Assembly (NCBI GenBank): GCA_965116325.1
Contig: OZ220675.1
Coordinates: forward strand, 833,536-897,535
Direction: 5' to 3'
Source: Dehalococcoidia bacterium
GTDB taxonomy: Bacteria; Chloroflexota; Dehalococcoidia; Lucifugimonadales; JAGWBF01
DNA length: 64,000 bases
This document shows positions 1-64,000 of this stretch, one piece after another. The notes below the pieces were generated by a model. It searched no databases and had not been told where the DNA came from. It worked only from the letters and a program-made list of their open reading frames with translations. Both the position numbers and the translations under genes were made by a program. Numbering within the stretch: the first letter of the stretch is position 1; the number at the start of each line of letters is the position of its first letter.

Positions 1-942
1 TGCCATTACGATGCCCACATCCAGTCCCGGTTGCCCGTCACTGAAGACCTGAAGGAGTTGACTATGTTGGTAGAGGATGATGAGCTTTCCCCTGATATGT
101 CCCGGTTCCTCAAGACCATATTGGAGCAAGAACGGCTTCGTCTGGTTGGCGATTCCGAGCGTCGCAAGGAAGAGCTACGGTCATTGGTCAATATCAAAGG
201 ACGCGAGCTTGCTGACGAAGAGAATCTAGACAGCATTTATGAGAGTTACCTTGAGAAGCTGCCTGCTAAGGAACGCCCAAGGACGCGATCCCATGATCGC
301 CGACTCTTCAACGATTGGAGGAGCAGTCAGGAGAGGGAGCTGGCTGAGTGGACAAGAGAGCTGACAGCCCTTGAATCTCAAAGTGTGAATGGTGAACTGG
401 TATTCAGAAATACCAGGCACAGACTAATTCGGTTGCTGGAGACCCAAGCAAGATACTCCGGCCTACTTCCCCTGAGAAGTAAACAAGGCGTTGCAGTTCA
501 AGGGCAGGATGAAGAACTCCAGCTTTCCCAATCGAAGAGTCCTGATGGTTGGAGAACTTTTGCCGAGGTCAGAGAGTCGCACCAGACGAAGAGATTCAGC
601 GGATTCTCGACCAAGCCGACGAGCCTTCGAATTGACAATGGGGAGGTCAATGCTATCGGCAAGTGGTCCGATATTCTCTTGGAGACGGCAGAATGGCTGG
701 TAACAGCGGGGTTGCTCGCAAGAGAGCTGTGCCCTGTCGCAGCGGGCAAGAGGGCCAAGAGGCATTTGGTTCACATTGAGCCTGTACATCCAACAAACGA
801 ACCCTTCAAGTATCCCAGGCAGCTTTCGAATGGCTTATACGTAGAGTGTGGTTTCGATGTAAAAGGGACAATTAGACAATGCGAAGGGCTGCTTGAAGCA
901 TTCAGCCAGGACCCAGAACAGTTTAGGGTCCGACTGGGGTAA
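1..942 (+). CDS. hypothetical protein (5' end outside window)
   Basis: Frame 1 is open from nt 1 through the listed TTG at 31 to the stop at 940-942. Charged coiled-coil-like N part (ERLRLVGDSERRKEELRSL) and a compact C-terminal module (GKWSDILLETAEWLVTAGLL...NGLYVECGFDVKG). No family recognised by eye. DNA is AT-richer than the rest of the window. Confidence 0.5.
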   Translation, partial: CHYDAHIQSRLPVTEDLKELTMLVEDDELSPDMSRFLKTILEQERLRLVGDSERRKEELRSLVNIKGRELADEENLDSIYESYLEKLPAKERPRTRSHDRRLFNDWRSSQERELAEWTRELTALESQSVNGELVFRNTRHRLIRLLETQARYSGLLPLRSKQGVAVQGQDEELQLSQSKSPDGWRTFAEVRESHQTKRFSGFSTKPTSLRIDNGEVNAIGKWSDILLETAEWLVTAGLLARELCPVAAGKRAKRHLVHIEPVHPTNEPFKYPRQLSNGLYVECGFDVKGTIRQCEGLLEAFSQDPEQFRVRLG

Positions 943-982
943 GGCTTCTTGCTTACAGCATTCCATCTAAACGAGGGAACCG

Positions 983-2053
983 ATGTTCGATGTCATTAGA
1001 AGGCTGTTCTTGGGGGCCAAAGTAGAAGACGGTACATCCGCTGGTGATGACCCAATTCTCGAGAATCCGGATAGCCAACTGCCTAGTGTCCCCGAGCTTC
1101 CGTATTCCTGCATCATACCCTCTTTCACAGACAGGGGAATCAGCTACAAGGTTGAAGTTACCAAAGAGGGATTCTGGTCATGCTCCTGTCCTGACTTCAT
1201 CAAAAGAAGCCATACCACGTCTGGCAGAAGTTACTACTGCAAGCATTGTGAATCAGTAAGCGTAAGTACGGGTATTCCCCGCCATAAGTACCAATGGAGA
1301 GGGAAGTTAAGCAGAGTGATGCTAACCGGCGACATTCTAGGAGACGGAATGCGAGTTTACGGATATCTCACGACTGCCGAATTGTATGAACAATTTACCG
1401 ATAGCCAGAAGAGAAAGTTCCTCGGGGAGCCGGATGAGATGGCCCTTTTTGACGACGGGGGTGGGTGCCAGCTCTACTTGCGTGAACGAGTAGACTCTGT
1501 ACTGGAATCAGCGGAATATCAACAAGCAAGGGAAAAGTATCTGGCCTCGGTCCCAAGGCTTCAGGCAGCCGCAGCCAAGGCTAAAGCTACTCGCGAACGC
1601 AAAGAACATGCGAGGCAAGAACGAAGAGCCTCCGACCGGGCTGTTTTCCAAGGGGCGGTGTATGTGGGCAAGTTCGAGTATAGGTATGGATGGGAGACTT
1701 GGGGTGTGCTGGCGAGTGATGCGTCCTCCGCAGGCCAGTTGCTTGAGGAGTGGTTGACTGAGCAAGAAACCAAAGAGATTGAGAAAGAGAATTTCGATGA
1801 TGCTGCCTATGGGTACAGGGAAGCGCTGGTGGAGTATAGGGAGGCGCGCAGGGAATTCGAGAGAGGCTCGGGCTCTTGTGCGCCGGTTGCGCCAGTCAAG
1901 CCTCTACGTAAGGAGTTTGCCTTTCACCTAGCGCAAGTAGAGGAATCGGGTCTTGACTGGGAGGGATTCGAGATTAACGAGATTCGACCCCTTGAGGATG
2001 GAGGGGGATGGGGATACGACCCTTTCGGGAAACAGGAGAACCAAAGTTACTAG
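983..2053 (+). CDS. SWIM-type zinc-finger protein, otherwise uncharacterised
   Basis: CxCx(n)CxH signature WSCSCPDFIKRSHTTSGRSYYCKHC near the N terminus. Long charged helical middle (AAAAKAKATRERKEHARQERR). 40-nt gap after the upstream ORF. Confidence 0.6.
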   Translation: MFDVIRRLFLGAKVEDGTSAGDDPILENPDSQLPSVPELPYSCIIPSFTDRGISYKVEVTKEGFWSCSCPDFIKRSHTTSGRSYYCKHCESVSVSTGIPRHKYQWRGKLSRVMLTGDILGDGMRVYGYLTTAELYEQFTDSQKRKFLGEPDEMALFDDGGGCQLYLRERVDSVLESAEYQQAREKYLASVPRLQAAAAKAKATRERKEHARQERRASDRAVFQGAVYVGKFEYRYGWETWGVLASDASSAGQLLEEWLTEQETKEIEKENFDDAAYGYREALVEYREARREFERGSGSCAPVAPVKPLRKEFAFHLAQVEESGLDWEGFEINEIRPLEDGGGWGYDPFGKQENQSY

Positions 2054-2169
2054 TTCATTTTGAGACCCCAATTGCTCTTGCAGTATTGAGTCCCTACGGA
2101 CAAATAAGCCATACTCCAGAATAGAACGGAGAGACCCATGGCTTTGCAGGAAGCTGGAAAGAGGTGAGC

Positions 2170-3375
2170 ATGACCTCGGGAACATCTCTGCCCCTTGAAG
2201 GTGTGAGGGTACTTGACTGCACCCAGGTGCTGGCGGGCCCCTTCTGCTCCCAGCTCCTGGCCGACATGGGGGCCGACGTTATCAAGGTGGAGCGCCCCGA
2301 CGGCGGTGATGAGACCCGCAAGGGTCCGCCCTATATCAACGGATGGTCGGCATCTTTCCTGGCCGTCAACCGGAACAAGCGGGGGCTGGCTTTGGACCTG
2401 CGCAGAGCCGAGGGCCAGGAGGTACTCAAGGCCTTATGCACTAAGGCCGATGTGCTGGTGGAGAACTTCCGCCCGGGCACCATGCCAAGGTTGGGTTTGG
2501 GCTACGACGACCTGAAGAAAGTCCGACCGGAGCTTGTCTACTGCTCCATCTCGGGTTTCGGGCAGACCGGCCCTTACAGCTCCAGAGGCGGGTTCGACCT
2601 GATCGCCCAGGGCATGAGTGGGCTGATGAGCGTTACAGGTACCCCCGGAGGCCCCCCGGCCAAGGTGGGTGTGCCCATTACGGACCTGACGGCGGGAATG
2701 TACGGCGCCCATGGAATCCTCAGCGCCTACATACACCGCCTAAGGACGGGACAAGGCCAGCAGGTGGATATCTCCCTGATGGAAGCGGGCATCGCATACA
2801 CCGTCTGGGAGTCCACTGTCTACTTTGCCACCGGCGAGATACCCGGACCCTTGGGCTCAGCCCACCGGCTGTCAGCCCCCTATCGTGCGCTGAAGACCAG
2901 CGACGGCTACATCACCATCGGGGGCGCCGCCCAAGCCCTTTGGGAGAAGCTGTGCCACGCCATTGGAAGGCCCGAGCTGCTGGAGGATCCCAGGTTTGGC
3001 AACCGGGGCGACCGGAAGGCCAACGATGATGAGCTGGCCGCGCTGCTGGAGGAGACCTTCTCGACGAAAAGCACCGAGCATTGGATGGGTGTGCTGGAGG
3101 AGGTGGGAGTCCCGGCGGGGCCGATAAACGACCTGGAGCAGGTTTATCACGACCCCCATGTGCAGGCCCGGCGCATGGAGGTGGACCTGGACGACCCGGA
3201 GATCGGGCTGCTAAGGAACATCGGGATTCCGGTGAAGCTGTCCGGCACCCCCGGAAGCATCCGTCGCAGGGGCCCTGCCCTGGGAGAGCACACCAGGGAG
3301 GTGCTGGAGGATGGAGGGTTCAGCCCCGGCGAGATCGACGCCCTCCTGGAAGCCGGGGTCGTGAAGGCAAGCTAG
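2170..3375 (+). CDS. CaiB/BaiF family (class III) CoA-transferase
   Basis: N-terminal LEGVRVLDCTQVLAGPFCSQLLADMGADVIKVERPDGGDETR is the classic family III CoA-transferase opening. The ATG at 2170 sits 5-6 nt after GAAAGAGG, so it is preferred over the GTG at 2164. Confidence 0.9.
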   Translation: MTSGTSLPLEGVRVLDCTQVLAGPFCSQLLADMGADVIKVERPDGGDETRKGPPYINGWSASFLAVNRNKRGLALDLRRAEGQEVLKALCTKADVLVENFRPGTMPRLGLGYDDLKKVRPELVYCSISGFGQTGPYSSRGGFDLIAQGMSGLMSVTGTPGGPPAKVGVPITDLTAGMYGAHGILSAYIHRLRTGQGQQVDISLMEAGIAYTVWESTVYFATGEIPGPLGSAHRLSAPYRALKTSDGYITIGGAAQALWEKLCHAIGRPELLEDPRFGNRGDRKANDDELAALLEETFSTKSTEHWMGVLEEVGVPAGPINDLEQVYHDPHVQARRMEVDLDDPEIGLLRNIGIPVKLSGTPGSIRRRGPALGEHTREVLEDGGFSPGEIDALLEAGVVKAS

Positions 3376-3839
3376 CCGGCGCCGTGGTGGTGCACCATCT
3401 TCCACTGGCCATCCACATTGGTGAAGATGTTGGTAGCCCGGACGGTGAAGTTGCCCGCCCGGCCATCGAGCACCGTGGAGATGTTCTCGTGGCAGGACAC
3501 CCACGCGCAGTCACCCCTGATCTGCACCTGGGCATCTGTGATGTTGAAGTGCATCAGGGTGGTGTTGTAGAAGATATCGACCCAGCTTTGTCGCACGTCC
3601 GGCCAGCCGACAATTATGTCGGAACTGGGATGGATGCAAAGGACATCGTTGGAGTGTTCCCAGACTTTCTCCATCTCGCCGATGTCCAAGCTGCCAAAGG
3701 CTTCATAGAAGCTGTGATTGGCCGCCAGCACCCGTTCTACTTCGCCATCGTTCAATGCCCTTTGCGGCCCCGCTTTCGTGAAGATGGTCTTGTAGGCGGA
3801 TTCTACCAGAAAGTCCGACCCGGGATAACGAGGTCTCAA
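3372..3839 (-). CDS. SnoaL-like / NTF2-fold protein
   Basis: VLAANHSFYEAFGSLDIGEMEKVW ... DGQWKMVHHH is typical of SnoaL/DUF4440-type NTF2-like proteins. Convergent with the CoA-transferase, with stops overlapping in CTAG. Confidence 0.7.
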   Translation of the reverse strand: MRPRYPGSDFLVESAYKTIFTKAGPQRALNDGEVERVLAANHSFYEAFGSLDIGEMEKVWEHSNDVLCIHPSSDIIVGWPDVRQSWVDIFYNTTLMHFNITDAQVQIRGDCAWVSCHENISTVLDGRAGNFTVRATNIFTNVDGQWKMVHHHGAG

Positions 3840-3971
3840 GGTGGAGGCGCTGGCTACAATTCAACTTCCGATATGTTGAAAGGCAGCATGGCAGTGGGTA
3901 GAATAGGATGGTGTTGTGCCTAACTTGGCCAGCTATCGGGTAGCTGGCCCGGAGGGGAGCTGAGGCCCGAC

Positions 3972-4172
3972 ATGGCAAGCAAAAAAGAACCACAGGCACC
4001 GGCGCAGGCTTCAGAAAAGCCATCCGCTAAGGAACTGTATCCCGCAGTTTGCGCCTTTTGCTGCATCGAAGGCATGGTTACCACCAAGCCCGACGGCCCG
4101 CTGCCGGGCTGCAGGGGGTGGTGCGCCCACAGGTCCAGGGTCATCATGGATGACCGCTCGGTGTTCCGCTAG
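3972..4172 (+). CDS. small Cys-rich hypothetical protein (66 aa)
   Basis: ATG preceded by GGAGGGGAG about 12 nt upstream. Lys/Pro/Ala-rich N part, then CAFCC...C...C. No homolog recognised, so it could be non-coding. Confidence 0.25.
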   Translation: MASKKEPQAPAQASEKPSAKELYPAVCAFCCIEGMVTTKPDGPLPGCRGWCAHRSRVIMDDRSVFR

Positions 4173-4216
4173 CAGATGGCCGAGCCTGCGGACCTCTTGG
4201 TACTTTTCCGCCAGCC

Positions 4217-5137
4217 TTAGCGCCCATCCGCCCTTTCGTCCAGCTTCAGGACCAGTTCGTACATGAAGTTGCGCACCGAACGGCTCAGGAACTTCCCCTT
4301 CAATGTAATCAGCCCTATGTCAGTGGTGGGAAGCAGCCCGGTCAGCCTCCTTATCCCAATGCGGGAGCTATCTTCGGGCTGGATCATGTATTCATTGGTC
4401 ACGCTGATGCCCAGGCCAACCTCGACGTACTTCTTGGCCATCTCCATTATGTCCATCTCTACGGGGACGTTGTATGAGAGGCCCGCCTCCCGGAGGGCCC
4501 GCTCCAGGATCCTGCGGGTGTAGCTCGTGGGCCCCAGCATGACCAACGGCCACCGAGCGATATCGGCAAGGGTGATTTCGGCAAGATTCAGCAGCTCATG
4601 TCCCAGGGGAGTCACCAGGACGAACTGGGAGGAGAACAGGTGATTGAACTCCAGGGACGGCACTTCGGATTCCGGCCGGTTCCCCAGGGCCAGGTCCAGG
4701 TCTCCCGCTGACACCCGTTCCAGTATGTCGGTGTATGAGGTGGCCACCAGCTTTATCTGCACGCTGGGGTATCTGTCGCGAAAGGACCTCACTATGTCGG
4801 GGAGGCGATGCAACACCAGGTCCGGATAAGCCCCGATGACGAAGGAACCTCGGTGTTCGGGGTACTCCATCTGGCTCTTCAGGGCTTCCATGCTCTCGGT
4901 CAGGTTCTCGACCATGGGTTTGACTAGGTCGTAGAAGGCGTGGCCGTCGGAGGTCAGCTGGATGGGGCGCTTGATCCTGTCAAAGAGGACAACGCCGAAC
5001 TCCCGCTCCATCTTCTGGAGATGGAGAGTGACCGTAGGCTGGCCCAGGTCCAGGAAGTTTGCCGCCCTGGAGATGCTGCTGAGCCGGGCAACATGATAAA
5101 AGCTGATTAACTCTCGTACGTTCACTGATGGCGTCAT
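4217..5137 (-). CDS. LysR family transcriptional regulator
   Basis: HTH region LISFYHVARLSSISRAANFLDLGQPTVTLHLQKMEREFGVVLFDR plus a LysR substrate-binding-like C part. ATG at 5137 preferred; an alternative TTG lies at 5161. Confidence 0.9.
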   Translation of the reverse strand: MTPSVNVRELISFYHVARLSSISRAANFLDLGQPTVTLHLQKMEREFGVVLFDRIKRPIQLTSDGHAFYDLVKPMVENLTESMEALKSQMEYPEHRGSFVIGAYPDLVLHRLPDIVRSFRDRYPSVQIKLVATSYTDILERVSAGDLDLALGNRPESEVPSLEFNHLFSSQFVLVTPLGHELLNLAEITLADIARWPLVMLGPTSYTRRILERALREAGLSYNVPVEMDIMEMAKKYVEVGLGISVTNEYMIQPEDSSRIGIRRLTGLLPTTDIGLITLKGKFLSRSVRNFMYELVLKLDERADGR

Positions 5138-5257
5138 AAACAACGGGATTTGATAATACAAGCCATTATATAGTATTTCATTTCCCTGGGATGGTCCTCC
5201 GAGCTTAAGACCTCAAAGCTCCTGGTCTAATGGTGGACCTTCCCTTGCCATCTGTTG

Positions 5258-5286
5258 TTGACATGAGGATGATCTGACAACAGAAT
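5258..5286 (+). promoter_or_regulatory. candidate sigma70-type promoter for ferredoxin gene, overlapped by an 8-bp dyad
   Basis: TTGACA (5258-5263), N17, CAGAAT (5281-5286). Arms TCTGTTGT (5251-5258) and ACAACAGA (5276-5283) form an inverted repeat spanning both hexamers. Confidence 0.3.
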
Positions 5287-5333
5287 GTACCAGTTTTCAT
5301 AGCTGTACTCCTTAGGGGGCTGGCAAGGCACAG

Positions 5334-5573
5334 ATGACCTACATCATTACCGAACCGTGCATCGGGGTGAAGGACGGTGGTTGCGTCGATGTCTGTCCCG
5401 TAGATTGCATCCACACCACGGAAGATGACGATATGTACTTCATCGATCCTTCCGAGTGCATCGACTGCGGGGCATGCGAGCCGGTATGCCCCGTCACCGC
5501 CATCTTTGCCGAATTCGCAGTTCCCGCTACCTGGCATTCCTACATATCCAAGAACTACCAGTATTTCAGCTAG
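5334..5573 (+). CDS. ferredoxin (4Fe-4S/3Fe-4S, FdxA-like)
   Basis: [27 protein letters not shown] ... [13 protein letters not shown]: two iron-sulfur cluster Cys motifs of 7Fe-type ferredoxins. Confidence 0.9.
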
Positions 5574-5654
5574 CTGGCTGGGCCCAGCCAGGAACGGGCT
5601 TCATTGGGGCAGCGCCAAGACCGCCACTTTATTCTCCAGAGAGGACTCCTAAGT

Positions 5655-6167
5655 ATGGAACTTAAAGACTACATACGAGACATCGAGGATTTCCCCACGC
5701 CGGGGATACTCTTCAGAGACATCACACCCCTGCTCATGGACGCCGACGCCTTCGCCCACGCGGTGGACACCTTCGCCAACTACTATAGTGGAAGGGACAT
5801 CACCGCAGTCATGGCTGTCGAGGCTAGAGGGTTCCTCCTAGCCGCCCCCATGGCGTACCGGATGCGAAAACCTCTGGTCCTGGCGAGGAAGGAAGGAAAG
5901 CTCCCCGCCGAGTCCTACAGAATTGAGTACTCCCTCGAATATGGCACCAACGTGATGGAAGTGCACAGGGACAGCGTAGTTGCCGGGGACAATGTGCTGA
6001 TCGTGGACGATGTCCTGGCGACGGGAGGCACCATGGCGGCAGCCATCCGCCTGGTGGAGGAGGCCGGAGCGACCGTTGCAGGCCTGGCACTGCTGATGGA
6101 GCTGACGGCGCTGGAGGGCAGGGAACACTTGGCCGGATACGAGGTGTTCACCCTAATGCAGTACTAG
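5655..6167 (+). CDS. apt: adenine phosphoribosyltransferase
   Basis: MELKDYIRDIEDFPTPGILFRDITPLL and the PRPP motif VLIVDDVLATGGT. ATG at 5655 with GAGAGG upstream; the listed ORF start at 5604 is an N-terminal over-extension. Confidence 0.9.
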   Translation: MELKDYIRDIEDFPTPGILFRDITPLLMDADAFAHAVDTFANYYSGRDITAVMAVEARGFLLAAPMAYRMRKPLVLARKEGKLPAESYRIEYSLEYGTNVMEVHRDSVVAGDNVLIVDDVLATGGTMAAAIRLVEEAGATVAGLALLMELTALEGREHLAGYEVFTLMQY

Positions 6168-6223
6168 GGACTACCGGCGCCGGGGCTGGCAGGACTCCAG
6201 CACCCGAAAGAAAGGAAGCGAGA

Positions 6224-7063
6224 ATGGCGGACCGCACCAGTGTCGGAGATGTGGAAATCCTCTCTTTCATCGACATGGTCCCCCCACCCTACGACCCGGA
6301 GGGGTTCTTCCCCGACGTGAAACGCAGCCAGTGGCAGCCTTATGAGTCCGACCACCTGGAGAACGGCAACTTGCAGCTCTACTACGGGTGCTTCGCCCTC
6401 CGCTCCAGCGGCCAGACCATCCTGGTGGATACGGGGATGGGGCCCGGGCCCCATCCGACCCGCGGAAACCTGACGGGCCATCTAGTGCCCCTTCTAAGGG
6501 AACAGGGTATCGGGCCCGAGGATGTAAACATTGTCGTGCACACCCACCTGCACCCTGACCATGTGGGCTGGAACGTAACCCAGGAAGACGGGAAGCCCAA
6601 GGCCACCTTCCCCAAAGCCAGGTACCTTGTGCCCCGCAAGGACTGGAGCTACTTCACCCAGGAAGATGTCCTGGCATCGGCCGCCCACGTCCGGGACAAC
6701 GTGGTCCCCCTGCAGGATTTGGGAGCCATGGACATCATCGACGAGGAACACACCATCACCTCCGAGGTCACGACCATACCCACGCCGGGGCACACGCCGG
6801 GCCACCTCAACGTCCTGATCTCTTCAGGCGGGGAGAAAGGCATCCTGGTTGGCGACCTGCTCCACAGCAAGGTACAGGTGCAGGAGCCGGCTTGGTGCTC
6901 CAGGGCGGACATCGACAAGGCCACCGGCCAGCGCAGCCGGGAGGATATGCTGGAGCGCATCGAGCGCGAAGGGATGCTGGTGGCCGCGGGCCACTTCAAA
7001 CCCGACGAGCACTTCGGTCACGTCGTACGCATCCAGGGCAGGCGCTACTGGCAGGTCCTCTAG
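6224..7063 (+). CDS. MBL-fold metallo-hydrolase
   Basis: HxHxDH motif VHTHLHPDHVGWN, later TPGHTPGH and a C-terminal His/Asp ligand region. Confidence 0.85.
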   Translation: MADRTSVGDVEILSFIDMVPPPYDPEGFFPDVKRSQWQPYESDHLENGNLQLYYGCFALRSSGQTILVDTGMGPGPHPTRGNLTGHLVPLLREQGIGPEDVNIVVHTHLHPDHVGWNVTQEDGKPKATFPKARYLVPRKDWSYFTQEDVLASAAHVRDNVVPLQDLGAMDIIDEEHTITSEVTTIPTPGHTPGHLNVLISSGGEKGILVGDLLHSKVQVQEPAWCSRADIDKATGQRSREDMLERIEREGMLVAAGHFKPDEHFGHVVRIQGRRYWQVL

Positions 7064-7081
7064 GGGCCTGGGGCAGGCGAC

Positions 7082-8494
7082 CTACACCGGCGGGCGGCGC
7101 TTGTGCCAGTCGGTGGCTTTCTCGTAGGCGTGAGCGGCCCTGAGTACCGTGCTTTCGTCGAAGGGCTTGCCAGCAAGCTGGAGACCCATGGGCAGGTTGT
7201 CGTCGGAGAACCCGCAGGGCACCGTGATGGCGGGAAAGCCGTTCAGGTTGAAGGCGCGCGTGTACTGGGTCAGCGCCGGGACGGAACCCACGGTGACGTC
7301 GTTTATCTGCACCTGGGTAGCCCCGATGGGATGGGCCGTCATCGGCTCCATGGGCCCCGCCAGCAGGTCCACCTCATCGAACAGCTCCCGGCACTTCCGG
7401 GTGAACATTGCCCTGGCCCGCTGGGCCTGGAGGTACTGCTCGCCCGAGATGAAGAAGCCCGACTCGATGCGCAGGCGCACCGGCGCTGCGTACTGGGCGC
7501 CCTTGGACAACACCAGGTCTCGGTGGTAGGCTGTCGCCTCCGAGTACAGGATGGTTGTGGACAGGGGAGCCGTCTGGTGAAACATAGGCATGGAGATCTC
7601 TTTGACCTCAGCCCCCATCTCGCCTAACTGCTCTATAGCTTTTCGCACCGCCTGCTCCACCTGGCTGTCCACGGGCACCTCGAAATACTCCTTGGGTACG
7701 CCTATTCTCAGGCCTTTTATGTCCCCCGTGAGGCCCTCGGTGAAATCGGGCGCCGGAACGTTGGCCGATGCCGGGTCCATGGGGTCGTAGCCCGCCAGGG
7801 CATTCATCACCAGGGCGCAGTCCTCGACGGTGCGGCACATGGGGCCAGCATGGTCCAGGGACCAGGCAAGGACGCTGATGCCGTAGCGGCTGATGCGGCC
7901 ATAGGTGGGTTTCAGTCCGGCCAGCCCGCACAGGGCGCTGGGGATGCGTATGGACCCTCCGGTATCCGAACCCATGGTTAGGGTGCATTGCCCGGCCGCG
8001 GCCGCTGAGCCCGATCCCCCGCTGGAGCCTCCGGGAATCAGGTCGATGTTCCAGGGGTTGTGCATGTTGCCGTAGTCGGGGTTCTCCCCCGTCGGGCCGA
8101 AGGCGAACTGGTGCAGGTTCAGCTTGCCGATGAGGACGGCGCCCGCCCGACGAAAACGGTTGGCCACCGTGCAGTCGTAGTCGGGAACGAAATCGTCGAA
8201 TATGCGCGAGCCCGATGTGTTCCTGACCCCCCGGACGTAGTACAGGTCCTTCAGGCCCAGGGGGACGCCGTGGAGCGGCCCCCTGTAGGTGCCGGCGCTC
8301 ATCTCCAGCTCACACTGGCGGGCGGCCGCCCGTGCTTGGTCGGCCATGACGGTTATGAAGGAGTTCAGGGTAGGCTCTGTGGCTTCTATCCTCTCCAGGT
8401 GGGCTTCAACAACCTCCCGGGGGGATACCTGCTTGGACTTGATGAGCGTGGCTAGCTCGCCTGCGCTGCTGTAGCAAATCTCGATATTCTCCAC
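7082..8494 (-). CDS. amidase (amidase-signature family, GatA-like)
   Basis: Amidase signature GGSSGGSGSAAAAG...GSDTGGSIRIPS and an upstream catalytic Lys region (PLGLKD). Confidence 0.9.
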   Translation of the reverse strand: MENIEICYSSAGELATLIKSKQVSPREVVEAHLERIEATEPTLNSFITVMADQARAAARQCELEMSAGTYRGPLHGVPLGLKDLYYVRGVRNTSGSRIFDDFVPDYDCTVANRFRRAGAVLIGKLNLHQFAFGPTGENPDYGNMHNPWNIDLIPGGSSGGSGSAAAAGQCTLTMGSDTGGSIRIPSALCGLAGLKPTYGRISRYGISVLAWSLDHAGPMCRTVEDCALVMNALAGYDPMDPASANVPAPDFTEGLTGDIKGLRIGVPKEYFEVPVDSQVEQAVRKAIEQLGEMGAEVKEISMPMFHQTAPLSTTILYSEATAYHRDLVLSKGAQYAAPVRLRIESGFFISGEQYLQAQRARAMFTRKCRELFDEVDLLAGPMEPMTAHPIGATQVQINDVTVGSVPALTQYTRAFNLNGFPAITVPCGFSDDNLPMGLQLAGKPFDESTVLRAAHAYEKATDWHKRRPPV

Positions 8495-8536
8495 TTTCGG
8501 CTCCTTATCTAGGCTAGGCTAGGGCTGGCTGACCGG

Positions 8537-8734
8537 CTAATCTCTGGGAGGGAAATAGGCCGTCGCGGGCTCTACTCCCTCCAGGTCCATATCCCTCAGG
8601 GGCTGCAGGGACGAGACCAAGCCCTTGACGTAGGTGTACAGCTCGTCCATGTGGGCGGTTTCCCCCAAGTCCAGCCCGGCTGCCGCCGCCAGGCGATCGA
8701 AGGTCTCCCGGTCCATTCCTTCCTGTGTTGTCAC
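8537..8734 (-). CDS. GatC-like small protein, probable partner of the adjacent amidase
   Basis: 65 aa. FDRLAAAAGLDL...ELYTYVKGLVSSLQPLRDMDLEGVEPATAYF mirrors the GatC pattern (LA.LARL.L...L..L.E.D..GVEP). Lies 42 nt upstream of the amidase on the same strand. Confidence 0.55.
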   Translation of the reverse strand: MTTQEGMDRETFDRLAAAAGLDLGETAHMDELYTYVKGLVSSLQPLRDMDLEGVEPATAYFPPRD

Positions 8735-8776
8735 GATTAAGACCTCCTCTTGAGAACTCTCTAGTTCCTTCGTCTG

Positions 8777-10837
8777 CTATCTTGGGAAAGCGTCCCGCAC
8801 TCCCCCATCCACGGGGAGCATGGCGCCGGTGGTCTTGGATGACCGGGGGCCTGCCAGGAACAGGACGCTCTCGGCCACATCCTCGGCGGTGATGCTGGCT
8901 TGCAGCAGGTTCCGCTTGCGGTAGAACTCCTCCAGCCCGTCCACGGGAATGCCGTGGGCCTGGGCCCGCTGCTCCCGCACTTCCTGGGACCACAGGGCCG
9001 ACCCCTGGAAGATGGCATCGGGGTTGACTATGTTGCACCGGATGCCATGCTCACCGTTCTCTATAGCCAGCACCTTGGCCATCTGTACCTCGGCCGCCTT
9101 GGATGCGCTGTAGGCCCCGAAGTCCTTGCCCGGGGATGGGACGTTCTTGGTGCCGACGAACACCAGGCTGCCCCCTAAGCCCTGCTCACGCATGATGGCC
9201 ACCGCCTGCCGGGCAACCAGGAAGTGCCCCGTCGCGTTGATGTCCATGGCCCGCTGCCAGTCCCTGAGGGTAAGCTGGTCCAGAGCACCCACCGGGGCGA
9301 TGCCCGCGTTGGATACCAGGATATCCAGCCCGCCATAGGTGAGGCGCACCTGCTGGAAGGCTGAGGCCACCTCGTCTTCGTCGGTTACGTCCATGCGCAG
9401 CCCTATGGCCCGGCCATCTCCGTGGGCTTGGTTCAGATCGTCGGCAACGGACTGGCAGGCTGCCTCGTCCAGGTCGGTGACCACTACATGGGCACCCTCG
9501 GCCGCCAACCGCCGGGCGATGGCCTCCCCAATGCCGTGGGCGCCGCCTGTAACCAGGGCGACCTGTCGCTCCAGCTCCTTTTCCGGGGGCGCAAGGGTCA
9601 GCTTGTACAGCTCCAGGGGCCAGTACTCAGCCTCGAAGATGTCCCGGTTGCTGATGGAAGCGTACCCGCCTATGCCCTCGGCGGAGGCGATGACCTGGAT
9701 GGTGTGGCGATACATCTCCCCGGAGACGCAAGCCGCGCGGGCATCCCTGCCGGCAGACCACATACCCAAACCGGGGACCAGGATGACCCGCGGGTAGGGG
9801 TCCAATATTGGGACGCTTCCATCAGAGTGTTCTTCGTAGTAGCGCGTGTAGCCAGCGACGTAGGCATCAACGGCAGACGCAAGCTGGGCCTGCATCGAGG
9901 CCGCATCTTTCGAGGCGTCCACCTCCGCCCAGAAGGGAGCTCCCTTGGTGCGTATCACATGGTCGGGAGTGGCTGGGCCGATGCTGCTCAGCGCTTTGCC
10001 GCGGGCCGAGTCCACGAATTCCAGCACCTCCGGAGAGTCGTCGTACCAGAGCACCTTCTTGCTGCGACTCCCAACGAGGCCCCTCAGAGTGGGAGCTACG
10101 CGGGCGGCTATGCGACGCCTGTCGCCATCGTCCATGGGCTGTCGTGCTCGTCCTCCAAAGGCTGACGCACCCCGACCGCTTTTGCGGATTTGCGCCTCAG
10201 CCATGGAAACCAGCTCGATGTGGGTATCGTAGGCCTCCCTGGGGGTGTCCCCCCAGGTGATCAGCCCATGGTTGGACAGGACCATGCCTCGAAGGCCGAG
10301 GTTGGCCCGTGCCGACTCGCCGACCTCCTTTGCCAAGGCAAAGCCGGGGCGCAGGTACTGCACTACGCCGACGGCGCCCCCGAAGGCTACTTCCAGGGAC
10401 CGGTTGGCGTTCGCGTTGTTGGTCAGGGCGATGACCGCATCGGCATGAGAGTGCACGATGCTCTTGTGGGGGAGGAAGGCGTGTAGGAGGGTCTCGATTG
10501 AGGGCCTGGGCGCACCCGGGTCCAGCAGGCAGCGGCCCAGGTAGGCGACCATCACCTCATCGGTCATGGAATCTCCCTCGAACAGGGTGAGGATGTCGTC
10601 CAGCCTGAGGGCGGGGAAGTCGGCGGAAGTGCACGATTTCATGTCGGAGCCGCTGGCCTTGATGCGCATGACGGGAGTTGGGCGTCCCCGGAAGTCAGTC
10701 TCAGTGACCTTCAGGGAGGTGTTGCCTCCGCCCCACAGGACGAGGTCAGGGTCTTCCCCGAGGAGGCGGCTCTGATAGACCAGCATCTCCAGGTCGGAAA
10801 GGCCATTGGTTTCCTCATCTGACCAGCGGTTTTGCAT
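8777..10837 (-). CDS. bifunctional class II aldolase (rhamnulose-1-phosphate aldolase-like) / short-chain dehydrogenase
   Basis: N-terminal aldolase/adducin-like part (LWGGGNTS, HSHAD) fused to an SDR part (VTGGAHGIGEAIARRLAAEGAHVVV, YSASKAA). Confidence 0.9.
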   Translation of the reverse strand: MQNRWSDEETNGLSDLEMLVYQSRLLGEDPDLVLWGGGNTSLKVTETDFRGRPTPVMRIKASGSDMKSCTSADFPALRLDDILTLFEGDSMTDEVMVAYLGRCLLDPGAPRPSIETLLHAFLPHKSIVHSHADAVIALTNNANANRSLEVAFGGAVGVVQYLRPGFALAKEVGESARANLGLRGMVLSNHGLITWGDTPREAYDTHIELVSMAEAQIRKSGRGASAFGGRARQPMDDGDRRRIAARVAPTLRGLVGSRSKKVLWYDDSPEVLEFVDSARGKALSSIGPATPDHVIRTKGAPFWAEVDASKDAASMQAQLASAVDAYVAGYTRYYEEHSDGSVPILDPYPRVILVPGLGMWSAGRDARAACVSGEMYRHTIQVIASAEGIGGYASISNRDIFEAEYWPLELYKLTLAPPEKELERQVALVTGGAHGIGEAIARRLAAEGAHVVVTDLDEAACQSVADDLNQAHGDGRAIGLRMDVTDEDEVASAFQQVRLTYGGLDILVSNAGIAPVGALDQLTLRDWQRAMDINATGHFLVARQAVAIMREQGLGGSLVFVGTKNVPSPGKDFGAYSASKAAEVQMAKVLAIENGEHGIRCNIVNPDAIFQGSALWSQEVREQRAQAHGIPVDGLEEFYRKRNLLQASITAEDVAESVLFLAGPRSSKTTGAMLPVDGGVRDAFPR

Positions 10838-10881
10838 CAGCGCCTTTCATGCCCTCCACGCCCAGGCCGCCTAGCTAGGAT

Positions 10882-11036
10882 GTCCGTTCCCCTTCTATTT
10901 CCCTCAGGGCGAACGGACATCCGAAGATCGGCCAATGCAGGTTCCCGCTCCCCGTTTTCACCGAGACAAGCTTCACGGGAATAACGAAGTTGCTTCCCTG
11001 CCGCTTCCTGGATTGCGGCCTCCGCCGCAATGACGG
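10882..11036. repeat. composite intergenic palindromic repeat (hairpin A + hairpin B modules)
   Basis: Hairpin A GTCCGTTCCCCTTCTATTTCCCTCAGGGCGAACGGAC (10882-10918). Hairpin B CCTGGATTGCGGCCTCCGCCGCAATGACGG (11007-11036). Both modules recur at 31.7, 49.6 and 50.9 kb. Confidence 0.6.
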
Positions 11037-11070
11037 TGCGGCGTTTCGTCAAAGCACCCTCTTCCAGGCA

Positions 11071-11865
11071 TTACGCCACGCCGGCTTTGACACCCCGGAA
11101 CAGCTCGTCGGCTTCCTCGGCGGTGCCGCCCTCGTGGACGATGTAGCGGATGGCCCGGATCATGGCCACAGGCGCGTCATTCTGCCAGATGTTCCGCCCC
11201 AGGTTCACACCTATGGCGCCCCTGACCATGCCGTCGTGCACAAATTCGAACACCTCCCGCTCTGTGTCCACCTGGGGCCCCCCGGCCATGATGACCGGCA
11301 CGGGACAGCCCTCCACCACCTTTTCGAACTCCTCGCACCAGTAGGTCTTCACCACCTTGGCCCCCAGCTCAGCCGCGATGCGGCAGCACAGGCCCAGGTA
11401 GCGGGCATCCCGCTTCTCCATCTCGCGGCCCACGGCCGTCACCGCCATCACGGGGATGCCGTACCGCTCCCCCTCGCTGACCAGGGAAGACAGGTTCAGG
11501 AGGTTCTCCTTTTCGTAGTCGGACCCGATGAACACCGAAATGCCCACCGCCGATGCGTTCAGGCGGATCGCCTCCTCCATGGGTGTGGTGATGCCCTCGT
11601 TGGCCAGGTCGTTGCCCACCATGCTGGTCCCGCCGGACACGCGCAGGACGATGGGCTTGGCCTTGGCGGGAGGAATGGCGGAGCGGAGGACTCCCCGGGT
11701 CACGAAGACGGCATCGGAGTAGGGCAGCAGGGGTTCCAGGGTCTGCCAGGGGCTCTCCAAGCTCCTGGTGGGTCCCTGGAAATAGCCGTGATCGATGGGC
11801 ATGAACAAGCATCGGCCATCGGAAGGAATCACCTGGGCCAGCCGGTTCTCCATTCCCCAGTCCAT
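11071..11865 (-). CDS. class I aldolase, DhnA/FbaB/LsrF-type (DeoC/LacD superfamily)
   Basis: MPIDHGYFQGP opening and a Schiff-base lysine context AAELGAKVVKTYW, typical of archaeal-type class I FBP aldolase / ADH synthase / LsrF relatives. Confidence 0.85.
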   Translation of the reverse strand: MDWGMENRLAQVIPSDGRCLFMPIDHGYFQGPTRSLESPWQTLEPLLPYSDAVFVTRGVLRSAIPPAKAKPIVLRVSGGTSMVGNDLANEGITTPMEEAIRLNASAVGISVFIGSDYEKENLLNLSSLVSEGERYGIPVMAVTAVGREMEKRDARYLGLCCRIAAELGAKVVKTYWCEEFEKVVEGCPVPVIMAGGPQVDTEREVFEFVHDGMVRGAIGVNLGRNIWQNDAPVAMIRAIRYIVHEGGTAEEADELFRGVKAGVA

Positions 11866-11964
11866 CGGTGCAGCACCCCCTGTCTGTGATATGGGCCAAG
11901 TATATCAGCAGGCCCAAGGTGTGTCTTGGTGCCTTCCCCTCCCTTGACTGGAGAGGGCTGGAGT

Positions 11965-12091
11965 GAGGGTGACACCCCTCATCCTAACCTTCTCCCACCA
12001 GGGGCAATTTCTTCCCCCCTCCCTCGAGGGAGGGGATTCAGGGGAGGGTGTAACCCCCCTCATCCTAACCTTCTCCCACCAGGGGAGAAGG
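11965..12091. repeat. intergenic repeat/palindrome cluster
   Basis: Two copies of GAGGGTG(N3-5)CCCCTCATCCTAACCTTCTCCCACCAGGGG (11965-12004, 12044-12085). They flank a perfect 20-bp palindrome CCCCTCCCTCGAGGGAGGGG (12016-12035). The second copy closes into the CCTTCTCC/GGAGAAGG hairpin. Confidence 0.7.
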
Positions 12092-12097
12092 CATTTG

Positions 12098-12853
12098 CTA
12101 CCCGGACGGCAGCGTGAACTCCACCACCATGCCCGGCGCCAGCTCCAGCTCGGCGGCGAGTCCGGCGTTGACCTCCACAGCGTACTGGGCGGGTGAAGTG
12201 GAGCGGTATAGCGTGAGCTGGCCGGTGGGAACTCCTGGCTGGGGGTGCATGGTGTGGATGTTGACGATGCGGCGCTCCTGGTCCAGGAACATGATGTCCA
12301 AGGGTATCAGGGTCTCTTTCATCCAGAAGGACAATGTGGACTCCTGGGAGAAGACGAAGAGCATCCCGCCGTCGGGGGACAGAGATTCGCGGTTGGAGAG
12401 CCCGCGACTACGCTCCTGGGGGGTTATGGCCAGCTCCAGGATGAAGGTCTCCCCGGCGATGATGGCCTGCACCGAGCCCTCGGGAATTGGGGTCGGAGTG
12501 GGAACAGGCGTGTCGGTAGGTTCAGCCGTGGGCGTGTTCGTTGGAACGGCTGTGGGCACAGTTGTGGGCGTCGGCACGGGGGTCGGTGAGGGAATCAACG
12601 TGGCCGTGGGCGTCGGGGTCGCTGTGGGGGCATACGTGGGCGTAGCCGAGGGAGTTGCCACGGGAGTCGGAGCATCTGTGGGCAGAGGGGTTGGCGTAGG
12701 AGTAGCAGGAATGGGGTGAGCTGTCTCTGTCGAAGGGAGCGAAACCCCCGTAGGGTCTTCGACATCCATGGCGCCATGCCCACAGGCTGCGACAACGACG
12801 ACCACTGCCATCGCCAAAGCGAGGCTGGCAAGAGAGCGCATCAGCCTAGGCAA
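12098..12853 (-). CDS. DUF192 domain protein with signal peptide and Pro/Thr-rich linker
   Basis: C-terminal [30 protein letters not shown]...YAVEVNAG matches the DUF192 pattern. N-terminal [24 protein letters not shown] is lipoprotein-like, followed by PTPTP repeats. Confidence 0.8.
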
Positions 12854-12903
12854 TTTGGGGGGAGCAGGGGTGGCATTGGTGATCTATAGGACACCGATTT
12901 GCT

Positions 12904-13707
12904 TTATCTGATTAGGGGTCTAAGTTTTTCAAGTTCTGCCGAATAATTGATGGTCTTGAATCCATGAAGAACAGCTACCATGAATGGCGGATAGAGCAAT
13001 GTGTAACTCATCTCGTCCACCGATGAGCCAAGAGCATTCGCCCCCTCGGCGGCCATTTCAGATTTATGGGTCCAGCCTGGAACCGCCTCTTGCAGGAATC
13101 CATAAATGTTCCTAAACAGGCGGGAAACCTTAGCTCTGGGTTCTCTAGACGATGCGTCTTTCGTTCCTGTTGACAGATACGAATTGGTTTCCAACAAGTT
13201 CTCTATGTTTTCCAACCCAATCTCTCTCGAATCTCCATATTCCGAGGTACGCCTGTCGTATAACCCTAACACGTCTTCGACCGCGGATTTCACTTCCTCG
13301 TCATCATTCCAATGAAACGAAGCTCTGACGAGTTTTCTGAAGCCTGCTCCCACGGAACTATCAACCACTAAGTCTCGCGATTCGCTTCCTAAGAGTGCAA
13401 AGGAATAGTAGTCCAAAAGGTGCAGGTAAAAGCAGTAGAACTCGCAACGCAAAAGGAACACACATTCCGGATCCAATTGAAGATTCCAGTGTGCCCCGAG
13501 GGACTCCACAAGGGAGTCACTCGAGGTGCGAGTTGCATTAGCTACCTTGAGATTCAGGTGGATCAATGCCTCAACGAGCCCTTCCACTCCATTGCCTAAG
13601 TTGCGAGGCACACTTTGCTCTCGCTGTCTTTCCACCTGTTTGGTTGCAGCCTCTTCCGGGTTGAAGAGTGACTGAACGATCTGTCCCAGATTTCGAAAAA
13701 CCCCCAA
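12904..13707 (-). CDS. hypothetical protein (267 aa)
   Basis: Long ORF in about 50% GC DNA (spot count), same strand as the three upstream island genes. No motif recognised. Confidence 0.5.
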   Translation of the reverse strand: MGVFRNLGQIVQSLFNPEEAATKQVERQREQSVPRNLGNGVEGLVEALIHLNLKVANATRTSSDSLVESLGAHWNLQLDPECVFLLRCEFYCFYLHLLDYYSFALLGSESRDLVVDSSVGAGFRKLVRASFHWNDDEEVKSAVEDVLGLYDRRTSEYGDSREIGLENIENLLETNSYLSTGTKDASSREPRAKVSRLFRNIYGFLQEAVPGWTHKSEMAAEGANALGSSVDEMSYTLLYPPFMVAVLHGFKTINYSAELEKLRPLIR

Positions 13708-13893
13708 AGCTCACCTCACTCAGTAAACATTTGCCAGCATACTCATTCTGACGTCGATTTGGCCATGTCGAGTCATCTAAAGCTGATCGCATATATTTGG
13801 GTTTCGGATTACACACCAGCCCATTTAACATCGTGTCCAGATACCTCGAACGAAGCTAGTGGGGAGGCCCCGGTTGCCTTCTGCGCTGTCTGG

Positions 13894-14481
13894 TCAACGC
13901 GTGATGCGGGAAGAATCCTCTTTTGCACCCAAATAGGCGGATACCATTCCGGTCCGTGTCTCGCCTCCCGAATCCATAACTACAACGGTGCGGCCTGTCG
14001 AAAGCAGTTCCTCGATATCGGACTTTACAGCTTCCTGCGTACCTGGGGGAAATGTGTTTTTCTTACCAAAATCATAAGTAGGGTGTTCCTTAACCACTAT
14101 ACCAAGTCCCTTATGATGGCAATTTAGCCACTCTTCAAACGTCAGACGATTCTTGCGTTCCGAGCAATCGTCGAAACCTCCGCAGAAACTATAGAAGGAG
14201 AATTCACTAGTCCCTTTAGCATCCTTCTTTTGGCCCAGAAGGGAGACTATTGCGATACTGGAGCCGCAATGTTCAGAAAGGCCAAGAACCCAAGAATGAA
14301 CGGCAGCGTCACTCACCTTCGCAATTTTGCTGCGTTCGCATGCCGACCTCCCCGGCCTTGCACAGGTGAAGAAATGGGAGACCCCCTTTGGGGTGTCCAC
14401 TTTCCATCGCTTGAGTCTGTAAGGTTTCTTGGGCTTAACGCCGGGAAGCTTAGTGCGCCTAGCATAACTTCTACTTGGCAC
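13894..14481 (-). CDS. dual-specificity/tyrosine phosphatase-like protein with Asp in place of the catalytic Cys
   Basis: Layout resembles bacterial DSP-like phosphatases: ARPGR..., IAIVSLL, general-acid-like HPTYDFGKKNTFPP, and P-loop position RTVVVMDSGGETRTGMVSAYL (expected VHCxxGxxRTG). Start lies 23 nt after the stop of the upstream gene. Confidence 0.5.
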   Translation of the reverse strand: MPSRSYARRTKLPGVKPKKPYRLKRWKVDTPKGVSHFFTCARPGRSACERSKIAKVSDAAVHSWVLGLSEHCGSSIAIVSLLGQKKDAKGTSEFSFYSFCGGFDDCSERKNRLTFEEWLNCHHKGLGIVVKEHPTYDFGKKNTFPPGTQEAVKSDIEELLSTGRTVVVMDSGGETRTGMVSAYLGAKEDSSRITR

Positions 14482-14504
14482 ATCACTCCCTTACAGGTTA
14501 TCAG

Positions 14505-15623
14505 CTACCGGACCTTCAGAGTACCGTCATAATTGTCCCACTCTGTAACCAGTCTTTCCGGTAACGAAAACACCACGCAGGTAAGACCATAACTACCATA
14601 GCACCACTTTTCTTCATCGAAGAAGGTCACAATTCCCTTTGGCGTGCCTTGGACGTGTAACACATCGTCCTGGGAAGAACCTCTAGTGAAATACCCTTCA
14701 GTTGTCGGTTCACTGGTCGATGGCAGCAGTAGGACCTTCAGAGTACCGTCGTAATTGTCCCACTCTGTAACCAGCCTCTCTGGTAAAGAGAACGTCACAC
14801 AGGTAAGACCATAACTACCGTAGCACCACTTTTCTTCATCGTAGAAAGTCACAATTTCCTTCGGCGTGCCTTGGACATGTAACACATCGTCCTGGGACGA
14901 ACCTCTAGTGAAATACCCTTCGGTTGTCGGTTCACTGGTCAAAGGCAGCAGTAGGACCTTCAGAGCACCGTCGTAATTGTCCCACTTTGTCACCAGCCTC
15001 TCTGGTAAAGAGAACGTCACGCAGGTAAGACCATAACTACCGTAGCACCACTTTTCCTCATCGTAGAAAACCGTAATTTCCTTCGGCGTTCCCTGAACAT
15101 GCTGCACAACATCTTGCGAGGACCCTCGGGTGAAGTAGTCCTGCCCCAGGACAGGTATTGGTGTCGGGGTAGGGACCGGCGTTGGTGTGGGTGTTGGGAT
15201 GGGGGTCGGCGTTGGCGTGGGTGTGGCAGTCGGTAGGGATGCGATACGGGTAGCCTCCTGGCTCCTGGCATACCTTTCCGCTTCCTGCTGCACTTCTATG
15301 GCTGACCGCGTGACCGCCTCCTCCAGCTCTTTTTGTCTCTGAACGGCGTCAATGGCTGCCCTGGTGGCGGCGATGTCCGGGGTGGGCCCGATGGTGGGAA
15401 AGGGAGCTGATGTTGGTATTGGAGCACGGGTCCCAACTGAGTCAGATAAGGCTGCTACTGGCACCGCACCTGCCCGCCTCACAATCGCCGGGGTCGAGAT
15501 GGGAACAGGAGTCCTTGTCGGCAGCAAACTGACGCTGCCAGCGCCTCCGCCATCTCCATTACCGTCTCCACTCCAGTTGGATGCAGCTACCATCACAATT
15601 GCTATGACAACAGCCACGCCCAC
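14505..15623 (-). CDS. membrane-anchored Pro/Thr-rich protein with three tandem 74-aa domains (probably the C-terminal part of the J-domain gene upstream)
   Basis: Hydrophobic N terminus GVAVVIAIVMVAAS, TPTPTP linker, then 3x GYFTRGSSQDDVLHVQGTPKEIVTFYDEEKWCYGSYGLTCVTFSLPERLVTEWDNYDGTLKV. The listed GTG start lies inside a TM helix and lacks a well-spaced SD. Confidence 0.7.
   Translation of the reverse strand: MGVAVVIAIVMVAASNWSGDGNGDGGGAGSVSLLPTRTPVPISTPAIVRRAGAVPVAALSDSVGTRAPIPTSAPFPTIGPTPDIAATRAAIDAVQRQKELEEAVTRSAIEVQQEAERYARSQEATRIASLPTATPTPTPTPIPTPTPTPVPTPTPIPVLGQDYFTRGSSQDVVQHVQGTPKEITVFYDEEKWCYGSYGLTCVTFSLPERLVTKWDNYDGALKVLLLPLTSEPTTEGYFTRGSSQDDVLHVQGTPKEIVTFYDEEKWCYGSYGLTCVTFSLPERLVTEWDNYDGTLKVLLLPSTSEPTTEGYFTRGSSQDDVLHVQGTPKGIVTFFDEEKWCYGSYGLTCVVFSLPERLVTEWDNYDGTLKVR
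14508..15143. repeat. 222-bp tandem repeat, about 2.9 copies, in-frame inside the CDS
   Basis: GGACCTTCAGAG(T/C)ACCGTC recurs at 14510, 14732 and 14954 (period 222 = 74 codons). Copies are about 90% identical by eye. Confidence 0.85.
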
Positions 15624-15659
15624 TACAATGGCTATTGTCCTTGGGACACTGGTTTCTCC

Positions 15660-15992
15660 TCATCCCGGAAACGTTACTGGGGGTGGTGTGCGAGGAGGGG
15701 GTGGAGGCGACGCCCCTGTGTTTGACGCTCGGCGGGCACGATGGTCGTCTGGGGCTTCAGTTTCCTCTCGAACCTGGGCAGTTCGCCGGCGGTCGTATGC
15801 TCCACGTAGGTCGGGGTCGCTTAGAGTCCCATATGCAAGGTTCAGCCGCGTCATGATCTCGGCGGCCTCTTGCGACGGGTTGACGTCGGGATGATACAGC
15901 CGGGCGAGCCTCCGATATGCCGATTGAATTACGTCAGGATGGGCTGACGGATGGACCTGAAGAATTTCGTACAGGTCTTCAAGATCAGCCAA
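15660..15992 (-). CDS. J-domain (DnaJ-like) protein, ends at an in-frame TGA
   Basis: DLYEILQVHPSAHPDVIQSAYRRLARLYHPDVNP ... GTLSDPDLRGAYD with the HPD motif, then a Pro-rich tail. TGA at 15660-15662 is in frame with the next ORF 12 codons downstream. Confidence 0.85.
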   Translation of the reverse strand: MADLEDLYEILQVHPSAHPDVIQSAYRRLARLYHPDVNPSQEAAEIMTRLNLAYGTLSDPDLRGAYDRRRTAQVREETEAPDDHRARRASNTGASPPPPPRTPPPVTFPG

Positions 15993-16035
15993 ACTTGGTC
16001 ACCTCAATTCACGAGTTGGTTCGAGCCATCATAAC

Positions 16036-16069
16036 AAAAACCGGGCCCTTATCAGGCCCGGCTCTTTTT
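16036..16069 (-). terminator. intrinsic terminator-like hairpin (bidirectional shape) ending the 16S-trailer/TA transcription unit
   Basis: CCGGGCC (16041-47) / GGCCCGG (16055-61) with a 7-nt loop. Flanked by AAAAA (16036-40, which gives UUUUU after the hairpin on the minus strand) and TTTTT (16065-69). Confidence 0.5.
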
Positions 16070-16132
16070 GTGTGTGCTCCTTAGCCTCTGGATAGTGGAA
16101 GGAGAGGTGTTTTATCCGTTGGGAATCGGTGG
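16056..16132. repeat. direct repeat copy A (distal duplicate of the 16S trailer segment)
   Basis: 77 nt, 74/77 identical to 16782-16858, with the first 58 nt identical. Contains a second copy of the processing-stem 3' strand (16070-16109). Confidence 0.9.
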
Positions 16133-16145
16133 CTGAGCCCGCCGG

Positions 16146-16493
16146 CTACTGGGGGCGGATCCTGACTCGCCCCGGTTCGGCACTGACCAGGGTGCCGTAG
16201 CGAATCTCCCCACCATAACGGGACAGCACCATCAGGCATGCGTCCGCCTGTTGCTCAGCTCGCCAGTTCACTAGGCGAATGATTCCCGCGTGGGGCATCC
16301 CATGGAGGACTGCCAGTTCACCGAAATCTTTATCGAGGGTAACCAGCACTCGTCCTTCGTCCAAGGCACGCGCCATGATTTCGGCATCGGAGACATTCTC
16401 CGGCCACTCACCAGCCCATACGACATCGTGTCCAGCAGCCACCAGCGAATCACGCGACCCTCCCCATACACAGGCATCCAGCAATAGCCTCAC
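16146..16493 (-). CDS. PIN-like (DUF5615 / Mut7-C type) putative toxin
   Basis: MRLLLDACVW...DAEIMARALDEGRVLVTLDKDFGEL is the usual DUF5615 PIN-like pattern. Starts 3 nt after the DUF433 gene stop. Confidence 0.75.
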   Translation of the reverse strand: MRLLLDACVWGGSRDSLVAAGHDVVWAGEWPENVSDAEIMARALDEGRVLVTLDKDFGELAVLHGMPHAGIIRLVNWRAEQQADACLMVLSRYGGEIRYGTLVSAEPGRVRIRPQ

Positions 16494-16496
16494 CGG

Positions 16497-16739
16497 CTAT
16501 TCGACCACAAGGGATTCGATGCGCTCGCGTCCCACTATCCTGCGGGCGTAGATGAGACAAGCCTGGATATCCTCAGCTTCCAGCCAGGGGTATCCACCGA
16601 TGATGGTCTCGGGAGTGCTGCCGGCAGCTAGCATATCCAGAATGTGTTCGACTGCCAGTCGCCTACCCCGGACGATAGGCTTACCCTCGAAAATCTCGTG
16701 GTTGATAGTGATTCTTTCCAGTAACTTGCCTTCATCCAT
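16497..16739 (-). CDS. DUF433 domain protein, putative antitoxin
   Basis: ITINHEIFEGKPIVRGRRLAVEHILDMLAAGSTPETIIGGYPWLEAEDIQACLIYA matches the DUF433 pattern. DUF433 is the canonical upstream partner of DUF5615 genes. Confidence 0.75.
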   Translation of the reverse strand: MDEGKLLERITINHEIFEGKPIVRGRRLAVEHILDMLAAGSTPETIIGGYPWLEAEDIQACLIYARRIVGRERIESLVVE

Positions 16740-16781
16740 GCCTACACAACCTTACTGCTAGCGAAAGAGCCGGACGTATAT

Positions 16782-16858
16782 GCCCGGCTCTTTTTGTGTG
16801 TGCTCCTTAGCCTCTGGATAGTGGAAGGAGAGGTGTTTTTACCATTGGGAATCGGTGG
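16782..16858. repeat. direct repeat copy B (16S-proximal)
   Basis: See copy A. Offset is 726 bp, and the TA pair is the only content between the copies. Confidence 0.9.
16796..16835 (-). other. 3' strand of the pre-16S leader-trailer (RNase III-type) processing helix
   Basis: On the rRNA-sense strand it reads CACCUCUCCUUCCACUAUCCAGAGGCUAAGGAGCACACAC. This pairs with leader GUGUGCUC...CUGGAUAGUGGAAGGAAAGGU as 8 bp + internal loop + 16 bp + 4 bp. Confidence 0.6.
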
Positions 16859-17008
16859 GCTTTCTCAGGGGACTGCCTTCCGTGAGCCGGGGAGCTTGCG
16901 CTCAACCATCTGGCCCGGGAGTGACAGAACACCCACCGAACGACCTAGGAGGTGGACCGGCACCCATCGGGCCTCAAGGACCCGGAAAAGGTGTCGATCG
17001 TAGCTCCC

Positions 17009-18526
<1,518 letters not shown>

Positions 18527-18530
18527 GAAA

Positions 18531-18572
18531 CCTTACCTTTCCTTCCACTATCCAGTTGTTAACGAGCACACA
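18531..18572 (-). other. 5' strand of the pre-16S processing helix (leader)
   Basis: Complementary to 16796-16835, and equally to the duplicate at 16070-16109. Lies immediately upstream of the mature 5' end. Confidence 0.6.
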
Positions 18573-18607
18573 TGTTCCCACGCAGGTTCCCCTGCGGTAA
18601 GAAGGTG

Positions 18608-18636
18608 ATGATATATGCTGCCTCAACCCCTGTCAA
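18608..18636 (-). promoter_or_regulatory. candidate 16S rRNA promoter
   Basis: On the minus strand: TTGACA (18636-18631), 17 nt, TATCAT (18613-18608), about 80 nt upstream of mature 16S. Confidence 0.55.
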
Positions 18637-18705
18637 GGGGTATGACCGCGAGAGGGGAGGGAGAATGGCGACGACGCCTAATTGCGGGTTAGGGGTTAAG
18701 TCCGC

Positions 18706-20340
18706 TTACAGAGCAGCCGCGTGGCCGTCGCCACGGGGGTCGGAAGCGCCGATGAGCACACCACGGGAGTTGTCCCGCATGATGAGCTGCACCTTCCCCA
18801 GCATGCCCCCACGGCCCGAGGGATATGAGACGCTGTGCCCCATCCTCACCAGGGCTTCGCTGGTCTCCCGGGGGAATTCGGGCTCAGGAGTAAACTCCAG
18901 GGGCGCTTCGATGGTCCCCGGGTCGGAGCCCGGATAGCTCGCCCACCGGGGCGCATCCACCGCCTCCTGGGGCGCCATGCCATGGTCCAGCAGGTTGGAG
19001 ACGATCTGGGCGTTGACCTGCACCTGGTAGTCACCCCCAGGTGTCCCGCCGGCGACCAGCGGCTGGTCCCCATCGAACACCATGTAGCAGTTGAGGGTGT
19101 GCATGGTGCGCCTTCCCGGGCCCACAAGGTTCGGGTGGCCCTCCTCCAGGCTGAAACCCCGTCCGCCCCGGTTGTTGAAAAGAATCCCCGTGTTGCCGGC
19201 GATGAAGCCGGACCCATATCGGTTGGACAAGCTGTGAATGAAGGAGACCATGTTTCCATCGCCGTCGGCCACGCAGAAGTAGGTGGTGTCTCCGCTTCGC
19301 TCGGCCGGAACTTTGACTGATTCATCCTCCCGCACACGGAGGGGGTCGATAAGCGCCCTGCGCCGGTCGGCATGCTCCATGGATATGAGCATATCCAGGG
19401 GAAAGTCCACGTAGCGGGGGTCTCCCGCGTGCTGGTTCCGGTCCTCGAAGGCCAGCTTCTTGGACTCCACCATAAGATGGACACCCTGGGGGCTGTTGAA
19501 GCCCATGGGACCCAGGTCGAACCCGTTCATCAGGTTCAGCATGGACAGGTGGATCAACCCTTGAGAGGGGGGCCTGGTCTGGTACACAGCATGGCCCCGG
19601 TAGGTCGTGCTGATAGGAGGTTCGTATACCTCCGTCTGGTGGCCGGCAAAGTCCTCCAGGGTGAAGGGTGCGCCCGCCTCTTGCAGGGCCTCCACCATCT
19701 CGGCCGCCAAGCTTCCCCGGTAGAACTCCTCGGCGCCGCCCTCGGCGACCCGTTCAAGAGCCCTGGCCATATCTCCCAGCACTATCACATCCCCCTGACC
19801 ATAGGGGTCGCCGTTCCGGGTCATAACGTTACGGGTGGAAGGATAGCGGGACAACAAATCCAGGGACGCGCTGTAGGATGGAGCGCAGCTTGGTAGGAGG
19901 GGATGGCCGTCCCTGGCGTAACCGATGGCAGGGGCGAGGAGCTGGCCCATGGGCAGGGTGCAGTACCCCTCGTGGAGGGTCTCCCAGGCGGCCACCTCGC
20001 CCGGCACAGTGATGGAGAGGGGACCCCTGAGGGGCATCTTGACGTAGCCCTGGGAGCGGAAGAAGTCGGGGGTAGCCCCTGACGGCGCTCCACCGCTTCC
20101 GTTCAGCCCAATAACCCTACCCGAGGCAGCGTGGTACAGGATGGCGAAGGTGTCGCCACCGAGGCCGCAGCTCGTCTGGATAGTCACCGTTTCGGCTGCC
20201 GCCGTGGCTATGGCGGCATCGAAGGCGTTTCCACCTTGAAGCAGGATGTTGATTCCAGCCGAGGCGGCCAGGGGAGAAGCCGAGCACACCATCCCCTTCT
20301 GCCCCAGGGCCGGACTACGAGTCACACCTTGAACAGCCAT
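18706..20340 (-). CDS. ggt: gamma-glutamyltransferase
   Basis: Autoprocessing/catalytic Thr context SGDTTYFCVADGDGNMVSFIHSL, plus PGGDYQ and other GGT family blocks. Confidence 0.9.
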   Translation of the reverse strand: MAVQGVTRSPALGQKGMVCSASPLAASAGINILLQGGNAFDAAIATAAAETVTIQTSCGLGGDTFAILYHAASGRVIGLNGSGGAPSGATPDFFRSQGYVKMPLRGPLSITVPGEVAAWETLHEGYCTLPMGQLLAPAIGYARDGHPLLPSCAPSYSASLDLLSRYPSTRNVMTRNGDPYGQGDVIVLGDMARALERVAEGGAEEFYRGSLAAEMVEALQEAGAPFTLEDFAGHQTEVYEPPISTTYRGHAVYQTRPPSQGLIHLSMLNLMNGFDLGPMGFNSPQGVHLMVESKKLAFEDRNQHAGDPRYVDFPLDMLISMEHADRRRALIDPLRVREDESVKVPAERSGDTTYFCVADGDGNMVSFIHSLSNRYGSGFIAGNTGILFNNRGGRGFSLEEGHPNLVGPGRRTMHTLNCYMVFDGDQPLVAGGTPGGDYQVQVNAQIVSNLLDHGMAPQEAVDAPRWASYPGSDPGTIEAPLEFTPEPEFPRETSEALVRMGHSVSYPSGRGGMLGKVQLIMRDNSRGVLIGASDPRGDGHAAAL

Positions 20341-20504
20341 AGAAGCCCTCCTGTGAGAGCATGGGGTCCAGCTATCAGGCAGTTTAGGTTCGCTTCAGCA
20401 GGGGTGTCAAGGCAGCTAGCGCCGGGAGATGCCCCCGGCATAAACAGTTGCAAAACCTGTAGACGAAATGTACCTTTAGCCGAACCACATCGGGGGAGCG
20501 CAGA

Positions 20505-20903
20505 TTGGTCCAGGTAGCTAGAAGGTTCTACGACGAGATGATCGCCCACGCCCTGGAAGACGACTCCATCGAGTGCTGCGGGGTGCTGGCCGGGACCGAA
20601 GGGAGCTTCCTGAAGCTGTACCGAATGACCAACGTGGAGAACAGCCCCTACCGGTTCAGCTGGGACCCCAAGGAGCTGCTCCCGGTATGGAATGACATGG
20701 AAGACAACAACTGGGAGCACCGGGCGGTGTACCACTCTCACACCCACTCAGAAGCCTACCCATCCAGCACCGACGTACGGCTGGCGGCATGGCCCGAGGC
20801 CTACTACATGATCGTGTCACTGATGGACAAGAACAGCCCCGATGTGCGGGCCTTTCGCATCGTTGATGACACCATCACCGAGGAGCCTCTGGAGGTAACC
20901 TAG
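20505..20903 (+). CDS. JAMM/MPN+ (Mov34) family metallopeptidase
   Basis: ECCGVLAG and JAMM motif HSHTHSEAYPSSTD (HxHx7Sx2D). TTG start 6 nt after GGGGGAG. Confidence 0.85.
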   Translation: MVQVARRFYDEMIAHALEDDSIECCGVLAGTEGSFLKLYRMTNVENSPYRFSWDPKELLPVWNDMEDNNWEHRAVYHSHTHSEAYPSSTDVRLAAWPEAYYMIVSLMDKNSPDVRAFRIVDDTITEEPLEVT

Positions 20904-20905
20904 GA

Positions 20906-22009
20906 CTAGAGGGCCGACAGGACCTGGTCGCCCATCTCTTCAGTGCTCACCCGCTTGATGCCCCGCCCGGCGGATGCTTCGGCAATATCGGCGGTGCGAT
21001 AACCCTTCCCAAGCACATCCTCCACAGCCTTCTCCACGACAGATGCTTCTTCGGTCAGCCCCAGGGAGTACCGCATCAGCAGGGCGACGCTGAACATGGT
21101 CGCGATGGGGTTGGCTATCCCCTGCCCGGCGATGTCCGGGGCCGAGCCGTGGATGGGTTCGTACAGCCCGATGGCCCTTCCCCCATCGGTGGGCACATCC
21201 GCCAAGCTGGCTGAAGGCAGCAGGCCCATGGATGCGGCCAGGATGCCCGCTTCGTCGGTCAGGATATCTCCGAAGGTGTTCTCGGTGACGATAACGTCGA
21301 ACCGAGAAGGTCGCTGGACAAGCTGCATGGCGCAGGTATCCACCAGCATGTGCTCCAGCTCCACGTCAGCGTAACGAGAGGCCATATCGGTGGCGGTCTG
21401 CCTCCACAGTCGAGATGTTTCCAGCACGTTGGCCTTGTCCACAGAGGTCAGCTTGCCCCTTCGCCGGCGGGCCAGCTCGAAGCCTACCCTGAGCACCCGC
21501 TCGATCTCGGCCTGGGAGTAGCGCATGGTGTCCACGCTGGTCCAGCCCTGCCGGGTACGGCGTCGCCCCTTGGGCTTGGCATAATAGAGGCCGCCTGTGA
21601 GCTCCCGGACCACCAGCATATCCACATCCTGCAGCACCGAGGGCTTTATGACGCTGGCATCCACCATGTCGGGAAGGACCTTGACGGGGCGCAGGTTGGC
21701 GAACACCGAAAGGCCCTTGCGGATGCCCAGGATGCCGTCCTCGGGGCGCACTTTCGCCTGGGGGTCGTCCCACTTGGGTCCCCCCACCGCACCGAAGAGG
21801 ACAGCCTCGTATCCTGCGGCTGCCTCTATGGTGCTTTCCCGGAGGGCCACCCCATGTTTGTCGATGGCCGCTCCGCCAACATCATCGTAGGACAGCTCGA
21901 AGCGGTGGCCGAAACGGCTCCCGACTTTCTCCAGCACCCGGACACCCTGTTGCACCACCTCGGGGCCGATACCGTCGCCGGGCAACACAAGAATCCTGAA
22001 CTCCATCAT
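20906..22009 (-). CDS. leuB: 3-isopropylmalate dehydrogenase
   Basis: ILVLPGDGIGPEV, LFGAVGGPKWD, NLRP, VRELTGGLYY and GSAPDIAGQGIANP are hallmark blocks. Confidence 0.93.
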   Translation of the reverse strand: MMEFRILVLPGDGIGPEVVQQGVRVLEKVGSRFGHRFELSYDDVGGAAIDKHGVALRESTIEAAAGYEAVLFGAVGGPKWDDPQAKVRPEDGILGIRKGLSVFANLRPVKVLPDMVDASVIKPSVLQDVDMLVVRELTGGLYYAKPKGRRRTRQGWTSVDTMRYSQAEIERVLRVGFELARRRRGKLTSVDKANVLETSRLWRQTATDMASRYADVELEHMLVDTCAMQLVQRPSRFDVIVTENTFGDILTDEAGILAASMGLLPSASLADVPTDGGRAIGLYEPIHGSAPDIAGQGIANPIATMFSVALLMRYSLGLTEEASVVEKAVEDVLGKGYRTADIAEASAGRGIKRVSTEEMGDQVLSAL

Positions 22010-22125
22010 TACCCTCCCAGAGCAGTTCCCAAAGGGGCCGACCCTCCCTTGCCGGGCCGAGGCGGACAGCCGTCATTATACCCTTCACGGGCAACACGGA
22101 AGGCCAGAGATGGCTCCTGTTTACC

Positions 22126-22154
22126 TTGACACTCAAAGCTGGTGAAGATATCAT
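22126..22154 (+). promoter_or_regulatory. candidate rny promoter
   Basis: TTGACA (22126-31), 17 nt, TATCAT (22149-54), the same hexamer pair as upstream of 16S. About 80 nt before the GTG at 22237. Confidence 0.5.
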
Positions 22155-22236
22155 TGGGCCTGTTAAGAGCTACCCTGGGACAAGTGTGTCCGGAATCTTG
22201 GGCTCTTAAATTTAGTATCTGGGCGGAAAGGAAAAG

Positions 22237-23721
22237 GTGATTCGCTTGAACCCGTTTAGATTCCTGTCCGACCTGGCGGGCACTGGAAGACTTAGGCGCG
22301 CACAAGAAGAAGCCAATCAAGTATTGGAAGCGGCCGAAGAGCAAAAACGTAGTATCTTGCTGGAAGCTCGTGAGGAGGCGGTAAAGACAAGGACCTCTGT
22401 AGAAAGCGACCTGAAGGAACGAAGAAAGGAAGTACAGAGGCAGGAACGAAGGGTCAGCCAGAGAGAGGAAAACCTGGAGGAGAAGCTCCAGTCCCTGGCT
22501 GACAAGGAACAAGGCCTGAAGTCCAAGGAGGATGACCTGTCCAAGGTGCGAGAGGAGCTGGTCCAGCTCAAGGAAGACCAGCTAAAGCAGTTGGAGGAGA
22601 CAGCCAGGCTCTCCTACAACGATGCAAAGGACATCCTTTTAAAGAAGGCTGAAGACGGGGTGAAGCACGAGCTCGCCCGACGTTACTACGAGCTGGAAAA
22701 ACAGACCAAGGAAGAAGCAGACCAGAAAGCCCGCAGGGTCATAACCATGGCTATCAACCGGCTGGCGACCGACGTGGTCTCCGAGAGCACCACCTCGGTT
22801 GTGCAGCTGCCCAACGACGAGATGAAGGGGCGCCTCATCGGGCGCGAAGGCCGGAACATCAAGGTGCTGGAGAGCCTCACAGGGGTGGATGTCATTATCG
22901 ACGATACCCCTGGCGTGGTGACCGTTTCATGCTTTGACCCTGTACGCAGGGAAACGGCCCGCCTGACCCTGGAGAAGCTGGTGGCCGATGGCCGCATACA
23001 GCCTGCCCGAATCGAAGAGATGGTCGAGCGTACCCAGAACGAGATGGACGAGACCATGCAGAGGGAGGGCGAGAAAGCTGTCCTGGAAGCGGGAGTTACG
23101 GGACTGAACCCGGACCTCGTCAAGCTCCTGGGCCGGCTGAAGTACCGCTACAGCTACGGCGAAAACCAGCTCCACCATGCTGTGGAAGTGTCATTGCTGT
23201 CGGGCATGATGGCGGCTGAGATAGGCGCCAACATCGAGGTTGCTAAGGCTGGCGGACTGCTCCACGACATCGGTAAGGCCCTCACCCACGAGGTGGAAGG
23301 TCCCCACGCCGAGATAGGCGCCGAGGTGGCGCGGAGATACGGGATCCACCCCGAAGTGCACAGGGCCATCATGGAGCACCACGACGAAGACCGGGGGTCG
23401 GTGGAGGCGTTTCTTGTAGCCACCGCCGATGCCATCAGCGCGGCCAGGCCGGGCTCCCGCAAGGAGACCCTGGAGCACTACGTCAAGAGACTCGAGGACC
23501 TGGAGAACGTAGCATCCAGCTTCCCCGGCATCGAGAAGGCCTTTGCCATCCAGGCAGGCCGGGAAGTACGCATCATGGTGAAGCCGGACAACGTGGATGA
23601 TGTGGCTGCTTCCAACATGGCTCGAGACGTCGCCAAGAAGATACAGGACGACCTGGTCTTCCCAGGGCAGATCAAGGTTACCGTAATAAGAGAAATCCGG
23701 AACGTAGAGTACGCCAGGTAG
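22237..23721 (+). CDS. rny: ribonuclease Y (no N-terminal membrane anchor apparent)
   Basis: Coiled-coil region, KH domain ([26 protein letters not shown]) and HD domain (HHAVEVSLL...LLHDIGKA). An in-frame TAG at 22213-15 prevents any longer N terminus. Confidence 0.93.
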
Positions 23722-23774
23722 CCGGGCGGTCACACTCTCGGACGGGCAAAGCTACGCGAAAGGAGCCCGGAGGA

Positions 23775-23806
23775 CAATGGGTGGTAGGGAATCCTACCAC
23801 CCATTG
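23775..23806 (+). terminator. strong stem-loop downstream of rny (no U-tract)
   Basis: Perfect 14-bp stem CAATGGGTGGTAGG / CCTACCACCCATTG with loop GAAT, followed by CACAACTGG rather than Ts. Confidence 0.35.
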
Positions 23807-23890
23807 CACAACTGGCGCCCAACACATAAGATACAACGTTCTTCATCGGGCACCGGAACATTTCCCGGGCCCCGACCAGGATAGGATACG

Positions 23891-24679
23891 TTGCGCATAC
23901 TCATGATCGGTGATGTGGTTGGCAAGCCGGGGCGCAGGGCCATCGAGACCCTGGTTCCCAGCATGCGCCGGGAGCTTGCCATCGACTTTGTCATTGCCAA
24001 CGGCGAGAACTCGGCCGGAGGCTTCGGTATCACCCCAAGCACAGCTCGGGACCTGCTGGATGCCGAGGTGGACGTCATCACCTCCGGCAACCACATCTGG
24101 AAGCACAAAGAGATCGTCCCATACATCAATGGCGAGTGGCCCTTGATCCGGCCCGCCAACTATCCCAGCGAAAGTCCCGGCAGGGGGTACATCAGGATTG
24201 CCGACACGGCGGTGATCAACCTCATGGGCCGGGTCTTCATGAACACCTTGGACTGTCCCTTCCGCACCGTCGACCGCATCCTGGAGAACCTGAACACAGG
24301 TGATGCACCCAAGTTCATCTTGGTGGACTTCCACGCCGAGGCCACGTCCGAGAAGCAGGCCATGGGGTGGTACCTTGACGGGCGGGTCAGCGCCGTGGTC
24401 GGCACCCACACCCATGTGGCGACGGCAGACACCAGGGTGCTCCCAGGGGGCACAGGGTTCGTGACCGACTTGGGCATGACCGGCCCCCAAAACTCGGTCA
24501 TAGGCTGCCAGGTTCCCATAGTCCTGGAGCAGTTCCTCTCCCAGATGCCGGTCCGTCTTGCCGTCGCCGACGGTCCAGGGCCCGCTATTCTAAATGCGGT
24601 GGTCGTAGAGCTGGATGCTGCATCAGGCCGGGCTGTGAGCATCCAGCGCGCAGACCGCACCATCGAGTTCGACGACTAG
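23891..24679 (+). CDS. ymdB: YmdB-type metallophosphoesterase (TIGR00282 family)
   Basis: MRILMIGDVVGKPGRRA...ANGENSAGGFGIT...DFHAEATSEK. The rny-ymdB adjacency is conserved in many bacteria. Confidence 0.9.
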   Translation: MRILMIGDVVGKPGRRAIETLVPSMRRELAIDFVIANGENSAGGFGITPSTARDLLDAEVDVITSGNHIWKHKEIVPYINGEWPLIRPANYPSESPGRGYIRIADTAVINLMGRVFMNTLDCPFRTVDRILENLNTGDAPKFILVDFHAEATSEKQAMGWYLDGRVSAVVGTHTHVATADTRVLPGGTGFVTDLGMTGPQNSVIGCQVPIVLEQFLSQMPVRLAVADGPGPAILNAVVVELDAASGRAVSIQRADRTIEFDD

Positions 24680-25513
24680 ATGGCTCTCGTCGATCTGCAC
24701 CTCCACACGACCGCTTCCGACGGTCGCCTGTCTCCCACCGAGCTGGTGAACCTGGCCGCCAGCCAGAACGTGCAGTTCATGGCAGTCACGGACCATGACT
24801 CCACCGACGGCCTGGAGGAAGCCTTTGCCGCCGCCCGGAGCTTCGACGGGATGGAAATCATCCCCGGCATAGAGTTGGGGACCGACATCCCAGGGACCGA
24901 AGTCCATATGCTGGCCTACTTCATCCAGCACAACAGGCCGGACCTCCAGGAGGAGCTAAAGCGCCTCCGCGCGGGCCGGCAGGACCGCGCTAGGGGCATG
25001 GTGGAAAAGCTGACGGAGCTGGGATTCCCAATGGACTGGGAGCGGGTGCAGGAGATCGCCGGCGACGGCGCCGTCGGACGGCCCCACGTAGCCCAAGCCA
25101 TGGTGGAGCGGGGCTACGTTAGCGAAACCAAAGAGGCCTTTGACAAGTACATCGGGAGAAGCTGCCCCGCCTACGTAGAGCGGGAGAAGATGACCCCCGC
25201 TGAGTCCATAAAGCTGATCAAGTCCTGGGGAGGCGTTCCCGTGCTGGCCCACCCGATCTACATTCCCAACTTTGAATCCATCCTGGGGGAGCTGGTGGAC
25301 GCGGGCCTTTCAGGGGTAGAAGTGTACTACGCCAAGTGCACGCCGGAGCAGATCGACCAGGTTGCCAGCCTGGCCACGGAGTACGGCCTCCTCCCATGCG
25401 GAGGCAGCGACTACCACGGCAACGACAGCAAGGACGAGCCTCTGCCCGGCTCGATGGGTCCGTCTGTAGAAGTAGTGGAACAGCTCCGGCAGTTGGCAAC
25501 GCCCGGATACTGA
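24680..25513 (+). CDS. PHP-domain phosphoesterase (TrpH/YciV-like)
   Basis: VDLHLHTTASDG, MAVTDHDS, LAHP and GGSDYHG motifs. The ATG directly follows the ymdB stop. Confidence 0.85.
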   Translation: MALVDLHLHTTASDGRLSPTELVNLAASQNVQFMAVTDHDSTDGLEEAFAAARSFDGMEIIPGIELGTDIPGTEVHMLAYFIQHNRPDLQEELKRLRAGRQDRARGMVEKLTELGFPMDWERVQEIAGDGAVGRPHVAQAMVERGYVSETKEAFDKYIGRSCPAYVEREKMTPAESIKLIKSWGGVPVLAHPIYIPNFESILGELVDAGLSGVEVYYAKCTPEQIDQVASLATEYGLLPCGGSDYHGNDSKDEPLPGSMGPSVEVVEQLRQLATPGY

Positions 25514-25546
25514 GCGCCCCAAAGAGGACTGATAGGGAATTGGCCG

Positions 25547-26233
25547 ATGGAACTGGCAGCCCTCTACATCTACGCTTATCTCGTGGGCTCCATACCCACG
25601 GCCTACATCATCGGTCGCCTCGTCCGGGGAATAGATATCCGGGAACACGGCAGCGGGAACGTGGGAGGTTCCAACCTCTACTACAACGTCGGCGGGCGAT
25701 GGGTGTTCCCCCTGGGGGTTGTGGAGCTATTTCTCAAGGGCGGGTCTCCAATCTGGATCGGTATGTGGTGGCTGGACAAGGACACCTCCTCCTTCGCACT
25801 CATCGGGGCCGCCCTCATCGCCATCGCCGGAAACAACTGGTCCTGCTACCTGCGGTTCACGGGCGGTAGGGGGGTTGCCGTAATCTCCGGTACCCTCCTG
25901 GCCCTGGCTTTCTGGCAGCTCCTCCTGTTCATTGGCATAGCCATCGGCGGGTGGGCGCTCTTCCGAAGCTCGGGGGTCTGGGTGCTGATATCTCTGGTCC
26001 TCTTGCCCCTATGGAGTTACCTTCTGGGGGCACCTCTGGCGATAATCTTGTTCTGCGTTGGGCTGGTAGCCCTCACCAGCTTCAAGCGACTGACCGGCAA
26101 CTGGGAGCCTCTGCCCAAGGACTTGCCCAAGCGCCAGGTGTTCTTCAACCGCCTGTTCAGGGACAGGGACTACGCAAGCCGGGACCGGTGGATGGACAGA
26201 ATGCCCAGCCAGGGCGGCGAGGGCATCGGATAG
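25547..26233 (+). CDS. plsY: glycerol-3-phosphate acyltransferase PlsY
   Basis: YLVGSIPTAYIIGRL...HGSGNVGGSN... and a multi-TM profile. Has a C-terminal charged extension of about 40 aa. Confidence 0.85.
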   Translation: MELAALYIYAYLVGSIPTAYIIGRLVRGIDIREHGSGNVGGSNLYYNVGGRWVFPLGVVELFLKGGSPIWIGMWWLDKDTSSFALIGAALIAIAGNNWSCYLRFTGGRGVAVISGTLLALAFWQLLLFIGIAIGGWALFRSSGVWVLISLVLLPLWSYLLGAPLAIILFCVGLVALTSFKRLTGNWEPLPKDLPKRQVFFNRLFRDRDYASRDRWMDRMPSQGGEGIG

Positions 26234-26237
26234 GAAG

Positions 26238-26756
26238 ATGGAGCAGCCTCAACAACACGACGAGTTTGGGGAAGAAGACAGATACCTGAACCGGTGCGCA
26301 TTCCACCCTGGCACTGCAACGGGGCTGGCCTGCGGGAAGTGCGGGAACTACATCTGCACCCAGTGCGTTGTGCAGACGCCGGTGGGGGCTCGCTGCAGGA
26401 ACTGCGCCAGGGTAACCACCCTGCCGACCTTCGACGTGCAGCCTTCCTACTACGTAAGGGCTGTGCTGGCTGGAGGCCTCACCGCCTTGGTGCTGGGCAT
26501 CATCATGCTGATCATCAGGATGAACCTGGGATGGGTCCCATTCCTGTATTCCCTTCTCACCCTGGGCGTGGGTTATGCTGTGGGTGAAGCTATCAGCATC
26601 GCAACCAATCGGAAGCGGGGGACGGGACTGGCCGTTGTGGCAGGCGGCTCCATGTTGGTATTCCTGCTCGTCAGCGGAGTCGTCTTTACGCCTAACATCT
26701 TCCAGTGGTTAGTCCTGGCCCTGGCCATCTATACCGCTGTCATCAGAGTCCGCTAG
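26238..26756 (+). CDS. membrane protein with N-terminal B-box/zinc-ribbon
   Basis: CAFHPGTATGLACGKCGNYICTQCVVQTPVGARCRNC followed by about 4 hydrophobic helices. The 3' end overlaps the recX 3' end by 48 nt (convergent). Confidence 0.55.
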   Translation: MEQPQQHDEFGEEDRYLNRCAFHPGTATGLACGKCGNYICTQCVVQTPVGARCRNCARVTTLPTFDVQPSYYVRAVLAGGLTALVLGIIMLIIRMNLGWVPFLYSLLTLGVGYAVGEAISIATNRKRGTGLAVVAGGSMLVFLLVSGVVFTPNIFQWLVLALAIYTAVIRVR

Positions 26757-27194
26757 CTCCCGCCATAGTTCATCCACTACCCGTATGGCTATGCCCCTGG
26801 AGAATCCCCTGCGCGCCAGGTAACCGGACAGCCTTCTGCGGAACGCAGCTTCGTCCAACCCAGCCAGCCTAAGGGAGGCCATTGCGGCCGCCCGGCGCGC
26901 GTTATCCTCTTCGTCGTAACCCTCCAGGGCTTCTTCCACCACATCCCGGGCCACTCCCATCCTGAGAAGTTCGTAGCTCACCAGCCTCCCGCTGCGGGGA
27001 CGATGGGACTCCCGGTCGCGGCGCCAGTGGGAGGCAAACTCCAGATCGTTCAGGAGGTCACGTTCCTTCAGGTAGCTGACCGCGCGCTCGACATCATCTA
27101 TGGAGAAACGCCTCGATAGGCGGCGTCGCACCTCATCTTCGCTGCGGGGACGATACGAGATAAAGCGCAGGGCTGCGCCAAGGACATCTGCCAT
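26709..27194 (-). CDS. recX: recombination regulator RecX
   Basis: AALRFISYRPRSEDEVRRRL ... LLNDLEFASHW ... repeated three-helix pattern. Lies 11 nt downstream of recA. Confidence 0.85.
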   Translation of the reverse strand: MADVLGAALRFISYRPRSEDEVRRRLSRRFSIDDVERAVSYLKERDLLNDLEFASHWRRDRESHRPRSGRLVSYELLRMGVARDVVEEALEGYDEEDNARRAAAMASLRLAGLDEAAFRRRLSGYLARRGFSRGIAIRVVDELWRELADSDDSGIDGQGQD

Positions 27195-27205
27195 GGCTTA
27201 TCGGC

Positions 27206-28267
27206 CTAGGCGTCTTCCGGGTCCTCCAAGCCATCTTCGGACAGGCCGTCGGGAAGGACTGCCACCGGCATTGCGTCGGGCAAGACCTCCTTGCTCCGCA
27301 GCAGCTTTTCGATCTCCAAGGCGGTCTCGAGGTTCTCAGCCAGGAACTCCTTGGCGTTCTCGCGACCCTGGCCCAAGCGGTTCTCTCCGTAGGAGTAGAA
27401 GGAACCCGACTTCTTGATGAGACCCTGGGTCACTCCCAGGTCCAGCAGGTCACCCATCTTGTTGATGCCTTGGTTGAACATGATGTCGAACTCGGCGGTG
27501 CGGAAAGGGGGCGCGACCTTGTTCTTGACGACCCTCGCCCGCACACGGCTCCCGATGACATCGGAACCCTGCTTGATGGAGTCGGTGCGGCGCAGGTCGA
27601 TGCGCACCGAGCTGTAGAACTTCAGCGCGCGACCTCCGGGGGTGACCTCGGGGCTGCCGTACATCACTCCGACCTTTTCCCTGAGCTGGTTGATGAAAAC
27701 GACGGCCGTACCCGAGTGGTGGATGGCCGCCGTCAGCTTGCGGAGGGCTTGGGACATGAGGCGCGCCTGGAGGCCCACATGGGAATCACCCATGTCCCCC
27801 TCCAGCTCGGACTTGGGCACCAGGGCCGCTACGCTGTCCACGATAACCGTATCCACGGCACCGCTGCGCACCAAGTACTCGGTTATCTCCAAGGCCTGCT
27901 CTGCGCTGTCCGGCTGGGCGATGAGCAGGTCCTCGACCTTGACTCCGCAGTTGGCTGCGTAGCCGGGGTCCAGGGAATGTTCCACGTCGATGTAGGCGGC
28001 TGTGCCTGCCATCTTCTGGGTCTCGGCCATGACGTGAAGGGCGAGCGTGGACTTACCCGCCGACTCGGTGCCGTAGATCTCGGTGACCCGGCCCTTGGGG
28101 ATCCCCCCAACTCCGAGAGCGAAGTCCAGGGAGAGAGAACCCGTCGGCACCACCTCGGAAGCCAGCTTCTGGGACACCTCTCCCAGTCGCATGATAGAGC
28201 CCTTGCCGTAGTGCCTCTCGATCTGGGAGATGGCGATTTCCAGGGACTTTGCTTTCTCGGTGGTCAT
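27206..28267 (-). CDS. recA: recombinase RecA
   Basis: [25 protein letters not shown], Walker [45 protein letters not shown] at 28267 preferred over the listed upstream extension. Confidence 0.97.
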
Positions 28268-28298
28268 TGCGCCTCCGCCAGCCTGCGTAGTGGGGCCG

Positions 28299-28327
28299 AT
28301 AGTAACATACCCATTTTGCACCAACAA
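28299..28327 (-). promoter_or_regulatory. candidate recA promoter
   Basis: Minus strand: TTGTTG (28327-22), 17 nt, TACTAT (28304-28299), about 30 nt upstream of the recA ATG. Only a weak -35. Confidence 0.3.
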
Positions 28328-28472
28328 GAAGACTTTGTCACAGCCCGTTTGCCTGGAGAAACTGCCCAATAGTCATTGCGGCCTTCACCGAAATGCAGCG
28401 CATGCGGCCGATAGCAAAGGCCGTCTGACACTGCTACACTCAGACGGCCCATTCTGGGCCTCGGAAGATGTC

Positions 28473-31400
28473 ATGCTAGAAGCAATTGACTATAAGAATC
28501 CCGCATATAGGGAAGCAGCCGAAGAGATTCTCAGCCGCTATGATAAGGGAGCCGCGGAAGCCAATATCACCAGCGCCATAAGGCACTTCTTGGTTGTCAC
28601 GGGTCTGGCAAAGAGCGATGAGATCGACGAAGAGACTCCGCCCTCAGACACATCCCGCAAGGCCGTTGACCTTACTGCCCTTGACACCTTCATCGAAGTG
28701 AAGGTCAGCGTAGGGCTCGGGCAAGGGTTAAATCCCCACCCGGATTATGTCAAACAATTAGACGACTATCTGGTCGAGTCTCAGAAAACCGGCAAGGGCG
28801 CCCGCATGGGAGTGCTCACCGACGGGAAGCACTGGCTCCTGCGCTGGCCCGGAGCCGGAACTGTAAACACCTCGTCCCCTTATGCCTTTATCCTAGACAG
28901 CTCGGAGAGGTGGACTCGCCTCTATGAGTGGCTAAAGGATGAAGCCCTGGTCCCCATGGAGAATATCGCCCCTGACCGGGATGTCGTTGAGAAAAACTTC
29001 GGCCCCAAGAGCCTTCATTACCAGCGGGACATAGATGCCCTAGCTGGGATGTACCGGGAATACGCCGGTTACGAGACAATAAAACTCAAAAGACGACTTT
29101 GGCACGAGCTCCTCCGCACCGCCCTGGGGGAAATCGCCCAAGATCCCAAAGAACTGGATGACCTGTTTGTGCGCCACACTTATCTCACCGCCGTTATAGG
29201 CATGGTGGTGCAGGCGTACTTTGGGATCGACATTCGTCAGTTGGCTGAGAAGAACCCGGAGTCCCTACTGGATGGCCGGGACTTTCGCAACAAGACTGGT
29301 CTGCTGGGGGTCATCGAATCGGACTTCTTTACATGGCCCACCGAGGTGGGTGGTCTCCCTCTCCTGAAGACCATCGCCCGGCGCGTGGCCCGGTTCGACT
29401 GGAGGGAGTCCCCATCAGATATTGCCTCCATGTTGTACGAAACGGTAATACCGGCGGAGGAACGAAAAACCCTTGGCGAGTACTACACTCCCGCGTGGCT
29501 GGCCAGGTCCATTGTCCGGGAGTTGGTTGGTGACCCCCTCGGCAAGACTATTCTCGACCCCGCCTGCGGCTCGGGCACCTTCGTCGCCGAAGCGGTTGCC
29601 CACGTAATGGAGGCCGCAGCAGGGAACCCCGAACTTGACCCCAAGGAAAAGCTGGAGTGGCTGCGCATCTCAGTTGCTGGCATCGACGTTCACCCGGTAG
29701 CAGTGCATTTGGCCCGCGCTTCATGGGTTATAGCGGCGCGGCCCACCATTCAGGATGCCCTCGATCATGGCTACGACTCCAGCATCACAGTGCCAATCTA
29801 CATGGGGGACTCCCTCCAGCTCAGACTCGGTACGGGTGACATGTTTTCTGAGGCCATGGTTACCCTACCCGTGGAAAACCCCCAGCAAGAGGAATCATCC
29901 GCCGTCGCGGAGGGGGTCGAAGCGCTAAGCCTGAGCTTTCCAATGGCGCTGGTGGAGCGCACCGAAGAGTTCGACGCCTTCATGTCTACTGTCACGGACT
30001 GCATTGAAAACAACGAAGACCCACTAATCGCCCTTGACGACGCTGGCATTGTAGACGAAGGCGAGCGTCAGACCCTGGAAGCGACTATTGCTGTCCTGAA
30101 GCAGCTGCACAATGAAGACCGCGACCATATATGGGCCTACTACACCCGTAACCTGGTGCGCCCGCTGACCTTGGCCCGCACGAAGGTGGATGTGATAGTC
30201 GGCAACCCTCCCTGGATCAACTACAGCGAGACGGCCAGCATCCTGCGCTCTGAGTTGAAGCGCCAGAGCCAGAGCGTGTATGGGATATGGCAGGGAGGTC
30301 AGTACGCCACCCACCAGGATGTGGCCGGGCTATTCTTTGCCCGGTGCGTGGATCTCTACCTGAAGGACGGTGCCGTTATCGGCATGGTCATGCCCCACAG
30401 CGCCCTTCAAACGGGCCAGTACTCCAAGTGGCGCACGGGAAAATGGACCAGCAGAAAGAAATTCTTCACCGTGGCGGTTGACTTCACCCACAAGACCGCC
30501 TGGGACCTGGAGCGCCTGGAGCCCAACACCTTTTTCCCGGTGCCCGCATCGGTGGTGTTTGCCAAGCGACTGGGACTCGGCGTTGACGGAAAACCACTCG
30601 CCGGAGAGGTGGAGCGCTGGCGGGGTGCCACGGGAAGCGGAGATACTTATCGGGAGAAGATCTCGATTAGCGACACTTCCGCTGCAGGAGATTCTCCCTA
30701 CGCTGACCACTCCAGGCAAGGGGCCTCAGTGGTTCCCCGTCGACTATTCTTTGTTGAGGAGATCGAGAACACCGCCATTATTTCAGCTGCGCAGACAATA
30801 ACCGTTAAGCCTCGCCTTGGGTCAAACGACAAGCCACCCTGGCGCGACCTGGATCTAACCTCCATAACCAACAAGACCATTGAGAACCAGCACATCTTCG
30901 AGGTCCACCTGGGTGAGACCATCGCGCCATATGTGACACTGCAACCCCTTAGAGCCGCCTTGCCCTTGAAGTATACCGACACGGTTATCCCCAAAAACGC
31001 CGAAGGACTGGGCGGCATCAACCCAGGGGGCCTGCTGCCACGAATGCGGGACCGGTGGGTCCTCGTGAGCAGCATGTGGGAAGAAAACAAATCCTCAGTG
31101 AATCCGTTGAATCTGTTGGGGAGACTTGACTATCACGGTGAATTGTCAGCCCAGTTGGATTGGAAGAATTACTCAGGAGGTAGGCCGACCCGCATCGCCT
31201 ACACAGGAAGTGGAGAACCTACCGCGGCCATTGTCCAGGGAAAGGCGGTTGTAGATACAAAACTCTATTGGGTGACTTGCAGAAACGACCAAGAAGCCTG
31301 TTATTTGCTGGCAATCATCAACAGCGATGTTTTGCTTGAAGCGGTAGCCCCAATGATGACAAAGGGACAGTTTGGAGCCCGGGATCTACATAAGCACCTA

Positions 31401-31628
31401 TGGAAGCTATCCATCCCTGAGTTCGACCCAGGGAACCATCTCCATGCCGAGATCTCGGAGGCTGGTAAGGCCGCTGCCGATGGCGCAGCACTCAAGCTAG
31501 CGCAGGTACACCAAGATCACGGACCTAGCGCCTCTGTCACTAAGGTCCGTAGCGAATTGCGGAAGTGGCTCCGCTCCTCCCCGGAGGGCAAGGCCGTAGA
31601 GGACGCAGTAACTAGCCTCCTTAAGTGA
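28473..31628 (+). CDS. single-chain N6-adenine DNA methyltransferase with N-terminal PD-(D/E)xK-like module; probable Type IIG/IIL restriction-modification enzyme
   Basis: SAM motif I ILDPACGSGTFV and motif IV VGNPPWINY in gamma-class order. N-terminal VDLTALDTFIEVK (D-x8-ExK). Large C-terminal (TRD-like) region. ATG at 28473; the listed start at 28230 overlaps the recA 5' end. Confidence 0.8.
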   Translation: MLEAIDYKNPAYREAAEEILSRYDKGAAEANITSAIRHFLVVTGLAKSDEIDEETPPSDTSRKAVDLTALDTFIEVKVSVGLGQGLNPHPDYVKQLDDYLVESQKTGKGARMGVLTDGKHWLLRWPGAGTVNTSSPYAFILDSSERWTRLYEWLKDEALVPMENIAPDRDVVEKNFGPKSLHYQRDIDALAGMYREYAGYETIKLKRRLWHELLRTALGEIAQDPKELDDLFVRHTYLTAVIGMVVQAYFGIDIRQLAEKNPESLLDGRDFRNKTGLLGVIESDFFTWPTEVGGLPLLKTIARRVARFDWRESPSDIASMLYETVIPAEERKTLGEYYTPAWLARSIVRELVGDPLGKTILDPACGSGTFVAEAVAHVMEAAAGNPELDPKEKLEWLRISVAGIDVHPVAVHLARASWVIAARPTIQDALDHGYDSSITVPIYMGDSLQLRLGTGDMFSEAMVTLPVENPQQEESSAVAEGVEALSLSFPMALVERTEEFDAFMSTVTDCIENNEDPLIALDDAGIVDEGERQTLEATIAVLKQLHNEDRDHIWAYYTRNLVRPLTLARTKVDVIVGNPPWINYSETASILRSELKRQSQSVYGIWQGGQYATHQDVAGLFFARCVDLYLKDGAVIGMVMPHSALQTGQYSKWRTGKWTSRKKFFTVAVDFTHKTAWDLERLEPNTFFPVPASVVFAKRLGLGVDGKPLAGEVERWRGATGSGDTYREKISISDTSAAGDSPYADHSRQGASVVPRRLFFVEEIENTAIISAAQTITVKPRLGSNDKPPWRDLDLTSITNKTIENQHIFEVHLGETIAPYVTLQPLRAALPLKYTDTVIPKNAEGLGGINPGGLLPRMRDRWVLVSSMWEENKSSVNPLNLLGRLDYHGELSAQLDWKNYSGGRPTRIAYTGSGEPTAAIVQGKAVVDTKLYWVTCRNDQEACYLLAIINSDVLLEAVAPMMTKGQFGARDLHKHLWKLSIPEFDPGNHLHAEISEAGKAAADGAALKLAQVHQDHGPSASVTKVRSELRKWLRSSPEGKAVEDAVTSLLK

Positions 31629-31655
31629 TCCCCTTCTTCAGAGGAGAGGGCTTTT

Positions 31656-31775
31656 CGTCATTGCGGCGCAGGCCGCAATCCAGGGCGGAACGTTGCCTGA
31701 TTCGAAGTTGGCCAATACCCAAGACGCTATCTACCGCTGGCCCTTACCCTTCGATTTCCCACAGGGCGAACGGCC
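31656..31775. repeat. composite palindromic repeat (hairpin B inverted + hairpin A-like half)
   Basis: CGTCATTGCGGCGCAGGCCGCAATCCAGG (31656-31684) is the reverse complement of the 11007-11036 module with about 1 mismatch in the stem-loop. CCCTTCGATTTCCCACAGGGCGAACGGCC (31747-31775) matches hairpin A. Confidence 0.55.
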
Positions 31776-31956
31776 AGCCGGGGGCAGCCGCCCTTTTCGT
31801 AAATTCGGACTAGGTCGCAATGCGGGGGCTATCTTCCTCGGAGGGGAGCCGATCGTCGCCGCCCTTGAATTGGGGCGGCTATCGGGTACAATGTTCCCGG
31901 CCAAGAAGGATACCGGGGACCGTCTTTCTACTACTAGGCTATGGAGATGATGAAGA

Positions 31957-32421
31957 ATGGAAGTCGAAAGGAAGCTGGCTGAAATGGGGCTGGTGCTCCC
32001 TCCGCCAGTCAAAGCCATGGGAAGCTACGTGCTGTCTGTGCGCACGGGAAACCTGCTGTTTCTGGCAGGGCATGGACCAGTCGCCGCCGACGGCTCCATC
32101 TCCCACATTGGCAAGCTGGGGCGCGAGATAAGCGTCGAGCAGGGCTACGAAGCCGCCAAGAACACGGGCCTGAACCTGCTATCCACCACCAAGGTCGCCC
32201 TGGGAGACCTGGACAAGGTGCGCCGGGTGGTCAAGCTGCTTTCGATGGTCAACTGCGTTCCCGACTTTGTGGAGACCGCGCCCGTCGCCAACGGCTGCTC
32301 AGATCTGCTGATTAGCCTGTACGGGGATGCCGGCAAGCACGGAAGGTCGGCGGTGGGAATGGCTTCGCTGCCCGTTGGAATCCCTGTAGAGATCGAGATG
32401 ATCCTGGAGGTGGAGGACTAG
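31957..32421 (+). CDS. RidA/YjgF family protein
   Basis: 154 aa. GNLLFLAGHGP ... GRSAVGMASLPVGIPVEIEMIL is typical of the YjgF/RidA fold. Confidence 0.85.
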   Translation: MEVERKLAEMGLVLPPPVKAMGSYVLSVRTGNLLFLAGHGPVAADGSISHIGKLGREISVEQGYEAAKNTGLNLLSTTKVALGDLDKVRRVVKLLSMVNCVPDFVETAPVANGCSDLLISLYGDAGKHGRSAVGMASLPVGIPVEIEMILEVED

Positions 32422-34163
32422 AAATGCCGGTACCTGTTGACGATGGGTAACCTGCGGTCCTTGCCAAAGGCCCGGGGCGTTATCTTCACACCCGGCGGGG
32501 CCTGCCTGCGCTTGTACTCGTTCCGGTCGACCGTGGCGATGACCTGTTTCACCACCTGGGCATCAAACCCCATTTCCACCATGTCCTGGTAGCTGCGGTC
32601 CTCCTCCACGTAGGCCTTCACCACCGCGTCCAGCACGTCGTAGGGCGGCAACGTGTCCTGGTCCTTCTGGTCCGGCTTCAGCTCAGCGCTGGGGGGCTTG
32701 GTCAGGATGGCCTCGGGGATGGCGTCCCGAGGCTCCATGTTGGAGTTGCGCGAGCGGGCCAGTTCATAAACCAGGGTCTTGGGCACATCCTTCAGCACGG
32801 CGAACCCGCCTACCATGTCGCCGTACAAGGTGGCGTATCCCATGGCCATCTCGCTCTTGTTTCCCGTGGTAAGTATCAGGAAGCCGAACTTGTTGGACAG
32901 GGACATGATGATGTTGCCCCGGATGCGACTCTGCAGGTTCTCTTCCGCCACATTCTCCGGCAGGTCCCCGAAGTGGGGCTTCAGCATGTCCAGGAATGAA
33001 TCGTGGGCCGGCAGTATGGGCGCCTCCCACAGTTCGATGCCCAGGTTGCCGGCCAGCACCTTGGCATCGGCGACGCTACCCTCGCTGGAGTAGCGGGAAG
33101 GCATTGCCACGCCGACCACTTTCTCCCTGCCCAATGCATCCACGGCCACGCAGGCGGTGAGGGCTGAATCGATCCCGCCGGAAATGCCGATGAGTACCTT
33201 GCTGAACCCGCTCTTCTGCACATAGTCCCGGGTCCCCAGCACAAGGGCGCCGTAAATCTCCGCCTTCGAATCGAGCAGGCAGGCTGCTTCCTTGGGAGGC
33301 AGGGAACGCCTCTCCCGCTGGCGGATTGGCGACACCTCGACCGTGCATCCGGCGGTGGCCTTAGATTCGCTCCCATTATCAGCTAGGTCCTTGCGAAAGC
33401 GCGGGTCGTGGAGCCTTGCGCTGAACAGGGCATCGGCATCCAGGTCGGCCACCAGCAGGTCCTCGCTGAACTGGGAAGCCCTGGCCAGCAGGTTGCCTGA
33501 CTGGTCGAAGACCATGCTGCCCCCATCGAACACCAGCTCATCCTGCCCGCCGACGGTGTTCAGGTAAGCGACGTAAACGCTGTTGTCCACCGCCCGGGTG
33601 GCGATCATCCTCTCCCTAGAGAGGCTCTTTCCGGCATGGTAGGGAGACGCATTTATGTTGACTATCACCTCAGCGCCCATATCCCGCTGAACAGAAATGG
33701 GGCCCGCTGGATACCAGATGTCCTCGCAGATGTTGATGCCAACCCTGACCCCATTGACCATGTACACGGGACAGCTGGCGCCTGACTTGAAGTACCGGTC
33801 CTCGTCGAACACGCCGTAGGTGGGCAGGTGCACCTTGTGATAGGAGTCCACCACCTCGCCCCGATAACCCACGGCGCAGGCGTTGTAGGTATCGGCGTCG
33901 GCATCGACGTACCCCACCGCGACCGCTATGTCCTGGGAGGCGGCCATGACCCGCTCCATCTGTCTCAGGTTGTCCCTGATGAAGGACTGCTTGTAGAGAA
34001 GGTCTTCGGCTGGGTAGCCGGTTATGGCCATTTCAGGGAAGGCAACCAGGTCGGCATCCAGGTCCCGGGCGCGGCCGATCATGGCTATGATCTTGTCTGC
34101 GTTTCCTTCGAGGTCACCGACGGTGGGGTTGATCTGGCCGAGGGCCAAGCGGAGCGTTCGCAA
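32418..34163 (-). CDS. nadE: glutamine-dependent NAD+ synthetase
   Basis: N-terminal nitrilase/CN-hydrolase domain (LALGQINPTVGD, FPE, ICEDIW) plus a C-terminal NAD synthetase domain with SGGIDS P-loop. Confidence 0.93.
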   Translation of the reverse strand: MRTLRLALGQINPTVGDLEGNADKIIAMIGRARDLDADLVAFPEMAITGYPAEDLLYKQSFIRDNLRQMERVMAASQDIAVAVGYVDADADTYNACAVGYRGEVVDSYHKVHLPTYGVFDEDRYFKSGASCPVYMVNGVRVGINICEDIWYPAGPISVQRDMGAEVIVNINASPYHAGKSLSRERMIATRAVDNSVYVAYLNTVGGQDELVFDGGSMVFDQSGNLLARASQFSEDLLVADLDADALFSARLHDPRFRKDLADNGSESKATAGCTVEVSPIRQRERRSLPPKEAACLLDSKAEIYGALVLGTRDYVQKSGFSKVLIGISGGIDSALTACVAVDALGREKVVGVAMPSRYSSEGSVADAKVLAGNLGIELWEAPILPAHDSFLDMLKPHFGDLPENVAEENLQSRIRGNIIMSLSNKFGFLILTTGNKSEMAMGYATLYGDMVGGFAVLKDVPKTLVYELARSRNSNMEPRDAIPEAILTKPPSAELKPDQKDQDTLPPYDVLDAVVKAYVEEDRSYQDMVEMGFDAQVVKQVIATVDRNEYKRRQAPPGVKITPRAFGKDRRLPIVNRYRHF

Positions 34164-34358
34164 TGCTGTTCGCCTTTCTGGAGCTCAAGTATAGCACAGG
34201 GAATGGGTCCTTCCCGGCTACAAACATGCTGCTTTGTGAAGGACTGCACAAGCTGACGGCGCAGGGAGCCTCCCCGAAATAGCCTCATTTCCATTCAACG
34301 GTCCGTTGCCCTAGAATAGCTATGCTTTGGAGGTAGGAGAGTCAACGGGGGTGAATGA

Positions 34359-35126
34359 GTGGCCGACATCCAGGCTGTAACCTTCGATCTGTGGCAGACC
34401 CTGCTTATCGACCGTCCGGAGTGGGGCCAGGGACGCAGGGATATGAGAATCGACGGGACGCAACAGGTACTGTGGGAAGCAGGCGAGCGGTTCAGTAGAG
34501 AGCAACTGGATGACGCATACCAGCAAGGCCTCCGCGCTTGCTGGGCGATCAAGGAGACGGGCCGGGAGCCATCCTTCCCTGAGCGGGTCGACTGCTTCAT
34601 CGACTCCATCGACGACGGGCTGAGGGAGAGGCTGGGAGAGGGTCGAGTGAATCGTATCGCTCAGGCCTACGCCAACTCCTTCTATGGGCACCCTACGCTC
34701 CCACACAAGGATGCGGCCGCGGTCCTGAGGCAGGTCAAAGCCGCCCAGTATCGCATCGGCCTGATCTCCAACACGGACATGACCCCGGGTGTCCTCTTCC
34801 GTGAGTACATGGAGCGGCTGGATATGCTCAAGTATTTCGATGTCCTGACCTTCTCCGATGAGGCCGGTTTCCCCAAACCGGAGAGGGAGATATTCGAGAT
34901 GACATCCGCCAAGCTGGGAGTGGAGCCTTCAAGAACGGTCCATGTGGGCGACCACTTCGTCAATGACGTGGTCGGGGCGCAGGGGGTCGGCATGAAGGCC
35001 ATATGGATCAAGAACGAGGCCGGGTCAGCCGGGTCTGAGTACGGCCAAGCGGATGTCACAATAGCGGATCTGGGGGAGACGGCCGAGGCCGTTCTCGCCC
35101 TCTCGGGCAGGCCCTCCGAGGTTTGA
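34359..35126 (+). CDS. HAD-superfamily hydrolase
   Basis: Motif I VTFDLWQTL, motif II ISNT, motif IV HVGDHFVNDVVGAQGVGM. Confidence 0.85.
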   Translation: MADIQAVTFDLWQTLLIDRPEWGQGRRDMRIDGTQQVLWEAGERFSREQLDDAYQQGLRACWAIKETGREPSFPERVDCFIDSIDDGLRERLGEGRVNRIAQAYANSFYGHPTLPHKDAAAVLRQVKAAQYRIGLISNTDMTPGVLFREYMERLDMLKYFDVLTFSDEAGFPKPEREIFEMTSAKLGVEPSRTVHVGDHFVNDVVGAQGVGMKAIWIKNEAGSAGSEYGQADVTIADLGETAEAVLALSGRPSEV

Positions 35127-35234
35127 CACCCCATAGGGAACCATGTAGCATAAACAGGCCTATTCAAGCGCCTGCGATCGGCCTTCGCACGGCATATTCC
35201 AACCCTGCACTCATTTCACAAACGGGAGATTATC

Positions 35235-37529
35235 TTGGCAGATGATGTTCGTGGCGCCCAAGGGAGTACGCCTGGGGCCTCCCTGGCGGGCCCACCTATA
35301 AACTCCAACTTCGTCAAGGAACTGGACGAGTTGGTCGCCCTGGGGAGGAGAGGTCATCGCCAAGACTGCTCCCTGTTTAATCCGCCGGACCAAGCGCTAA
35401 TCGACGGGATGCCCGTATTCCAGGATATGCCCTCCGATCAGCAGGAACAGGCCCTTAAGGAGTTTGCCCAGATACGCGCCGAGGGCGAGGAAGCCAACTC
35501 GGCCGGCAAGGCAGCCTACCGGGCCGGGCCCAGGGTGGTCGTTAGGCTGGACAACGGCGGGCTCGCCTACTACAGCCAGCTTGGCGTGGTCCGACGCCCC
35601 GACCTGACCCAGTACTTCATCGATGGCTTCTCGCGCAACCGGGACGCGCTGGCCTTCAGCGAGGCGAACCAGGAGCTATTCACCGAGGTGTTCGCCTGCA
35701 TCAACCAGCGGCTGAAGGAGAACCTGGACCAGGGAAAGACCATCATCCAGACCGACAGGCAGATATGCGATGCCCCCGGCCGCTCCTTTCACGCACGGCA
35801 GCTTCTCTTCGGCGACACCTACCTTCAGCTTCCCATCATGTGGCGATTGCTCACTTTCGAGCTTTCCGAGTCCGCCAAGAGCGAGCCTCCCGACATCCTG
35901 GAGGTGTCCATCCCCAACTGGCTGGACGACCTGGGACTGCCTGAAGACCTGAAGACTCGTCTTCTCGCTGCCGGGTTGACCCAGCTGGTGTTCAAAGCGC
36001 CCACCAAGGGGTTGTCACTTCACCTGGGCTTCGACTATATGGGAGAGCACAAGATGGGCCCCCTGTCCATAGCCATGGCCAAGGTGAAGCGGGCAAAGGG
36101 CTTGGCGGTACAGGCGGCCCTCAGCGTCGCCCGCGCAAGGACAATCGAAGGCAACACCAACAACACAGCCCTGGTTACCATAGGGCCTTCCCTCCACGGA
36201 AAGAGCACTCTCACCATCATGATCGAGTTGGCGGCCAGCAAGCTGGCCCAGCAGCTTGGGGTGGAGAAGGCCCCCGATGAGGGCGTCTATCCCATGAACG
36301 ACGACATCGTGCTGCTGCAGGCTCTCGCCCAGCCGGTGGAAGTTGAGCGAAACGGCAAAAAGATGGTCCTGACCCATGGCATAGACGGGACCGAGAACAA
36401 CTTCTATGCAGTCCCCTTTGGCCTCACCCACGAAGACGACCCCATCACCTATGACGTCCTTCGGGGTACCCCGGATGCGCCAAACTCCAACGAGACCCTG
36501 GAAAACGTAGTGGTGGACGCCGAGTCGGGAGTGCCCGACTACCTGCAGAATCCGGTACGCAACATGCGGATGATCCTCTCGAGGCCCGGCCTGCTGAGGC
36601 GTAAAGGCGTGGACGGCCTTATCGGCGCCATTACCGGCGGACGCCTGAACAGCTCGGTCCACGTACCCATGGAAGATACGGACCGGGTGTTCTGGCAGGC
36701 GGTGATGCGCCAGAACACCATCATTCCCCCGCTCCGGCGATTGTCCCTGGCTTCTTTCGTCCGGGTGCTGATGTACGGCGAGGCTGTGCAGATGGGCGCA
36801 GCAGTCGGCGCCATCGGCAGGCCCTACGTGGAGTACTTCTCCGATCCCTTCATAATCGGCCTGGAGGACGAAAACGCCAACATCATGCACGACATCCTCC
36901 AGGAGATGGAAAGGGGGGGACAGCCCCAGCACTACTACGTGTTCAACACAGGCGGGGTGGGCGCCGACACCAACGATGAAGCTTCTGGCGCAAGGTACAA
37001 GAAGATTCCCAGGGAGCTGACCCTGATGCTCCAGGAGGCGCTGCTGCGCGATGCGGTGCGCTTCGAGTACGATCCGGTGCTCAGGTCCGACATAGCGGTC
37101 GGCATTGAGGATGTCAACGGTAATCTAGTGGTGGACCTGTCCCAGGAATGGCTGCCTCATCTGATATACGGCGATGCCGACTACGCCCAGCGCATCCTGG
37201 ACCTGCGGCGGCGGCGCTACTACGGTCGGGATGCCGAGGACAAGGCTGGCATACTGCGGTACACCAAGGTGGACAACCGCATCCTGGATATAGCCGACAT
37301 TCCACCGCCCTCCAACGAGCGGGAGCTCTCCTGGCTATTCTCCTTCTACTGGAGTCTGGACCGGGCTTACAACTCCATTCCGGAGCTGGCCAACCACCTT
37401 GGCGAGGGACAGCAGCCGGACCCTGAGTTGAACTCAGCGCTGATAAGCTCCTACCGAGAGGGCGTGGCCCAAGGCATGGAGCTGTCGGGCGAGGGCAAGC
37501 AGGTGCTGCAACGTCTTCACACCGCATAA
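35235..37529 (+). CDS. divergent, extended ATP-type PEP carboxykinase-like P-loop protein
   Basis: Blocks collinear with PckA: IGPSLHGKSTLT (cf. GLSGTGKTTLS), NDDIVLL (cf. GDDEHGW), GTENNFYAVPFGLTHEDDP, ETLENVVVD, NMRMIL, YVFNTGGVG. 764 aa versus about 540 for PckA. TTG start. Confidence 0.55.
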   Translation: MADDVRGAQGSTPGASLAGPPINSNFVKELDELVALGRRGHRQDCSLFNPPDQALIDGMPVFQDMPSDQQEQALKEFAQIRAEGEEANSAGKAAYRAGPRVVVRLDNGGLAYYSQLGVVRRPDLTQYFIDGFSRNRDALAFSEANQELFTEVFACINQRLKENLDQGKTIIQTDRQICDAPGRSFHARQLLFGDTYLQLPIMWRLLTFELSESAKSEPPDILEVSIPNWLDDLGLPEDLKTRLLAAGLTQLVFKAPTKGLSLHLGFDYMGEHKMGPLSIAMAKVKRAKGLAVQAALSVARARTIEGNTNNTALVTIGPSLHGKSTLTIMIELAASKLAQQLGVEKAPDEGVYPMNDDIVLLQALAQPVEVERNGKKMVLTHGIDGTENNFYAVPFGLTHEDDPITYDVLRGTPDAPNSNETLENVVVDAESGVPDYLQNPVRNMRMILSRPGLLRRKGVDGLIGAITGGRLNSSVHVPMEDTDRVFWQAVMRQNTIIPPLRRLSLASFVRVLMYGEAVQMGAAVGAIGRPYVEYFSDPFIIGLEDENANIMHDILQEMERGGQPQHYYVFNTGGVGADTNDEASGARYKKIPRELTLMLQEALLRDAVRFEYDPVLRSDIAVGIEDVNGNLVVDLSQEWLPHLIYGDADYAQRILDLRRRRYYGRDAEDKAGILRYTKVDNRILDIADIPPPSNERELSWLFSFYWSLDRAYNSIPELANHLGEGQQPDPELNSALISSYREGVAQGMELSGEGKQVLQRLHTA

Positions 37530-37564
37530 CGGCAGGCCGCACTAAAGTCCCCGGGAGGTAATTC

Positions 37565-38164
37565 ATGGCAGACTCCATCAGCCTGGAACCCAAGAAGACA
37601 GCCCTCATAGTGATCGACATGATCAACGCCATCGCCAAGGGGCAGGGGCCTCCCTACAACGTTCCGGCCAACCGCCAGTCGGTTATCGGCTGCTTCCAGC
37701 GCCTCATCGCCCACTGCCGCCAGGTTGGTACCCCCATCATCTACTGCACCAACGAACGCCGCCCCGACGGGGTGGATGCTCCCAAGACCATCTCCGACGT
37801 AGCGGGAGGCAGCGGGAACCCCATGGCTCCCGGCTCCGTTGCCACCCAGGTCATCGATGAGCTGGCGCCCCAGGATGGCGATTTCCTCCAGGTGAAGACC
37901 CGATTTAGCGCCTTCCACGGGACCAACATCGAGAGCATTCTCCGCTCCCTGGGGACCGAGACCATCCTGGTGGGCGGGATATCGACCCAACGCAGCGTCG
38001 AGGGCACAGCACGGGACGCCAAGAACCGGGACATGCAGTGCATAGTGGTCAGCGACTGCTGCACCGCGGGTGAGCAGGATGTTCACCAGATGACCATCGA
38101 CCATGTGCTGCCCCTGCTGGTGCGCGTTAGGACCACTGACGAAGTGATCCAGGGGCTAAAGTAG
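37565..38164 (+). CDS. isochorismatase-family cysteine hydrolase
   Basis: TALIVIDMIN, FSAFHGTNIESILRSLGTETILVGGISTQRSVEGTARDA. The fold pattern is clear, although the catalytic Cys position reads S/C-like. Confidence 0.8.
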   Translation: MADSISLEPKKTALIVIDMINAIAKGQGPPYNVPANRQSVIGCFQRLIAHCRQVGTPIIYCTNERRPDGVDAPKTISDVAGGSGNPMAPGSVATQVIDELAPQDGDFLQVKTRFSAFHGTNIESILRSLGTETILVGGISTQRSVEGTARDAKNRDMQCIVVSDCCTAGEQDVHQMTIDHVLPLLVRVRTTDEVIQGLK

Positions 38165-38204
38165 CTTAGCCAACTTAGGGAAGCATTCTGGAGAGGAGCG
38201 GACC

Positions 38205-39095
38205 ATGAGCGAGCGTTTCTCGGGTGTTCACTGGATGCTGGCGACACCCTTCGATGAAGACGAAAACGTGGACCCTTCCTCCATCGTACGGCTGATGGAC
38301 AAGGCCGAAAGCTCGGGGTGCAGCGGTGTGGTCTGCCTGGGCGTCACCGGCGAGGCTGCGCGCATGACTGACGACGAGCGGCGACTGGTCGCCTCCCAGG
38401 TCATCGAGCACTCAAATGGAATGCCGGTAACAGTTGGCACAACGGCTGCCAGCACCAAGGCCTGCATAACCTACAGCCAGGAGGCCGAGAAGCTGGGAGC
38501 TGCCGCCGTCATGGTCGCCGCGCCAGCCATGGCAAAGTCAAATGTGGATGTGCTGTTCAACCACTTCCAGCGGGTAGCCGAGTCGGTGAACATACCCGTG
38601 GTGATGCAGGACTATCCCCAGGCCTCGGGCGTTCAGATGCCAACCGGCTTCATCGCCAGGGTCGGGCAGGAGATCCCCAACGTTCAGTACTTGAAGCTGG
38701 AGGACCCGCCGACCCCCAACAAGATCACCGCCATACGGAAACTGATCGAGGACAGGCTCACCATATTCGGAGGCCTGGGCGGGGTGTTCCTGCTGGACGA
38801 GCTGTCCCGGGGTTCCGTCGGCGCCATGACCGGGTTCGCTTACCCCGAGGTTCTGGTGGAGATATGCACCAACATGCGGGAGGGTGGCAGGGCCGCCGCC
38901 GAGCCTGTGTTCAACCGCTACCTGCCCATGCTGCTGTTCGAGTACCAGGAGGGTATAGGACTGGGCATCCGCAAGCACGCGCTGCATCACCGGGGGCTGA
39001 TAAGCAGCCCGAGGGTCCGGTACCCGGGGTCCGAGCCTACCGAAGAGATCCGCCAGGAGTTCCTGGACCTCATCCGCGACATCGACTACAACTAG
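38205..39095 (+). CDS. dihydrodipicolinate synthase / N-acetylneuraminate lyase family protein
   Basis: GVVCLGVTGEAARMTDDER, PVTVGTTA, a Y..P..-like block and LKLED (Schiff-base Lys region). Confidence 0.85.
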   Translation: MSERFSGVHWMLATPFDEDENVDPSSIVRLMDKAESSGCSGVVCLGVTGEAARMTDDERRLVASQVIEHSNGMPVTVGTTAASTKACITYSQEAEKLGAAAVMVAAPAMAKSNVDVLFNHFQRVAESVNIPVVMQDYPQASGVQMPTGFIARVGQEIPNVQYLKLEDPPTPNKITAIRKLIEDRLTIFGGLGGVFLLDELSRGSVGAMTGFAYPEVLVEICTNMREGGRAAAEPVFNRYLPMLLFEYQEGIGLGIRKHALHHRGLISSPRVRYPGSEPTEEIRQEFLDLIRDIDYN

Positions 39096-39117
39096 AGGGC
39101 AGCCTCTTTACGGCAGC

Positions 39118-39771
39118 CTAAGGCTCGCTGCGGTCCCAACCCTCCAGCACCCAATATCCTTCCCTGGGAAGCTCCACCTTCACCTCCAGGCCCTGGGCGC
39201 GCTTGAGTCTCTGCACGTTGTACAGGTGGGTCAGCTTCTCGAACCACATATGACGGAAGGTGTACTCCAGGTCGATTAGCGCCCGCTCAGGGTTGTCGGG
39301 GTCTATACGGCGCCCGGTGGGGTGGGACTCAGCCATCAGCTTGGCCTGGGCATCGTTGTTCCAGGGAAGCTCCACAGCCCTCATGGAGGCAAGGGTCTGC
39401 CCTGCCAGGATGCTCCGGCACATGTCCATGCTGTCCTTGAGCTTGCCCAGGATTGATTCCATGGTGGGATATTTCGTTTCGTCCAGCCATCGCCCTTCGG
39501 AGGCCATTATCTCGTCGGTGCCCTCGGGCAGGTCCAGCCCGGCCCCCAGGTCTAAATGGGCCCAGCGGCGGAGGAGCCACCGGAACCCCATGGAGGCAAC
39601 GTGGCTGACGTTGGTGCGGATGCTCCACTCGCTCCAAGCCCAGCGGTCGGAGGTATAGTCAAGCTGGGCGTCGGTGAGCCCTGCAACCTCGGCGGAGACC
39701 ATATCGTGGTAGAGGCCATACTGGGGAAACAGGACGTTCCCAGGGGTGTCATCTCGCATCGACTGGGTCAT
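39118..39771 (-). CDS. DinB/YfiT-like four-helix-bundle protein
   Basis: AEVAGLTDAQLDY...WSIRTNVSHV pattern and size fit the DinB_2 superfamily. Weak call. Confidence 0.45.
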   Translation of the reverse strand: MTQSMRDDTPGNVLFPQYGLYHDMVSAEVAGLTDAQLDYTSDRWAWSEWSIRTNVSHVASMGFRWLLRRWAHLDLGAGLDLPEGTDEIMASEGRWLDETKYPTMESILGKLKDSMDMCRSILAGQTLASMRAVELPWNNDAQAKLMAESHPTGRRIDPDNPERALIDLEYTFRHMWFEKLTHLYNVQRLKRAQGLEVKVELPREGYWVLEGWDRSEP

Positions 39772-39816
39772 TGCTGGTCTCCTTGGTGCTGGATTGAGTG
39801 ATTTGATATGCGGGCG

Positions 39817-41031
39817 TCAGTGAATGGCACCGGCGGGGGCCGCAGCCCTCTCATTGACCAACCGGCCCTCGGCAAACCTGGTGATGGAGAAGGGGGCTAT
39901 CTGTTCGGGCATCTTGCCCGTGGCGATAAGCTCGGCCATGCGCTTTCCGGCTACCGGGGCAGCCTTGAAACCCCAAGTCCCCCAGCCGCAGGTAACCAGG
40001 AAGCCGCGGATGCCGGGCACCTCGCCCATGATGGGAGAGTAGTCCGGCGTCATGTCGCACAAGCCCGTCCATTGCCGGAGAATATTGACGTCTCTCAGGC
40101 ACGGGAACAGGCCCAGGGCGTGCTTGGCCAGCTCCTCGGCTGCCGGCAGGGTGGAACCCTGGCTGTAGGTGGGATAGGGATCGACCCCTCCCCCGATTAC
40201 CACCTCTCCCCGGTCTGTCTGGTACACATAGACATGGAGATTGGCGGAGGACACCGAGACATCCAGGAAAGGCTTGAGAGGCTCCGTGACGAAGGCCTGG
40301 AGGGGGTGGGTAGTGATGGGCAGCAGGACATCCACCATGGCCGCCACCGTCGAACACCAGCCTGCGGTGGCGTTCAGCACCACGCCGGCCTTTACGTCCC
40401 CAAGGTTAGTGCGGACACCCGTGACCTGGTCGCCTGTGCGGTCGATACCCAGCACTTCGCTGCGGGTGTGGATTTCGGCCCCCGCCTCATCCACAGCCCG
40501 CGCCAGCCCCCACACGACGGCGTCGTGGCGGATCACTCCTGACGGCGGGTGGTGCATGGCCGCCAGTATGGGCAGGTCTTTGCCAGCCCGGAGGTCGATG
40601 GCCGGCGCCAGTTTCTTGATCTGCTCAGGGCCGACCAGGGTGCTGTCCACCCCCAGGGCCCGGTTGAACTCGGTGCGCATCCGCAAGCCGAACACCGCCG
40701 ATTCGGTGTGGCCCAGGTCCAGGCGGCCCATCTGGTTGAACAGCAAGTTGAAGCCAAGCTGCTGGGACAGGGTCTCGTAGATGCCCAGGCTCTCGGAAAA
40801 GAAGGGTATTCCCTGGGGGGTCAGGTAGTTGGAGCGAAGAATTGCGGTGGTGCGCCCGCTGCCCCCGCCTCCCAGGTAACCCCTGTCCAGCAGGGCCACG
40901 TTGGTGATCCCATGCTTGGCCAGGTAGTAGGCGGTGGACAGGCCGTGCACTCCTGCGCCAATGATCACGACATCGTAGCTGTCCTTCAGGGGGCGCTTCC
41001 GCCACATCTTCTTCTTGCTGAACAACTGCAT
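39817..41031 (-). CDS. soxB: sarcosine oxidase beta-subunit family FAD oxidoreductase (N-methylglutamate dehydrogenase subunit by context)
   Basis: YDVVIIGAGVHGLSTAYYLAK dinucleotide fold, with DAO-family blocks throughout. The ATG at 41031 overlaps the upstream stop (TGATG). Confidence 0.88.
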   Translation of the reverse strand: MQLFSKKKMWRKRPLKDSYDVVIIGAGVHGLSTAYYLAKHGITNVALLDRGYLGGGGSGRTTAILRSNYLTPQGIPFFSESLGIYETLSQQLGFNLLFNQMGRLDLGHTESAVFGLRMRTEFNRALGVDSTLVGPEQIKKLAPAIDLRAGKDLPILAAMHHPPSGVIRHDAVVWGLARAVDEAGAEIHTRSEVLGIDRTGDQVTGVRTNLGDVKAGVVLNATAGWCSTVAAMVDVLLPITTHPLQAFVTEPLKPFLDVSVSSANLHVYVYQTDRGEVVIGGGVDPYPTYSQGSTLPAAEELAKHALGLFPCLRDVNILRQWTGLCDMTPDYSPIMGEVPGIRGFLVTCGWGTWGFKAAPVAGKRMAELIATGKMPEQIAPFSITRFAEGRLVNERAAAPAGAIH

Positions 41032-41789
41032 CAGCCTGGGACTCCCCCGATCAACCGGCGGTGGGCTTCCACCCCTACCGCCACCAGGCCGTACTCCTCC
41101 CCCACCTCCCACAGCACCTCCCACACATAGACGCCGTACTCCCGCGCCACGTACAGGTTGTATCCGGGTTCACCCCTGTCCCAGCGGACGAGCACCCCGT
41201 GAACCTCGGCGAACTGACCCTGGACACACGTCAGGTTGGGCGTTTCGTCGGGGTGCAGGTCCAGGTCCGTCACTTTGCTTAGAAGGTCCGAAGACCTGGG
41301 CCCCGCTATGTTGATGCCCGCATAGCACGACGTGACGTCCAAGACGATAGCCTGGTTGTCATTCCCGTCCCCTGGCTTTTCGGTGTTCAGCGCACCTGCC
41401 AGATCATCCCGGCGCTCCGGAGGGCAGGTCACAAACAGCTCCTGGGGCGTCAGGCAGCACACAGCCACCGGGAATGTTTCTCCATTGGCTGACTCTTGGG
41501 TTCCGGCCTGCGCCTTTCCCACCTGCAGCTCCCCAGCTTCCCCTATGAGCATCCGGGCCAGGGTCGCCGCCCCAGGGCCCTGCAGCAGCAGCTTCCCTGC
41601 GGGGCTGATATCGGAAATGCCGACGGACCCCTTAACTCCATCCATCTCCTTTTCGACGGAGGTGTAATGGGAGGGACGCAGCCAACCCGAACGCTCCTCC
41701 ATGGTTGCCCCCAGCTTCAGGTGCTCATGGTGCATGGTGGTGAGCTTCAGCGGCTCCCATATGCCGTTGGAGTTGTTCTTCTGCGCCAT
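41031..41789 (-). CDS. soxG: sarcosine oxidase gamma-subunit family protein
   Basis: GcvT-like small subunit pattern (HLKLGATMEERSGWLRP...ISPAGKLLLQGPGA). Positioned between the alpha and beta subunits. Confidence 0.75.
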   Translation of the reverse strand: MAQKNNSNGIWEPLKLTTMHHEHLKLGATMEERSGWLRPSHYTSVEKEMDGVKGSVGISDISPAGKLLLQGPGAATLARMLIGEAGELQVGKAQAGTQESANGETFPVAVCCLTPQELFVTCPPERRDDLAGALNTEKPGDGNDNQAIVLDVTSCYAGINIAGPRSSDLLSKVTDLDLHPDETPNLTCVQGQFAEVHGVLVRWDRGEPGYNLYVAREYGVYVWEVLWEVGEEYGLVAVGVEAHRRLIGGVPG

Positions 41790-41794
41790 TTGAC

Positions 41795-44698
41795 CTACTC
41801 CCTCAACCGCGCGCCTTCAGGATCGTAGAAAGCCTCGTGGACCACCCTGGCCGGACGGGAATTGTCCCGCACCCGGATGGTGATCTGAGTCCCCTCTTCG
41901 GAGAGTTCCACGGGAACCCAAGCTAGTCCGAAACCCCTTCCGGTTGTTGGGTCCGCCCGGGAGCTGGTGACCCTCCCCACGGGCTGGCCCAAGTGCATGA
42001 CCGGCACCCCGTCCTCGGGCACCACTGCCTCTTCCATGACGAACCCCACCAGCATCTCGCGCAGGCCGCGCTCCTGGATACTTTCCAGGGCATGCTTGCC
42101 AATGAAATCGTCCTTGTCCAAGCGCACCACCCAGGGCAGGTCCCCCTCCAGGGGGTTGGACACCATGTCGGTGTCCTGGCCCAGGATCATGTGTTTCTTG
42201 GCCAGCCTGAGCACACGCTGGGCCTCCACCCCGAAGGGAGCGATTCCGAATTCGCTCCCGGCGTCCATCATGGCGTCCCACATGTGCTCGCTGTACTCGG
42301 CGGGGAAGTGCATCTCCCAGCCGGTCTCACCCACAAAACCGATCCTCAGGAAGAGACAAGGCACGCCCGCAACCTCACCCTGAACGCTGCGCATGTAGCG
42401 GAAAGCTTCGGGCGAGAGGTCCACGTCCGTCAGCTTGGACAGCGTGTCACGGGCCTTGGGCCCTGCAACGTTAATGGCACCGTAGCCGGAGGTAACGTTG
42501 TTGACGTAGACATTTGCTCCCCAGCCTGCGTTCCACCATTTAAGCCACTCCTCCATAAGGTCGACGTTGGCTGTCGTTGTGGTGATGAAGTAGTGGCTGT
42601 CCGCCAAGCGGGTGATGGTGCCGTCATCGATGATGGAGCCGTTGTCCGAGCACAAGAGGCTGTAGCGGATCCGGCCCACGGGCAAATTGGAAAACCTGTG
42701 GGTATAGACCCTGTCCAGCAGGCCAGGAGCGTCGGGGCCCTGGACGTCGATCTTCCCCAAAGTGCTGACGTCGATGATTCCCACCCGCTCCCGGACGGCG
42801 GCTATCTCCTCCGACACCGGGCCGTAGGAGTGGGGCCTCTTCCATGGCCCCACGTCGGCCATCGCTCCTCCGAGCTCGATGTGCCTTTCGTGGAGGGCCG
42901 TCCGCTTCACAGGCATGTGCAGGGGGCCTGCCAGGGTGCCCAATGTCAGAGGCCTCAAGGGCGGCCTGGATGTGGTCGAGCCGGTCTCGTCCATGGTCCG
43001 TCCGGTGTAACGGGAGCAGAGCTCAATGGCTGGCCTCAGGCACATCTTGCCCTGGCACGGTCCCATGGACAGGGTGCTGTACCGCTTGAGAGTCTGCATT
43101 TCGTCGAAGCCCTCGTCGATAGCCTGGTACAGGTCCTTGGGCGTGACATCCTCGCAGAGGCAGACGAATGTCTTGCCCGCCGTCTTTGGGGAATCATTAG
43201 GAGGAGTTGTTGGCTGAAGGCCCTCCCGGTAGGCTTGTTCCTTTGATGCTATGGTTCCCCGCAGAGCTTCCAGGTCACGACCGGTGGGCTTGTCCACACC
43301 CGAAGCGGCCTCACAGCCCGCCGCTCTACCCTGCATCAGGGACAGCTCCAGGTCGTGGATTCCCGTAACCTCGCCCGCCACATAGATGGTCGAAGGCAGA
43401 TCCGCCGGGACGATCTCTCCCAGGCCGGCGTCGTAGGTCAGCGTCGCCGAGGTCTGAGCCAGCAGCCCCGTGTTGGGTTCGTAAGCCCCTGTGACGACGA
43501 TGCTCTCGCAGGTGATGCGCCTGCTTTCGCCAGTAGCACTGTCGAGGACCAGGGCTCCCTTAACACCCTTGGTTCCCGAAGCGCCTGCGATAACGTGATT
43601 CTCAAAGACTGGAATGCCATTGGCTACGTCACTGCCTGCAGGGGACTCCCTCCCATCGACAATGCCCACAACCTGGACTCCCGCCTGTGCCATCTCAGCG
43701 GCCAGCCGGTATCCTCGTTGGTCGCTGGCGACCACCAGCGCCCTTCCCTTCGGGGCAACGCCGTACAGGTGCATCAGCCGGCAGACAGCCTCTCCCATGT
43801 ACACCCCGGGCAGGTCGTTGCCGGGGAACATCCGGGGCACCTCGCGGCAGCCAGTGGCAACGACGATCGCCTTGCTGCGTATCTTGTACAGGCGCTTTCC
43901 CTGGGACACACCCAGCAGGTTGCCCGGATACAGCCCGAAGGCGCCGGCCCCCGAAAGCACCCTGATGTTGCTCGCACCATGGACCTGTTCGGCCAGCCGG
44001 GCGGCCACTTCGTACCCCGGCAGGCCAGCATATTCTTCGGGCTCAGCATGGACCGATATGTCCGACAGCAGGTGGCCCCCCAGCTCCGGCCCTTCGTCGA
44101 TGAGCACAACGCGGGCCCCGCCTCTGGCTGCCTCCAGGGCAGCCGACAGACCGGCAGGACCGCCGCCGACCACAGCAACGTCGGTCCACAGGGTGTGGTG
44201 CTGATGTTCGTTGTCCGGCTCCTTGTCGGGGCCGACCTTGCCCAAGCCCGCCACCCGGCGTATGAAAGGCCTGGCCATATCCCAGCTTATCCGGGGGCGG
44301 ATCAGGCTCTTGTAGTAGAAGCCAACGGGCATTAACCGGTCCAGCCTGTCCATCACCGACAGCGCATCATGCTCGGCGGAAGGCCAGGCGTTCTGGGTCT
44401 GAACCTCCATACCCGGCTGCACCGGCGTTGTGCAGGTGCGGACATTGGGCACCCCGTCCACGTTCATCAGGCAGTTGGGACAATCGCCGGTCATGCACAT
44501 CAGGCCCCGGGGCCGGTGGTACTTGAAGCTGCGGCTGAATATGCGGACGCCCGAGGAGTACAGGGCTGAGCCTATTGTGTCGCCCTCCAGGGCTGAGACC
44601 TGCTTCTCATTGAAGGTGAAAGTGACCGGCGATGAAGGGTTGGTCCTCTGGGAGGGATGGGGAGGCAGCCTGTTCTGTGCGGAAGCTGGATCAGCCAT
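41795..44698 (-). CDS. soxA: sarcosine oxidase alpha-subunit family protein
   Basis: N-terminal 2Fe-2S-like FKYHRPRGLMCMTGDCPNCLMNVDGVPNVRTC, VAVVGGGPAGLSAA, and a C-terminal aminomethyltransferase (GcvT) fold. ATG at 44698 preferred over the listed extension. Confidence 0.9.
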   Translation of the reverse strand: MADPASAQNRLPPHPSQRTNPSSPVTFTFNEKQVSALEGDTIGSALYSSGVRIFSRSFKYHRPRGLMCMTGDCPNCLMNVDGVPNVRTCTTPVQPGMEVQTQNAWPSAEHDALSVMDRLDRLMPVGFYYKSLIRPRISWDMARPFIRRVAGLGKVGPDKEPDNEHQHHTLWTDVAVVGGGPAGLSAALEAARGGARVVLIDEGPELGGHLLSDISVHAEPEEYAGLPGYEVAARLAEQVHGASNIRVLSGAGAFGLYPGNLLGVSQGKRLYKIRSKAIVVATGCREVPRMFPGNDLPGVYMGEAVCRLMHLYGVAPKGRALVVASDQRGYRLAAEMAQAGVQVVGIVDGRESPAGSDVANGIPVFENHVIAGASGTKGVKGALVLDSATGESRRITCESIVVTGAYEPNTGLLAQTSATLTYDAGLGEIVPADLPSTIYVAGEVTGIHDLELSLMQGRAAGCEAASGVDKPTGRDLEALRGTIASKEQAYREGLQPTTPPNDSPKTAGKTFVCLCEDVTPKDLYQAIDEGFDEMQTLKRYSTLSMGPCQGKMCLRPAIELCSRYTGRTMDETGSTTSRPPLRPLTLGTLAGPLHMPVKRTALHERHIELGGAMADVGPWKRPHSYGPVSEEIAAVRERVGIIDVSTLGKIDVQGPDAPGLLDRVYTHRFSNLPVGRIRYSLLCSDNGSIIDDGTITRLADSHYFITTTTANVDLMEEWLKWWNAGWGANVYVNNVTSGYGAINVAGPKARDTLSKLTDVDLSPEAFRYMRSVQGEVAGVPCLFLRIGFVGETGWEMHFPAEYSEHMWDAMMDAGSEFGIAPFGVEAQRVLRLAKKHMILGQDTDMVSNPLEGDLPWVVRLDKDDFIGKHALESIQERGLREMLVGFVMEEAVVPEDGVPVMHLGQPVGRVTSSRADPTTGRGFGLAWVPVELSEEGTQITIRVRDNSRPARVVHEAFYDPEGARLRE

Positions 44699-44703
44699 CT
44701 GTC

Positions 44704-44997
44704 CTATCCCCCACTGGCGCCGTCGCCGGCAGACCGGTCGTTCCGTTCGCTGGGCCAATAGGTTTGCGGTACCTCGTTGGTGCGGGAGTCCCTGACTGCC
44801 AGGAACCACTGCCGGCACCCGAACTTGTGGTACCACCACTCCTGGCGCTCCCCCGAAACGTTCTTCCGGAAGTAGTAGTAGTTGACCCACTGGGCGTGGG
44901 GAGCGTCCTTGTTAGGGCGGGAGTTGGTCTCTCCACCAAAGCGGAAATCGGCAACGCTTCGTTCGCCGCAGTTGGGGCACTTCAGGAGGAAGGACAA
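44704..44997 (-). CDS. soxD: sarcosine oxidase delta-subunit family protein
   Basis: MSFLLKCPNCGERSVADFRFGGE...WWYHKFGCRQWF is the SoxD zinc-finger pattern. Confidence 0.85.
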   Translation of the reverse strand: MSFLLKCPNCGERSVADFRFGGETNSRPNKDAPHAQWVNYYYFRKNVSGERQEWWYHKFGCRQWFLAVRDSRTNEVPQTYWPSERNDRSAGDGASGG

Positions 44998-45066
44998 AGG
45001 GACTCCTCACTCATTTCGTGGAAAGGGTTCTGGACTACCGGGGGTGTGCATCAGGGCCGCCGTTCC

Positions 45067-46428
45067 TTAGAAGAGGGTCAGGTATCGGTCCACCTCCCAG
45101 GCGGATACCTGGCGGTGGTAGTCCTTCCACTCCTGGCGTTTCAGCTGGACGAAGTCCGGAGCCATGGCCCCCAGGGACCCCAGCACAACCTCGTCCTCCT
45201 CCAGCTCATCCAGGGCTTCGCCCAAGCTCTGGGGGAATAACCTGATCCCCCGTCGTTGGATCTCCTCCAGCCCCAGGTCGTACAGGTTGCCAAGGTTCGG
45301 CTCACCCGGCTCCAGCTCCCGGGCAATGCCATCCAGCCCTGCCGCAACATAGCCGGACAACACCAAGTACGGATTGCAGCCCGCCGAGATGGTGCGGTCT
45401 TCCAGGTGGCCCGGTCCTGCGGTGCGAATCATCTGGGTACGATTATTGTCGCCGTAGGACACGAAGGCGGGTGTCCAGATGAAGCCCGAGGCTGAACTTC
45501 TCAGCGAAGCAGCACCAACCTGAAGGCGCTTGTAGCAGTTGACTGTGGGAGAGTTTATGGCGCACAGCGCGGGGGCATGGTCCAGGATCCCGCCGATGAA
45601 GTTGTAGGCAAGCCGGGACAGGCCCAGTCCCCTTGGGTCGCTCTCATCCAGGAAAACGTTCACGCCCGAGTTAGCATCGGCCAGATGGTAGTGTATGTGT
45701 GCCCCGCTGCCCGTGCGGTCGGTGAAGGGCTTGGGCATGTGGGTGGCGATGGCGCCGTACTTCTGGGCTACCACCCCGGTCATCATTTTGAAGAAGGTGT
45801 ACCTGTCGGCGGTGGTCAGCGCATCCGAGTAGGTGAAGTTAATCTCGTACTGGCCGTTGGCATCCTCGTGGTCCGACTGGTAGCTCTCCCATCCCAGGGC
45901 GTTCAAGCCGTCCATCATCTCCCGCAGGTAGCCCATGGCCCCCGATATGCCCTTGTAGTCGTAGCAGGCCTTGTCGAGGCTGTCCACGTTGTTGGGGTCC
46001 CATATCTCGATAGAGCCATCGGCCTTGCGGGTAACCAGGAAATGCTCCGGCTCCAGCCCCACGTTGAAGACGTAGCCGGCGTCCCGCGCCTTTGCCAGGG
46101 CCTGCTTCAAGTTGGTGCGGGGGCAGTGGTCGTGGGGCACATCATCGACGAACAGGTCGCTGGCAAAGCGGGCAACGTCATCGCTCCAGGGCAGAGGCGT
46201 ATACGTATCGAGGTCGATGCGGGCCAGCATATCGTGGGAGTGAGGGCCCTGGCCCATGCCCCACAGGGCGCCTCCGGCAAACCCCGCGCCCGTGTCTATC
46301 ACATCATCGAAGGAACTGACCGGCACCATCTTGACCTTGGCCGCCCCGTGCATATCAACGAACTGGGTCAGGATGTACCTGATCCCGTCCTGCTGCATCT
46401 GCCTTCTTACGCTCTCTCGGTCCGCCAT
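45067..46428 (-). CDS. gmaS: glutamine synthetase family protein (gamma-glutamylmethylamide synthetase by context)
   Basis: GS catalytic-domain blocks (FNVGLEPEHFL, GSGAHIHYHL, NCYKRL). Located between the sox-like and glutamate-synthase-like genes. Confidence 0.75.
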   Translation of the reverse strand: MADRESVRRQMQQDGIRYILTQFVDMHGAAKVKMVPVSSFDDVIDTGAGFAGGALWGMGQGPHSHDMLARIDLDTYTPLPWSDDVARFASDLFVDDVPHDHCPRTNLKQALAKARDAGYVFNVGLEPEHFLVTRKADGSIEIWDPNNVDSLDKACYDYKGISGAMGYLREMMDGLNALGWESYQSDHEDANGQYEINFTYSDALTTADRYTFFKMMTGVVAQKYGAIATHMPKPFTDRTGSGAHIHYHLADANSGVNVFLDESDPRGLGLSRLAYNFIGGILDHAPALCAINSPTVNCYKRLQVGAASLRSSASGFIWTPAFVSYGDNNRTQMIRTAGPGHLEDRTISAGCNPYLVLSGYVAAGLDGIARELEPGEPNLGNLYDLGLEEIQRRGIRLFPQSLGEALDELEEDEVVLGSLGAMAPDFVQLKRQEWKDYHRQVSAWEVDRYLTLF

Positions 46429-46469
46429 CCTTTTAGCACCTTTCGTTGGCTAGTGCCTGGGGGTTTGGA

Positions 46470-47771
46470 CTAAGTCCCGAACACCTTGTTGGTGCCGGCC
46501 AGGGGTATCTGCGCCATAGTCGAGGCTTCGATGGTCAGGGCCGCCATATCCTCGGGCTCCAGGCTGCGCACATCGCCCTTGCCCAGGGAACGGGTCAGCA
46601 GGGCCAGCTCCATGGTCATGGAGTTCAGAAAGTTGGCAACCCTCTCGGCCCCCTCGTCGGGGTCCAGCCTGGCTTCCAGCGCCGGGTCCTGGGTGGCAAT
46701 GCCCACGGGACAAAGGCCCGTGTGGCAGCGGTTGCAGTAGCCTGCCTTTACCCCGATCTCCTCTTCGAAGTTGGTGCCGGGAATCTCCTTGTTGCAGTTC
46801 AGGGCGATGAGGGCTGCTATGCCGATGGCCACGGCGTCGGCGCCCAGGGCCAGCGCCTTTGCAACGTCGGCGCCGTTTCTTATGCCCCCAGAAGCCACCA
46901 GTGAAACCTGGCCGTAAAGGCCCAGCTCCCGCAGGGCTTCCCTGGCCTGCACTATGGCTGGCACCGTGGGGATGCCGCTGTGGTCCAGGAGTATCTCGGC
47001 GGAGGCGCCCGTTCCGGCCACCATGCTGTCTATAACGATGGTGTCCGCTCCTGCCTTGGCAGCCAGTTTGACGTCGTCGGCCACCCGGCAGGCCCCCAAC
47101 TTCACGCTGATGGGCAGCCTTCCCTCGGTGGCCTCCCGTATCTGCTCGATCTTTATACTGAGGTCGTCGGGCCCCAGCCAGTCGGGATGGCGGGTCGGGC
47201 TGCGCTGGTCGATGCCCAGGGGCAGCTCCCGCATCTCCGCGATGTTGTCGGCAACCTTGACCCCCATGAGCAGGCCCCCGGTGCCCGGCTTGGCCCCCTG
47301 CCCAACCACGATCTCGGCGGCGTTGGCTCCAATCAGGTGATGGGGGTCGAAACCATATCGGCTGGGAAGCACCTGGTAGATCAGCTTGTTGGAGGCGTCC
47401 CGCTCATCCTGGAGCATCCCGCCGTCGCCGGTGCAGGTTGCGGTCCCGACCAGGGAGGCCGCCTTGCCCAAAGCCACCTTGGCGTTGCGGGAGAGGGCCC
47501 CGTAGCTCATGCCCGTGATGTATATGGGGGTGTCGAGCACCAGGGGTTCCGAGGCATAGCGGCTGCCGAGGACCACCTGGGTGTTGCACTTCTCCTTGTA
47601 GCCCTCCAGGGGAAAGCGGGTGAGGCCCGTTGACAGGAACACCAGGTCGTCGAAGTGGGTGACCTTCTGGAAGGTGCTGAATCCCCGAATCCTGTAGCGC
47701 CCCAGCTCAGCCTTGGCGTGGATATCATCTATGTGGTGGGTGGCCCAAATGTGGCTGCTGCCCAGTACCAT
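46470..47771 (-). CDS. mgsC: FMN-binding glutamate synthase-domain protein (N-methylglutamate synthase subunit C by context)
   Basis: GltB FMN-domain blocks GMSYGALS, GEG-like GDGG, QGAKPGTGG, DSMVAGTGAS and LVASGGIRNGADVAKALALGADAV. Confidence 0.8.
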   Translation of the reverse strand: MVLGSSHIWATHHIDDIHAKAELGRYRIRGFSTFQKVTHFDDLVFLSTGLTRFPLEGYKEKCNTQVVLGSRYASEPLVLDTPIYITGMSYGALSRNAKVALGKAASLVGTATCTGDGGMLQDERDASNKLIYQVLPSRYGFDPHHLIGANAAEIVVGQGAKPGTGGLLMGVKVADNIAEMRELPLGIDQRSPTRHPDWLGPDDLSIKIEQIREATEGRLPISVKLGACRVADDVKLAAKAGADTIVIDSMVAGTGASAEILLDHSGIPTVPAIVQAREALRELGLYGQVSLVASGGIRNGADVAKALALGADAVAIGIAALIALNCNKEIPGTNFEEEIGVKAGYCNRCHTGLCPVGIATQDPALEARLDPDEGAERVANFLNSMTMELALLTRSLGKGDVRSLEPEDMAALTIEASTMAQIPLAGTNKVFGT

Positions 47772-47786
47772 AGGGCTTGACTCCTC

Positions 47787-48473
47787 CTATACCGCGCGCT
47801 TCTCCAAGCGCTCCAGGGAATCGAAATGGTACAGCTTCTTGGCCGACACTATCTTGGTGTACTTCTTGCGGTCGTGGATGCCGTAGCGCTCCATGGTCTC
47901 CCAGACCTGGATCAGCTCGCTCTCGGACGCCTCTTCGATCTTGGCGTCGCTGCCGAGAGAGCCGATCTCCCCACCCACGTAGATGGTGCCCTCGTACATG
48001 GAGTCGCCCACACCCTCACCCACGTCGCCGCCGATGATGATGGTGCCCCGCTGCATCATGAAACCCGTCATGAAGCCGGCGTCTCCCCCGATAGCGAGGG
48101 TGCCCCCCTTCATGCCGATGCCCGCCCGGGCGCCTGCGTTGCCCCCCACGAACACCTCGCCTCCCCGCATGGAGGAGCCCAGGGAAGCGCCGGCGTTCCT
48201 ACTAAGCACCACCTTGCCCTTCATCAAGTTCTCGCCCAAGGCCCACCCGGCGTTGCCGTTGATGGTTACCTCGGGTCCGTCCATTAGGCTGGCGGCGTAG
48301 TAGCCAACGCTGCCTTCGATGGTGATGCTGCAGGTGTCCAGCAGGCCGACGGCAATGTTGTGCCTGGCCTGGGGGTTCAGTATGCGGATATGCTCGGTGC
48401 CCTGGGCTGCCAGCTCCCGCAGCTTCCGGTTCAGCTCGGTTGTGGTCAGGGCGGAGGCGTCTAGATCAACCAA
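47787..48473 (-). CDS. mgsB: GXGXG-motif glutamate synthase domain-3-like protein (N-methylglutamate synthase subunit B by context)
   Basis: Repeated beta-helix GxxGxxxG units (GNAGWALGENLMKGKVV, GGNAGARAGIGMKGG, GGDAGFMTGFMMQRG). Confidence 0.8.
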   Translation of the reverse strand: MVDLDASALTTTELNRKLRELAAQGTEHIRILNPQARHNIAVGLLDTCSITIEGSVGYYAASLMDGPEVTINGNAGWALGENLMKGKVVLSRNAGASLGSSMRGGEVFVGGNAGARAGIGMKGGTLAIGGDAGFMTGFMMQRGTIIIGGDVGEGVGDSMYEGTIYVGGEIGSLGSDAKIEEASESELIQVWETMERYGIHDRKKYTKIVSAKKLYHFDSLERLEKRAV

Positions 48474-49375
48474 GTCTTGACGTCACCTTCCTGGGGTTCG
48501 GCTCGGTCGATCTCGTTGGGGAAGATGCGCCTGAGGGCGATCTCCTCCGAGGCAATGGCTACCACATCGTCGTTTTCCGTCGCCACCATGGGCTTGGCCG
48601 ACCACCGGTCCTTGGCGTAGCCGATGCCGTCTTCGGTGGAAGCTACGAAGGTAAACGTCCCGTCCAGGTCATCCACAGCCGAGTTGAGGGCATCGTCCAG
48701 CTTCATGCCCTTGTACATCTTGTCGGCGAGGTAAACAGCTATCAGCTCCGAGTCGTTTTCGGTCTGAAAGGTGTAGCCCTCATCCTCGTACTTCCGGGTC
48801 AGCTTGTGGTAGTTGGTGAGCTGGCCGTTGTGCACCACGGACACATCGGGGAAGGGATATGCCCAGAAGGGGTGGGAGTGGTTGATGTCCACCCGGCTTT
48901 CTGTCGCCATGCGGACGTGACCGATGCCGTGGGTGCCCTTGATGCCGTCGATGCTGTGCTTGCCGTCCATGTCGCAGGCCGTGCCGACATCCTTGATGAT
49001 CTCCGAGTTCCTGCCGATGCTGTGGAGGTGCATGCCTCGCAGCTTCAGGATAGCCTCGGCCAGGCGCCCAACATCGCCGCCGTACCGTATCTCGGTCCTC
49101 AGGTAGCTACCCGTGAGGGCGCTGGCTACCACCGAGCCGCCATGCTCGGAGACGATGTCCTGTACGCGGCCCATCTGGGCCTCGGCGTCCTGGTCGCCCT
49201 CGTACCAAAGCCTGATGATGTAGTCGGCGGGGAACTCCTCGCCGCAGATGGTCACGCCGCTGGAGTCGATGCCCCGGTGGGCCAATGAGTCCAGCATAGC
49301 AACCAGCTCCCGCCCGACGGGAGCGAGACCCTCGGAGCCAGCGTTCTTATGCACAATCGCGCTAATGCCACACAT
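48461..49375 (-). CDS. mgsA: class II (Ntn) glutamine amidotransferase (N-methylglutamate synthase subunit A by context)
   Basis: MCGI N-terminal nucleophile Cys, with GltB/PurF-type amidotransferase blocks (HVRMATES, HNGQLTN). Confidence 0.8.
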   Translation of the reverse strand: MCGISAIVHKNAGSEGLAPVGRELVAMLDSLAHRGIDSSGVTICGEEFPADYIIRLWYEGDQDAEAQMGRVQDIVSEHGGSVVASALTGSYLRTEIRYGGDVGRLAEAILKLRGMHLHSIGRNSEIIKDVGTACDMDGKHSIDGIKGTHGIGHVRMATESRVDINHSHPFWAYPFPDVSVVHNGQLTNYHKLTRKYEDEGYTFQTENDSELIAVYLADKMYKGMKLDDALNSAVDDLDGTFTFVASTEDGIGYAKDRWSAKPMVATENDDVVAIASEEIALRRIFPNEIDRAEPQEGDVKTWLI

Positions 49376-49485
49376 GCGGTATCGCCATCCTCACCAAAAA
49401 TGACTTCCCGAATATATCACTACGCCCCATGTCGGGCAACCCACAGCGCGAGGGATACAGGGGGAGCTTCTCCCGTCCACCTTGA

Positions 49486-49603
49486 GGAAATCCGCTCGCC
49501 TTGGGGAAATCCGCTCGCCTTGGGGAAATCCGTTCGCCACGATGAAATCCCATTCGCCTTGAAGAAGTCCGTTCGCCCTGAGGGAAATCGAAGGGGAACG
49601 GAC
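49486..49603. repeat. degenerate 19-20-bp tandem array ending in a palindromic hairpin-A module
   Basis: Units GGAAATCCGCTCGCCTTGG x2 (49486-49523), GGAAATCCGTTCGCCACGA, TGAAATCCCATTCGCCTTGA and AGAAGTCCGTTCGCCCTGAG. The inverted partner GGAAATCGAAGGGGAACGGAC follows. The final 37 nt are the reverse complement of 10882-10918 with 1 mismatch. Confidence 0.8.
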
Positions 49604-49638
49604 AGTGCGGTGTCTGCCTCTCCGGGATTGAACGGATG

Positions 49639-49995
49639 CTAGTACAAGATCATCTGGGTGGGTACCAAGCGCTGGGCCTCCGGGTCCACCGCTAGGGCCA
49701 AACCCTCCAGGGTGTAGGCCCCCAGCAGTGGAGGGGCCTCGTCCTGCCCGAAGACCACGATTGTAACGACGCTCTCCCCGCCTATCGTGGCCCACGCCTG
49801 CCCGTAGGACATCTCGACCCGTCGACCGTCGGCAACCAGGAATCCGCGTTTGCCGGTCGCTTCGATGCCCATATCCCGCAGTAGGCTTGAAGGCAACGTG
49901 GTGAACGAAACGCCAGTGTCAACCGTCGCCTCAAGGTCCCGGCTCTGTTGACCAGCCATGCTGGAGATGCGCAACGGCCACTCAAAAGTCCTCAT
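49639..49995 (-). CDS. retropepsin-like (clan AA) single-lobe aspartic protease
   Basis: LEATVDTGVSFTTLP (D-T-G active-site motif), about 118 aa from the ATG at 49995. The listed longer form would overlap the tRNA-Leu gene. Confidence 0.6.
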   Translation of the reverse strand: MRTFEWPLRISSMAGQQSRDLEATVDTGVSFTTLPSSLLRDMGIEATGKRGFLVADGRRVEMSYGQAWATIGGESVVTIVVFGQDEAPPLLGAYTLEGLALAVDPEAQRLVPTQMILY

Positions 49996-50059
49996 GGCGG
50001 GCACCTCTATGAATAGGTCTCTGCTGTTCGATCTTACGAGAAATGGACAGGTTCTTGTG

Positions 50060-50145
50060 TGGTGCCGAAGGTCGGAGTCGAACCGACACGGGGTTGCCCC
50101 CAACGGTTTTTGAGACCGTCGCGTCTACCATTCCGCCACTTCGGC
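50060..50145 (-). tRNA. tRNA-Leu (anticodon CAA), CCA encoded
   Basis: Reverse complement folds as GCCGAAG/CTTCGGC acceptor, D arm GCG-GAATGGTAGA-CGC, anticodon stem ACGGT/ACCGT with loop CUCAAAA, long variable arm TGGGGGCAACCCCGT, T arm GTCGG-TTCGACT-CCGAC, and A-CCA. Confidence 0.9.
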
Positions 50146-50345
50146 CCAAAGGGAGTCCATGGGGTGGTTGCCCCAGCGATATTCTACCATGCTACCCCCA
50201 AATTCGAGGGAAGGCCGGCTCTTTCAGATAGTTTTGGAGCAAATGCATGCCCGTTCGGCTAGATATGACACAGATGGTTGCCGTCCCATTCGCCACGGGT
50301 TAGACTGGCACACGCAGTCCGATTCTCTCCCAAGGAGCTTCCCCC

Positions 50346-50867
50346 ATGTCCCAGGTCTCTTTCATCGCCGAGTCCCTCGCCAATCTCCAGAGCTCCATCG
50401 ACGAAGCTATGAAGGGGCTTACCGACGAGCAGGCCCACTACCAGGGCGGCAACGACTCTAACCATATCGCCTTTGTGGCGTGGCACTACGCTCGCACCGT
50501 CGACAACATCATCCGGTTCGTCCTGCAGCGGAAGCCGACTATCTGGATGGAGGGGAAGTGGGACGAGCGGTTCGGGCTGGACTCCAAGGCCCAGGGCACC
50601 GGGATGACCCGGGAGGAGGCCTCGGCCCTGCGCATCTCCGACCTGGCAGCCTTTGAGGAGTACATGTCACTGGTCTGGCAGGACACCAGGGATTACATGG
50701 GGACCATCAGCGAGGATGACCTGGCCCAAGAGATGACCATACGTCCCCTGGGAGAGATGACTTTGGGCCATGTGCTGGGCACTGTGCTGCTGACCCACGG
50801 CTACACCCACCTGGGGGAGATCTACACGCTGAAGGGCGTCCAAGGCCTGGCGGGCAGCCCTATCTAA
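50346..50867 (+). CDS. DinB family protein
   Basis: LTDEQAHYQ...NHIAFVAWHYARTVD...LLTHGYTHLGEI: the His triad pattern of the DinB superfamily. Confidence 0.7.
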   Translation: MSQVSFIAESLANLQSSIDEAMKGLTDEQAHYQGGNDSNHIAFVAWHYARTVDNIIRFVLQRKPTIWMEGKWDERFGLDSKAQGTGMTREEASALRISDLAAFEEYMSLVWQDTRDYMGTISEDDLAQEMTIRPLGEMTLGHVLGTVLLTHGYTHLGEIYTLKGVQGLAGSPI

Positions 50868-50930
50868 TGCCTTCAAGCCGCCGGCTGGAGAGGCTCCGGA
50901 ATATGGCTTGCCGAAGCGAGAGCAAGCTTC

Positions 50931-50960
50931 CCTGGATTCCGGCCTTCGCCGGAATGACGG
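50931..50960. repeat. hairpin B-type palindromic repeat copy
   Basis: CCTGGATTCCGGCCTTCGCCGGAATGACGG parallels CCTGGATTGCGGCCTCCGCCGCAATGACGG at 11007-11036, with compensatory stem changes. Preceded by the shared GAGA(G)CAAGCTTC. Confidence 0.55.
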
Positions 50961-51031
50961 ATTGGTGAGGGCGTACAGGGTCTGGTAGGCAGCCCTATCT
51001 AAGGCGCCGGGGGCGCACTAGGAGCCATGGA

Positions 51032-52567
51032 TTGACCAATAGGGACGTGGAAGCTGCGCTGGCATACCATAACGACACCAAGCACTCGCTGCTGAGCATT
51101 CACAGCGACCCCCACTACCTGGACTTCAGCAACCAGCCCCTGCCCTTCAAGATATACACCGATCTCGACCCCATTCCCCTGCCCAGGGATTTGCGGACGT
51201 CAGGCGTCGGCGCCCTGGCCGCCGTGGCCAGCCACGGCAGCTTCGAGGGCGATGCGGTCCCCGACCTGCCAACTCTTGCCAGCGTGCTGCACCATGCCGC
51301 CGGCATCACCAAGAAGCGCACCTTTCCCGGCGGGGAGATACTCTTCAGGGCGGCGGCATGCACCGGGGCCCTGTACCACATCGAGCTGTACCTGGTGTGC
51401 GGCGATCTGCCGGGGCTGGAGGCCGGCGTGTACCACTTCGGCGTCCACGACTTCTCCCTGCGTAGGCTGCGCAGCGGCGACTATCGACCCAACCTCGTCC
51501 AGGCCAGCGGAGGCCACGAGGCCCTGGCCCAAGCCCCTGCTGCGCTCGTGTGCACAAGCACCTTCTGGCGCAACTCGTGGAAGTACCGCTCCCGGGCCTA
51601 CCGCCACTGCTTCTGGGACAATGGGACCATCCTGGCCAACCTGCTGGCCACCACGGCTGCCCACCACATTTCTTCAAGCATAGTCACCGGCTTCGTGGAC
51701 TCCGCGGTCAACGAGCTGCTGGACCTGGACACCGAGAAAGAGGTAGCCCTCACCCTGGTGCCCCTGGGCCGGACCTCGGACCCGCCCCAGGATGCCGTGC
51801 TGACGACGCCAGGGCTGAGCCTGGAGACCATGCCCCTGTCCAGGACCCAGGTGGACTACCCGGCCATTCGGGAGATGCACCAGGCTTCCTGCCTGGATGA
51901 CCCCGACCAGGTACGGGACGCCAGGAACGGTGCTACCAATGCCCGGCCCCACCCCAGCCCTTCGGGGCGGGAGTTCCCCATGCCGCCTGCCACCGACACC
52001 GACCCCTCGGATACAGGGCTGGAGGCGGTGATCAAGCGGCGGGGCTCCTCCCGCCGTTTCGCCCGGGAGCCCATAACCCTGAAGCAGCTTTCCACCATCC
52101 TCACCCAGTCAACCAAAGGCGTCCCCGCCGACTTCCTCGACCCCTTTGGGACCAGCCTCTGCCGGATGTACCTCATAGTCAACGATGTGCTGGGCCTTCC
52201 CGCGGGGAGCTACTTCCACGACCGGGAGTACGGCTCCCTGGAGATGCTGGAGGAGGGGGACTTTCGTAATGCCGGGGGCTACCTCGGCCTCCAGCAGGAC
52301 ATCCCCGCCGACGCCAGCGTGGATGTGTTCTTCCTGACCGACCTGGACCATGCCCTGGCTCGCTACGGGAACCGGGGCTACAGGGCCGCCCAGCTTGAGG
52401 CGGGCATCGTCGGGGGGAAGATGTACCTGTCGGCGTATGCCCAGCGACTTGGGGCCAGCGGGCTGACCTTTTTCGACGATGATGTGACCAACTTCTTCTC
52501 GCCCCATGCCGAGGGGCTGTCGGTCATGTTCCTGGTGGCTCTCGGAGTGCCCGCACGCAGGCGGTGA
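51032..52567 (+). CDS. SagB/ThcOx-type dehydrogenase (tandem nitroreductase-like domains)
   Basis: ALAYHNDTKHS opening, AAACTGALYHIELY, a second half with RRGSSRRF ... GYRAAQLEAGIVGG. 511 aa fits the two-domain SagB-type architecture. Confidence 0.8.
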   Translation: MTNRDVEAALAYHNDTKHSLLSIHSDPHYLDFSNQPLPFKIYTDLDPIPLPRDLRTSGVGALAAVASHGSFEGDAVPDLPTLASVLHHAAGITKKRTFPGGEILFRAAACTGALYHIELYLVCGDLPGLEAGVYHFGVHDFSLRRLRSGDYRPNLVQASGGHEALAQAPAALVCTSTFWRNSWKYRSRAYRHCFWDNGTILANLLATTAAHHISSSIVTGFVDSAVNELLDLDTEKEVALTLVPLGRTSDPPQDAVLTTPGLSLETMPLSRTQVDYPAIREMHQASCLDDPDQVRDARNGATNARPHPSPSGREFPMPPATDTDPSDTGLEAVIKRRGSSRRFAREPITLKQLSTILTQSTKGVPADFLDPFGTSLCRMYLIVNDVLGLPAGSYFHDREYGSLEMLEEGDFRNAGGYLGLQQDIPADASVDVFFLTDLDHALARYGNRGYRAAQLEAGIVGGKMYLSAYAQRLGASGLTFFDDDVTNFFSPHAEGLSVMFLVALGVPARRR

Positions 52568-52593
52568 GGCCTGCGTCGCCAGTTTATGTCTGC

Positions 52594-52622
52594 TTGACAA
52601 TAAATTGGCGAAATGCTAACGT
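52594..52622 (+). promoter_or_regulatory. candidate otsA promoter
   Basis: TTGACA (52594-99), 17 nt, TAACGT (52617-22). Would give a leader of about 110 nt. Confidence 0.35.
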
Positions 52623-52739
52623 CGAAAACAACCCGCCAGCTACGTTTCCCGTACAATTTCAACGCTCCTAGGGATGCGAAGGACTGCGGGTGTGTGTTGG
52701 GCTTGATCACCGAGTCAAGACTCGATAAGCGGTGCCGGA

Positions 52740-54257
52740 ATGTCTATAGATCAACAGGACGGGCGTTGGTCCCGGCTGCGGGGCCTGTGCGAAGATGTGC
52801 TGGCCGACAAGACGCTTATTCTCGCCAGCAACCGCGGGCCTGTTGAGCACCACGCCCTTCCCGACGGGCGGACCGAGGCGAGGCGAGGCAGCGGGGGAGT
52901 CGTTACAGCGCTGAACTCCCTGGCCCAGATGCTGGAGTTCACCTGGGTGGCCAGCGCCGTCGGCGAGGGGGACCGAAGGGCCTCCGAAGGAAGCCAGGGC
53001 TCCCGCATCAAGTCTCCTATCCCCGGACACAAGATATACACCCGCTTCGTCGTCACACCCCGGAAGGTCTACCACAAGTACTACAACATCTTCTGCAATC
53101 CCCTGCTCTGGTTCCTCCAGCACTACATGTGGAACTCCCCCTACAACCCGAACCTGGATGCCAACGTTCATGATGCATGGAGCGACGGGTACGTAGAGGT
53201 CAACAAGGCATTTGCCGATGTGGTGGTGGAGGAAGCATCCACCACCACCAAGACGCCGGTGGTCATGGTGCACGACTACCACCTGTACCTGGCCCCCCAA
53301 TACATCCGGGAAGCTTTGGGCAACGCCATCATCCACCATTTCACTCACATCCCATGGCCCAGCCCCAGGTACTGGCAGCTCCTCCCATCCTCGATCCTCC
53401 GGAGCATCTGCAGGTCCCTCTGCGCCTCGGACATCATCGGGTTCCAGACTCCCCACGATGTCCGCAACTTCCTGGACAGCTGCGAAGAGTTCCTGCCCGA
53501 TTCCCAGATAGACCATGTTGAAAGGTCTGTCGTCCTGGACGGGCACAGGACCCTTGTGCGGGCTTACCCCATCTCCATCGATGCTGAAGAGATCGTCAGG
53601 ATAGCCAACTCCCCCCGGGCCCTGGACTACGAGCAGAAGCTGAAGCCCATGTGCAACGAGAGCACCATCATCCGGGTTGACAGGGCGGAGCCCAGCAAGA
53701 ATGTGGTGCGCGGCTTCAAGGCCTTCGGGCTGCTCCTGCAACGCCACCCCGACCTTCGGGGAAAGGTGAACTTCCTCGCCTTCCTGGTACCCTCCCGCAC
53801 TCACATCCGCCAGTACCAGCGATACATGGACGAGATACAGCAGACCATCCGCGAGATAAACGCCACCTACGGCACCGACGATTGGACGCCCATCTCCACC
53901 TTTATGGAGAACAACTACACCCAGGCCATAGCGGGCATGAAGCTCTACGACGTAATGCTGGTCAACTCTGTCATCGACGGGATGAACCTGGTGGCCAAGG
54001 AAGGCCCCATCGTCAACGGCCGGGAGGGTGTGCTGATCCTGTCCGAGACCACGGGCGCCTACAAGCAGCTCCACAAGGGGGCGCTGACCGTGTCCCCTTC
54101 GGACATCGAGGGCACCATGCAGGCCATGTACCAAGCCCTGACCATGGACCCCGAGGAGCGCAAGAGGCGTTCGGCCGACCTGTCCCAGATCATAGAGCGG
54201 GAAGACATCAACAACTGGCTGTGCACCCAGCTCCAGGACATCGGGTCCCTAACCTAG
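52740..54257 (+). CDS. otsA: trehalose-6-phosphate synthase (GT20)
   Basis: LILASNRGPVEH, VHDYHL, and GT20 blocks through VNSVIDGMNLVAKE. Confidence 0.88.
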   Translation: MSIDQQDGRWSRLRGLCEDVLADKTLILASNRGPVEHHALPDGRTEARRGSGGVVTALNSLAQMLEFTWVASAVGEGDRRASEGSQGSRIKSPIPGHKIYTRFVVTPRKVYHKYYNIFCNPLLWFLQHYMWNSPYNPNLDANVHDAWSDGYVEVNKAFADVVVEEASTTTKTPVVMVHDYHLYLAPQYIREALGNAIIHHFTHIPWPSPRYWQLLPSSILRSICRSLCASDIIGFQTPHDVRNFLDSCEEFLPDSQIDHVERSVVLDGHRTLVRAYPISIDAEEIVRIANSPRALDYEQKLKPMCNESTIIRVDRAEPSKNVVRGFKAFGLLLQRHPDLRGKVNFLAFLVPSRTHIRQYQRYMDEIQQTIREINATYGTDDWTPISTFMENNYTQAIAGMKLYDVMLVNSVIDGMNLVAKEGPIVNGREGVLILSETTGAYKQLHKGALTVSPSDIEGTMQAMYQALTMDPEERKRRSADLSQIIEREDINNWLCTQLQDIGSLT

Positions 54258-54261
54258 GCAT

Positions 54262-55128
54262 CTAGCCGGCGTTAGCCGCCAGCCAGTCCAGGAACCACCC
54301 GACCTCTCCGACACCGCCCAGGATGTAGTCCGCCTGGCTGGCAATCTCCCGAGGAGCGTCGGCGCCAACTACCCCGACCTTCAGGCCTTCGCACCGACCT
54401 TCCTTGACCAGGCGGTCAACGGCACGGAAGGCGTCCAGGTCGGTCACGTCGTCCCCAATGTACACCAGGGACTCCACCCCACGGCTTCCGGCGAGGTCAA
54501 CAACAGCGGTGCCCTTGGTGAGGTCCACGGGGGGCAGAATGTTGATCACCATCTTTCCGAGCACCTGCCTGAACGCTCCCAATGAGGTGAGGACCTTCCG
54601 GTTCACAGCCTCCTGGACCTGCCTCCCTGCCTCCTCCGGGTCGGGGGCATTGCGGTAGTGGATAGCGAAGGACACCCCCTTGTCCTCGAAGAAGACCCCT
54701 GGGACCGCGAGCTCGGCCTCCAGGGACAGCTTCAGCTCATCCAGGGCTTGGAGGTGCGCCTTCACGCTGGCAGGGACGGATAGCTCACCATTCTCCAACT
54801 GTTCCAGGCCGTGGTTTCCGACGTACAACAGGTCATCAATGGCCACAATCCGGCGGGCTTGAAAGGCTGAACGTCCCGTTATCACCGCCACCAAGTGGAG
54901 CTTCCTGCAAAGGGCGGCCAAGGGGTCCCTGACCTGCGGAGAAACTACCGAGTCTTCGGGGTTGGACACCAGCTCCGACAGGGTCCCATCCAGGTCTGTG
55001 AGCAGGCCGAACCGCCCGCCCCGCAGGAGCGAAGCCACATGGTCCAGGTGGTCTGAGAGGTGCTTTGACGAGATGTTTTCCTGCCTGATCGCCGTCGTTT
55101 CGAGAAAGTCTCGTTCCCTTTCTCCCAT
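54262..55128 (-). CDS. otsB: trehalose-phosphatase (HAD)
   Basis: LLTDLDGTLS motif I, VITGRS, YIGDDVTDLDAF. Convergent with otsA. Confidence 0.85.
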   Translation of the reverse strand: MGERERDFLETTAIRQENISSKHLSDHLDHVASLLRGGRFGLLTDLDGTLSELVSNPEDSVVSPQVRDPLAALCRKLHLVAVITGRSAFQARRIVAIDDLLYVGNHGLEQLENGELSVPASVKAHLQALDELKLSLEAELAVPGVFFEDKGVSFAIHYRNAPDPEEAGRQVQEAVNRKVLTSLGAFRQVLGKMVINILPPVDLTKGTAVVDLAGSRGVESLVYIGDDVTDLDAFRAVDRLVKEGRCEGLKVGVVGADAPREIASQADYILGGVGEVGWFLDWLAANAG

Positions 55129-55163
55129 TTTACACCTGTGATAAAATTAACAACTAAGCCGAT

Positions 55164-55751
55164 GTGGGGAGAAGGTACATGGAAGAGCTGTTCCAGCTAG
55201 GACACGAAAGCTCTGAACCCGCCGACATTAACCTGTGCATATTCCTACATCTTAAAGAGTTCCTGGTCATCGACCGCCGGGACCCCGCAACATCCATCTT
55301 CCACCTGGACTCGACCGCTATCTTCGACGAGAGCTTCATCTCAAAGGTGGAAGAGGGCTTTGCAAGCATCCTCCGAGAACCCTGTGAGCACCCCTTCGTC
55401 CAGTTCATGGACCTGCCTCTGCGCCTGGAGGAGCACTTCCGGGAGATGGCCATTGCCAAGATATTGGAGCACCTGGACCGGGGCATCGCCATCGATGGGC
55501 CTCCCAACATCGCCGTCTACGTTATTGGAGGGCCATCGGGAGACATGGGCCCCCAAGACGTTCACCTGGCCTGTCGCTCCCTGCTTGGGGAGCACAGCAG
55601 CTCAGCGGTGATGGAAGAGCTGAGCGACCTGCTGGACCGGCTGATGAAGCAGGAGCACCGGGTCATTCGCAACCTGAACCGCGAGGAGATCCGGGAGATG
55701 CTGGGCGACCAGTCTCCCAACTTCTTCACCCTCTGGGAGAGGCGGAACTAG
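55164..55751 (+). CDS. hypothetical acidic protein
   Basis: 195-aa ORF with no recognisable motif. Somewhat AT-richer than neighbours. Start uncertain (an ATG at 55179 is also possible). Confidence 0.45.
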   Translation: MGRRYMEELFQLGHESSEPADINLCIFLHLKEFLVIDRRDPATSIFHLDSTAIFDESFISKVEEGFASILREPCEHPFVQFMDLPLRLEEHFREMAIAKILEHLDRGIAIDGPPNIAVYVIGGPSGDMGPQDVHLACRSLLGEHSSSAVMEELSDLLDRLMKQEHRVIRNLNREEIREMLGDQSPNFFTLWERRN

Positions 55752-55771
55752 ACCAACCACCTGCGACCGCC

Positions 55772-56449
55772 CTACGGAATAGACCGGACTATTGCCGTGA
55801 CGTCGTCTTCCTTGAAGCTGCCGTAGGCGCCATCCCTGCCCAAGTTCGACTCCCGCCTTTCCATGAACCTGGCCTGAATTCGCTCCACGGCTTCCGAAGC
55901 CGATCCACTTTCGCCCAGGGCTGCGCGCATCTCGGCATCCGGCAGATTGCTCAGTAGCCCGTCGGTGGCAAGCAGGATCTTGTCCCCCGGCTGAACCTCC
56001 AGGGTCCCTAAGTCATACTCCAGGGTCTGCTTGAGCCCTATAGCCCCGCCAACCAACGTGTTGAGATCCCCATGCTCCCGCACAGGTGTAAGGGGAGTTA
56101 TGGCGCCGTACCTGAAGAGGTACACAGCGCTGTCGCCAGCGCTGATCACGCTGGCGCGCTCCTGCTGGTAGAAGACCAAGGCCACGGTGGTAAGCAGGTT
56201 CCGCCCCCGCCCCGCCTGGAACAACACCTCGTTGGCCTGCTTCAGCAAGCCCAGGACATCGTCCAGGCTTTCGACGGCCCCTTTAGCCAGCAGGTCCCTG
56301 GTGAAGCCGCTGGCATAACCCCCCTCACAATGAGTGACCCCGTCCAGGACGCAGTCCATGGCCATGCCATGGCCCAGCTCCCGGACAAGATAGGCATCCT
56401 CTCCATGGCAGGAGTTGTCCTGGAAGGCATCTACGTGACTATAATCCAT
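55772..56449 (-). CDS. PP2C-family Ser/Thr phosphatase
   Basis: GEDAYLV, VLDGVTH, ISAGDSAVYL and LLATDGLLSNL correspond to PPM motifs with metal-binding Asp residues. Confidence 0.8.
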   Translation of the reverse strand: MDYSHVDAFQDNSCHGEDAYLVRELGHGMAMDCVLDGVTHCEGGYASGFTRDLLAKGAVESLDDVLGLLKQANEVLFQAGRGRNLLTTVALVFYQQERASVISAGDSAVYLFRYGAITPLTPVREHGDLNTLVGGAIGLKQTLEYDLGTLEVQPGDKILLATDGLLSNLPDAEMRAALGESGSASEAVERIQARFMERRESNLGRDGAYGSFKEDDVTAIVRSIP

Positions 56450-56511
56450 TGGATGACCTTACGATTAGATGACGGCTCCGGGGGCTGGCCTTCAGACACC
56501 CGGACTCTCTT

Positions 56512-57510
56512 TCACAATAGGAAGCGCTTCCAGTAGGGCTCATCCAGCAGCTCCCTGGCGTTTCTCCAGACAATCAGCGCAGGATTGCCCTCATCGTGCA
56601 GGCTGTCCCGATTGGATGCAGCCTCCAGGCAATGCTGCAGGTCGGTCCCGAATTCAGCCACCGAAGAGTACCTTCGCCCCCTTACTTTCTGCAGCGTCTC
56701 AACCGCCGCTTGGCCCAGGTCCTGGTCCTCGGCCTTGAGGAAGGAGTCGATCATCCCGTCCACATGCTGTCCGAAGCCCGTCGGTGCCCGCATCCCGTAG
56801 GGTTCGCCGTAGCCCCGCACACTCAGAGGCGGACGCAAAGGGGACACGTAGAACCGGAACACCTCCGCGAAGAAGTTGTGGACATCCTGCTCCTGGCCCC
56901 CTGAGCTTGCCTGCCCCTGGGACGCCGTCCCAAGAGTGGGCACGGTCCCCACATCGATGACGGATATGTTGCCGCCGACAGGGTCGTAGTAGATGTTCTG
57001 GGGGCGCAAATCCAGTAGAAGATGCCCAGCGGCAGCGAAGGACTCCTCCACATCGAGGATCTGGGATTGCACAGAGCCGGCGCCGTCCGGCATCTCCGAT
57101 AGCGCGGGGTGCAGCACAAACAGGTTTTGCCCCACTCCGATGGGTACCCCCCTGAACTTGTCCCCGATGTCGGCCACCAGGGGTATGCCCCTGGCCCTTT
57201 CGAACACCAGCACCCTGTACTGGGGCTCCAACTCATCCTCGAAGTACCTCCCCTGGTTGGCGAGGTTGGTGTAGCCAAGCATCCTGCACACTCCGGGTAC
57301 CGAGTTGGCGACCGATGAGTGGATGTCGATCAGCGCTTCCGAAAGCAGATCGATGCCGGTATGCAGTCCCCGGGCGATGTAGTCGGGCTTGGGGCGCTTG
57401 ACGACCACAGGCGCTCCCGTTTCCATGTCGCAGGCAGCATGGACCTCGTAGTCCGACCCTGAACCCAGGAGACCTTCCAACCGGAACCTGTCCAGGGATA
57501 CCTTCTCCAT
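56512..57510 (-). CDS. atypical protein-kinase-like protein
   Basis: Gly-loop LLGSGSDYEV, VVVKRPK (VAIK Lys), catalytic loop HLLLDLRPQNI (HRD replaced by LLD), VIDVG (DFG-like). 62 nt upstream of the PP2C gene on the same strand. Confidence 0.7.
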   Translation of the reverse strand: MEKVSLDRFRLEGLLGSGSDYEVHAACDMETGAPVVVKRPKPDYIARGLHTGIDLLSEALIDIHSSVANSVPGVCRMLGYTNLANQGRYFEDELEPQYRVLVFERARGIPLVADIGDKFRGVPIGVGQNLFVLHPALSEMPDGAGSVQSQILDVEESFAAAGHLLLDLRPQNIYYDPVGGNISVIDVGTVPTLGTASQGQASSGGQEQDVHNFFAEVFRFYVSPLRPPLSVRGYGEPYGMRAPTGFGQHVDGMIDSFLKAEDQDLGQAAVETLQKVRGRRYSSVAEFGTDLQHCLEAASNRDSLHDEGNPALIVWRNARELLDEPYWKRFLL

Positions 57511-57538
57511 TACCGCCGCCTCTGTCGGGACCTGGGAT

Positions 57539-58555
57539 TCAGGGTTGGGGGGCCAGCGCTCGGATGGTGCGAAGCACGATTTCGGTGTCGCATCCGTAAG
57601 GGCAGCCGATCACCGGGGAAGTTGCGCCGTTGTCCCTGTACCTGGACAGCTTCTCCCTGCACGTATCCTCGTCACCGGTGATGGTGATGTTGTCCAGGAT
57701 ATCCTGGGACACCATGGCAACGGCCCCGCCCCGGTCGCCTGAGACCCACGCCTGCCGGATGCGAGACGCCTCCTCACCGTAGCCGTACCTGGTGAACAGG
57801 TCGTAGTAGTAGGTCCCCATCCCGCCCACGTAGTAGGCGATGTGACCGCTGAGCAGCTGTCGCGCCTCGGCCTCCTCCTCGCTGTTGCGGGAGACGTAGC
57901 ACAGAATGCTGGGCGCAACGTCGATATCTGCTGCGCTCCGATTAGCTTCCTCCGCACCTTGTTCCACATGACGGAACATATCGGAGAGATGGCCCACGTG
58001 GGGCCAGGTGGGGAGCCATCCATCGGCCAGCTCTCCCGTCAGGGCCAGGTTCCTGGGGCCCAGGGAAGCTATGTAAATGGGGATATTCTCCTGAACCGGT
58101 GAGAAGGGAAGACGAAATCGGGCGAGGTTGAACAGCTTGCCCTGGAAGTCCACCCGCTGGCCACTGAGTACCAGGCGGATGATGTTTATGTACTCCCGGG
58201 TGCGCTCCAGGGGTTTGCGGTATTCGACGCCATGCCAGTCCTCGATGACGATACGTCCGCTGGTGCCCAGACCCAGGGACGCCCGCCCGCCGGAGATAAC
58301 GTCCAGGGAGGCGATGCTCTGGGCGGTCATAGCCGGAGTGCGGCTGAAGACAGTGGCGATGCCCGTGCCCAGGCGAATCCGGCTGGTGTGGCAGGCGATC
58401 ATCGTCAGCGTGGTGAACACATCCCAGCCCCAGGACTCGCCCACCCAGATAGTGTCGTATCCCAGCTCATCGGCTAGCTTGGCGGAAGCGATAACCTCAT
58501 CGATGGTGGAATCCCGGCGGCTTCCGATGTGGAAACCGGTGGCTGTGTGGTCCAC
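57539..58555 (-). CDS. LLM-class (luciferase-like) flavin/F420-dependent oxidoreductase
   Basis: AKLADELGYDTIWVGESWGWD, SGGRASLGLGTSG and the TIM-barrel LLM pattern. Confidence 0.88.
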   Translation of the reverse strand: MDHTATGFHIGSRRDSTIDEVIASAKLADELGYDTIWVGESWGWDVFTTLTMIACHTSRIRLGTGIATVFSRTPAMTAQSIASLDVISGGRASLGLGTSGRIVIEDWHGVEYRKPLERTREYINIIRLVLSGQRVDFQGKLFNLARFRLPFSPVQENIPIYIASLGPRNLALTGELADGWLPTWPHVGHLSDMFRHVEQGAEEANRSAADIDVAPSILCYVSRNSEEEAEARQLLSGHIAYYVGGMGTYYYDLFTRYGYGEEASRIRQAWVSGDRGGAVAMVSQDILDNITITGDEDTCREKLSRYRDNGATSPVIGCPYGCDTEIVLRTIRALAPQP

Positions 58556-58710
58556 GAGAAGCGACCTCTCAGGCAGGAATGCGGAGGAGCAACGTCCCCT
58601 ATTCTAGGTGGGGGAGTACCTTTGTCAAGGACGGCCTCATCAAGGTAGCGTATAGTTCTTCATGCGCCGATAGAGGTGCGGTCTGCACATAGGATGAGGA
58701 GGCAAAGACG

Positions 58711-59175
58711 ATGACGCTGGAATCCCTCGAAAGGCGAATCCAAGCCCTGGAAGATATAGAGGCCATCAAGAAGCTCAAGGCCCGGTACTGCACCTACTGC
58801 GATGACAACTACAATGCCGACAGCATCGCCTCACTATTCGTGGAGGACGCCGTCTGGGATGGAGGCATTCGCGGCAAGGCTGAAGGTCGGGAAGCCATCA
58901 GGGACTTCTTCGTGCGCGCCCCCCAGCGCCTGTCCTTCGCGGTCCACATGGTGATGAACCCCATCATCGAAGTGGAAGGCGACCATGCGACGGGGATCTG
59001 GTACCTGTTCCAAGCCTGCACCTATGCCGAGGGCCAGCGCCCGGTTTGGGGTTCCGCCCGCTACGATGAGGAGTATGTGCGGGTGGATGGGCGCTGGATG
59101 TTCAAGACCCTAAAGCTGACATCGTTCTTCTGGACACCCTTCGACGAGGGTTGGGCCAAGTCCCGGTTTGTTTGA
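58711..59175 (+). CDS. SnoaL-like / NTF2-fold protein (SnoaL_4 type)
   Basis: LEDIEAIKKLKARYCTYCD...LFVEDAVWD...YDEEYVRVDGRWMF is typical of the SnoaL_4/BaiE-like family. Confidence 0.75.
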   Translation: MTLESLERRIQALEDIEAIKKLKARYCTYCDDNYNADSIASLFVEDAVWDGGIRGKAEGREAIRDFFVRAPQRLSFAVHMVMNPIIEVEGDHATGIWYLFQACTYAEGQRPVWGSARYDEEYVRVDGRWMFKTLKLTSFFWTPFDEGWAKSRFV

Positions 59176-59291
59176 ACGACCAGCAAAGGCGCAGGGGATT
59201 TGTTGACGCCAAATATCGCCGGTTAGTAGAATACGGTCAGGTACTACCTCTCTACTCGCCTATCCGGGCATGGTTAAAAAGGAGCGCTCCG

Positions 59292-59627
59292 GTGGCCCAG
59301 TACGTGCTTATCGAGTCTCGCGACCCCTTCGAATACGGCGACCCCCTGTACATCTACGACCTGGCCGGAGACCTGGCCGCCAAGGGTAACGACGTTACCC
59401 TGTTCCTGGTGCAGAACGGGGTCCTGACCACCCGCACCGGGGTGAAGGACAACCCGCTGCCCAAGCTCCGCCAGAAAGCCCCCGGCGTCTCCGTACATGC
59501 CGATGATTTCTCCCTCAGGGAGCGGGGCATCTCCGCCGCGAACCTGGTGGAAGGCGTATCGGTTTCCAGCATCGATACCCTGGTGGACCTGCTGGTGCAG
59601 GACGGGGCAAAGATAGTCTGGCACTAG
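59292..59627 (+). CDS. DsrE/DsrF/TusC-like sulfur-relay family protein
   Basis: YVLIESRDPF...VTLFLVQNGV...VHADDFSLRERGI. GTG at 59292 lies 7 nt after AAGGAG; the listed ORF start at 59151 overlaps the previous gene. Confidence 0.6.
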   Translation: MAQYVLIESRDPFEYGDPLYIYDLAGDLAAKGNDVTLFLVQNGVLTTRTGVKDNPLPKLRQKAPGVSVHADDFSLRERGISAANLVEGVSVSSIDTLVDLLVQDGAKIVWH

Positions 59628-59645
59628 GACAGAAAGGAACATCCA

Positions 59646-60035
59646 ATGGCCACGTTGACGATCGCATTGATGGACTCACCCTACGAGTCGGGAACCACGA
59701 CCACGGCCCTTAGGATCATCGATGCCGCTGTCCGAAAGGGCCACAGGGTGAACGTATTCGCCTACGAGGGAGCGGTGAACCTGACCATGGCCGACCAGAA
59801 GCCCCATCCCAACCCGGTGAAGGGGACTTCGGTGGAGGACCAGCACCACCCCACCACTTCCGAGTGGGTAGCCGGGGTTCTCAAGACCGAGCTGGTGGAC
59901 TGGATCAACTGCGGCCTCTGCGTCGATGAGCGCGGCGCCGGAAACTGGATTGAGGGCGCTAGGCGGGGCGGGCCTCCCGACCTGTTCAAGTGGTCCAACG
60001 AGAGCAACAACACCCTGATCATCGGAACAAGGTAG
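59646..60035 (+). CDS. DsrE/TusD-like sulfur-relay family protein
   Basis: TIALMDSPYES...VNVFAYEGAV...WINCGLCVDERG (conserved Cys context of DsrE/TusD). Confidence 0.65.
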   Translation: MATLTIALMDSPYESGTTTTALRIIDAAVRKGHRVNVFAYEGAVNLTMADQKPHPNPVKGTSVEDQHHPTTSEWVAGVLKTELVDWINCGLCVDERGAGNWIEGARRGGPPDLFKWSNESNNTLIIGTR

Positions 60036-60046
60036 AGGAGGCAGCG

Positions 60047-60430
60047 GTGGCATCTATCTTGTCAATAGTCGAGCGGGCTTACCACGGCACCATCGAAGAG
60101 CAGGATGATACGATCCTGTGGCTGAGCCACATGATCAAGAACGCCGGCGGTGATATCTCCGTACTTCTGCGAGGCAATGCGGTCAACTATGCGGTGCTGG
60201 GCCAGGATGCCACGGGCCTGTCCTTCGGGGACGTCAAGCTCGAGGTTGCGCCCACGCTGGATAAAGATGTGGAGAACCTGATAGCCGCGGGCGTGACCAC
60301 ATATGTGGTCCAAGAAGACCTGGAGGAACGTGGCATCAGCCGCGACGAGGTTGCGAAGGGGATCAACATGGTCGGCCGTTCTCAGGTTGCCGACCTGTTC
60401 GACTCCCACGACTCTATCTGGCACTGGTAG
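60047..60430 (+). CDS. DsrE/DsrF/DsrH-like family protein
   Basis: ISVLLRGNAVNYAV...TYVVQEDLEERGIS. GTG at 60047 lies 5 nt after GAGGAGG. Confidence 0.5.
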   Translation: MASILSIVERAYHGTIEEQDDTILWLSHMIKNAGGDISVLLRGNAVNYAVLGQDATGLSFGDVKLEVAPTLDKDVENLIAAGVTTYVVQEDLEERGISRDEVAKGINMVGRSQVADLFDSHDSIWHW

Positions 60431-60447
60431 TCTGCGTTACTCCCCAT

Positions 60448-60524
60448 GTCCCAGTAGCTCAGTTGGACAGAGCGGGTGCCTTCTAAGCACTAGGTCGCGG
60501 GTTCGAATCCTGCCTGGGACGCCA
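60448..60524 (+). tRNA. tRNA-Arg (anticodon TCT), CCA encoded
   Basis: GTCCCAG/CTGGGAC acceptor, D arm GCTC-AGTTGGAC-AGAGC, anticodon stem GGTGC/GCACT with loop CUUCUAA, T arm GCGGG-TTCGAAT-CCTGC, and G-CCA. Confidence 0.92.
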
Positions 60525-60605
60525 CTCTCCCTTCATTGTACAGAAATACCACGATACGCTTCTGCAATGTCCTGGGCATTACACATCCAGGTTTAGGAGG
60601 CCAAA

Positions 60606-60965
60606 ATGGCAAACCCTGTTGTTCACTGGGAAATCGGAGGCCCAAACGTAGAGGGGCTCCACGAGTTCTACCGCAGCCTGTTTGACTGGAACGTCCAGGT
60701 GATGGAGCAGATGGGCAACTACGGCCTCGTAAACGGCGAAGAGGGGGGCATTGGCGGGGGTATAACCCCAACCGCCGAAGGACTGGCCCCCAATTTCGTG
60801 ACCATCTATGTTCAGGTCGATGACCTCCAGTCCTACCTCAACAAGGCAGAGGGGCTGGGAGGGAAGACAATCATGCCTCCCTTGAAGATATCTGACGAGA
60901 TCGGCTCCGCAGCCATGTTCAGCGACCCTCAAGGCAACGTAATCGGTCTGTTCCAGTCCACCTGA
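60606..60965 (+). CDS. VOC (glyoxalase/bleomycin-resistance) family protein
   Basis: VVHWEIGGPN...FYRSLFDWNV...FSDPQGNVIGL is typical of small VOC proteins. Confidence 0.85.
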   Translation: MANPVVHWEIGGPNVEGLHEFYRSLFDWNVQVMEQMGNYGLVNGEEGGIGGGITPTAEGLAPNFVTIYVQVDDLQSYLNKAEGLGGKTIMPPLKISDEIGSAAMFSDPQGNVIGLFQST

Positions 60966-61045
60966 TGAGCCTGAGCGGCGCCTGCCCGCAGGCTGGTCCA
61001 CCTCTCACAACCCTATGGGTGGTCTGCCCCAGGGAATAGGCAACA

Positions 61046-63820
61046 TTGATATCCAACCTACGTACTGCCAGGTTCCTCCAGGAACGTTCGGTCCTTGTCG
61101 TCTCGGTCCTGATGGGCATCACCCTGCTGCTCATCATCCCCATGCTGACCATGTCCACCAGCGAGATCCCGTCCCTGGACCCGCCGGGAGAGGTGATCGA
61201 CCTGGGAGATACCATCGACCAGCGCTTCGCCTTTCCGTTCCACGCCAACGCCTTCATAGCCGAGTCCCGGGACGGTGACATGCTGACCCAGGCCGCCCTC
61301 TGGGAGCTGTACCGGAACGAGGGCAGGCTGCGCGCGATGGACCGGGAAGGTCGCCTGAATCCCGAAGGGCTTCCCAGCCAGCCCTACCTGTACCAGGGTT
61401 TCGACACCTTCGCCGGCCGCTCCTTCACGGGCGTGATCACCATAGCCGACGCTGTGCACGCCGTCATGGCCGAATCACCTTTCTTTGACTCGAACCTGGA
61501 GGATGCCACCGATGAAGAGGTGAAGCTGGCCATCCATTTCCTGCTCCAGGACCCAATTACCAGCGGGCTCCGCGACACTTTTTCTGCCGAGGCTGCCAGC
61601 CGGACCATCATCGTCAATGGCGTGTCCATCGAAGCATGGTACTCGCCGGCGCTGATCATGAACGTGATAGCGGACAACGACAAGCTGGGAGGTGGGCCCT
61701 CCCGCACCGCCCTGGATGTCAGCGATGCCGTCCTGCACAAGGAAGAGTTCGACCGAAACGTCCAATCAGTGCTGCGGGGCGAACAGATCAGCTACCTGCT
61801 TTGGGGGATAGCTATTGACCAGAACCTGGAAGCCGAGGAGGAAGGCTCCACCTCCGGCATCTACATCATGTTCACCATGATGGCGGTGCTGGCGGTTGTG
61901 GGCCTGACCTTGAGGTCCTACTGGGCGCTGGTTCTGACCGGGGCAGGACTGGGGATCCTGATGATCTGGCTCCGGGGCTTGTCCAACCTGGTGGGACTAA
62001 AGGGCGGAAGCCTCATTGAGCTGCTGGTGCCCATAGCCATGATCTCCCTGGGAGTGGATTTCGCCGTCCATGCCCTGATGCGATACCGGGAGGAGCGGGG
62101 CAACGGCCATGCGCCTGGGTTGGCCATCCGGATCGGCTTCGCCGGTGTGCTGGGAGCGCTGCTGCTGGCGATGATGAGTGACAGCATAGCCTTCCTGTCC
62201 AACCTGTCTGCAGGCATCGAGGCGGTCATCCACTTCGGCAGCGCCGCCGGGATTGCGGTTGCCTCATCCTTCCTGGTGCTGGGAATAGGTGTGCCCCTGG
62301 TCTTGTCCTGGATCGACGTTTCCTCTCCCACCCGCCGATTCCTGCCGGGAACGGCAGGTTCCGTCTTCTGGCTGCTGGCCGGGGCCGGCTCGGCAGTCCT
62401 TTTCGCCACAAGCATCATCCTGATGGTCGCTGTCAGCCAGTGGATCGGCCTGGCTATCCTCACGGGCGCCATCCTGGGCGTGGTGGTAGCGCCAGCCCTT
62501 CTGCTTCGACGAATTAGACAGCCAGAGCCACAAGAAGTGGACCACCCCTGGAACAGTCCCTTCACACAGGCAGCAGATCGCTGGGTGTCCACGATTGTCA
62601 CCACCCTGGCCCACATGAAATACCTGGTCATTCTCGTTGCCCTGGCGGCCACCATCATGGCCGGCATCCTGGCGTTCCGGTTGGAGCCCCGGTTCGATGT
62701 GAAGGACTTCTTCGACAGCAGCTCGGACCTGGTCATAAGCTTGGACAAGCTGGACCAGCACGTTGGGGAGCTGGGAGGGGAGCCAGCGACCCTGTACATC
62801 GAGGGCGACTTGGCCGATCCCGGGGCTGTGGCAGCAATGGACAGATTTGTGGCCGGCCTATCCGACAATCCCTACATCTCCAAAGACACGGAAGGCCAGG
62901 CCGAGTTATGGGAATTCAACCTGTTGCACATCCTTCGCTACGTAATGTCAAACACTTACGCCCTCGGGCAAGTCGAAAGCGCAGCCGGGATGGCTGTCAC
63001 AGACACGGACGGGGACGGCTACCCCGACTCCAGGAAGCAATTGCGGGCCATATACGACTACGTAGAGGCCAATGGTGTACCCCAAGACCAAGACACCCTG
63101 ATCTACGGCTCAGATCTGGTCAAGGGGATTCTCTCCCTCAAGCCGAACGAGGACAACATCGCAACCCTGATGACCACGGGAATCCCCGGTTCCCGGGAGC
63201 AGACAATCGTCGCAAAGGCGCGAGCCTCCCTGGGAGAAGACCTGGCGTTGCTGCAACAGGAGGACGCCATCCTGCGTGCGGGGCTGACCGGCTCACCCTT
63301 TGTCCGGGAAGCCCAGCTCGATGCAGCAACCCGCACCATCCAGCGCTCCCTGCCCATCGCCGCCGTGGGCGCACTTGTTCTGCTGCTGATCGCCATGCGG
63401 TCGGTACGCTACGCAGTTATAACGGTCATACCCATAGGCTTGGTCATCGTTTGGCTATACGCGCTGATGCACTTGGTGGGCTTCAGTCTGAACTTCGTGA
63501 CAGCCACCATCGGGGCGGTATCCCTGGGAGTGGGGATCGACTACTCCATCCACCTGACCCAGAGATTCAGGGAAGAGATGGTGTCTGCCCAGAGCAAGAT
63601 GGAGGCCCTGCGCAGGTCTGCCGGGGGCACAGGTGTCGCCCTGCTGATCTCCGCTTCATCCAGCATGGTGGGATTTACGATCATGGGCTTGGCGCCCTTC
63701 CCGCTGATCTCGACCTACGGATTCCTGACGGCTTCCATGATCGGGCTGGCCCTGATGGCATCCCTGGTCGTTCTGCCATCGTTGCTGATGCTGGTTACGA
63801 GGGATAAAGCGCCCCAATAA
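61046..63820 (+). CDS. MMPL/RND-superfamily transporter
   Basis: Two blocks of about 6 TM helices, each after a large soluble loop. SSD-like blocks (IAMISLGVDFAVH, GAVSLGVGIDYSIHL). TTG start. Confidence 0.88.
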   Translation: MISNLRTARFLQERSVLVVSVLMGITLLLIIPMLTMSTSEIPSLDPPGEVIDLGDTIDQRFAFPFHANAFIAESRDGDMLTQAALWELYRNEGRLRAMDREGRLNPEGLPSQPYLYQGFDTFAGRSFTGVITIADAVHAVMAESPFFDSNLEDATDEEVKLAIHFLLQDPITSGLRDTFSAEAASRTIIVNGVSIEAWYSPALIMNVIADNDKLGGGPSRTALDVSDAVLHKEEFDRNVQSVLRGEQISYLLWGIAIDQNLEAEEEGSTSGIYIMFTMMAVLAVVGLTLRSYWALVLTGAGLGILMIWLRGLSNLVGLKGGSLIELLVPIAMISLGVDFAVHALMRYREERGNGHAPGLAIRIGFAGVLGALLLAMMSDSIAFLSNLSAGIEAVIHFGSAAGIAVASSFLVLGIGVPLVLSWIDVSSPTRRFLPGTAGSVFWLLAGAGSAVLFATSIILMVAVSQWIGLAILTGAILGVVVAPALLLRRIRQPEPQEVDHPWNSPFTQAADRWVSTIVTTLAHMKYLVILVALAATIMAGILAFRLEPRFDVKDFFDSSSDLVISLDKLDQHVGELGGEPATLYIEGDLADPGAVAAMDRFVAGLSDNPYISKDTEGQAELWEFNLLHILRYVMSNTYALGQVESAAGMAVTDTDGDGYPDSRKQLRAIYDYVEANGVPQDQDTLIYGSDLVKGILSLKPNEDNIATLMTTGIPGSREQTIVAKARASLGEDLALLQQEDAILRAGLTGSPFVREAQLDAATRTIQRSLPIAAVGALVLLLIAMRSVRYAVITVIPIGLVIVWLYALMHLVGFSLNFVTATIGAVSLGVGIDYSIHLTQRFREEMVSAQSKMEALRRSAGGTGVALLISASSSMVGFTIMGLAPFPLISTYGFLTASMIGLALMASLVVLPSLLMLVTRDKAPQ

Positions 63821-63823
63821 TCT

Positions 63824-64000
63824 CTACTGGGACGACTGGCAGCGGGAGCACACCCCGGTAACAGTGAAGTTGTCGAGGTCGGGTTCGAAGCCGAACTCTT
63901 CCACCAAGGTCCGCTGAAACTCCTCCAGGTAGTGGGGGCTGAGGTTGAAGGCCCCGGCGCATACCCGGCACACCATGTGGTTGTGCTTGCCGTTGGGGTC
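63824..64000 (-). CDS. Fur-family transcriptional regulator (C-terminal 58 codons; 5' end outside window)
   Basis: Reverse-strand translation DPNGKHNHMVCRVCAGAFNL...FTVTGVCSRCQSSQ* shows the Fur HHxxC-x2-C ... C-x2-C metal-site pattern. Not in the ORF track because it is truncated. Confidence 0.6.
   Translation of the reverse strand, partial: DPNGKHNHMVCRVCAGAFNLSPHYLEEFQRTLVEEFGFEPDLDNFTVTGVCSRCQSSQ

Follow-up and report, generated by a model that had tools for sequence, protein, structure and literature searches.

A probable mosaic island beside a lone 16S rRNA gene in a Dehalococcoidia genome carries an interrupted membrane J-protein gene and an aspartate-type phosphatase-fold protein

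Adjacent to the 16S rRNA gene of a Dehalococcoidia genome, a short run of genes lies in AT-rich DNA. A preliminary description of the window (the whole 64,000-nt stretch of DNA that was analyzed) proposed that a membrane-anchored J-domain protein, a catalytically altered phosphatase-like protein, and a 267-aa protein encoded there form an undescribed multi-gene unit. Are these genes one functional unit, or did they come to lie side by side in separate events? The anatomy of the locus, its composition, the fold of the phosphatase-like protein, a nonsense codon, the phyletic pattern, and the cassette boundaries are all shown by the analysis, whereas topology, co-transcription, and every biochemical activity are inferred. 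We consider a compositionally foreign mosaic island of separately exchanged cassettes, at a hot spot between the lone 16S rRNA gene and a DUF192-DeoC-aldolase/dehydrogenase cluster, to be the best explanation (probability of about 0.7).

Layout and composition of the locus

The island contains four ORFs, all on the minus strand, which code for the J domain, the remainder of the same gene, the phosphatase-like protein, and the 267-aa protein (Table 1). Successive gaps between them are 36, 23, and 186 nt, an exact match to the orientation and spacing first described. GC content in 300-nt windows is 0.45–0.52 from ~12800 to 15050, compared to 0.60–0.67 in the flanks. The ORFs themselves have a GC content of 0.48–0.52, with 0.60–0.65 in the flanks. 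The three segments of the J-repeat gene (J domain, TM-linker, and repeats) and the phosphatase-like and 267-aa genes have GC3 values of 0.50–0.59; in 34 ORFs of the window taken as reference, GC3 is 0.78 ± 0.07 (z −2.7 to −3.9). The codon-usage scores of the island genes deviate as well (z −2.5 to −3.8). Windowed GC and GC3 uphold the claim that this DNA is AT-richer than its flanks. The anomaly is nevertheless broader than was described and is partly shared by a DUF433/DUF5615 gene pair (GC3 0.63) located on the side of the island facing the 16S rRNA gene. The ORFs of the island are indeed on the minus strand; the presence of this pair is a correction to the first description. Low GC3 could in part reflect weak expression instead of foreign origin.

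Two genes anchor the variable locus. Upstream is the 16S rRNA gene, which has no other rRNA gene beside it in the window and adjoins the same variable slot in relatives too. Downstream is the DUF192 gene, which has a native-like composition (GC3 0.75). A promoter-like site is found 5' of the J gene (16055-16028, minus strand). No ORF for an integrase or transposase was found between 12.8 and 16.9 kb of the window; IS elements and recombinases flank homologous genes in other genomes. Among the island proteins, the J domain alone passes a Pfam or NCBIfam threshold, which agrees with the earlier remark that no function could be assigned beyond it.

Table 1. Coordinates of features in and around the island, in window positions
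Feature	Position	Strand	Evidence
DUF192 lipoprotein-like gene	12098..12853	-	PF02643, E 7e-30
267-aa all-helical protein, rare uncharacterized family	12904..13707	-	phmmer, AF2
44-nt direct repeat copy 1, spacer upstream of 267-aa gene	13811..13854	.	repeat search, family D4
Phosphatase-fold protein, 195 aa, D-S-G-G-E-T-R P-loop (DX5R)	13894..14481	-	AF2 + Foldseek
Remainder of J-TM-repeat gene, 372 aa from GTG	14505..15623	-	same frame as J-domain ORF
Tandem 222-nt repeats encoding 74-aa repeat	14510..15175	-	TRF; repeat search, family D1
In-frame TGA ending J-domain ORF	15660..15662	-	same frame both sides
J-domain ORF, 110 aa, J domain with HPD and Pro-rich tail	15660..15992	-	PF00226
77-nt direct repeat copy 1	16056..16132	.	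repeat search, family D2
DUF5615/PIN-like toxin-like gene, 115 aa	16146..16493	-	PF18480, E 5.6e-17
44-nt direct repeat copy 2, within 5' part of DUF5615	16406..16449	.	repeat search, family D4
DUF433 antitoxin-like gene, 80 aa	16497..16739	-	PF04255, E 8.8e-21
77-nt direct repeat copy 2 (16S trailer segment)	16782..16858	.	repeat search, family D2
16S rRNA gene	17012..18527	-	Rfam RF00177, 1511.7 bits

A toxin-antitoxin pair bracketed by direct repeats

The toxin-antitoxin genes are bracketed by two 77-nt direct repeats with 96% identity and a spacing of 726 nt. Copy 1 overlaps the last six bases of a GC-rich terminator hairpin (16041-16061) and also the promoter-like site of the J gene. The pair would constitute a first cassette (a), set between two copies of a duplicated 77-nt stretch of the 16S trailer. 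A second repeat family has 44-nt copies that are 77% identical and 2595 nt apart; its copy 1 is a remnant of the 5' part of DUF5615. On a contig from a relative (L061) both 44-nt copies are merged into one.

A membrane J-protein gene interrupted by a nonsense codon

The J domain scores 68 bits against PF00226 (cut-off 27.8) over model positions 1–63, and its HPD tripeptide is visible in the translation ('RLYHPDVNPS'). A single match to PF00012 in the genome (857 bits; DnaK) identifies an Hsp70 partner. An in-frame TGA cuts the gene just 5' of its membrane helix, and the 372-aa ORF that follows has a truncated TM helix, a coiled-coil and Pro/Thr-rich linker, and three BamE-like 74-aa repeats. 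At the position of this codon, the ortholog from a genome of the same genus (G002) has TGG (W) and an uninterrupted ORF. On this reading, the interruption of the J-TM-repeat gene goes back to a recent nonsense change (TGG>TGA). The proposed J-domain/TM/repeat protein corresponds to one ancestral gene, but here it occurs as two same-frame ORFs, and the J domain is not joined intact to its targeting or client part. Low-level readthrough of the TGA by tRNA-Trp might mean that the J gene is perhaps not fully dead. An alternative genetic code was ruled out, as the ortholog has TGG and other ORFs in the window are normal under table 11.

We considered whether the low-GC block is chimeric or mis-binned and the TGA a sequencing error. 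The genome is a MAG, and composition changes abruptly at the island, as an assembly artefact would predict. Against this, an independent Logan contig (run X1, depth 16) is identical over 15300-16000, TGA included, the genome is a single 2.37-Mb contig, and the order of 16S, variable cargo, DUF192, and DeoC recurs with homologous cargo in several independently assembled relatives. An artefact of this kind is extremely improbable.

The tandem repeats have a period of 222 nt and 2.7 copies with 91% matches (TRF). Copies 2 and 3 are 91% and 70% identical to copy 1, respectively. The whole protein scores 26.1 bits against BamE (PF04355; cut-off 23.2), but none of the repeats reaches the domain threshold by itself. 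A weak profile match links the repeat to OsmE (4dm5), and none of the profile matches to PDB are significant. The 'G.T..QV...GTP' motif is shared with the BamE/OsmE group (SmpA_OmlA), a likeness by sequence only. BamE is a single outer-membrane lipoprotein, in contrast to the 1–7 tandem copies found here in a monoderm-type Chloroflexota lineage. Homologs of the repeat protein include J + Trypsin_2 + BamE architectures among precomputed matches.

The predicted topology supports the earlier view of the J protein as membrane-anchored with an extracytoplasmic repeat array. Intact, it would place its HPD J domain in the cytoplasm and, beyond a single TM helix, a Pro/Thr linker and the three BamE-like repeats outside it; DnaK, of which the cell has one, would be kept at the membrane under a repeat array that binds the envelope. 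Escherichia coli DjlA and Mycoplasma TopJ (type III J proteins) likewise combine an HPD J domain with a membrane anchor and a presumed recruitment of DnaK. In the protein described here the J domain is N-terminal, with one TM helix and then a large extracytoplasmic part behind it, whereas in DjlA the order is reversed and an ectodomain of this kind is missing. Relatives of the J-repeat protein also differ from TopJ and DjlA by a trypsin-like protease in the ectodomain, and the J protein scores far below the cut-offs of the NCBIfam models for both. A literature search for membrane J proteins of Chloroflexi returned nothing specific.

A phosphatase fold with aspartate in place of the catalytic cysteine

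The 195-aa gene has a GGGAG Shine-Dalgarno sequence 5 nt 5' of its GTG start. No Pfam or NCBIfam model matches the family of its product (DX5R), and a profile search against PDB sequences gave one insignificant match, an archaeal-type PTP (E 0.74), so a fold search was needed. The AF2 model has a pLDDT of 92.6, and its best Foldseek match is the phosphatase KAP (1fpz; E 3.9e-4, probability 1.0, TM 0.47–0.52). Almost all of the top 25 matches are PTP-fold enzymes. KAP/CDKN3 (1fpz/1fq1) is followed by a baculovirus RNA 5'-phosphatase, Tk-PTP, and PTEN, a fold shared with dual-specificity phosphatases. The order of sequence blocks is also that of cysteine phosphatases, with a 'CARPG' loop, a central strand, an 'HPTxD' acid loop, and a P-loop ending in R-T-G. 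The similarity to KAP-type phosphatases is nonetheless distant (TM-score only ~0.5, 17% identity).

The family differs from these enzymes at the catalytic residue. In the P-loop (D-S-G-G-x-T-R), all 113 full-length members have Asp where the catalytic Cys would be and none has Cys, leaving the family without the CX5R signature of the nucleophilic Cys. The residue before it, normally His, is hydrophobic. An invariant 'PTxD' (D137) lies ~30 residues before the P-loop, where sequence alone would place the general acid. The label "catalytically altered phosphatase-like" is borne out on both counts, by the fold and by the replacement of Cys with Asp. In some receptor PTPs, the inactive D2 domain has aspartate at the nucleophile position, and the C215D mutant of PTP1B reportedly keeps weak activity. 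We found nothing specific in a literature search for bacterial Asp-type pseudophosphatases.

The DX5R family comprises ~115 sequence clusters across soil and groundwater phyla. Most of its genes stand alone, as is the case in Acidobacteriota, Nitrospirota, Myxococcota, and a second clade of Dehalococcoidia. Neighbor clustering at 41 DX5R loci from several phyla identified no recurrent partner gene; the clusters consist of DX5R itself, antisense shadow ORFs, and a few families common to three loci. The protein would be cytoplasmic and would bring together the invariant P-loop Arg, the acid-loop Asp, and a 'TCARPGR' loop. Most likely, DX5R is an autonomous, putatively phosphate-ester-binding or weakly hydrolyzing protein that is merely riding as the distal gene of the transcript.

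The 267-aa gene as a probable independent cassette

The 267-aa protein belongs to a rare family, with 24 representatives in a phmmer search (best E 2.8e-24) and occurrences in 3 of 401 genomes of the class. A Pfam scan of the family yielded nothing. The AF2 model (pLDDT 85.6) had no match in a fold search of PDB and viral structures (best E 0.3, TM <0.3). The family is absent from ~80 related loci, that is, from all other J-repeat/DX5R loci, and from 60 relatives. Within the island the gene is preceded by the 186-nt spacer, which has its own Shine-Dalgarno sequence, and on L061 its 5' region precedes a different gene body.

These results bear directly on the proposal that the J-domain membrane protein, the phosphatase-like protein, and the 267-aa protein are one functional operon and an undescribed three-component module. 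The short gaps, shared orientation, common deviation in GC3 and codon usage, and failure to find a terminator-like site between the island genes are what such an operon would look like. Several findings nevertheless contradict it: the 267-aa family is missing from every other J-repeat or DX5R locus, sits behind its own spacer, and has a 5' region that travels with another gene body; relatives exchange the J domain for other modules; and the J gene is interrupted here. The three-gene unit is very unlikely and is largely refuted by the phyletic pattern, and its inclusion of the 267-aa gene does not hold. The 267-aa gene, which has its own upstream region, is an independent cassette (c) outside the conserved pair, and its product would act independently.

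Neighborhoods in related genomes

A search for the same neighborhood found the triad in no other genome; the repeat gene followed by the phosphatase-like gene, 10–27 nt apart, was present at five loci, all from Dehalococcoidia. The outcome that the preliminary description named as refuting, absence of co-occurrence elsewhere, thus applies to the three-gene unit but not to this pair. The 16S-DeoC site itself is highly variable. In three genomes (G010, G031, and G006) 16S directly adjoins DeoC, and in G003 the site has different cargo. The J-TM-repeat gene is present alone in G002, and a J-TM segment is fused to DUF192 in G005. Two further loci (L022 and L080) have the J-TM-repeat gene followed by the phosphatase-like gene, and two others (L018/L019) have a lipoprotein protease with repeats in the first position, again followed by the phosphatase-like gene. 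At its N-terminus the repeat protein thus has a J domain in some genomes and a lipoprotein protease or a HEPN-like module in others; the J domain is not the constant partner that had been assumed. Toxin-antitoxin and Abi genes abound in the homologous loci (HicAB, MNT/HepT, PIN, AbiE-like, and DUF433/DUF5615), where IS elements and pseudogenes also occur. Values of dN/dS are 0.15–0.42 for island genes and 0.06–0.07 for DeoC; the former indicate purifying selection and thus that the island genes are real.

Could the repeat protein and DX5R be a true functional pair? As a transmembrane sensing or stress module, fast-evolving extracytoplasmic BamE-like repeats would recognize a ligand, either external or from the envelope; an interchangeable N-terminal effector (a J domain recruiting DnaK, a protease, or a HEPN-like domain) would respond; and DX5R would be the cytoplasmic partner or regulator, possibly in a toxin-antitoxin/defense neighborhood. 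Their spacing is kept at the five loci despite the differing N-terminal modules, and amid such heavy shuffling this could reflect real functional coupling, not mere linkage. A variable segment of the repeats differs between genomes while copies within one gene are ~90% alike, and the wealth of toxin-antitoxin and Abi genes nearby also fits. Set against this, all five linked DX5R copies fall in one seven-member clade (support 100/97), for which one ancestral juxtaposition and inheritance suffice; five of 10 repeat-protein loci have no DX5R gene; DX5R occurs solo in the other lineages named above; and a PADLOC scan of the four island proteins gave no match at E up to 1. We therefore regard a functional pair as unlikely. 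The bolder proposal that the repeat protein, with its exchangeable effector, and the invariant-Asp protein are an undescribed envelope-sensing or defense-type two-component module of Dehalococcoidia, with DX5R as a true enzyme whose PTP fold works by a mechanism other than that of cysteine, is decidedly doubtful. A polymorphic toxin/immunity cassette was ruled out, since the repeats are not followed by a toxin domain and the downstream protein occurs widely as a solo gene. A PHROGs scan of the four island proteins returned nothing meaningful.

A probable mosaic of exchanged cassettes

The mosaic island preferred here would combine the toxin-antitoxin cassette (a) and the 267-aa cassette (c) with a two-gene core (b), the membrane J-repeat gene and then the DX5R gene, which are probably co-transcribed. 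This core is facultative. Short repeats and Pro/Thr-coding linkers were probably the sites of exchange, through recombination of the homologous or illegitimate kind. As in genomic islands, the composition is atypical, the genes are absent from close relatives, and direct repeats flank the cargo. Presence/absence polymorphism and toxin-antitoxin genes are further likenesses to islands with toxin-antitoxin cargo. In contrast to such islands, the anchor is not a tRNA or tmRNA gene; an unlinked 16S rRNA gene provides it with its 3' flank, and the island itself has no integrase.

With the three-gene machine removed as a false lead, the parts of the locus have significance of their own. The DX5R family represents either a conserved pseudophosphatase of bacteria or a natural experiment on whether a PTP scaffold functions once its cysteine is gone. 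Membrane J proteins of Dehalococcoidia, with large extracytoplasmic parts that include repeats and sometimes a protease, would link DnaK to the envelope. In this Dehalococcoidia lineage, accessory cassettes would be exchanged at the flank of the unlinked 16S rRNA gene.

Organization and composition of the island

The island is a minus-strand row of four ORFs with one border at a DUF192 gene and the other at a GC-rich hairpin, beyond which lie a DUF433/DUF5615 toxin-antitoxin pair and then a lone 16S gene (see table). The preliminary description had reported gaps of 36, 23, and 186 nt between the four co-oriented ORFs and AT-richer DNA, and both were confirmed: GC is 0.45–0.52 over ~12800–15050 and 0.60–0.67 outside. 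Third-position GC (GC3) is anomalous across the whole row, at 0.53 in the J domain, 0.59 in the TM-linker, 0.54 in the repeats, 0.50 in the phosphatase-like gene, and 0.52 in the 267-aa gene, compared with 0.78±0.07 across 34 reference ORFs from elsewhere in the window. Codon usage agrees, with island scores 2.5–3.8 sd under the reference. GC3 is native-like in DUF192 (0.75) and intermediate in the toxin-antitoxin pair (0.63). The AT-richer row is real, and its composition is foreign. A second low-GC stretch (1–2050; GC 0.51–0.53) contains two plus-strand ORFs as atypical as the island (GC3 0.55). Pattern matching, which is weak evidence here, places a promoter-like site over the hairpin 3' of DUF5615 and no terminator-like site between the J gene and DUF192.

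Coordinates of features in the window and in locus L020 of a related genome
Feature	Position	Strand	Remark
ORF of the second low-GC stretch	31-939	+	
ORF of the second low-GC stretch	983-2050	+	
DUF192 gene	12098-12853		island border
267-aa gene	12904-13707	minus	
44-nt direct repeat	13811-13854 and 16406-16449		
Phosphatase-like gene	13894-14481	minus	
372-aa ORF	14505-15623	minus	rest of J protein, with repeats
J-domain ORF, 110 aa	15660-15992	minus	PF00226, 68 bits; HPD present
Promoter-like site	16055-16028	minus	
GC-rich hairpin	16041-16061		island border
77-nt direct repeat	16056-16132 and 16782-16858		96% identical
DUF433/DUF5615 pair	16146-16739		
16S gene	17012-18527		
Aldolase/dehydrogenase 5' fragment	L020 7939-8367		
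Aldolase/dehydrogenase full gene	L020 11309-13372		

A variable slot beside the 16S gene

The corresponding slot was located in related genomes using DeoC and 16S as anchors, and its content differs among them. It is empty in three (G010, G031, and G006), where 16S lies ~0.4–0.5 kb from DeoC, and holds 4.7 kb of unrelated cargo in G003 (16S 99.5% identical) and only a J-TM-repeat gene in G002. The G001 slot has the toxin-antitoxin pair followed by ~2.4 kb without any detected query gene; in the closely similar locus L018, the pair is followed by a protease-repeat gene and a phosphatase-like gene. The 16S gene is the sole rRNA gene in the 64-kb window, with no 23S, 5S, or spacer tRNA; in relatives from several genera, the variable slot likewise adjoins a lone 16S.

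In the window, the toxin-antitoxin pair lies between the two copies of a 77-nt direct repeat of the 16S trailer, an arrangement resembling a scar left by cassette insertion or by recombinational duplication. The island of G024 (L010/L020, G024:C16) is flanked by a duplicated ~150-codon 5' fragment of an aldolase/short-chain-dehydrogenase gene, which suggests insertion into the 5' end of that gene with restoration.

Homologous loci often show decay of island genes. The phosphatase-like gene is IS-disrupted in one locus and truncated in another (L012 and L016) and carries TGA and TAG stops in G002 (L017; G002:C2:1604727-1605257); the repeats are frameshifted in L081 (6244-6892), and the J-repeat gene of the window contains a TGA. 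Toxin-antitoxin or Abi-like modules and transposases are frequent neighbors. AbiEi/AbiEii systems consist of an antitoxin and a nucleotidyltransferase toxin; judged by N-terminal sequences alone, a putative pair of this kind, among several toxin-antitoxin or defense-type neighbors, lies directly upstream of, and divergent from, a solo phosphatase-like gene in L013 (G027:C2, 6174-7800).

The 267-aa gene is a separate cassette

A word-based search with the 267-aa protein returned only a 40-residue N-terminal match on contig L061. Full phmmer recovered 24 representatives (best E 2.8e-24, 25–35% identity, ~230 aa long) aligned to residues 42–267, so the ORF is a genuine gene; its family is rare, with members in 3 of 401 genomes from the class. 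The Pfam scan of this family gave no model match, and the all-helical AF2 model (pLDDT 85.6) has no significant structural analogue in PDB or BFVD. Contig L061 starts at the end of DUF433, covers the first 33 DUF5615 codons, and then directly joins a homolog of window positions 13856–13601, which hold the spacer together with codons 1–40 of the 267-aa gene; behind this lie a different body of 274 aa and then DUF192. At the window's counterpart of this junction is a 44-nt direct repeat, whose copies bracket the block of DUF5615, J, repeats, and phosphatase-like gene. On this evidence, the 267-aa gene and its own upstream region form an independent cassette.

A facultative two-gene core

Sequence searches identified ~136 relatives of the J-TM-repeat protein read through its stop, with DnaJ, Trypsin_2/Trypsin, and BamE domains in various combinations, some being single chains of J, protease, and repeats. 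The phosphatase-like gene was present in 8 of 60 relatives and the 267-aa gene in none of the 60. Scanning species-representative genomes yielded 41 phosphatase-like loci from Dehalococcoidia, Anaerolineales, Chloroflexia, Acidobacteriota, Nitrospirota, Myxococcota/'Deltaproteobacteria', Binatota, Verrucomicrobiota, and Alphaproteobacteria. The gene has a lower GC than the whole locus in 34, and beyond the gene itself no neighbor recurs across the 41.

A repeat-domain HMM places the end of a repeat protein 10–27 nt ahead of the phosphatase-like gene in only five loci (the window, L018/L019, L022, L023, and L080). All five paired copies fall within one seven-member Dehalococcoidia clade of the maximum-likelihood tree (support 100/97), in which L020 and L021, the two remaining members, lack repeats; copies from a second Dehalococcoidia clade, like those from every other phylum, stand alone. 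Conversely, half of the 10 repeat-protein loci (G002, L078, L079, L081, and L082) have no phosphatase-like gene. On this distribution, the pair is a facultative two-gene core, for which a single ancestral juxtaposition is sufficient. Its tight spacing has outlived much shuffling, leaving some room for functional coupling.

The undescribed multi-gene unit proposed in the preliminary description, comprising the J protein, the phosphatase-like protein, and the 267-aa protein, survives as this pair and not as a triad, since no 267-aa family member occurs in any of ~80 loci carrying other island genes. A three-gene machine is rejected; the island is a cassette mosaic occupying a variable slot beside an unlinked 16S gene.

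The repeat protein and its interruption

In the C-terminal part of the repeat protein are three repeats of 74 aa, each with two Cys and weak BamE/OsmE-like signals; 222-nt tandem units encode them (units 2 and 3 are 91% and 70% identical to unit 1). Across genomes the repeat ends are conserved and the middle segment is variable, and copies inside one gene are alike. The N-terminal module is exchangeable among homologous loci: the window, G002, L022, and L080 have J-TM, L018/L019 a lipoprotein signal with a trypsin-like protease, and L023 a HEPN-like module with TM. Pro/Thr-coding linkers may act as recombination joints in this domain shuffling. In G005, of the same genus, J-TM is joined via a Pro/Thr-rich linker to DUF192, without BamE-like repeats (L066; G005:C1, ~6300-7466, minus).

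The 110-aa and 372-aa ORFs share one frame, separated by a TGA and 12 sense codons, and the annotated GTG start of the latter falls within a single hydrophobic helix, TIAIVVGVAVVIAIVMVAA. The ortholog in G002 (same genus, 16S 99.5% identical) is uninterrupted and has Trp at this codon ('...VTFSGWGEIYVPRTIALIVG...'), which rules out an alternative genetic code. A contig assembled independently from public run X1 (depth 16) is identical across 15300–16000, including the TGA, which rules out an assembly error. The stop is therefore a genuine TGG>TGA change. Relative to G002, the J domain has a dN/dS of 0.23 and the segment past the stop one of 0.42, so the gene was constrained until recently. One Hsp70 gene and three further J-domain ORFs are present in the genome; a short J-domain open frame (137 aa) lies elsewhere in it (G000:C1:2233078-2233266).

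The phosphatase-like (DX5R) protein

The 195-aa phosphatase-like protein has no match among the Pfam, NCBIfam, PADLOC, and PHROG models, and all 115 clusters of its family are unnamed. Its gene has a GGGAG Shine-Dalgarno 5 nt 5' of a GTG start and a dN/dS of 0.20 against the closest relative. The AF2 model, built from 39 sequences, is confident (pLDDT 92.6). Its top PDB match is KAP/CDKN3 (E 3.9e-4, prob 1.0, TM ~0.5), followed by baculovirus RNA 5'-phosphatase, Tk-PTP, PTEN, PIR1, Siw14, and DUSP23, matches that place the predicted structure in the cysteine-phosphatase fold. In the P-loop (D-S-G-G-x-T-R-T-G), all 113 full-length members have Asp where the catalytic Cys would be, and 112 retain the Arg; two further motifs are invariant, 'TCARPGR' close to the N-terminus and 'PTxD' at the acid-loop position. 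The earlier reading of a catalytically altered phosphatase-like protein was correct. The invariance of the altered site, and of the polar residues around it, makes decay less likely than a specific ligand site or a non-cysteine mechanism.

Possible biological coherence lies in the repeat protein and DX5R pair, whose first member is interrupted in the window genome. An intact J protein would recruit DnaK to the membrane, and the DX5R protein would bind phosphate esters or hydrolyze them weakly.

Follow-up and report, generated by a model that had tools for sequence, protein, structure and literature searches.

In Escherichia coli DjlA, a class III (C) J-domain protein, the transmembrane (TM) helix is N-terminal, the J domain is C-terminal, and no sizeable extracytoplasmic domain is present. 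ARC6/Ftn2 of cyanobacteria and plastids has an N-terminal J-type domain, one TM helix, and a C-terminal domain on the opposite side of the membrane; the J-like domain of ARC6 lacks the HPD motif. In-frame stop codons have described precedents as well. Ordinary nonsense-mutation pseudogenes carry a single in-frame stop in an ORF that has no other damage, and bacterial selenoprotein genes carry an in-frame UGA together with a stable hairpin, in genomes with a complete selenocysteine (Sec) machinery. In this study, we analyzed a gene of a Dehalococcoidia bacterium in which an in-frame TGA separates a J domain from a TM helix and three tandem repeats. The gene lies in a 64,000-nucleotide stretch of contig OZ220675.1 (assembly GCA_965116325.1, positions 833,536 to 897,535), which we refer to as the window. 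The genome is a single-contig metagenome-assembled genome (MAG) estimated to be 93.5% complete.

Layout of the interrupted gene and its homologs

On the minus strand of the window, a TTG-started open reading frame (ORF) of 110 codons (15992-15660) ends at TGA (15662-15660). Past this stop the frame stays open for 12 sense codons (GETSVPRTIAIV) and reaches a GTG (15623-15621), from which an ORF of 372 aa (15623-14505) continues in the same frame to the true stop, TAG (14505-14507). These coordinates reproduce those of the initial annotation, which had proposed a single gene for a J-domain, TM, and extracytoplasmic-repeat protein broken by one stop. The source's gene caller chose a start farther downstream, at GTG 15462-15464 as computed from the stop at 14505, and its 319-aa product (P0002, 100% identical) would be without the TM helix.

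Start signals are found ahead of the upstream piece. The string GAGGTGA (16005-15999) before the TTG is a 7-nt complement of the 3' end of the window's own 16S rRNA (...GGATCACCTCCTTTCT), and a promoter-like site with a TG-extended TATGAT was recognized by consensus match at 16055-16028, so that these putative signals together occupy 15999-16055. Both the TTG start and the GAGGTGA Shine-Dalgarno (SD) sequence are kept in the ortholog described below. The downstream piece has no translation start signals of its own. Its GTG falls inside the TM helix, no promoter-like site was found ahead of GTG 15623, and the only SD-like string before it is AGGA, which ends 14 nt upstream and is therefore too far away to serve as a usable SD; the statement in the initial annotation that this GTG lacks a well-spaced SD thus stands. 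We also considered the ATG that overlaps the stop (ATGA) as a coupling signal and rejected it: it is out of frame, it opens an ORF of only 35 codons, and the same ATG is present in the ortholog.

The positional ortholog, in a MAG of the same genus (L003, CBDBNM010000002.1), is one unbroken ORF of 477 aa from the same TTG. Its gene caller began at an internal ATG; the protein called there, P0007, starts at M47 and is the closest homolog. Around the site, the ortholog reads GTA ACG TTT TCT GGA TGG GGA GAA and the window reads GTA ACG TTT CCG GGA TGA GGA GAA, so that a sense codon (TGG, Trp) is aligned with the TGA and the two differ by one base at the stop position. The two loci have the order ggt, unlinked 16S rRNA gene, J gene, DUF192, DeoC, and onward in common (the names DUF192 and DeoC come from the genes listed at the ortholog's locus, the matching window stretches were found by blastn, and the 16S rRNA gene was found by Rfam). 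We dismiss a chance juxtaposition of two genes, because the ortholog at this position in the genome consists of a single ORF and has a sense codon at the site: judged by sequence comparison, the two ORFs are one gene.

The more distant homologs agree with this reading. All 11 aligned homologs run through the linker and the TM helix in one chain, and 10 of them contain the whole J domain, the exception being P0007 with its call from M47. With the read-through product as the query, single proteins (P0003, P0006, P0016, P0017, P0019, and P0027) gave 100% query coverage, and many further homologs have PF00226 together with the repeats. Separate genes with their own ribosome-binding sites, the contrary pattern raised in the initial annotation, were not encountered in this set; the ortholog is one ORF and the homologs are fused. 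A degenerate 48-mer across the site retrieved only the same-genus ortholog from genome contigs and had no match among metagenome contigs, and a protein-based search for related loci confirmed 0 of 77 pattern matches. No record was identical to the 110-aa piece, to P0002, or to the products with TGA read as Trp (from the TTG and from M47), and no second assembly of this species was found in the contig and exact-protein searches. Since there is only one true ortholog, the direction of change, TGG to TGA, rests on the intact homologs and not on an outgroup codon.

Domain architecture of the encoded protein

The 5' piece (15660-15992) comprises the TTG start, the J domain, a Pro-rich disordered linker, and the premature TGA. 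The J domain (15792-15977, residues 6-67) matches Pfam PF00226 over profile positions 1-63 of 63 (68 bits; cut-off, 27.8; E = 7.8e-19), and its HPD motif (...RLYHPDVNP..., residues 34-36) is conserved in homologs. AlphaFold2 (AF2) placed helices at residues 19-33, 41-57, and 60-79 with pLDDT values of 85-89, and Foldseek matched the model to solved J domains (E = 5e-5, rmsd of 0.6-2.5 Å). By profile, motif, and predicted fold, this piece is a J-domain protein (DnaJ/Hsp40 co-chaperone), and on the basis of its class it is predicted to stimulate the ATPase of a partner Hsp70 (DnaK).

A hydropathy scan over residues 1-190 of the read-through product gave T119-A137 (TIAIVVGVAVVIAIVMVAA; 15582-15638) as the most hydrophobic 19-residue stretch, with a Kyte-Doolittle mean of 3.0, and AF2 predicted one helix at 120-137. 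The GTG at 15621-15623 is residue 124, and therefore the helix straddles the nominal start of the 3' piece, in agreement with the initial annotation. The helix is conserved in all aligned homologs. By the positive-inside rule, the Arg that precedes the helix and the acidic residues that follow suggest an N-in/C-out orientation.

AF2 modeled the read-through product as a J domain, a disordered Pro-rich linker, and the TM helix, followed by a disordered stalk, which is Gly/Asp rich at first and Thr/Pro rich thereafter. A long predicted helix (residues 207-251; 15240-15374) comes next; it is contained in a 58-residue segment (15234-15407) that is absent from the ortholog, as judged by the gap in the pairwise alignment. 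Three tandem modules of about 74 aa occupy 14505-15140 together with the true stop (module 1, 14937-15140; module 2, 14715-14918; module 3, 14508-14696). The copies are 88-94% identical to one another, and each has two Cys and is modeled as one short helix and four strands (five in the single-module model), with pLDDT values of about 77-89 in the full model. Given the topology, the modules are predicted to be extracytoplasmic.

The Pfam family BamE (PF04355) is reached by the whole protein (26.1 bits against a cut-off of 23.2) with no single stretch passing, and many homologs bear a precomputed PF04355 label. A single-module AF2 model from a six-row alignment (pLDDT of 63) gave a best E value of 0.3 with Foldseek against the PDB, a profile search of the module against PDB sequences gave nothing below an E value of 0.18, and Foldseek with the full-length model retrieved J domains only. 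Proteins of relatives often combine these modules with trypsin-like protease domains in place of the J domain, which fits a role outside the membrane.

Judged by this architecture, the intact protein would most plausibly anchor the recruitment of DnaK at the membrane by way of an outside sensor or binding module. This uncharacterized family, which in its intact form has a cytoplasmic J domain, one TM helix, and outside modules that contain Cys and vary in number, may couple DnaK to processes at the cell envelope; in our view, the interest of this locus lies in the family and not in the stop codon.

Origin of the in-frame TGA

We propose that the ancestral product would have been a type II membrane protein with a cytoplasmic N-terminal J domain (a DnaK/Hsp70 module with HPD), followed by the Pro-rich linker, the TM helix, the Thr/Pro-rich stalk, and, outside the cell membrane, three beta-rich modules with Cys residues. 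A single G-to-A transition would have changed the Trp codon TGG to TGA eight codons before the TM helix. RF2 would then end translation after 110 residues and set free a soluble J-domain fragment. Lacking its own start and SD, the part with the TM helix and the repeats would be essentially unmade; any background leak through near-cognate tRNA-Trp would restore the original residue.

Against the ortholog, over 195 gap-free codons, dN/dS is below 1 on either side of the stop (0.23 upstream and 0.46 downstream), and the corresponding dS values are 0.41 and 0.25. Some 56 site-equivalents in the 495 codons can mutate to a stop, and the chance of seeing no further stop would be 0.06 at 0.05 neutral substitutions per site and 0.004 at 0.1. 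No second stop or frameshift was seen in these 495 codons, which argues that the stop is young compared with the split of the sister species, or else is not real.

The genomic setting is that of an accessory gene. No other copy of the repeat part was found in the 2.37-Mb genome, and GC content at the locus is 0.54-0.56 versus 0.61 genome-wide. Several inserted genes set the locus apart in the two genomes: in the window, a DUF433/DUF5615 pair separates the 16S rRNA gene from the J gene, and two genes without a Pfam family (195 and 267 aa) come after the J gene, whereas the sister genome has a DUF2283 gene instead and, further upstream, an nSTAND-type ATPase. A member of the gene family from another genus of the same family (G019) carries a frameshift between its J domain and TM helix and is truncated in the first repeat; decay of this gene family thus recurs. 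Being the only copy, and situated in a variable stretch of lower GC content by an unlinked 16S rRNA gene, the locus has the features expected of a young pseudogene of an accessory gene, and we consider a recent, real nonsense mutation to be the probable origin of the TGA.

A genome-wide codon-usage scan for stop-interrupted genes gave no usable estimate of pseudogene load or TGA enrichment, since true and antisense frames are not separated by it at 61% GC; the Pro-rich flank of the gene studied here itself scores negative. The same scan exposed real selenoprotein candidates.

TGA is a normal stop in this genome, where it ends 1,150 of 3,150 long ORFs (36%). Among its tRNAs there is one tRNA-Trp(CCA), whose anticodon stem has the usual 5 bp, and tRNA-Sec is the only one with a UCA anticodon. 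With TGA a normal stop and no UCA tRNA other than that for Sec, a genome-wide reassignment of UGA (codes 4/25) was rejected. Efficient reading of UGA has been reported for special tRNA-Trp species with a 4-bp anticodon stem (PMC13092985), which the tRNA-Trp of this genome does not have.

The Sec reading was put to the test because the genome has tRNA-Sec, SelA (314 bits against a curated cut-off of 242), and SelB (546 bits against 268). At least six of its genes have a UGA within a single Pfam domain (three AhpC/TSA, a thioredoxin, a Peripla_BP_2, and a luciferase-like monooxygenase). Counted from the U of UGA, the hairpins of these six genes have their bases at +6 to +17 and their loops starting at +20 to +31, and three of the loops read GGU. 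After the TGA studied here, a 34-nt hairpin (15606-15639) has 12 bp, a bulged U, 2 bp, and a 5-nt loop, AGUGG; the 66-nt stretch that contains it (15600-15665) folds with -22.9 kcal/mol (z = -2.6). Its base lies at +24 and its loop at +39 to +43, beyond the ranges of the genome's own selenoprotein candidates, and the site falls short in the SECIS distance test; a loop at that distance presumably only just comes within the loosest published range. The TGG ortholog forms a similar hairpin (z = -1.9 for its 66-nt stretch), and the structure is no more than a palindrome made by the successive Ile/Ala/Val/Gly codons of the TM helix. With a permissive threshold, Rfam gave only a chance microRNA match around the site (E = 5.6).

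The main rival explanation, unlikely but far from negligible, is that the TGA is a consensus or base-call error, or a minority allele, and that the real sequence reads TGG in an intact and ordinary gene. The stop is a single base away from the sense codon of the ortholog, nothing else is broken in the 495 codons, the string ATGGGGAG that is presumed ancestral contains a G run, and strain mixtures and polishing errors occur in a single-contig MAG from a metagenome. However, errors in long-read consensus sequences are mostly homopolymer indels and not substitutions, nonsense pseudogenes are common in bacterial genomes, and loss is plausible for an accessory gene at a variable locus. It is very unlikely that the split is functional, with both parts made and the second produced by termination-reinitiation at GTG 15623 or 15617. 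The former GTG, 39 nt past the stop, is within reach of reinitiating ribosomes, and the dN/dS of the part after the stop is below 1; yet a value below 1 would be expected anyway with a young stop, no homolog is split, and the start signals are missing as described. A product from this GTG would keep about 14 hydrophobic residues and lose the Arg flank, which would make it a poor membrane anchor, and a J domain apart from the rest would defeat the purpose of a membrane-tethered J protein.

Read-through or recoding, named among the possible causes in the initial annotation, is disfavored by the normal use of TGA as a stop, the lack of a suppressor tRNA and of a tRNA-Trp with a 4-bp anticodon stem, and the misfit of SECIS geometry and homolog residues. 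Some background leak through near-cognate tRNA-Trp surely takes place, but nothing suggests that it is enhanced here. Tolerated or regulated read-through by near-cognate tRNA-Trp, giving a mixture of short J fragment and full-length protein, has in its favor that UGA is the leakiest stop, that tRNA-Trp(CCA) is its usual misreader, that exactly the ortholog's residue would be restored, and that a stable hairpin follows 20 nt downstream. Nevertheless we regard it as very unlikely: the only tRNA-Trp is of the ordinary kind, the hairpin is TM-coding sequence shared with the TGG ortholog, and the feature is known from one genome only. The next base is a G, and UGAG is a comparatively efficient terminator in E. 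coli; in this genome it is the context of 29% of the genuine TGA stops, as common as any other. Sec insertion by SelB and the downstream hairpin can be given hardly any weight, even with the machinery complete and with a bulged U and a G in the loop of the hairpin. In addition to the distance and the coding origin of the hairpin, the ortholog has Trp at the aligned position, and the other homologs, which align poorly in this stretch, have assorted residues or gaps but never Cys; the position lies in a variable disordered linker (pLDDT below 40) with no CxxU/UxxC-type redox motif nearby. It is highly doubtful that the TGA is retained and read as Trp or Sec often enough to be useful, with the ratio of soluble fragment to full protein set by termination efficiency, and the functional split, useful read-through, and Sec insertion together amount to a slight probability. 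We judge the TGG-to-TGA interruption to be non-programmed, either a nonsense mutation or a consensus error, and in both cases ordinary.

For annotation, this means that the two ORFs and the 319-aa product should be treated as one disrupted gene, with position 15660 flagged. If the nonsense mutation is real, as we think probable, the locus would be a small and clean example of the decay of an accessory gene beside an unlinked 16S rRNA gene in a Dehalococcoidia MAG.

Comparison with known systems

The in-frame UGA, the stable hairpin after it, and the complete Sec machinery are what the locus has in common with bacterial selenoprotein genes; here, however, the hairpin is too far from the UGA and derives from coding sequence, and Cys homologs and a redox motif are both absent. 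Like BamE/SmpA_OmlA proteins (PF04355), the modules are small alpha+beta units predicted to lie outside the membrane. According to general descriptions, Dehalococcoidia have no outer membrane, and a BamE-type role is therefore unlikely.

With E. coli DjlA, the predicted intact protein shares a cytoplasmic HPD-containing J domain tethered by one TM helix and, presumably, the recruitment of DnaK to the membrane. No sequence likeness beyond the J domain was seen, and the order differs, being J domain, TM helix, and outside repeats. The order of ARC6/Ftn2 is the same, with an N-terminal J-type domain, one TM helix, and a C-terminal domain on the opposite side, but the C-terminal domain of ARC6 is unrelated to the modules found here, and the likeness is one of layout. 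As for the interruption itself, the ordinary nonsense-mutation pseudogene provides the match: the single in-frame stop, the relative's sense codon one transition away, and the lack of start signals in the downstream half are the same, and nothing substantive is different.

Gene starts and a second disrupted family member

Both the window's J gene (the minus-strand J-domain/TM/repeat gene split by an in-frame TGA) and its intact ortholog at the sister locus L003, from a MAG of the same genus, were given wrong starts by gene callers. The 3' piece of the former, downstream of the TGA, was started at an internal GTG (15462-15464), and the database record is a 319-aa product from which the TM helix is left out; the sister gene is recorded as 431 aa from an internal ATG (L003 6001), rather than 477 aa from its SD-backed TTG. 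The window gene also contains a 58-residue segment with a long predicted helix (AATRAAIDAVQRQKELEEAVTRSAIEVQQEAERYARSQEATRIA; 15234-15407) that is missing in the L003 ortholog, and the layout of repeats and linkers differs between the two as well.

Another disrupted member of the J-TM-repeat family was identified in G019, a genome from another genus of the same family (L009 1140-1812, minus strand), with a frameshift after the J domain but ahead of the TM helix, as well as a truncation inside the first repeat. It is a second decayed copy, independent of the window's J gene.

Variable sequence on both sides of the J gene

The J gene is followed by two minus-strand ORFs of 195 and 267 aa (12904-14481), neither of which had a Pfam family. 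The sister locus lacks them and has a DUF2283 gene in their place. Taken with the GC dip (0.54-0.56), the stretch looks like a variable accessory islet.

On the other side, a toxin-antitoxin-like DUF433/DUF5615 gene pair (16146-16739), just downstream of an unlinked 16S rRNA gene, is bracketed by two copies of a 77-nt direct repeat (16056-16132 and 16782-16858; 96% identical, 726 nt apart). Compared with the window, the sister genome has a single 77-mer copy and no such pair. The repeat-flanked segment appears to be a recent 726-bp insertion or duplication.

Candidate selenocysteine genes elsewhere in the genome

The single-contig source genome (G000 C1) is Sec-proficient, with tRNA-Sec (2085121-2085217), SelA, and SelB. 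Outside the window, at least six of its genes have an in-frame UGA within a single Pfam domain, namely those at 65583(+), 1207092(+), 1481292(+), 2233724(+), 377873(-), and 1015805(+); they encode AhpC/TSA (n = 3), thioredoxin, Peripla_BP_2, and luciferase-like monooxygenase (n = 1 each) proteins. The UGA context in the Peripla_BP_2 binding protein reads CEEU, and both this gene and the monooxygenase gene have hairpins with a GGU loop at +21..23. An in-domain UGA is more unusual in these two proteins than in AhpC/TSA and thioredoxin.

Follow-up and report, generated by a model that had tools for sequence, protein, structure and literature searches.

[quoted passage not shown] VapBC45 of M. tuberculosis is a related DUF433-PIN_10 pair, and the DUF433/PIN-like TA family is abundant in Chloroflexi. 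The 64-kb stretch of Dehalococcoidia DNA that we analyzed (hereafter the window) contains such a pair directly behind a 16S rRNA gene. It shares with the described DUF433-PIN-like TAs both Pfam domains, the antitoxin-first order, a 3-nt gap and small size, but differs from them in standing only 24 nt behind the terminator hairpin of the 16S unit, in having no recognizable promoter or operator of its own, and in being bracketed by copies of one strand of the rRNA processing stem. What sets it apart is this position and bracketing; the TA family itself is already known, with more than 3000 homologues at E ≤ 1e-10.

Several other described systems bear on the locus. Genomic islands integrate at tRNA/tmRNA 3' ends, among them the ssrA-specific islands of Dehalococcoides (McMurdie 2011, PMC3146451), and in the streamlined genome of Pelagibacter an HVR embeds the 16S-23S pair (bioRxiv 10.64898/2026.04.03.716425). 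Integron cassettes can be transferred by transformation (PMC3410848), and the term homology-facilitated illegitimate recombination is used for natural transformation (PMC8116780, PMC13344027).

The antitoxin gene (16497-16739, minus strand, 80 aa) matches the DUF433 family (COG2442; Pfam PF04255, E 8.8e-21, 73.9 bits against a cut-off of 23.6), and the intact toxin gene (16146-16493, minus strand, 115 aa) matches DUF5615 (COG4634, Mut7-C-like PIN; Pfam PF18480, E 5.6e-17, 62 bits against a cut-off of 23.8). These are the sole ORFs with family support between the repeats and both lie on the 16S strand, so that ORF and Pfam scans confirm the preliminary description of this DNA, which had placed a DUF433/PIN-like pair, and nothing else, between the repeats and downstream of 16S. 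The same co-oriented layout, with the antitoxin upstream and the 3-nt gap, recurs in four relatives (L028, L029, L034 and L038), and the window antitoxin is 80-81% identical in amino acid sequence to the L028, L029 and L034 copies. An alignment of nine toxin homologues, the window protein among them, shows no variation at D6, D54, D56 or in the TLDKDFGELA block, and the window protein also has the conserved C-terminal motif; catalytic roles for the three aspartates are assumed from the family description (PMC5499597). By domain content and gene order, we assign the pair to the type II TA systems, with DUF433 as the predicted antitoxin and the DUF5615/COG4634 PIN-like protein as the predicted toxin. 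A PDB sequence search with both proteins matched no solved structure.

The 16S rRNA gene upstream is complete (17012-18527, minus strand; Rfam RF00177, 1511.7 bits, model positions 1-1533) and unlinked, with neither 23S nor 5S in the 64-kb window; it is the only 16S gene of this genome and forms a transcription unit by itself. A sigma-70-like promoter, TTGACA-17-TATCAT (18608-18636, minus strand, 11/12 consensus matches), lies 80 nt upstream of the 16S 5' end and is followed by the leader (18528-18607, minus strand). On the other side, the trailer runs from the mature 16S 3' end to the proximal repeat through a spacer (16859-17011, minus strand) that is 92-99% identical to that of relatives. 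An inverted-repeat search found both repeat copies to be 87% complementary over 38 nt to 18535-18572, and the Rfam placement of the 16S gene identifies this segment as leader and the repeats as trailer. Across 10 loci, the leader-trailer helix has 33 pairs, with 90.3% of cells paired, as against 40-50% when the strands are slid, and seven pairs have changed on both sides in a compensatory manner. Its covariation score was reached by none of 500 shuffles, a figure that is not a probability, since the sequences are related. Cofolding the leader with each repeat copy (51+55 nt) gave the same energy, -56.1 kcal/mol, and the leader has, as the preliminary description anticipated, two possible partners. 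Inverted repeats, cofolding and covariation thus agree that the pre-16S leader-trailer helix is genuine, with 18535-18572 as its 5' strand and the repeat as its 3' strand, as had been claimed. By its position and pairing, this helix is a putative RNase III substrate, that is, a processing stem of the RNase III type.

The repeats themselves form one 77-nt direct-repeat family in our repeat search, with a distal copy A (16056-16132) and a proximal copy B (16782-16858), both on the minus strand, 96% identical and 726 nt apart from start to start. Our own pairwise comparison reproduced the 74/77 matches first reported at this distance; the three mismatches are clustered at the 16S-proximal end, the other 58 nt are identical, and similarity ends abruptly on both sides. 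A 33-nt core of the repeat occurs exactly twice in the 64-kb window, compared to zero expected from 100 shuffles. The full unit, which we call module R, comprises about 100 nt and joins the 3' strand of the processing helix to a terminator hairpin. Its profile extends over 16759-16866 in copy B, where the 77-nt repeat covers the helix 3' strand plus the hairpin 5' arm, and over 16030-16139 in copy A, whose repeat begins 13 nt past the toxin stop codon. The whole helix strand is identical between the copies, while the adjoining hairpin arm, the loop and the 16S-proximal tail differ. Gene conversion could account for the lack of differences over 58 nt, as could selection acting on copy A. We rejected the idea that R is a dispersed REP- or MITE-like repeat: in three assemblies of 1.7-2.6 Mb its 21-mer occurs only as leader and trailer, and across 185,579 genomes that 21-mer gave 13 matching stretches only. 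A permissive Rfam scan of 15900-17050 returned nothing beyond sub-threshold terminator-like noise.

The window was assembled from a metagenome whose population is rich in strains, and strains can share identical GGT genes yet have different islets; the second R, or the whole R-TA-R arrangement, might thus be a chimera of co-existing strains, one carrying the TA and the other a dnaJ-like gene after R. We regard such an artefact as very improbable. The joint between the toxin stop codon and R (16133-16145 / 16132) is found in neither parental arrangement and must therefore be present in reads. Moreover, the copies differ at three positions and have unlike hairpin arms and loops, and the 726-bp unit is far below long-read size. 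The names of related contigs (e.g., ctg256750_25x_c; single contigs of 2.3-2.6 Mb) suggest long-read circular assemblies, and similar R-cargo-R arrangements were assembled independently from other samples (L003/L032 and L008/L034).

Comparison with 11 related Dehalococcoidia genomes, all metagenome-assembled, places the duplication in context. The predicted empty site, one repeat and no TA, is found exactly in L012, whose 16S gene is 99.5% identical: a single R is followed directly by a dnaJ-like gene, and this R resembles window copy B in its 16S-side flank and copy A in its far-side flank. In the window, the corresponding first gene past the empty site is represented by a DnaJ-domain ORF (15660-15992, minus strand), which together with 14505-15623 makes up one 477-aa gene in L012. 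A different TA allele directly follows R in L028, L029, L034 and L038. In L028, L029 and L038 the R is single and the junction of hairpin, UTR and ATG is homologous to that of the window; the duplication does not belong to the TA module as such. Nor is it specific to TA cargo, since L003/L032 hold a PaREP1/HEPN-like gene between two R copies, the distal one of which keeps the downstream junction that L001 and L030 have behind their single R. L003, with duplicated R and other cargo, comes close to an arrangement that the preliminary description had named as contrary to it, a duplicated trailer without TA genes. In L034, the TA is followed by an R copy reading CACTATCCAGGAGTTAAGGTGCT and then by a GmrSD restriction gene; CACTATCCAGGAGTTAAGGTGCT is the trailer type of Dehalococcoidia with only about 82% 16S identity (L015), and the joint cuts the toxin short. 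In L037, from the GGT cluster of the window, the sequence stops at the start of the 16S gene, short of the trailer. A metagenome-wide pattern scan recovered only distant Dehalococcoidia (16S about 76-90%), with a single trailer copy and no TA downstream, which served solely as outgroups.

These arrangements show that in this clade, which is of genus level, R is the fixed left edge of a hypervariable islet of 0-5 kb. Its right edge is a conserved block of DUF192 (12098-12853) and DeoC (11071-11865) genes (together 11071-12853, minus strand), which also closes the islet in L028, L030, L032, L034 and L038. The cargo consists of toxin-antitoxin and defence-type genes and differs even between near-identical strains; L030 and L034, for example, have identical GGT genes and different islets. 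PADLOC recognized neither the TA nor the PaREP1 or 208-aa proteins, and only a 348-aa ORF of L003 matched its candidate defence families. The window TA is 71% identical at the nucleotide level to that of the closest relative, L038, compared to 91% for GGT, and we accordingly rejected vertical inheritance from an ancestor shared with L038. The L038 TA is 88-94% identical to the L028 and L029 TAs, as against 80% for GGT between L038 and L034, a close relative of L028. The empty site that the preliminary description predicted for a cassette insertion or duplication in an rRNA trailer does exist, but the site is better described as a hypervariable toxin/defence islet than as the product of a single cassette insertion.

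One way to account for such an islet is site-specific integration, in which an integrase of the tyrosine or serine type, encoded at another locus, would use R or part of it as its att site; the units carrying TA, PaREP1 or GmrSD would be small cassettes mobilizable in cis, and the R copies would be attL and attR. Like the ssrA-specific islands, which occur in the same bacterial class, the locus uses a stable RNA as the fixed edge of a strain-variable region. In both, direct repeats of the RNA 3' region flank inserts, here in three genomes (the window, L003 and L034) with a single-copy empty site in L012, and units without an integrase occur among the islands as well. The likeness ends at the repeat, which in the window derives from the precursor trailer and not from mature RNA, and is 63-100 nt long with variable borders instead of a 20-bp core. 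Its extent is 77-100 nt in the window, about 71 nt in L003 and about 63 nt in L034, with different 16S-proximal borders, and a comparison of the three cases revealed no constant short core or crossover; these lengths also far exceed typical att cores. No integrase module is present in the islets examined, where the inserts are single cargo units of 0.5-0.7 kb: Pfam listings of the islet genes of L028, L030, L031, L032, L034 and L038 contain no recombinase family, and neither do the scanned ORFs of the window islet. In addition, L028, L029 and L038 carry the TA without a distal copy, and the foreign trailer type of the L034 distal copy is more readily explained by exchange guided by homology than by a fixed att core. 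We therefore consider site-specific integration fairly unlikely. The sole transposase that we met is an IS110 element upstream of 16S in L028.

In relatives, toxin and defence genes come and go rapidly at this site, which makes a scar left by recombination the likeliest account of the duplication, ahead of an RNA mechanism of a new kind. The best explanation overall, which we hold to be probable though far from certain, is a recombination joint with a TA read from the rRNA promoter. In this model, a '16S-R-hairpin-UTR-DUF433-DUF5615' arrangement, of the type seen in L028, L029 and L038, would have been joined to an 'R-hairpin-dnaJ-like' arrangement of the L012 type at a point 13 nt past the toxin stop codon, so that an R came to flank the TA at either end. 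Homologous recombination anchored in the 16S gene or in R, both of which hardly vary within the clade, would be the likely route, with closure of the other end inside a second R or by illegitimate joining; a dedicated integrase would be unnecessary. The two R copies would in turn be substrates for a RecA-type deletion that excises the cassette cleanly and regenerates exactly the L012-type empty site.

This route has parallels in the Pelagibacter HVR and other flexible islands, in which strain-level gene turnover likewise takes place beside an rRNA gene with no mobile-element signature, and a highly conserved rRNA flank can serve to anchor recombination. Flexible islands of the replacement type are exchanged by homologous recombination in their conserved flanks. 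The window islet is far smaller than these (0-5 kb), its cargo consists of toxin and defence genes, and its joint is the processing-stem strand itself, duplicated. In homology-facilitated illegitimate recombination, one end is anchored by strong homology and the other is closed at short or no homology. With 16S plus R as the anchor, this process would yield insertions of the kind described here as well as the truncated toxin of L034, although in these uncultured hosts it would be a model and not an observation.

If the recombination-joint reading is right, the need to pair with the leader keeps the non-coding 3' flank of a solitary 16S gene almost unchanged, and that flank doubles as a homology handle for swapping TA and defence genes between strains, and even between distant lineages. 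The flanks of rRNA precursors would then take their place beside tRNA and tmRNA genes as sites that anchor variation among strains, with no need for an integrase. The locus would likewise provide a naturally occurring pre-rRNA in which two trailer strands compete, and with it a means to study how processing-stem partners are chosen during transcription. Should only the scar reading be true, the locus would still neatly illustrate how ordinary recombination renews the content of a hypervariable islet.

Alternatively, the distal strand may have been kept for a function, as an alternative or competing partner of the leader, acting in cis through read-through or in trans from the 3' UTR of the TA mRNA, and coupling the fate of that mRNA or 16S maturation to rRNA synthesis. 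The identity of the entire helix strand, set beside the divergence of the adjoining hairpin arm, loop and 16S-proximal tail, speaks for such a function, as does the equal predicted pairing energy of the two window copies. The distal copy of L003 also still pairs fairly well with its leader (-43.6 compared to -48.5), and the U-tract of the proximal hairpin is degraded, among the genomes checked, in the window genome only. However, most TA-bearing relatives have no distal copy, and that of L034 pairs poorly (-36.8 compared to -60.4, from a partial sequence). The 96% identity of the copies must also be set against the 89-94% identity of R between lineages: functional Rs recently joined from different genomes would look alike without selection on the distal copy. 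We find a selected duplication quite improbable.

The transcriptional part of the preferred recombination-joint model is less certain. In it, the TA, having no promoter of its own, would be read through a weakened proximal terminator and stopped at the intact distal one. The first partner of the leader would be the proximal R, cutting of the duplex so formed would part the 16S precursor from the TA mRNA, and the distal helix strand would then be a passenger in the 3' UTR of that mRNA. The two hairpins are consistent with this order of events. The distal one (16033-16061, minus strand) has the form of an intrinsic terminator, with a stem at 16041-16061 of -23.7 kcal/mol followed on the rRNA strand by UUUUUGUU (16033-16040), which bears out the U-run first described there; its tail reads UUUUUGUUAU, and the hairpins of all relatives checked are followed by four or five consecutive U. 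A promoter/terminator scan listed this distal hairpin only for the plus strand, probably owing to the A/U tracts, which lengthen the stem. The proximal hairpin (16764-16793, minus strand, -21.1 kcal/mol) has terminator form only weakly. It had been described as lacking a U-tract, which is too strong, as UUUCGCU follows on the rRNA strand, but this tract is indeed weaker than that of the distal hairpin and than the UUUU(U) that relatives have at the proximal position.

Between this hairpin and the antitoxin ATG lie only 24 nt (16740-16763, minus strand), homologous to the spacer of L028 and L029, and we found no autoregulated promoter or operator upstream of the antitoxin. A scan from the 16S 3' end to the start of the TA (17011-16740, minus strand) likewise detected no sigma-70-like promoter, in line with the preliminary description; the scan used the sigma-70 consensus, and a promoter unlike it could be present. 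Two candidate promoter elements were rejected, TATTAT in the hairpin loop of L028 and TTGACA after the hairpin in L028, L034 and L038, as neither is conserved across the TA loci or has a partner hexamer at the proper spacing. In every relative that we looked at, the gene next to R runs in the 16S direction. On these grounds, the rRNA promoter may plausibly drive the TA by read-through, and the locus would be a testable case of protein-coding genes that possibly depend on such read-through. However, the hairpin ahead of the TA is a canonical U5 terminator in the four other TA-bearing genomes, which indicates that read-through is no obvious general design.

A more elaborate possibility is that R serves the clade as a docking and expression platform, at which promoter-less toxin and defence cassettes would be captured and swapped and read-through dosage would track ribosome synthesis, with the second strand competing for the leader and linking mRNA release or 16S maturation to the partner used. 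We consider this distinctly unlikely. Such a platform would amount to an rRNA-operon counterpart of the integron, equipped with its own RNA switch. Integrons hold small, promoter-less, co-oriented cassettes behind a strong promoter, each with a repeat of about 60-120 nt that forms an imperfect hairpin, and TA genes are typical cargo. The window resembles such arrays in having promoter-less, co-oriented cargo behind a strong promoter and then a hairpin repeat. It differs in that the islets contain no IntI, that an attC-type R''/L''/L'/R' architecture is not evident by eye, that there are two R copies at most, and that R has a primary cellular function. In the window, the dnaJ-like gene beyond the distal R has an extended -10 promoter-like site, TGTTATGAT (16028-16055, minus strand), that overlaps the distal terminator, and its TGnTATGAT motif is also found after the single R of L012.

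An Rfam hit of 1511.7 bits marks a complete bacterial 16S rRNA gene on the minus strand (17012-18527), with a near-consensus promoter on the same strand at 18636-18608 (TTGACA-17-TATCAT, sigma-70 scan) and neither a 23S nor a 5S gene within the 64-kb window. Downstream of the gene, a repeat search recovers a 77-nt direct repeat whose proximal copy (B, 16782-16858) and distal copy (A, 16056-16132) lie 726 nt apart and are 96% identical. Base-by-base comparison gives 74/77 matching positions, with the three mismatches grouped at the 16S-proximal end and the similarity ending sharply past both borders; two instances of the 33-nt core are present in the window, where none is expected by chance. 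Each copy is complementary to the 16S leader at 18535-18572 (38 nt, 87%). Between the copies, two minus-strand genes 3 nt apart have Pfam-type matches, one encoding an 80-aa DUF433 protein (16497-16739, E 8.8e-21) and the other a 115-aa DUF5615/PIN-like protein (16146-16493, E 5.6e-17). The factual parts of the preliminary description, namely the spaced repeats, their complementarity to the leader and the DUF433/PIN-like pair on the 16S strand, are all confirmed.

We evaluated the pairing by counting pairs in an ungapped alignment of leader and trailer from ten Dehalococcoidia loci with a whole 16S gene. The helix comprises 33 pairs, in which 90.3% of cells are paired, compared with 40-50% when the 3' strand is shifted by 1-3 columns. 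Seven pairs are altered on both sides, and the observed covariation was matched by 0/500 shuffles. The 16-bp centre (CUGGAUAGUGGAAGGA / UCCUUCCACUAUCCAG) is invariant, including in lineages with ~82% 16S identity, and the outer part co-varies among loci. This is a normal processing stem, formed between the leader and trailer of a 16S unit that stands alone; Dehalococcoidia typically have unlinked rRNA genes (bioRxiv 10.1101/705046). As previously suggested, the leader would have two alternative 3' partners, and cofolding predicts equal pairing with either copy (-56.1 kcal/mol each). In distant Dehalococcoidia loci with the same helix centre (L007, L018, L021, L027), the helix strand leads directly to a U-run without the extra hairpin, and the neighbours downstream of the trailer are hypA/hypB-like genes on the opposite strand. 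A tRNA gene follows the trailer in L015, another distant locus, and a toxin-antitoxin (TA) pair follows it in none of these loci.

To place the window among its relatives, we scanned 185,579 species genomes for the helix-centre pattern, and obtained 13 stretches, almost all of them in MAGs of Dehalococcoidia; a metagenome pattern scan added 14 stretches, all distant. Exact look-ups of toxin homologues, and of homologues of GGT, the gene upstream of 16S, supplied additional loci. All genomes compared are MAGs. The end module of the 16S unit, R (~100 nt), combines the helix 3' strand with a terminator hairpin; its definition rests on a profile of four copies. In a genus-level clade whose 16S is 98.7-99.5% identical to that of the window, the frame is constant: GGT, 16S, R, a variable islet, DUF192 (12098-12853 in the window) and DeoC (11071-11865). 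R is followed directly by DeoC in L031, which at ~93% identity across the 16S region diverges most within the clade. The single R of L012 precedes a 477-aa dnaJ/BamE-like gene, providing the expected relative with one repeat copy and no TA. In L001 and L030, R is followed by 215 nt and then a 208-aa-type gene plus a DUF4258-like/DUF2283 pair; in L003 (= L032), by a PaREP1/HEPN-like gene, a second R, and ParB_N-type and other genes. L028, L029 and L038 have the DUF433/DUF5615 pair and remnants of the 208-aa-type gene, with no second R, and in L008 (= L034), where the toxin of this TA is truncated, a further R-like segment and a GmrSD type IV restriction gene come after the pair. The window itself reads R, TA, R, dnaJ-like. 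The gene next after R is co-oriented with 16S in all cases.

Islet turnover is very fast. Two complete MAGs, L030 and L034, have 100% identical GGT genes and different islets, the former with 208-aa-type genes and the latter with TA, a foreign-type R and GmrSD, which implies very recent exchange. TA nucleotide identity between the window and its closest relative, L038, is only 71%, while GGT is 91% identical. L038 shares 88-94% TA identity with L028 and L029, although its GGT matches that of L034, the close relative of L028, at only 80%. The site thus has two divergent TA alleles in circulation. Judged from sequence, the window pair belongs squarely to the predicted COG2442/DUF433 - PIN-like (COG4634) TA family, abundant among Chloroflexi (PMC2701414, PMC5499597); the one family feature it lacks is a recognisable dedicated promoter.

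Aligning the repeat flanks indicates what the duplication is. The far flank of copy A (hairpin, U-tract, extended -10 TGnTATGAT and dnaJ-like start) and the 16S-side flank of copy B are both shared with the single R of L012, and the hairpin-UTR-ATG junction before the TA is homologous to the L028 and L029 junctions. The window can therefore be read as a fusion of ‘16S-R-TA’ with ‘R-dnaJ-like’, made 13 nt past the toxin stop codon. Recombining the two copies would yield exactly the L012 state, in keeping with the clean excision first envisaged. The same joint logic applies to L003, whose distal R retains the downstream junction (…UCUGUCAAACGG) seen after the single R in L001 and L030. The most telling duplication is that of L034, in which the R-like segment behind the TA (18107-18169) is CACTATCCAGGAGTTAAGGTGCT, the trailer type of distant lineages (L015: CCACTATCCAGGAGTTAAGGTGCTTTTTG), its own type being CCAGGGGCTAACGAGCAACACAG. 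Evidently, the GmrSD cargo brought along part of the 16S trailer of another lineage. The joint to this segment is also where the L034 toxin (17771-18085) breaks, leaving 104 aa without the conserved C-terminal ~22 residues and their GALVTAEPGRVRIRP block. An assembly artefact is unlikely, because neither parental arrangement contains the toxin-to-R joint of the window, the two copies can be told apart at three positions and by their hairpin arm and loop, and independent assemblies show analogous structures. The structure is real and biologically produced.

No recombinase genes were found in the islets annotated or scanned (window, L028, L030, L031, L032, L034, L038); the sole transposase seen, IS110, lies upstream of 16S in L028, as an additional gene between GGT and 16S in that locus alone. 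The duplicated stretches are 77-100, ~71 and ~63 nt long, and their 16S-proximal borders also differ, among three duplicated cases only. Exchange probably proceeds via homologous recombination for which the 16S gene and R serve as the anchor, and the other end is closed either within a second R or by an illegitimate event; the R duplications would be the joints left behind. No special selection is required to explain the 96% identity between the window copies, given that R copies present singly in different lineages already agree at 89-94%; the value does imply either a recent joint or gene conversion. We favour reading the arrangement as a recombination joint within a small toxin/defence islet that evolves fast and is anchored on the 16S trailer; its polarity and enzymology are inferred.

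The flanking repeats resemble the attL/attR of tRNA/tmRNA-gene islands, which in Dehalococcoides form tandem arrays behind ssrA (PMC3146451). However, two defining features of such islands are absent, the integrase from the islets annotated or scanned and the constant core from the three duplicated cases. In Pelagibacter, hypervariable regions adjoin rRNA genes (bioRxiv 10.64898/2026.04.03.716425). Integron arrays share the logic of promoter-less cassettes separated by repeats, but the islets annotated or scanned have no IntI gene, and R, judged by eye, lacks attC-type paired core sites. In a limited full-text literature search, neither a TA pair placed behind a 16S terminator nor duplication of a processing-stem strand was found described.

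How might the TA be expressed? The sigma-70 scan found no promoter-like site on the minus strand from the 16S 3' end to the TA start, and only 24 nt separate the hairpin end from the antitoxin ATG; candidate promoter hexamers in single relatives were discounted as not conserved. UUUCGCU comes after the proximal hairpin (-21.1 kcal/mol), at a position where every relative has UUUU(U), and UUUUUGUUAU after the distal hairpin (-23.7 kcal/mol). Contrary to the preliminary description, the proximal hairpin thus does not lack a U-tract altogether, since UUU remains, but the tract is weaker than those of the relatives and of the distal hairpin. Given this degraded U-tract and the lack of a promoter-like site, we infer that transcripts starting at the rRNA promoter could plausibly extend into the TA in the window and stop at the distal terminator. 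Such read-through is less obvious for the other TA-bearing genomes, because a canonical terminator precedes the TA there. If read-through occurs, the proximal strand, made first, should capture the leader, and the TA mRNA would be freed by cleavage of this duplex, carrying the distal strand as a 3'-UTR passenger.

The dnaJ-like gene has its own promoter-like site (16028-16055, extended -10, TGTTATGAT), which overlaps the distal 16S-type terminator in its loop and U-tract; L012 has the same motif behind its single terminator. The space from GGT to the 16S promoter is also strain-variable. It spans about 70 nt in the window (18637-18705), and it holds a proteasome-like 232-aa gene plus a 73-aa gene in L003 (5646-6883), a 404-aa AAA-type ATPase plus a 116-aa ORF in L012 (3524-5828), and thiolase/ChsH2-type genes in L008 (1465-5464), L028 (4777-5709), L030 and L034. 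Beyond the distal copy, GC content falls to 0.47-0.52 at 12750-15150, compared with ~0.62 around it, over ORFs of 267 aa (12904-13707) and 195 aa (13894-14481), neither with a Pfam match, and part of a BamE-like repeat gene. Because L028 has a homologue of the 195-aa ORF, the low-GC stretch is not unique to the window genome. The DnaJ-domain ORF (15660-15992) and the BamE-like triple-repeat ORF (14505-15623) are split in the window and form one 477-aa gene in L012; a frameshift, a pseudogene or a sequencing error may account for the split. Within the BamE-like gene, a 19-nt partial match to the terminator arm (15323-15341) looks like chance, and a tandem 30-nt repeat (15154-15213, 77% identical) encodes the Thr/Pro-rich linker of the protein.

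Follow-up and report, generated by a model that had tools for sequence, protein, structure and literature searches.

Related systems

Methylamine is a climate-relevant nitrogen and carbon compound in the sea, and gmaS is a marker gene for its use. The N-methylglutamate pathway of methylamine use is known from Pseudomonadota, including Methyloversatilis universalis, Methylorubrum extorquens, Methylocella silvestris, and Pseudomonas sp. C5pp (PMC7948447; PMC5023235), in which it is encoded by gmaS, mgsABC, and mgdABCD. The genes of the classical dehydrogenase (Mgd) are arranged beta-delta-alpha-gamma. A four-subunit architecture is also found in the sarcosine oxidases (SoxBDAG) of Corynebacterium sp. 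U-96 (PDB 1vrq/1x31/3ad7) and Stenotrophomonas maltophilia (PDB 2gag). Further relatives in the family contain Fe-S clusters: the L-proline dehydrogenase PDH1 of Pyrococcus horikoshii (PDB 1y56, PH1363/PH1364), HcnABC, opine oxidase, and D-hydroxyproline dehydrogenase. These PDH1-type enzymes act on proline, glycine, or opines and have neither a fused GcvT folate domain nor delta and gamma subunits. Which electron acceptor N-methylglutamate dehydrogenase uses physiologically is, to our knowledge, not settled.

The locus considered here has the same eight protein families in one cluster, but its host is a marine Dehalococcoidia bacterium of the SAR202 type, a member of the Chloroflexota, whereas the classical system belongs to the Pseudomonadota. 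Judged from sequence, the cluster is likely (at a probability of about 0.8) to be an operon through which methylamine is used by the N-methylglutamate route. This reading, which an earlier note on the same DNA had put forward, is supported by the phylogeny and residues of GmaS, by the position of the beta subunit outside SoxB, and by co-inheritance in 201 genomes.

Organization of the gene cluster

Eight tightly packed minus-strand genes occupy positions 39817-49375 of the 64-kb window (the whole stretch of DNA analyzed), and the list of open reading frames (ORFs) and the profile matches give the order mgsA, mgsB, mgsC, gmaS, delta, alpha, gamma, beta (Table 1). The earlier note had described these co-oriented genes in this order; all of them were found and the outer coordinates were exact, the sole corrections being the ORF starts of alpha and beta. 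The listed starts (44890 for alpha and 41124 for beta) are over-long, and the likely start codons are the ATG at 44698, 5 nt past the delta stop, and the ATG at 41031. Intergenic gaps range from -13 to 69 nt. The promoter-like match upstream of mgsA is the only one within 38900-50400. The DinB_2-family gene has no counterpart adjoining the cluster in relatives and probably lies outside the methylamine system.

Table 1. Features of the cluster and its surroundings (positions in the window).
Feature	Position	Strand	Remarks
Sigma-70-like promoter match, TTGCCC-17-TATATT with TG	49411..49439	-	36-64 nt upstream of mgsA start; consensus match only
mgsA-like, Ntn (class II) glutamine-amidotransferase-like	48461..49375	-	304 aa, N-terminal Met-Cys, GATase_6/7
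mgsB-like, GXGXG beta-helix	47787..48473	-	228 aa, PF01493 68.7 bits; TTG start overlaps mgsA end
mgsC-like, FMN glutamate-synthase domain	46470..47771	-	433 aa, PF01645 (Glu_synthase) 314 bits
gmaS, predicted gamma-glutamylmethylamide synthetase	45067..46428	-	453 aa, Gln-synt_C 290 bits, TIGR03105 553.7 bits
Delta subunit, SoxD family	44704..44997	-	97 aa; TTG start, GAGGAG ribosome-binding site
Alpha subunit	41795..44698	-	967 aa; Fer2_4, Pyr_redox_2, SO_alpha_A3/Fer2_BFD, GCV_T, GCV_T_C
Gamma subunit, GcvT N-terminal-like	41031..41789	-	252 aa; GCV_T 116 bits, SoxG only 23.8 bits
Beta subunit, FAD, DAO family	39817..41031	-	404 aa, DAO 246 bits; ATG overlaps gamma stop codon
DinB_2-family gene	39118..39771	-	Co-oriented neighbor, 45 nt downstream of cluster

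The ligase and the Mgs proteins

The assignment of the predicted ligase as gamma-glutamylmethylamide synthetase (GmaS) is supported by profiles, phylogeny, and residues. Its score for TIGR03105 ("type III glutamate--ammonia ligase") exceeds the cut-off of 469.6 bits, whereas that for the GlnA type I model (292.9 bits) is under the cut-off of 429. The nearest PDB relatives are the GMAS of Methylovorus mays (MmGMAS; 9qur, E 1e-135) and the GmaS of Rhodovulum (RhGmaS; 7cql, E 1e-91), as against 1e-71 or weaker for glutamine synthetases (GS). The tree, a check that the earlier note had proposed, places the protein with characterized GmaS and apart from GS; this split has 100% support, with the genome's own GlnA on the other side, and the ligase branches between RhGmaS, the deepest branch, and the MmGMAS clade, so that it is bracketed by two characterized enzymes. 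The loss of ammonium-binding residues, which the note had likewise named as a check, is also seen: the position of Asp50' is occupied by Ala and the Glu-flap glutamate is absent, while the methylamine-site residues are kept. All 17 catalytic and binding residues of RhGmaS that were checked are retained, among them the ones that take the place of the ammonium site, with roles as described for that enzyme (PMC7948447). The GmaS-specific residues K30', Y147, Q175, D177, N188, and W300 are present, and the methylamine-pocket and catalytic set, which adds E179, E186, and R312, is identical to those of RhGmaS and MmGMAS. At the discriminating positions, D, H, D, and so on are found both in a GS structure (PDB 7tdp) and in the GlnA of this genome, the product of its second GS-like gene, which has GS-type residues.

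Beside gmaS, three separate Mgs-like proteins are encoded, namely an Ntn amidotransferase with an N-terminal Cys, a GXGXG protein, and a protein with an FMN glutamate-synthase domain, and in most of the fetched loci of sufficient length the mgs triplet likewise adjoins gmaS. Cys2 of the mgsA product is invariant across 69 homologs. The mgsA product shows 58-61% identity with Dehalococcoidia relatives and 31-36% with the products of gmaS-linked genes of Pseudomonadota, the corresponding range for mgsA and mgsB together being only 31-42%, and mgsC reaches 54-57% identity to gmaS-linked mgsC from other phyla; the values of 31-57% refer to gmaS-linked homologs of Pseudomonas and other taxa, Methyloversatilis and Methylorubrum being absent from the 80 loci.

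A predicted iron-sulfur type of dehydrogenase

The genome (2.37 Mb) has no heterotetramer set other than the delta-alpha-gamma-beta genes. The alpha subunit comprises, in order, a Fer2_4 domain (111.9 bits), a Rossmann dinucleotide site, a BFD-like domain (Fer2_BFD, 27 bits against a cut-off of 26), and a C-terminal GcvT-like folate domain, of which the gamma subunit is a paralog. Two complete Cys4 sites of the [2Fe-2S] type are predicted in this chain. The first, C68-x4-C73-x2-C76-x12-C89 in the N-terminal Fer2_4 domain, has three of its four cysteines aligned with the N1b ligands of complex I, the first being shifted; the second, C513-x-C515-x32-C548-x4-C553 in the BFD-like domain, aligns Cys for Cys (4/4) with the CxC...CxxxxC motif of PH1363, and its first two cysteines (CxC) also align with Bfd. 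The beta subunit is homologous to PH1364 (E 2e-48). Unlike PDH1-type enzymes, the alpha subunit has the Fer2_4, NAD/FAD, BFD, and GcvT modules fused in a single SoxA-like chain. All eight cysteines are kept without exception in 13 gmaS-linked alphas, and the same holds for 27 of the 150 best representative clusters. The more distant of the eight-Cys alphas lie in gene contexts other than gmaS, so specificity for N-methylglutamate is not a property of the entire Fe-S type.

By contrast, none of the eight cysteines occurs in the 40 classical and Sox alphas compared, and neither Cys4 motif is found in the gmaS-linked alphas of other phyla examined (33/33); SoxA carries S/G/T, E, A, T and D, Q, D, G at the eight positions. 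The predicted Zn-type Cys3His site of delta (Cys7, Cys10, His57, Cys61) is intact here, whereas 31 of 33 classical deltas have lost it, and the classical gammas checked match SoxG or GCV_T weakly (about 18 bits), as opposed to the strong GCV_T match here. An affinity with the classical enzyme is suggested by the beta subunit, in which His161, His188, and His304 are common to gmaS-linked betas of other phyla and are replaced by Q, I/V, and A/S in Sox sets. In common with SoxBDAG, from which the cluster differs in gene order and context, are the delta Zn site, the alpha GcvT-like folate domain and Rossmann dinucleotide site, and the conserved beta His169, which aligns with the histidine to which FMN is covalently attached in Corynebacterium SoxB.

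With a clade support of 100/100, the true SoxB proteins group to the exclusion of the beta subunit; their clade contains PDB 1vrq_B and 2gag_B as well as the second sets of Pseudomonas and of the host order, the latter in canonical order. All four subunits miss the NCBIfam Sox cut-offs (TIGR01372-01375), with 754 against 1164 bits for alpha, 405 against 529 for beta, 80.6 against 116.5 for delta, and 36.8 against 144 for gamma, a shortfall for which NCBIfam has no Mgd model as a comparison. Part of the placement expected in the earlier note thus stood, namely the separation from true SoxB. The subunits are, on the other hand, not nested within the classical proteobacterial Mgd group and form a third, iron-sulfur-type group, and the deep nodes of the beta tree that relate this type to classical Mgd and Sox have bootstraps of only 46-64. 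The predicted dehydrogenase is, on these comparisons, a separate type, neither classical MgdABCD nor a sarcosine oxidase, and its substrate assignment consequently rests on linkage and co-inheritance.

The subunits were also considered as an ordinary heterotetrameric sarcosine oxidase of choline/betaine breakdown, placed next to ordinary GS-GOGAT assimilation of ammonia. Such alphas are labeled "sarcosine oxidase subunit alpha" at JGI, and the alignment of beta with solved SoxB (E 5e-97) reads as roughly 45% identity. The Sox cut-offs and the beta tree speak against the sarcosine oxidase assignment, and relatives in the order hold a separate, true Sox set in canonical order. Ordinary GS-GOGAT also fits poorly with a ligase that lacks the ammonium site in a genome with a separate GS-type enzyme, and with Glt-like genes that are three split proteins rather than GltBD. 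The inheritance of the three gene families as one module (see below) is a further argument against the combination, which we consider very improbable.

Proposed pathway

If the N-methylglutamate reading is correct, methylamine would probably enter through the single AmtB, encoded elsewhere in the genome; the earlier note had called for a search for an amtB-type transporter, and this one gene was located. With ATP, GmaS would join methylamine and glutamate to gamma-glutamylmethylamide, which, by homology and linkage, the three-protein MgsABC complex may convert to N-methylglutamate. The delta-alpha-gamma-beta flavoenzyme would then oxidize N-methylglutamate back to glutamate, the methyl carbon probably being taken up by tetrahydrofolate at the GcvT-like domain of alpha. 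FolD and a formate-THF ligase (Fhs) are present in the genome and could take this carbon on to formate. From the flavins, electrons would probably travel over the predicted Fe-S sites of alpha to something other than O2, be it NAD+ in the Rossmann site of the same subunit or an acceptor of respiratory or ferredoxin type. The cluster may in this way contribute both nitrogen and energy. No TMAO demethylase was found in the genome, which implies an external source of methylamine.

The same chain of enzymes might instead serve ethylamine or some other primary alkylamine, or an intermediate derived from dimethylamine; the ligase would then form a gamma-glutamyl-alkylamide, and the Fe-S enzyme would oxidize a different N-alkylglutamate. 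Another small amine is conceivable because RhGmaS also takes ethylamine, propylamine, hydroxylamine, and others in vitro (PMC7948447), and the separate grouping of the dehydrogenase and the low identity of mgsA and mgsB to their Pseudomonadota counterparts are compatible with this. However, the methylamine-pocket residues are all identical to those of RhGmaS, the ligase lies inside the crown group set by two enzymes characterized with methylamine, and the C-terminal GcvT domain of alpha and the linkage to purU on a probably archaeal contig (L116) fit the release of a C1 unit rather than of a C2 or larger aldehyde. We regard another amine as unlikely.

Beyond the preferred N-methylglutamate reading, a wider proposal is offered tentatively, and taken as a whole it is somewhat more likely to fail than to hold. 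The enzyme may be an undescribed O2-independent N-methylglutamate dehydrogenase, in which two [2Fe-2S] clusters of the SoxA-like subunit link the beta flavins either to NAD+ in the Rossmann site of alpha or to a respiratory or ferredoxin acceptor. This enzyme may represent an ancestral Fe-S-wired state, from which the clusters were lost in sarcosine oxidases and in classical proteobacterial Mgd, and its hosts (SAR202-type Dehalococcoidia, some Planctomycetota, and probably some archaea) may be unrecognized marine sinks for methylamine.

Distribution and co-inheritance

Among 201 genomes of the host order, GmaS was found in 77, MgsC in 76 (all of them GmaS-positive), and the gmaS-linked beta type in 77. 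All three occur together in 75 of the 78 genomes carrying any, and none in the other 123; the three exceptions are all incomplete assemblies, with a completeness of 71-87%. The gmaS-mgs-dehydrogenase module is present in about 38% of the sampled genomes of this SAR202-type order. A biosynthetic cluster, in which gamma-glutamylmethylamide or N-methylglutamate would be made as a storage compound, osmolyte, or signal, has in its favor that both ligase and synthase catalyze synthetic reactions and that N-methylated amino acids are known in marine invertebrate holobionts. An oxidizing, demethylating four-subunit enzyme is nevertheless co-inherited with ligase and synthase in these 75 of 78 genomes, and the purU linkage in L116 points to C1 oxidation, which makes such a cluster the least probable of the alternatives.

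The pathway itself is already known, but the version of its dehydrogenase that keeps the predicted Fe-S sites appears to be undescribed and bears the database label "sarcosine oxidase." In our literature search, no paper connected SAR202 or Dehalococcoidia with the N-methylglutamate pathway, and sarcosine oxidase genes are listed, as part of choline breakdown, in two papers on SAR202 and sponge Chloroflexi (PMC5395668; PMC6306507). Since the gmaS-linked type (77 of the 201 genomes) is commoner in the order than true Sox (32 of 201), function may be misassigned when the metabolism of these abundant bacteria is reconstructed or their marker genes are surveyed. A natural version with two conserved predicted Fe-S sites also provides a handle on the electron acceptor and on the evolution of the sarcosine-oxidase family.

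The order delta-alpha-gamma-beta, which the earlier note had set against the usual beta-delta-alpha-gamma, was borne out, and it is a conserved hallmark of the Fe-S-type group rather than a quirk of one genome: it occurs in all 10 Dehalococcoidia loci having these genes, plus L016 and L116. The full arrangement mgsABC-gmaS-delta-alpha-gamma-beta is seen in 8 of the 12 fetched Dehalococcoidia loci (L003-L007, L009, L011, and L013), some with insertions and L011 without visible mgsA/mgsB, and the part gmaS-delta-alpha-gamma-beta is visible in L008 and L021, which are cut by contig ends. In L016, gmaS is first in the cluster. Outside the Dehalococcoidia set, the probably archaeal contig L116 has the full arrangement followed by purU, and the Fe-S type lies beside gmaS and mgs genes both there and on a Planctomycete-like contig. 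In some families of the host order, the dehydrogenase genes are located far from gmaS.

Cluster layout and pathway context

The N-methylglutamate pathway itself is textbook knowledge. From the sequence alone, an earlier note had read the interval 39817-49375 as a pathway cluster of eight co-oriented, tightly packed genes, and all eight were found there on the minus strand in the proposed order, with intergenic gaps of -13 to 69 nt. Gene models were set by reading the junctions, by which a 1031-aa alpha ORF and a 435-aa beta ORF are over-extended. A sigma-70-like consensus match, the only one in the region, is found 36-64 nt 5′ of mgsA. The genome is a single contig of 2.37 Mb, and the closest named homologues come from Dehalococcoidia MAGs and one SAR202 single-cell genome.

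Coordinates of the cluster genes, of the flanking DinB_2 genes and of insertions in the clusters of related Dehalococcoidia loci (L006-L013)
Feature	Sequence	Position	Strand	Remark
mgsA-like	window	49375-48461	-	304 aa, Met-Cys N-terminus
mgsB-like	window	48473-47787	-	228 aa
mgsC-like	window	47771-46470	-	433 aa
gmaS-like	window	46428-45067	-	453 aa
delta	window	44997-44704	-	97 aa
alpha	window	44698-41795	-	967 aa; ATG 5 nt past delta stop
gamma	window	41789-41031	-	252 aa
beta	window	41031-39817	-	404 aa; ATG overlaps gamma stop
DinB_2	window	39118-39771	-	45 nt after beta
DinB_2	window	50346-50867	+	upstream of cluster
insert	L006	9072-9971
insert	L007	9049-10017
insert	L007	11387-12196
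insert	L009	1813-3985
insert	L009	5591-9004
insert	L011	6209-9625
insert	L013	11396-14169

The flanking genes (DinB_2, DHDPS-family, isochorismatase, nitroreductase and trehalose-phosphate synthase) are unrelated to the pathway. The cluster has a DinB_2-family gene on either side, and neither is kept beside it in the fetched loci of relatives; the one after beta, considered as a ninth member, was dropped for this reason. As to transport, which the earlier note had raised, the genome has one AmtB gene. Its C1 genes are FolD and formate-THF ligase. No full-length TMAO demethylase was found in the genome; because the matches are partial and confined to the GcvT domain, the cluster does not belong to a complete chain from TMA to methylamine here.

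The ligase is assigned to GmaS

The ligase scores 553.7 against TIGR03105 (cut-off 469.6) and does not reach the GlnA cut-off. Among solved structures it is closest to Methylovorus mays GMAS (9qur, E 1e-135) and Rhodovulum GmaS (7cql, E 1e-91), and glutamine synthetase (GS) structures match more weakly, from E 1e-71 onward. A tree built from 84 sequences separates GmaS from GS with 100% support and places the window ligase on the GmaS side, between the two characterised GmaS enzymes and inside a Dehalococcoidia clade (95% support) whose sister is formed by Planctomycetota sequences. All 17 residues assigned in the Rhodovulum GmaS structure to the binding of ATP, glutamate, Mg or methylamine or to catalysis (PMC7948447) are identical in the window ligase. 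Loss of ammonium-binding residues, which the earlier note proposed to check, is borne out by A48′ in place of Asp50′, and W300 replaces the flap Glu; the residues that discriminate GmaS from GS are K30′, A48′, Y147, Q175, D177, N188 and W300. Taken together, phylogeny and residues identify the ligase as a GmaS. The second GS-like gene of the genome (C1:1326319-1327626) is 33-37% identical and has GS-type residues. It is located about 2.5 kb from a second Glu_synthase-domain gene (28% identical; both within C1:1326319-1331258, outside the window), which may encode an archaeal-type split glutamate synthase.

The sox-like subunits are distinct from sarcosine oxidase

The delta, alpha, gamma and beta genes, a single-copy set in this genome, all score under the NCBIfam Sox cut-offs (4/4). 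Two classes of beta homologue occur in 201 genomes from the same order: one is 58-100% identical to the window beta and usually located within a few kb of gmaS, and the other is 40-46% identical, occurs in 32 genomes and shows the canonical beta-delta-alpha-gamma order in all eight fetched loci. The genomes of Pseudomonas, Vreelandella and Neptunomonas similarly contain one beta linked to gmaS (48-51%) plus a second (40-44%). In the beta tree, solved SoxB, the second sets of these three genera and the second Dehalococcoidia sets form a 100/100 clade; the window beta is placed outside it, as the earlier note would have it, within a 100/100 clade of gmaS-linked Dehalococcoidia sequences. Support is 46-64% at the deep nodes that connect this group with the classical gmaS-linked one and with Sox, and the branches of both outgroups, the genome's own DAO paralogue (length 10) and the Pyrococcus proline dehydrogenase subunit PH1364 (8.5), are too long to order the three groups. 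His161, His188 and His304 of beta recur in gmaS-linked betas from other phyla, and every Sox set has other residues at these positions. The window sox-like genes are thus assigned to an enzyme other than sarcosine oxidase.

Together with the GmaS tree and residues and the co-inheritance described below, the position of beta outside Sox supports the pathway reading of the earlier note. The analysis adds that the terminal enzyme, as predicted from its sequence, is a separate variant that retains Fe-S motifs and is rearranged.

Gene order

The order mgsABC-gmaS-delta-alpha-gamma-beta is found in the window and in eight other Dehalococcoidia loci (L003-L007, L009, L011 and L013), some of which contain inserted genes and one of which (L011) has no detectable mgsA or mgsB. 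Two loci that end at contig ends (L008 and L021) show the gmaS-delta-alpha-gamma-beta portion, and L016 also has delta-alpha-gamma-beta, but with gmaS first. By contrast, all fetched gmaS-linked sets of Planctomycetota (L014), Pseudomonadota, Cyanobacteriota, Acidobacteriota and others are arranged as beta-delta-alpha-gamma. The departure from the usual order that had been claimed is therefore real and recurrent in the fetched Dehalococcoidia loci, and it is taken to mark a distinct enzyme type. The inserts of the relatives (listed in the table) are located at the mgsB/mgsC, mgsC/gmaS, gmaS/delta or delta/alpha junctions. Their N-terminal sequences resemble toxin-antitoxin (HicB-, MazF/PemK-like), Mrr-like, AAA ATPase and ADP-ribosylglycohydrolase proteins; they appear to be selfish insertions and were rejected as members of the pathway.

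Iron-sulfur motifs

The alpha subunit contains C68-x4-C73-x2-C76-x12-C89 in a Fer2_4 domain (111.9 bits) and C513-x-C515-x32-C548-x4-C553 in a BFD-like domain. These eight cysteines are invariant in all 13 alphas of the window type, while six further cysteines of the window alpha are not conserved; none of the eight motif cysteines occurs in 33 gmaS-linked alphas of other phyla or in seven true Sox alphas from the order of the window genome. Three of the N-terminal motif cysteines align with the ligands of complex I N1b [2Fe-2S]. The four BFD-type cysteines all align with those of PH1363, the partner subunit in the proline dehydrogenase of Pyrococcus, and the leading CxC pair also aligns with Bfd; solved SoxA has D, Q, D and G at the four positions.

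The delta subunit retains Cys7, Cys10, His57 and Cys61, the same set as in true SoxD, whereas of 33 classical gmaS-linked deltas 31 have N and S at two of the four positions. The gamma subunit matches GCV_T strongly (88-116 bits) and is far closer in sequence to GcvT and to the C-terminal part of alpha (E 1e-14 to 1e-12) than to SoxG (E 0.006); true Sox gammas, by contrast, match SoxG at 102 bits, and those of classical Mgd, the gmaS-linked dehydrogenase of Pseudomonadota type, match both weakly. In MgsC, C326, C346, C349 and C354 are invariant in this lineage; about 57% of gmaS-linked MgsC of other phyla have all four and the rest have D, Y, W and D, so that Fe-S and non-Fe-S forms of N-methylglutamate synthase may exist. 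A literature search of limited coverage found no paper describing Fe-S sites in N-methylglutamate dehydrogenase.

A search of alpha against 1.84 billion representative proteins gave 3010 matches at E<=1e-30. In the best 150 clusters of these, 27 have all eight cysteines, eight have the four BFD-type cysteines without the N-terminal four (six of them N-terminally truncated) and 104 have no motif cysteine; the source labels read "sarcosine oxidase subunit alpha" or "FAD-dependent oxidoreductase." One metagenome contig (L116:4160-15835) carries mgsA-mgsB-mgsC, a second Glu_synthase gene, a GS-like gene, delta, alpha, a GCV_T gamma and beta, directly followed by purU (ACT + Formyl_trans_N); its neighbours (tRNA-intron endonuclease, IF-2B and a Cas12f1-like TNB) suggest an archaeal host. 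A Planctomycete-like contig (L115) has delta-alpha-gamma with beta, a GS-like gene, mgsA and mgsB nearby. In three further loci (L112:6720-22883, L113 and L114), an eight-cysteine alpha, 35-37% identical, stands in beta-delta-alpha-gamma order among genes for LysR, CMD, a TPP enzyme, cupin, class III aminotransferase and an SBP_bac_5 (peptide/opine-type) ABC transporter, and neither gmaS nor mgs lies beside it; the enzyme encoded there is probably a sox-like Fe-S protein that acts on a different N-alkyl substrate. Because of these alphas without gmaS, the Fe-S type extends beyond methylamine-related loci, and it is therefore by linkage that the window dehydrogenase is assigned its substrate.

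Co-inheritance and distribution

GmaS is present in 77 of the 201 genomes, MgsC in 76 and the high-identity beta in 77; 75 have all three and 123 have none. The remaining three genomes are fragmentary assemblies (G067 without beta, G112 without mgsC and G089 with beta only), and the three families are inherited as one module. Since only 16 others among 400 genomes sampled from the phylum contain any GmaS (47-56% identical), none of them from other orders of the class, the trait is typical of this order and not of Chloroflexota overall. We infer all functions stated here from sequence, phylogeny and co-inheritance.

No paper tying gmaS or N-methylglutamate to SAR202, Dehalococcoidia or Chloroflexota was found in the same limited search. 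Two SAR202 papers place "sarcosine oxidase" in choline degradation (PMC5395668, PMC6306507), and an ambiguous "methylamine degradation" Pfam signal in a sponge metatranscriptome was ascribed to GS-GOGAT (PMC8826442). Across this order of abundant marine bacteria the dehydrogenase variant is conserved, and databases mislabel it.

In genus g186, Chloroflexota from outside the class (e.g., G350:C1:1908340-1909656), GmaS is 47-48% identical to that of the window, about as distant as Pseudomonadota GmaS (47-51%), which suggests a separate acquisition. In two relatives, the beta gene (G122, C1:2864718-2865917) has one in-frame TGA and the mgsC gene (G037, C7:12102-13403) one in-frame TAG; either stop could reflect gene decay to a pseudogene or an error in sequencing, and the TGA could also encode selenocysteine.
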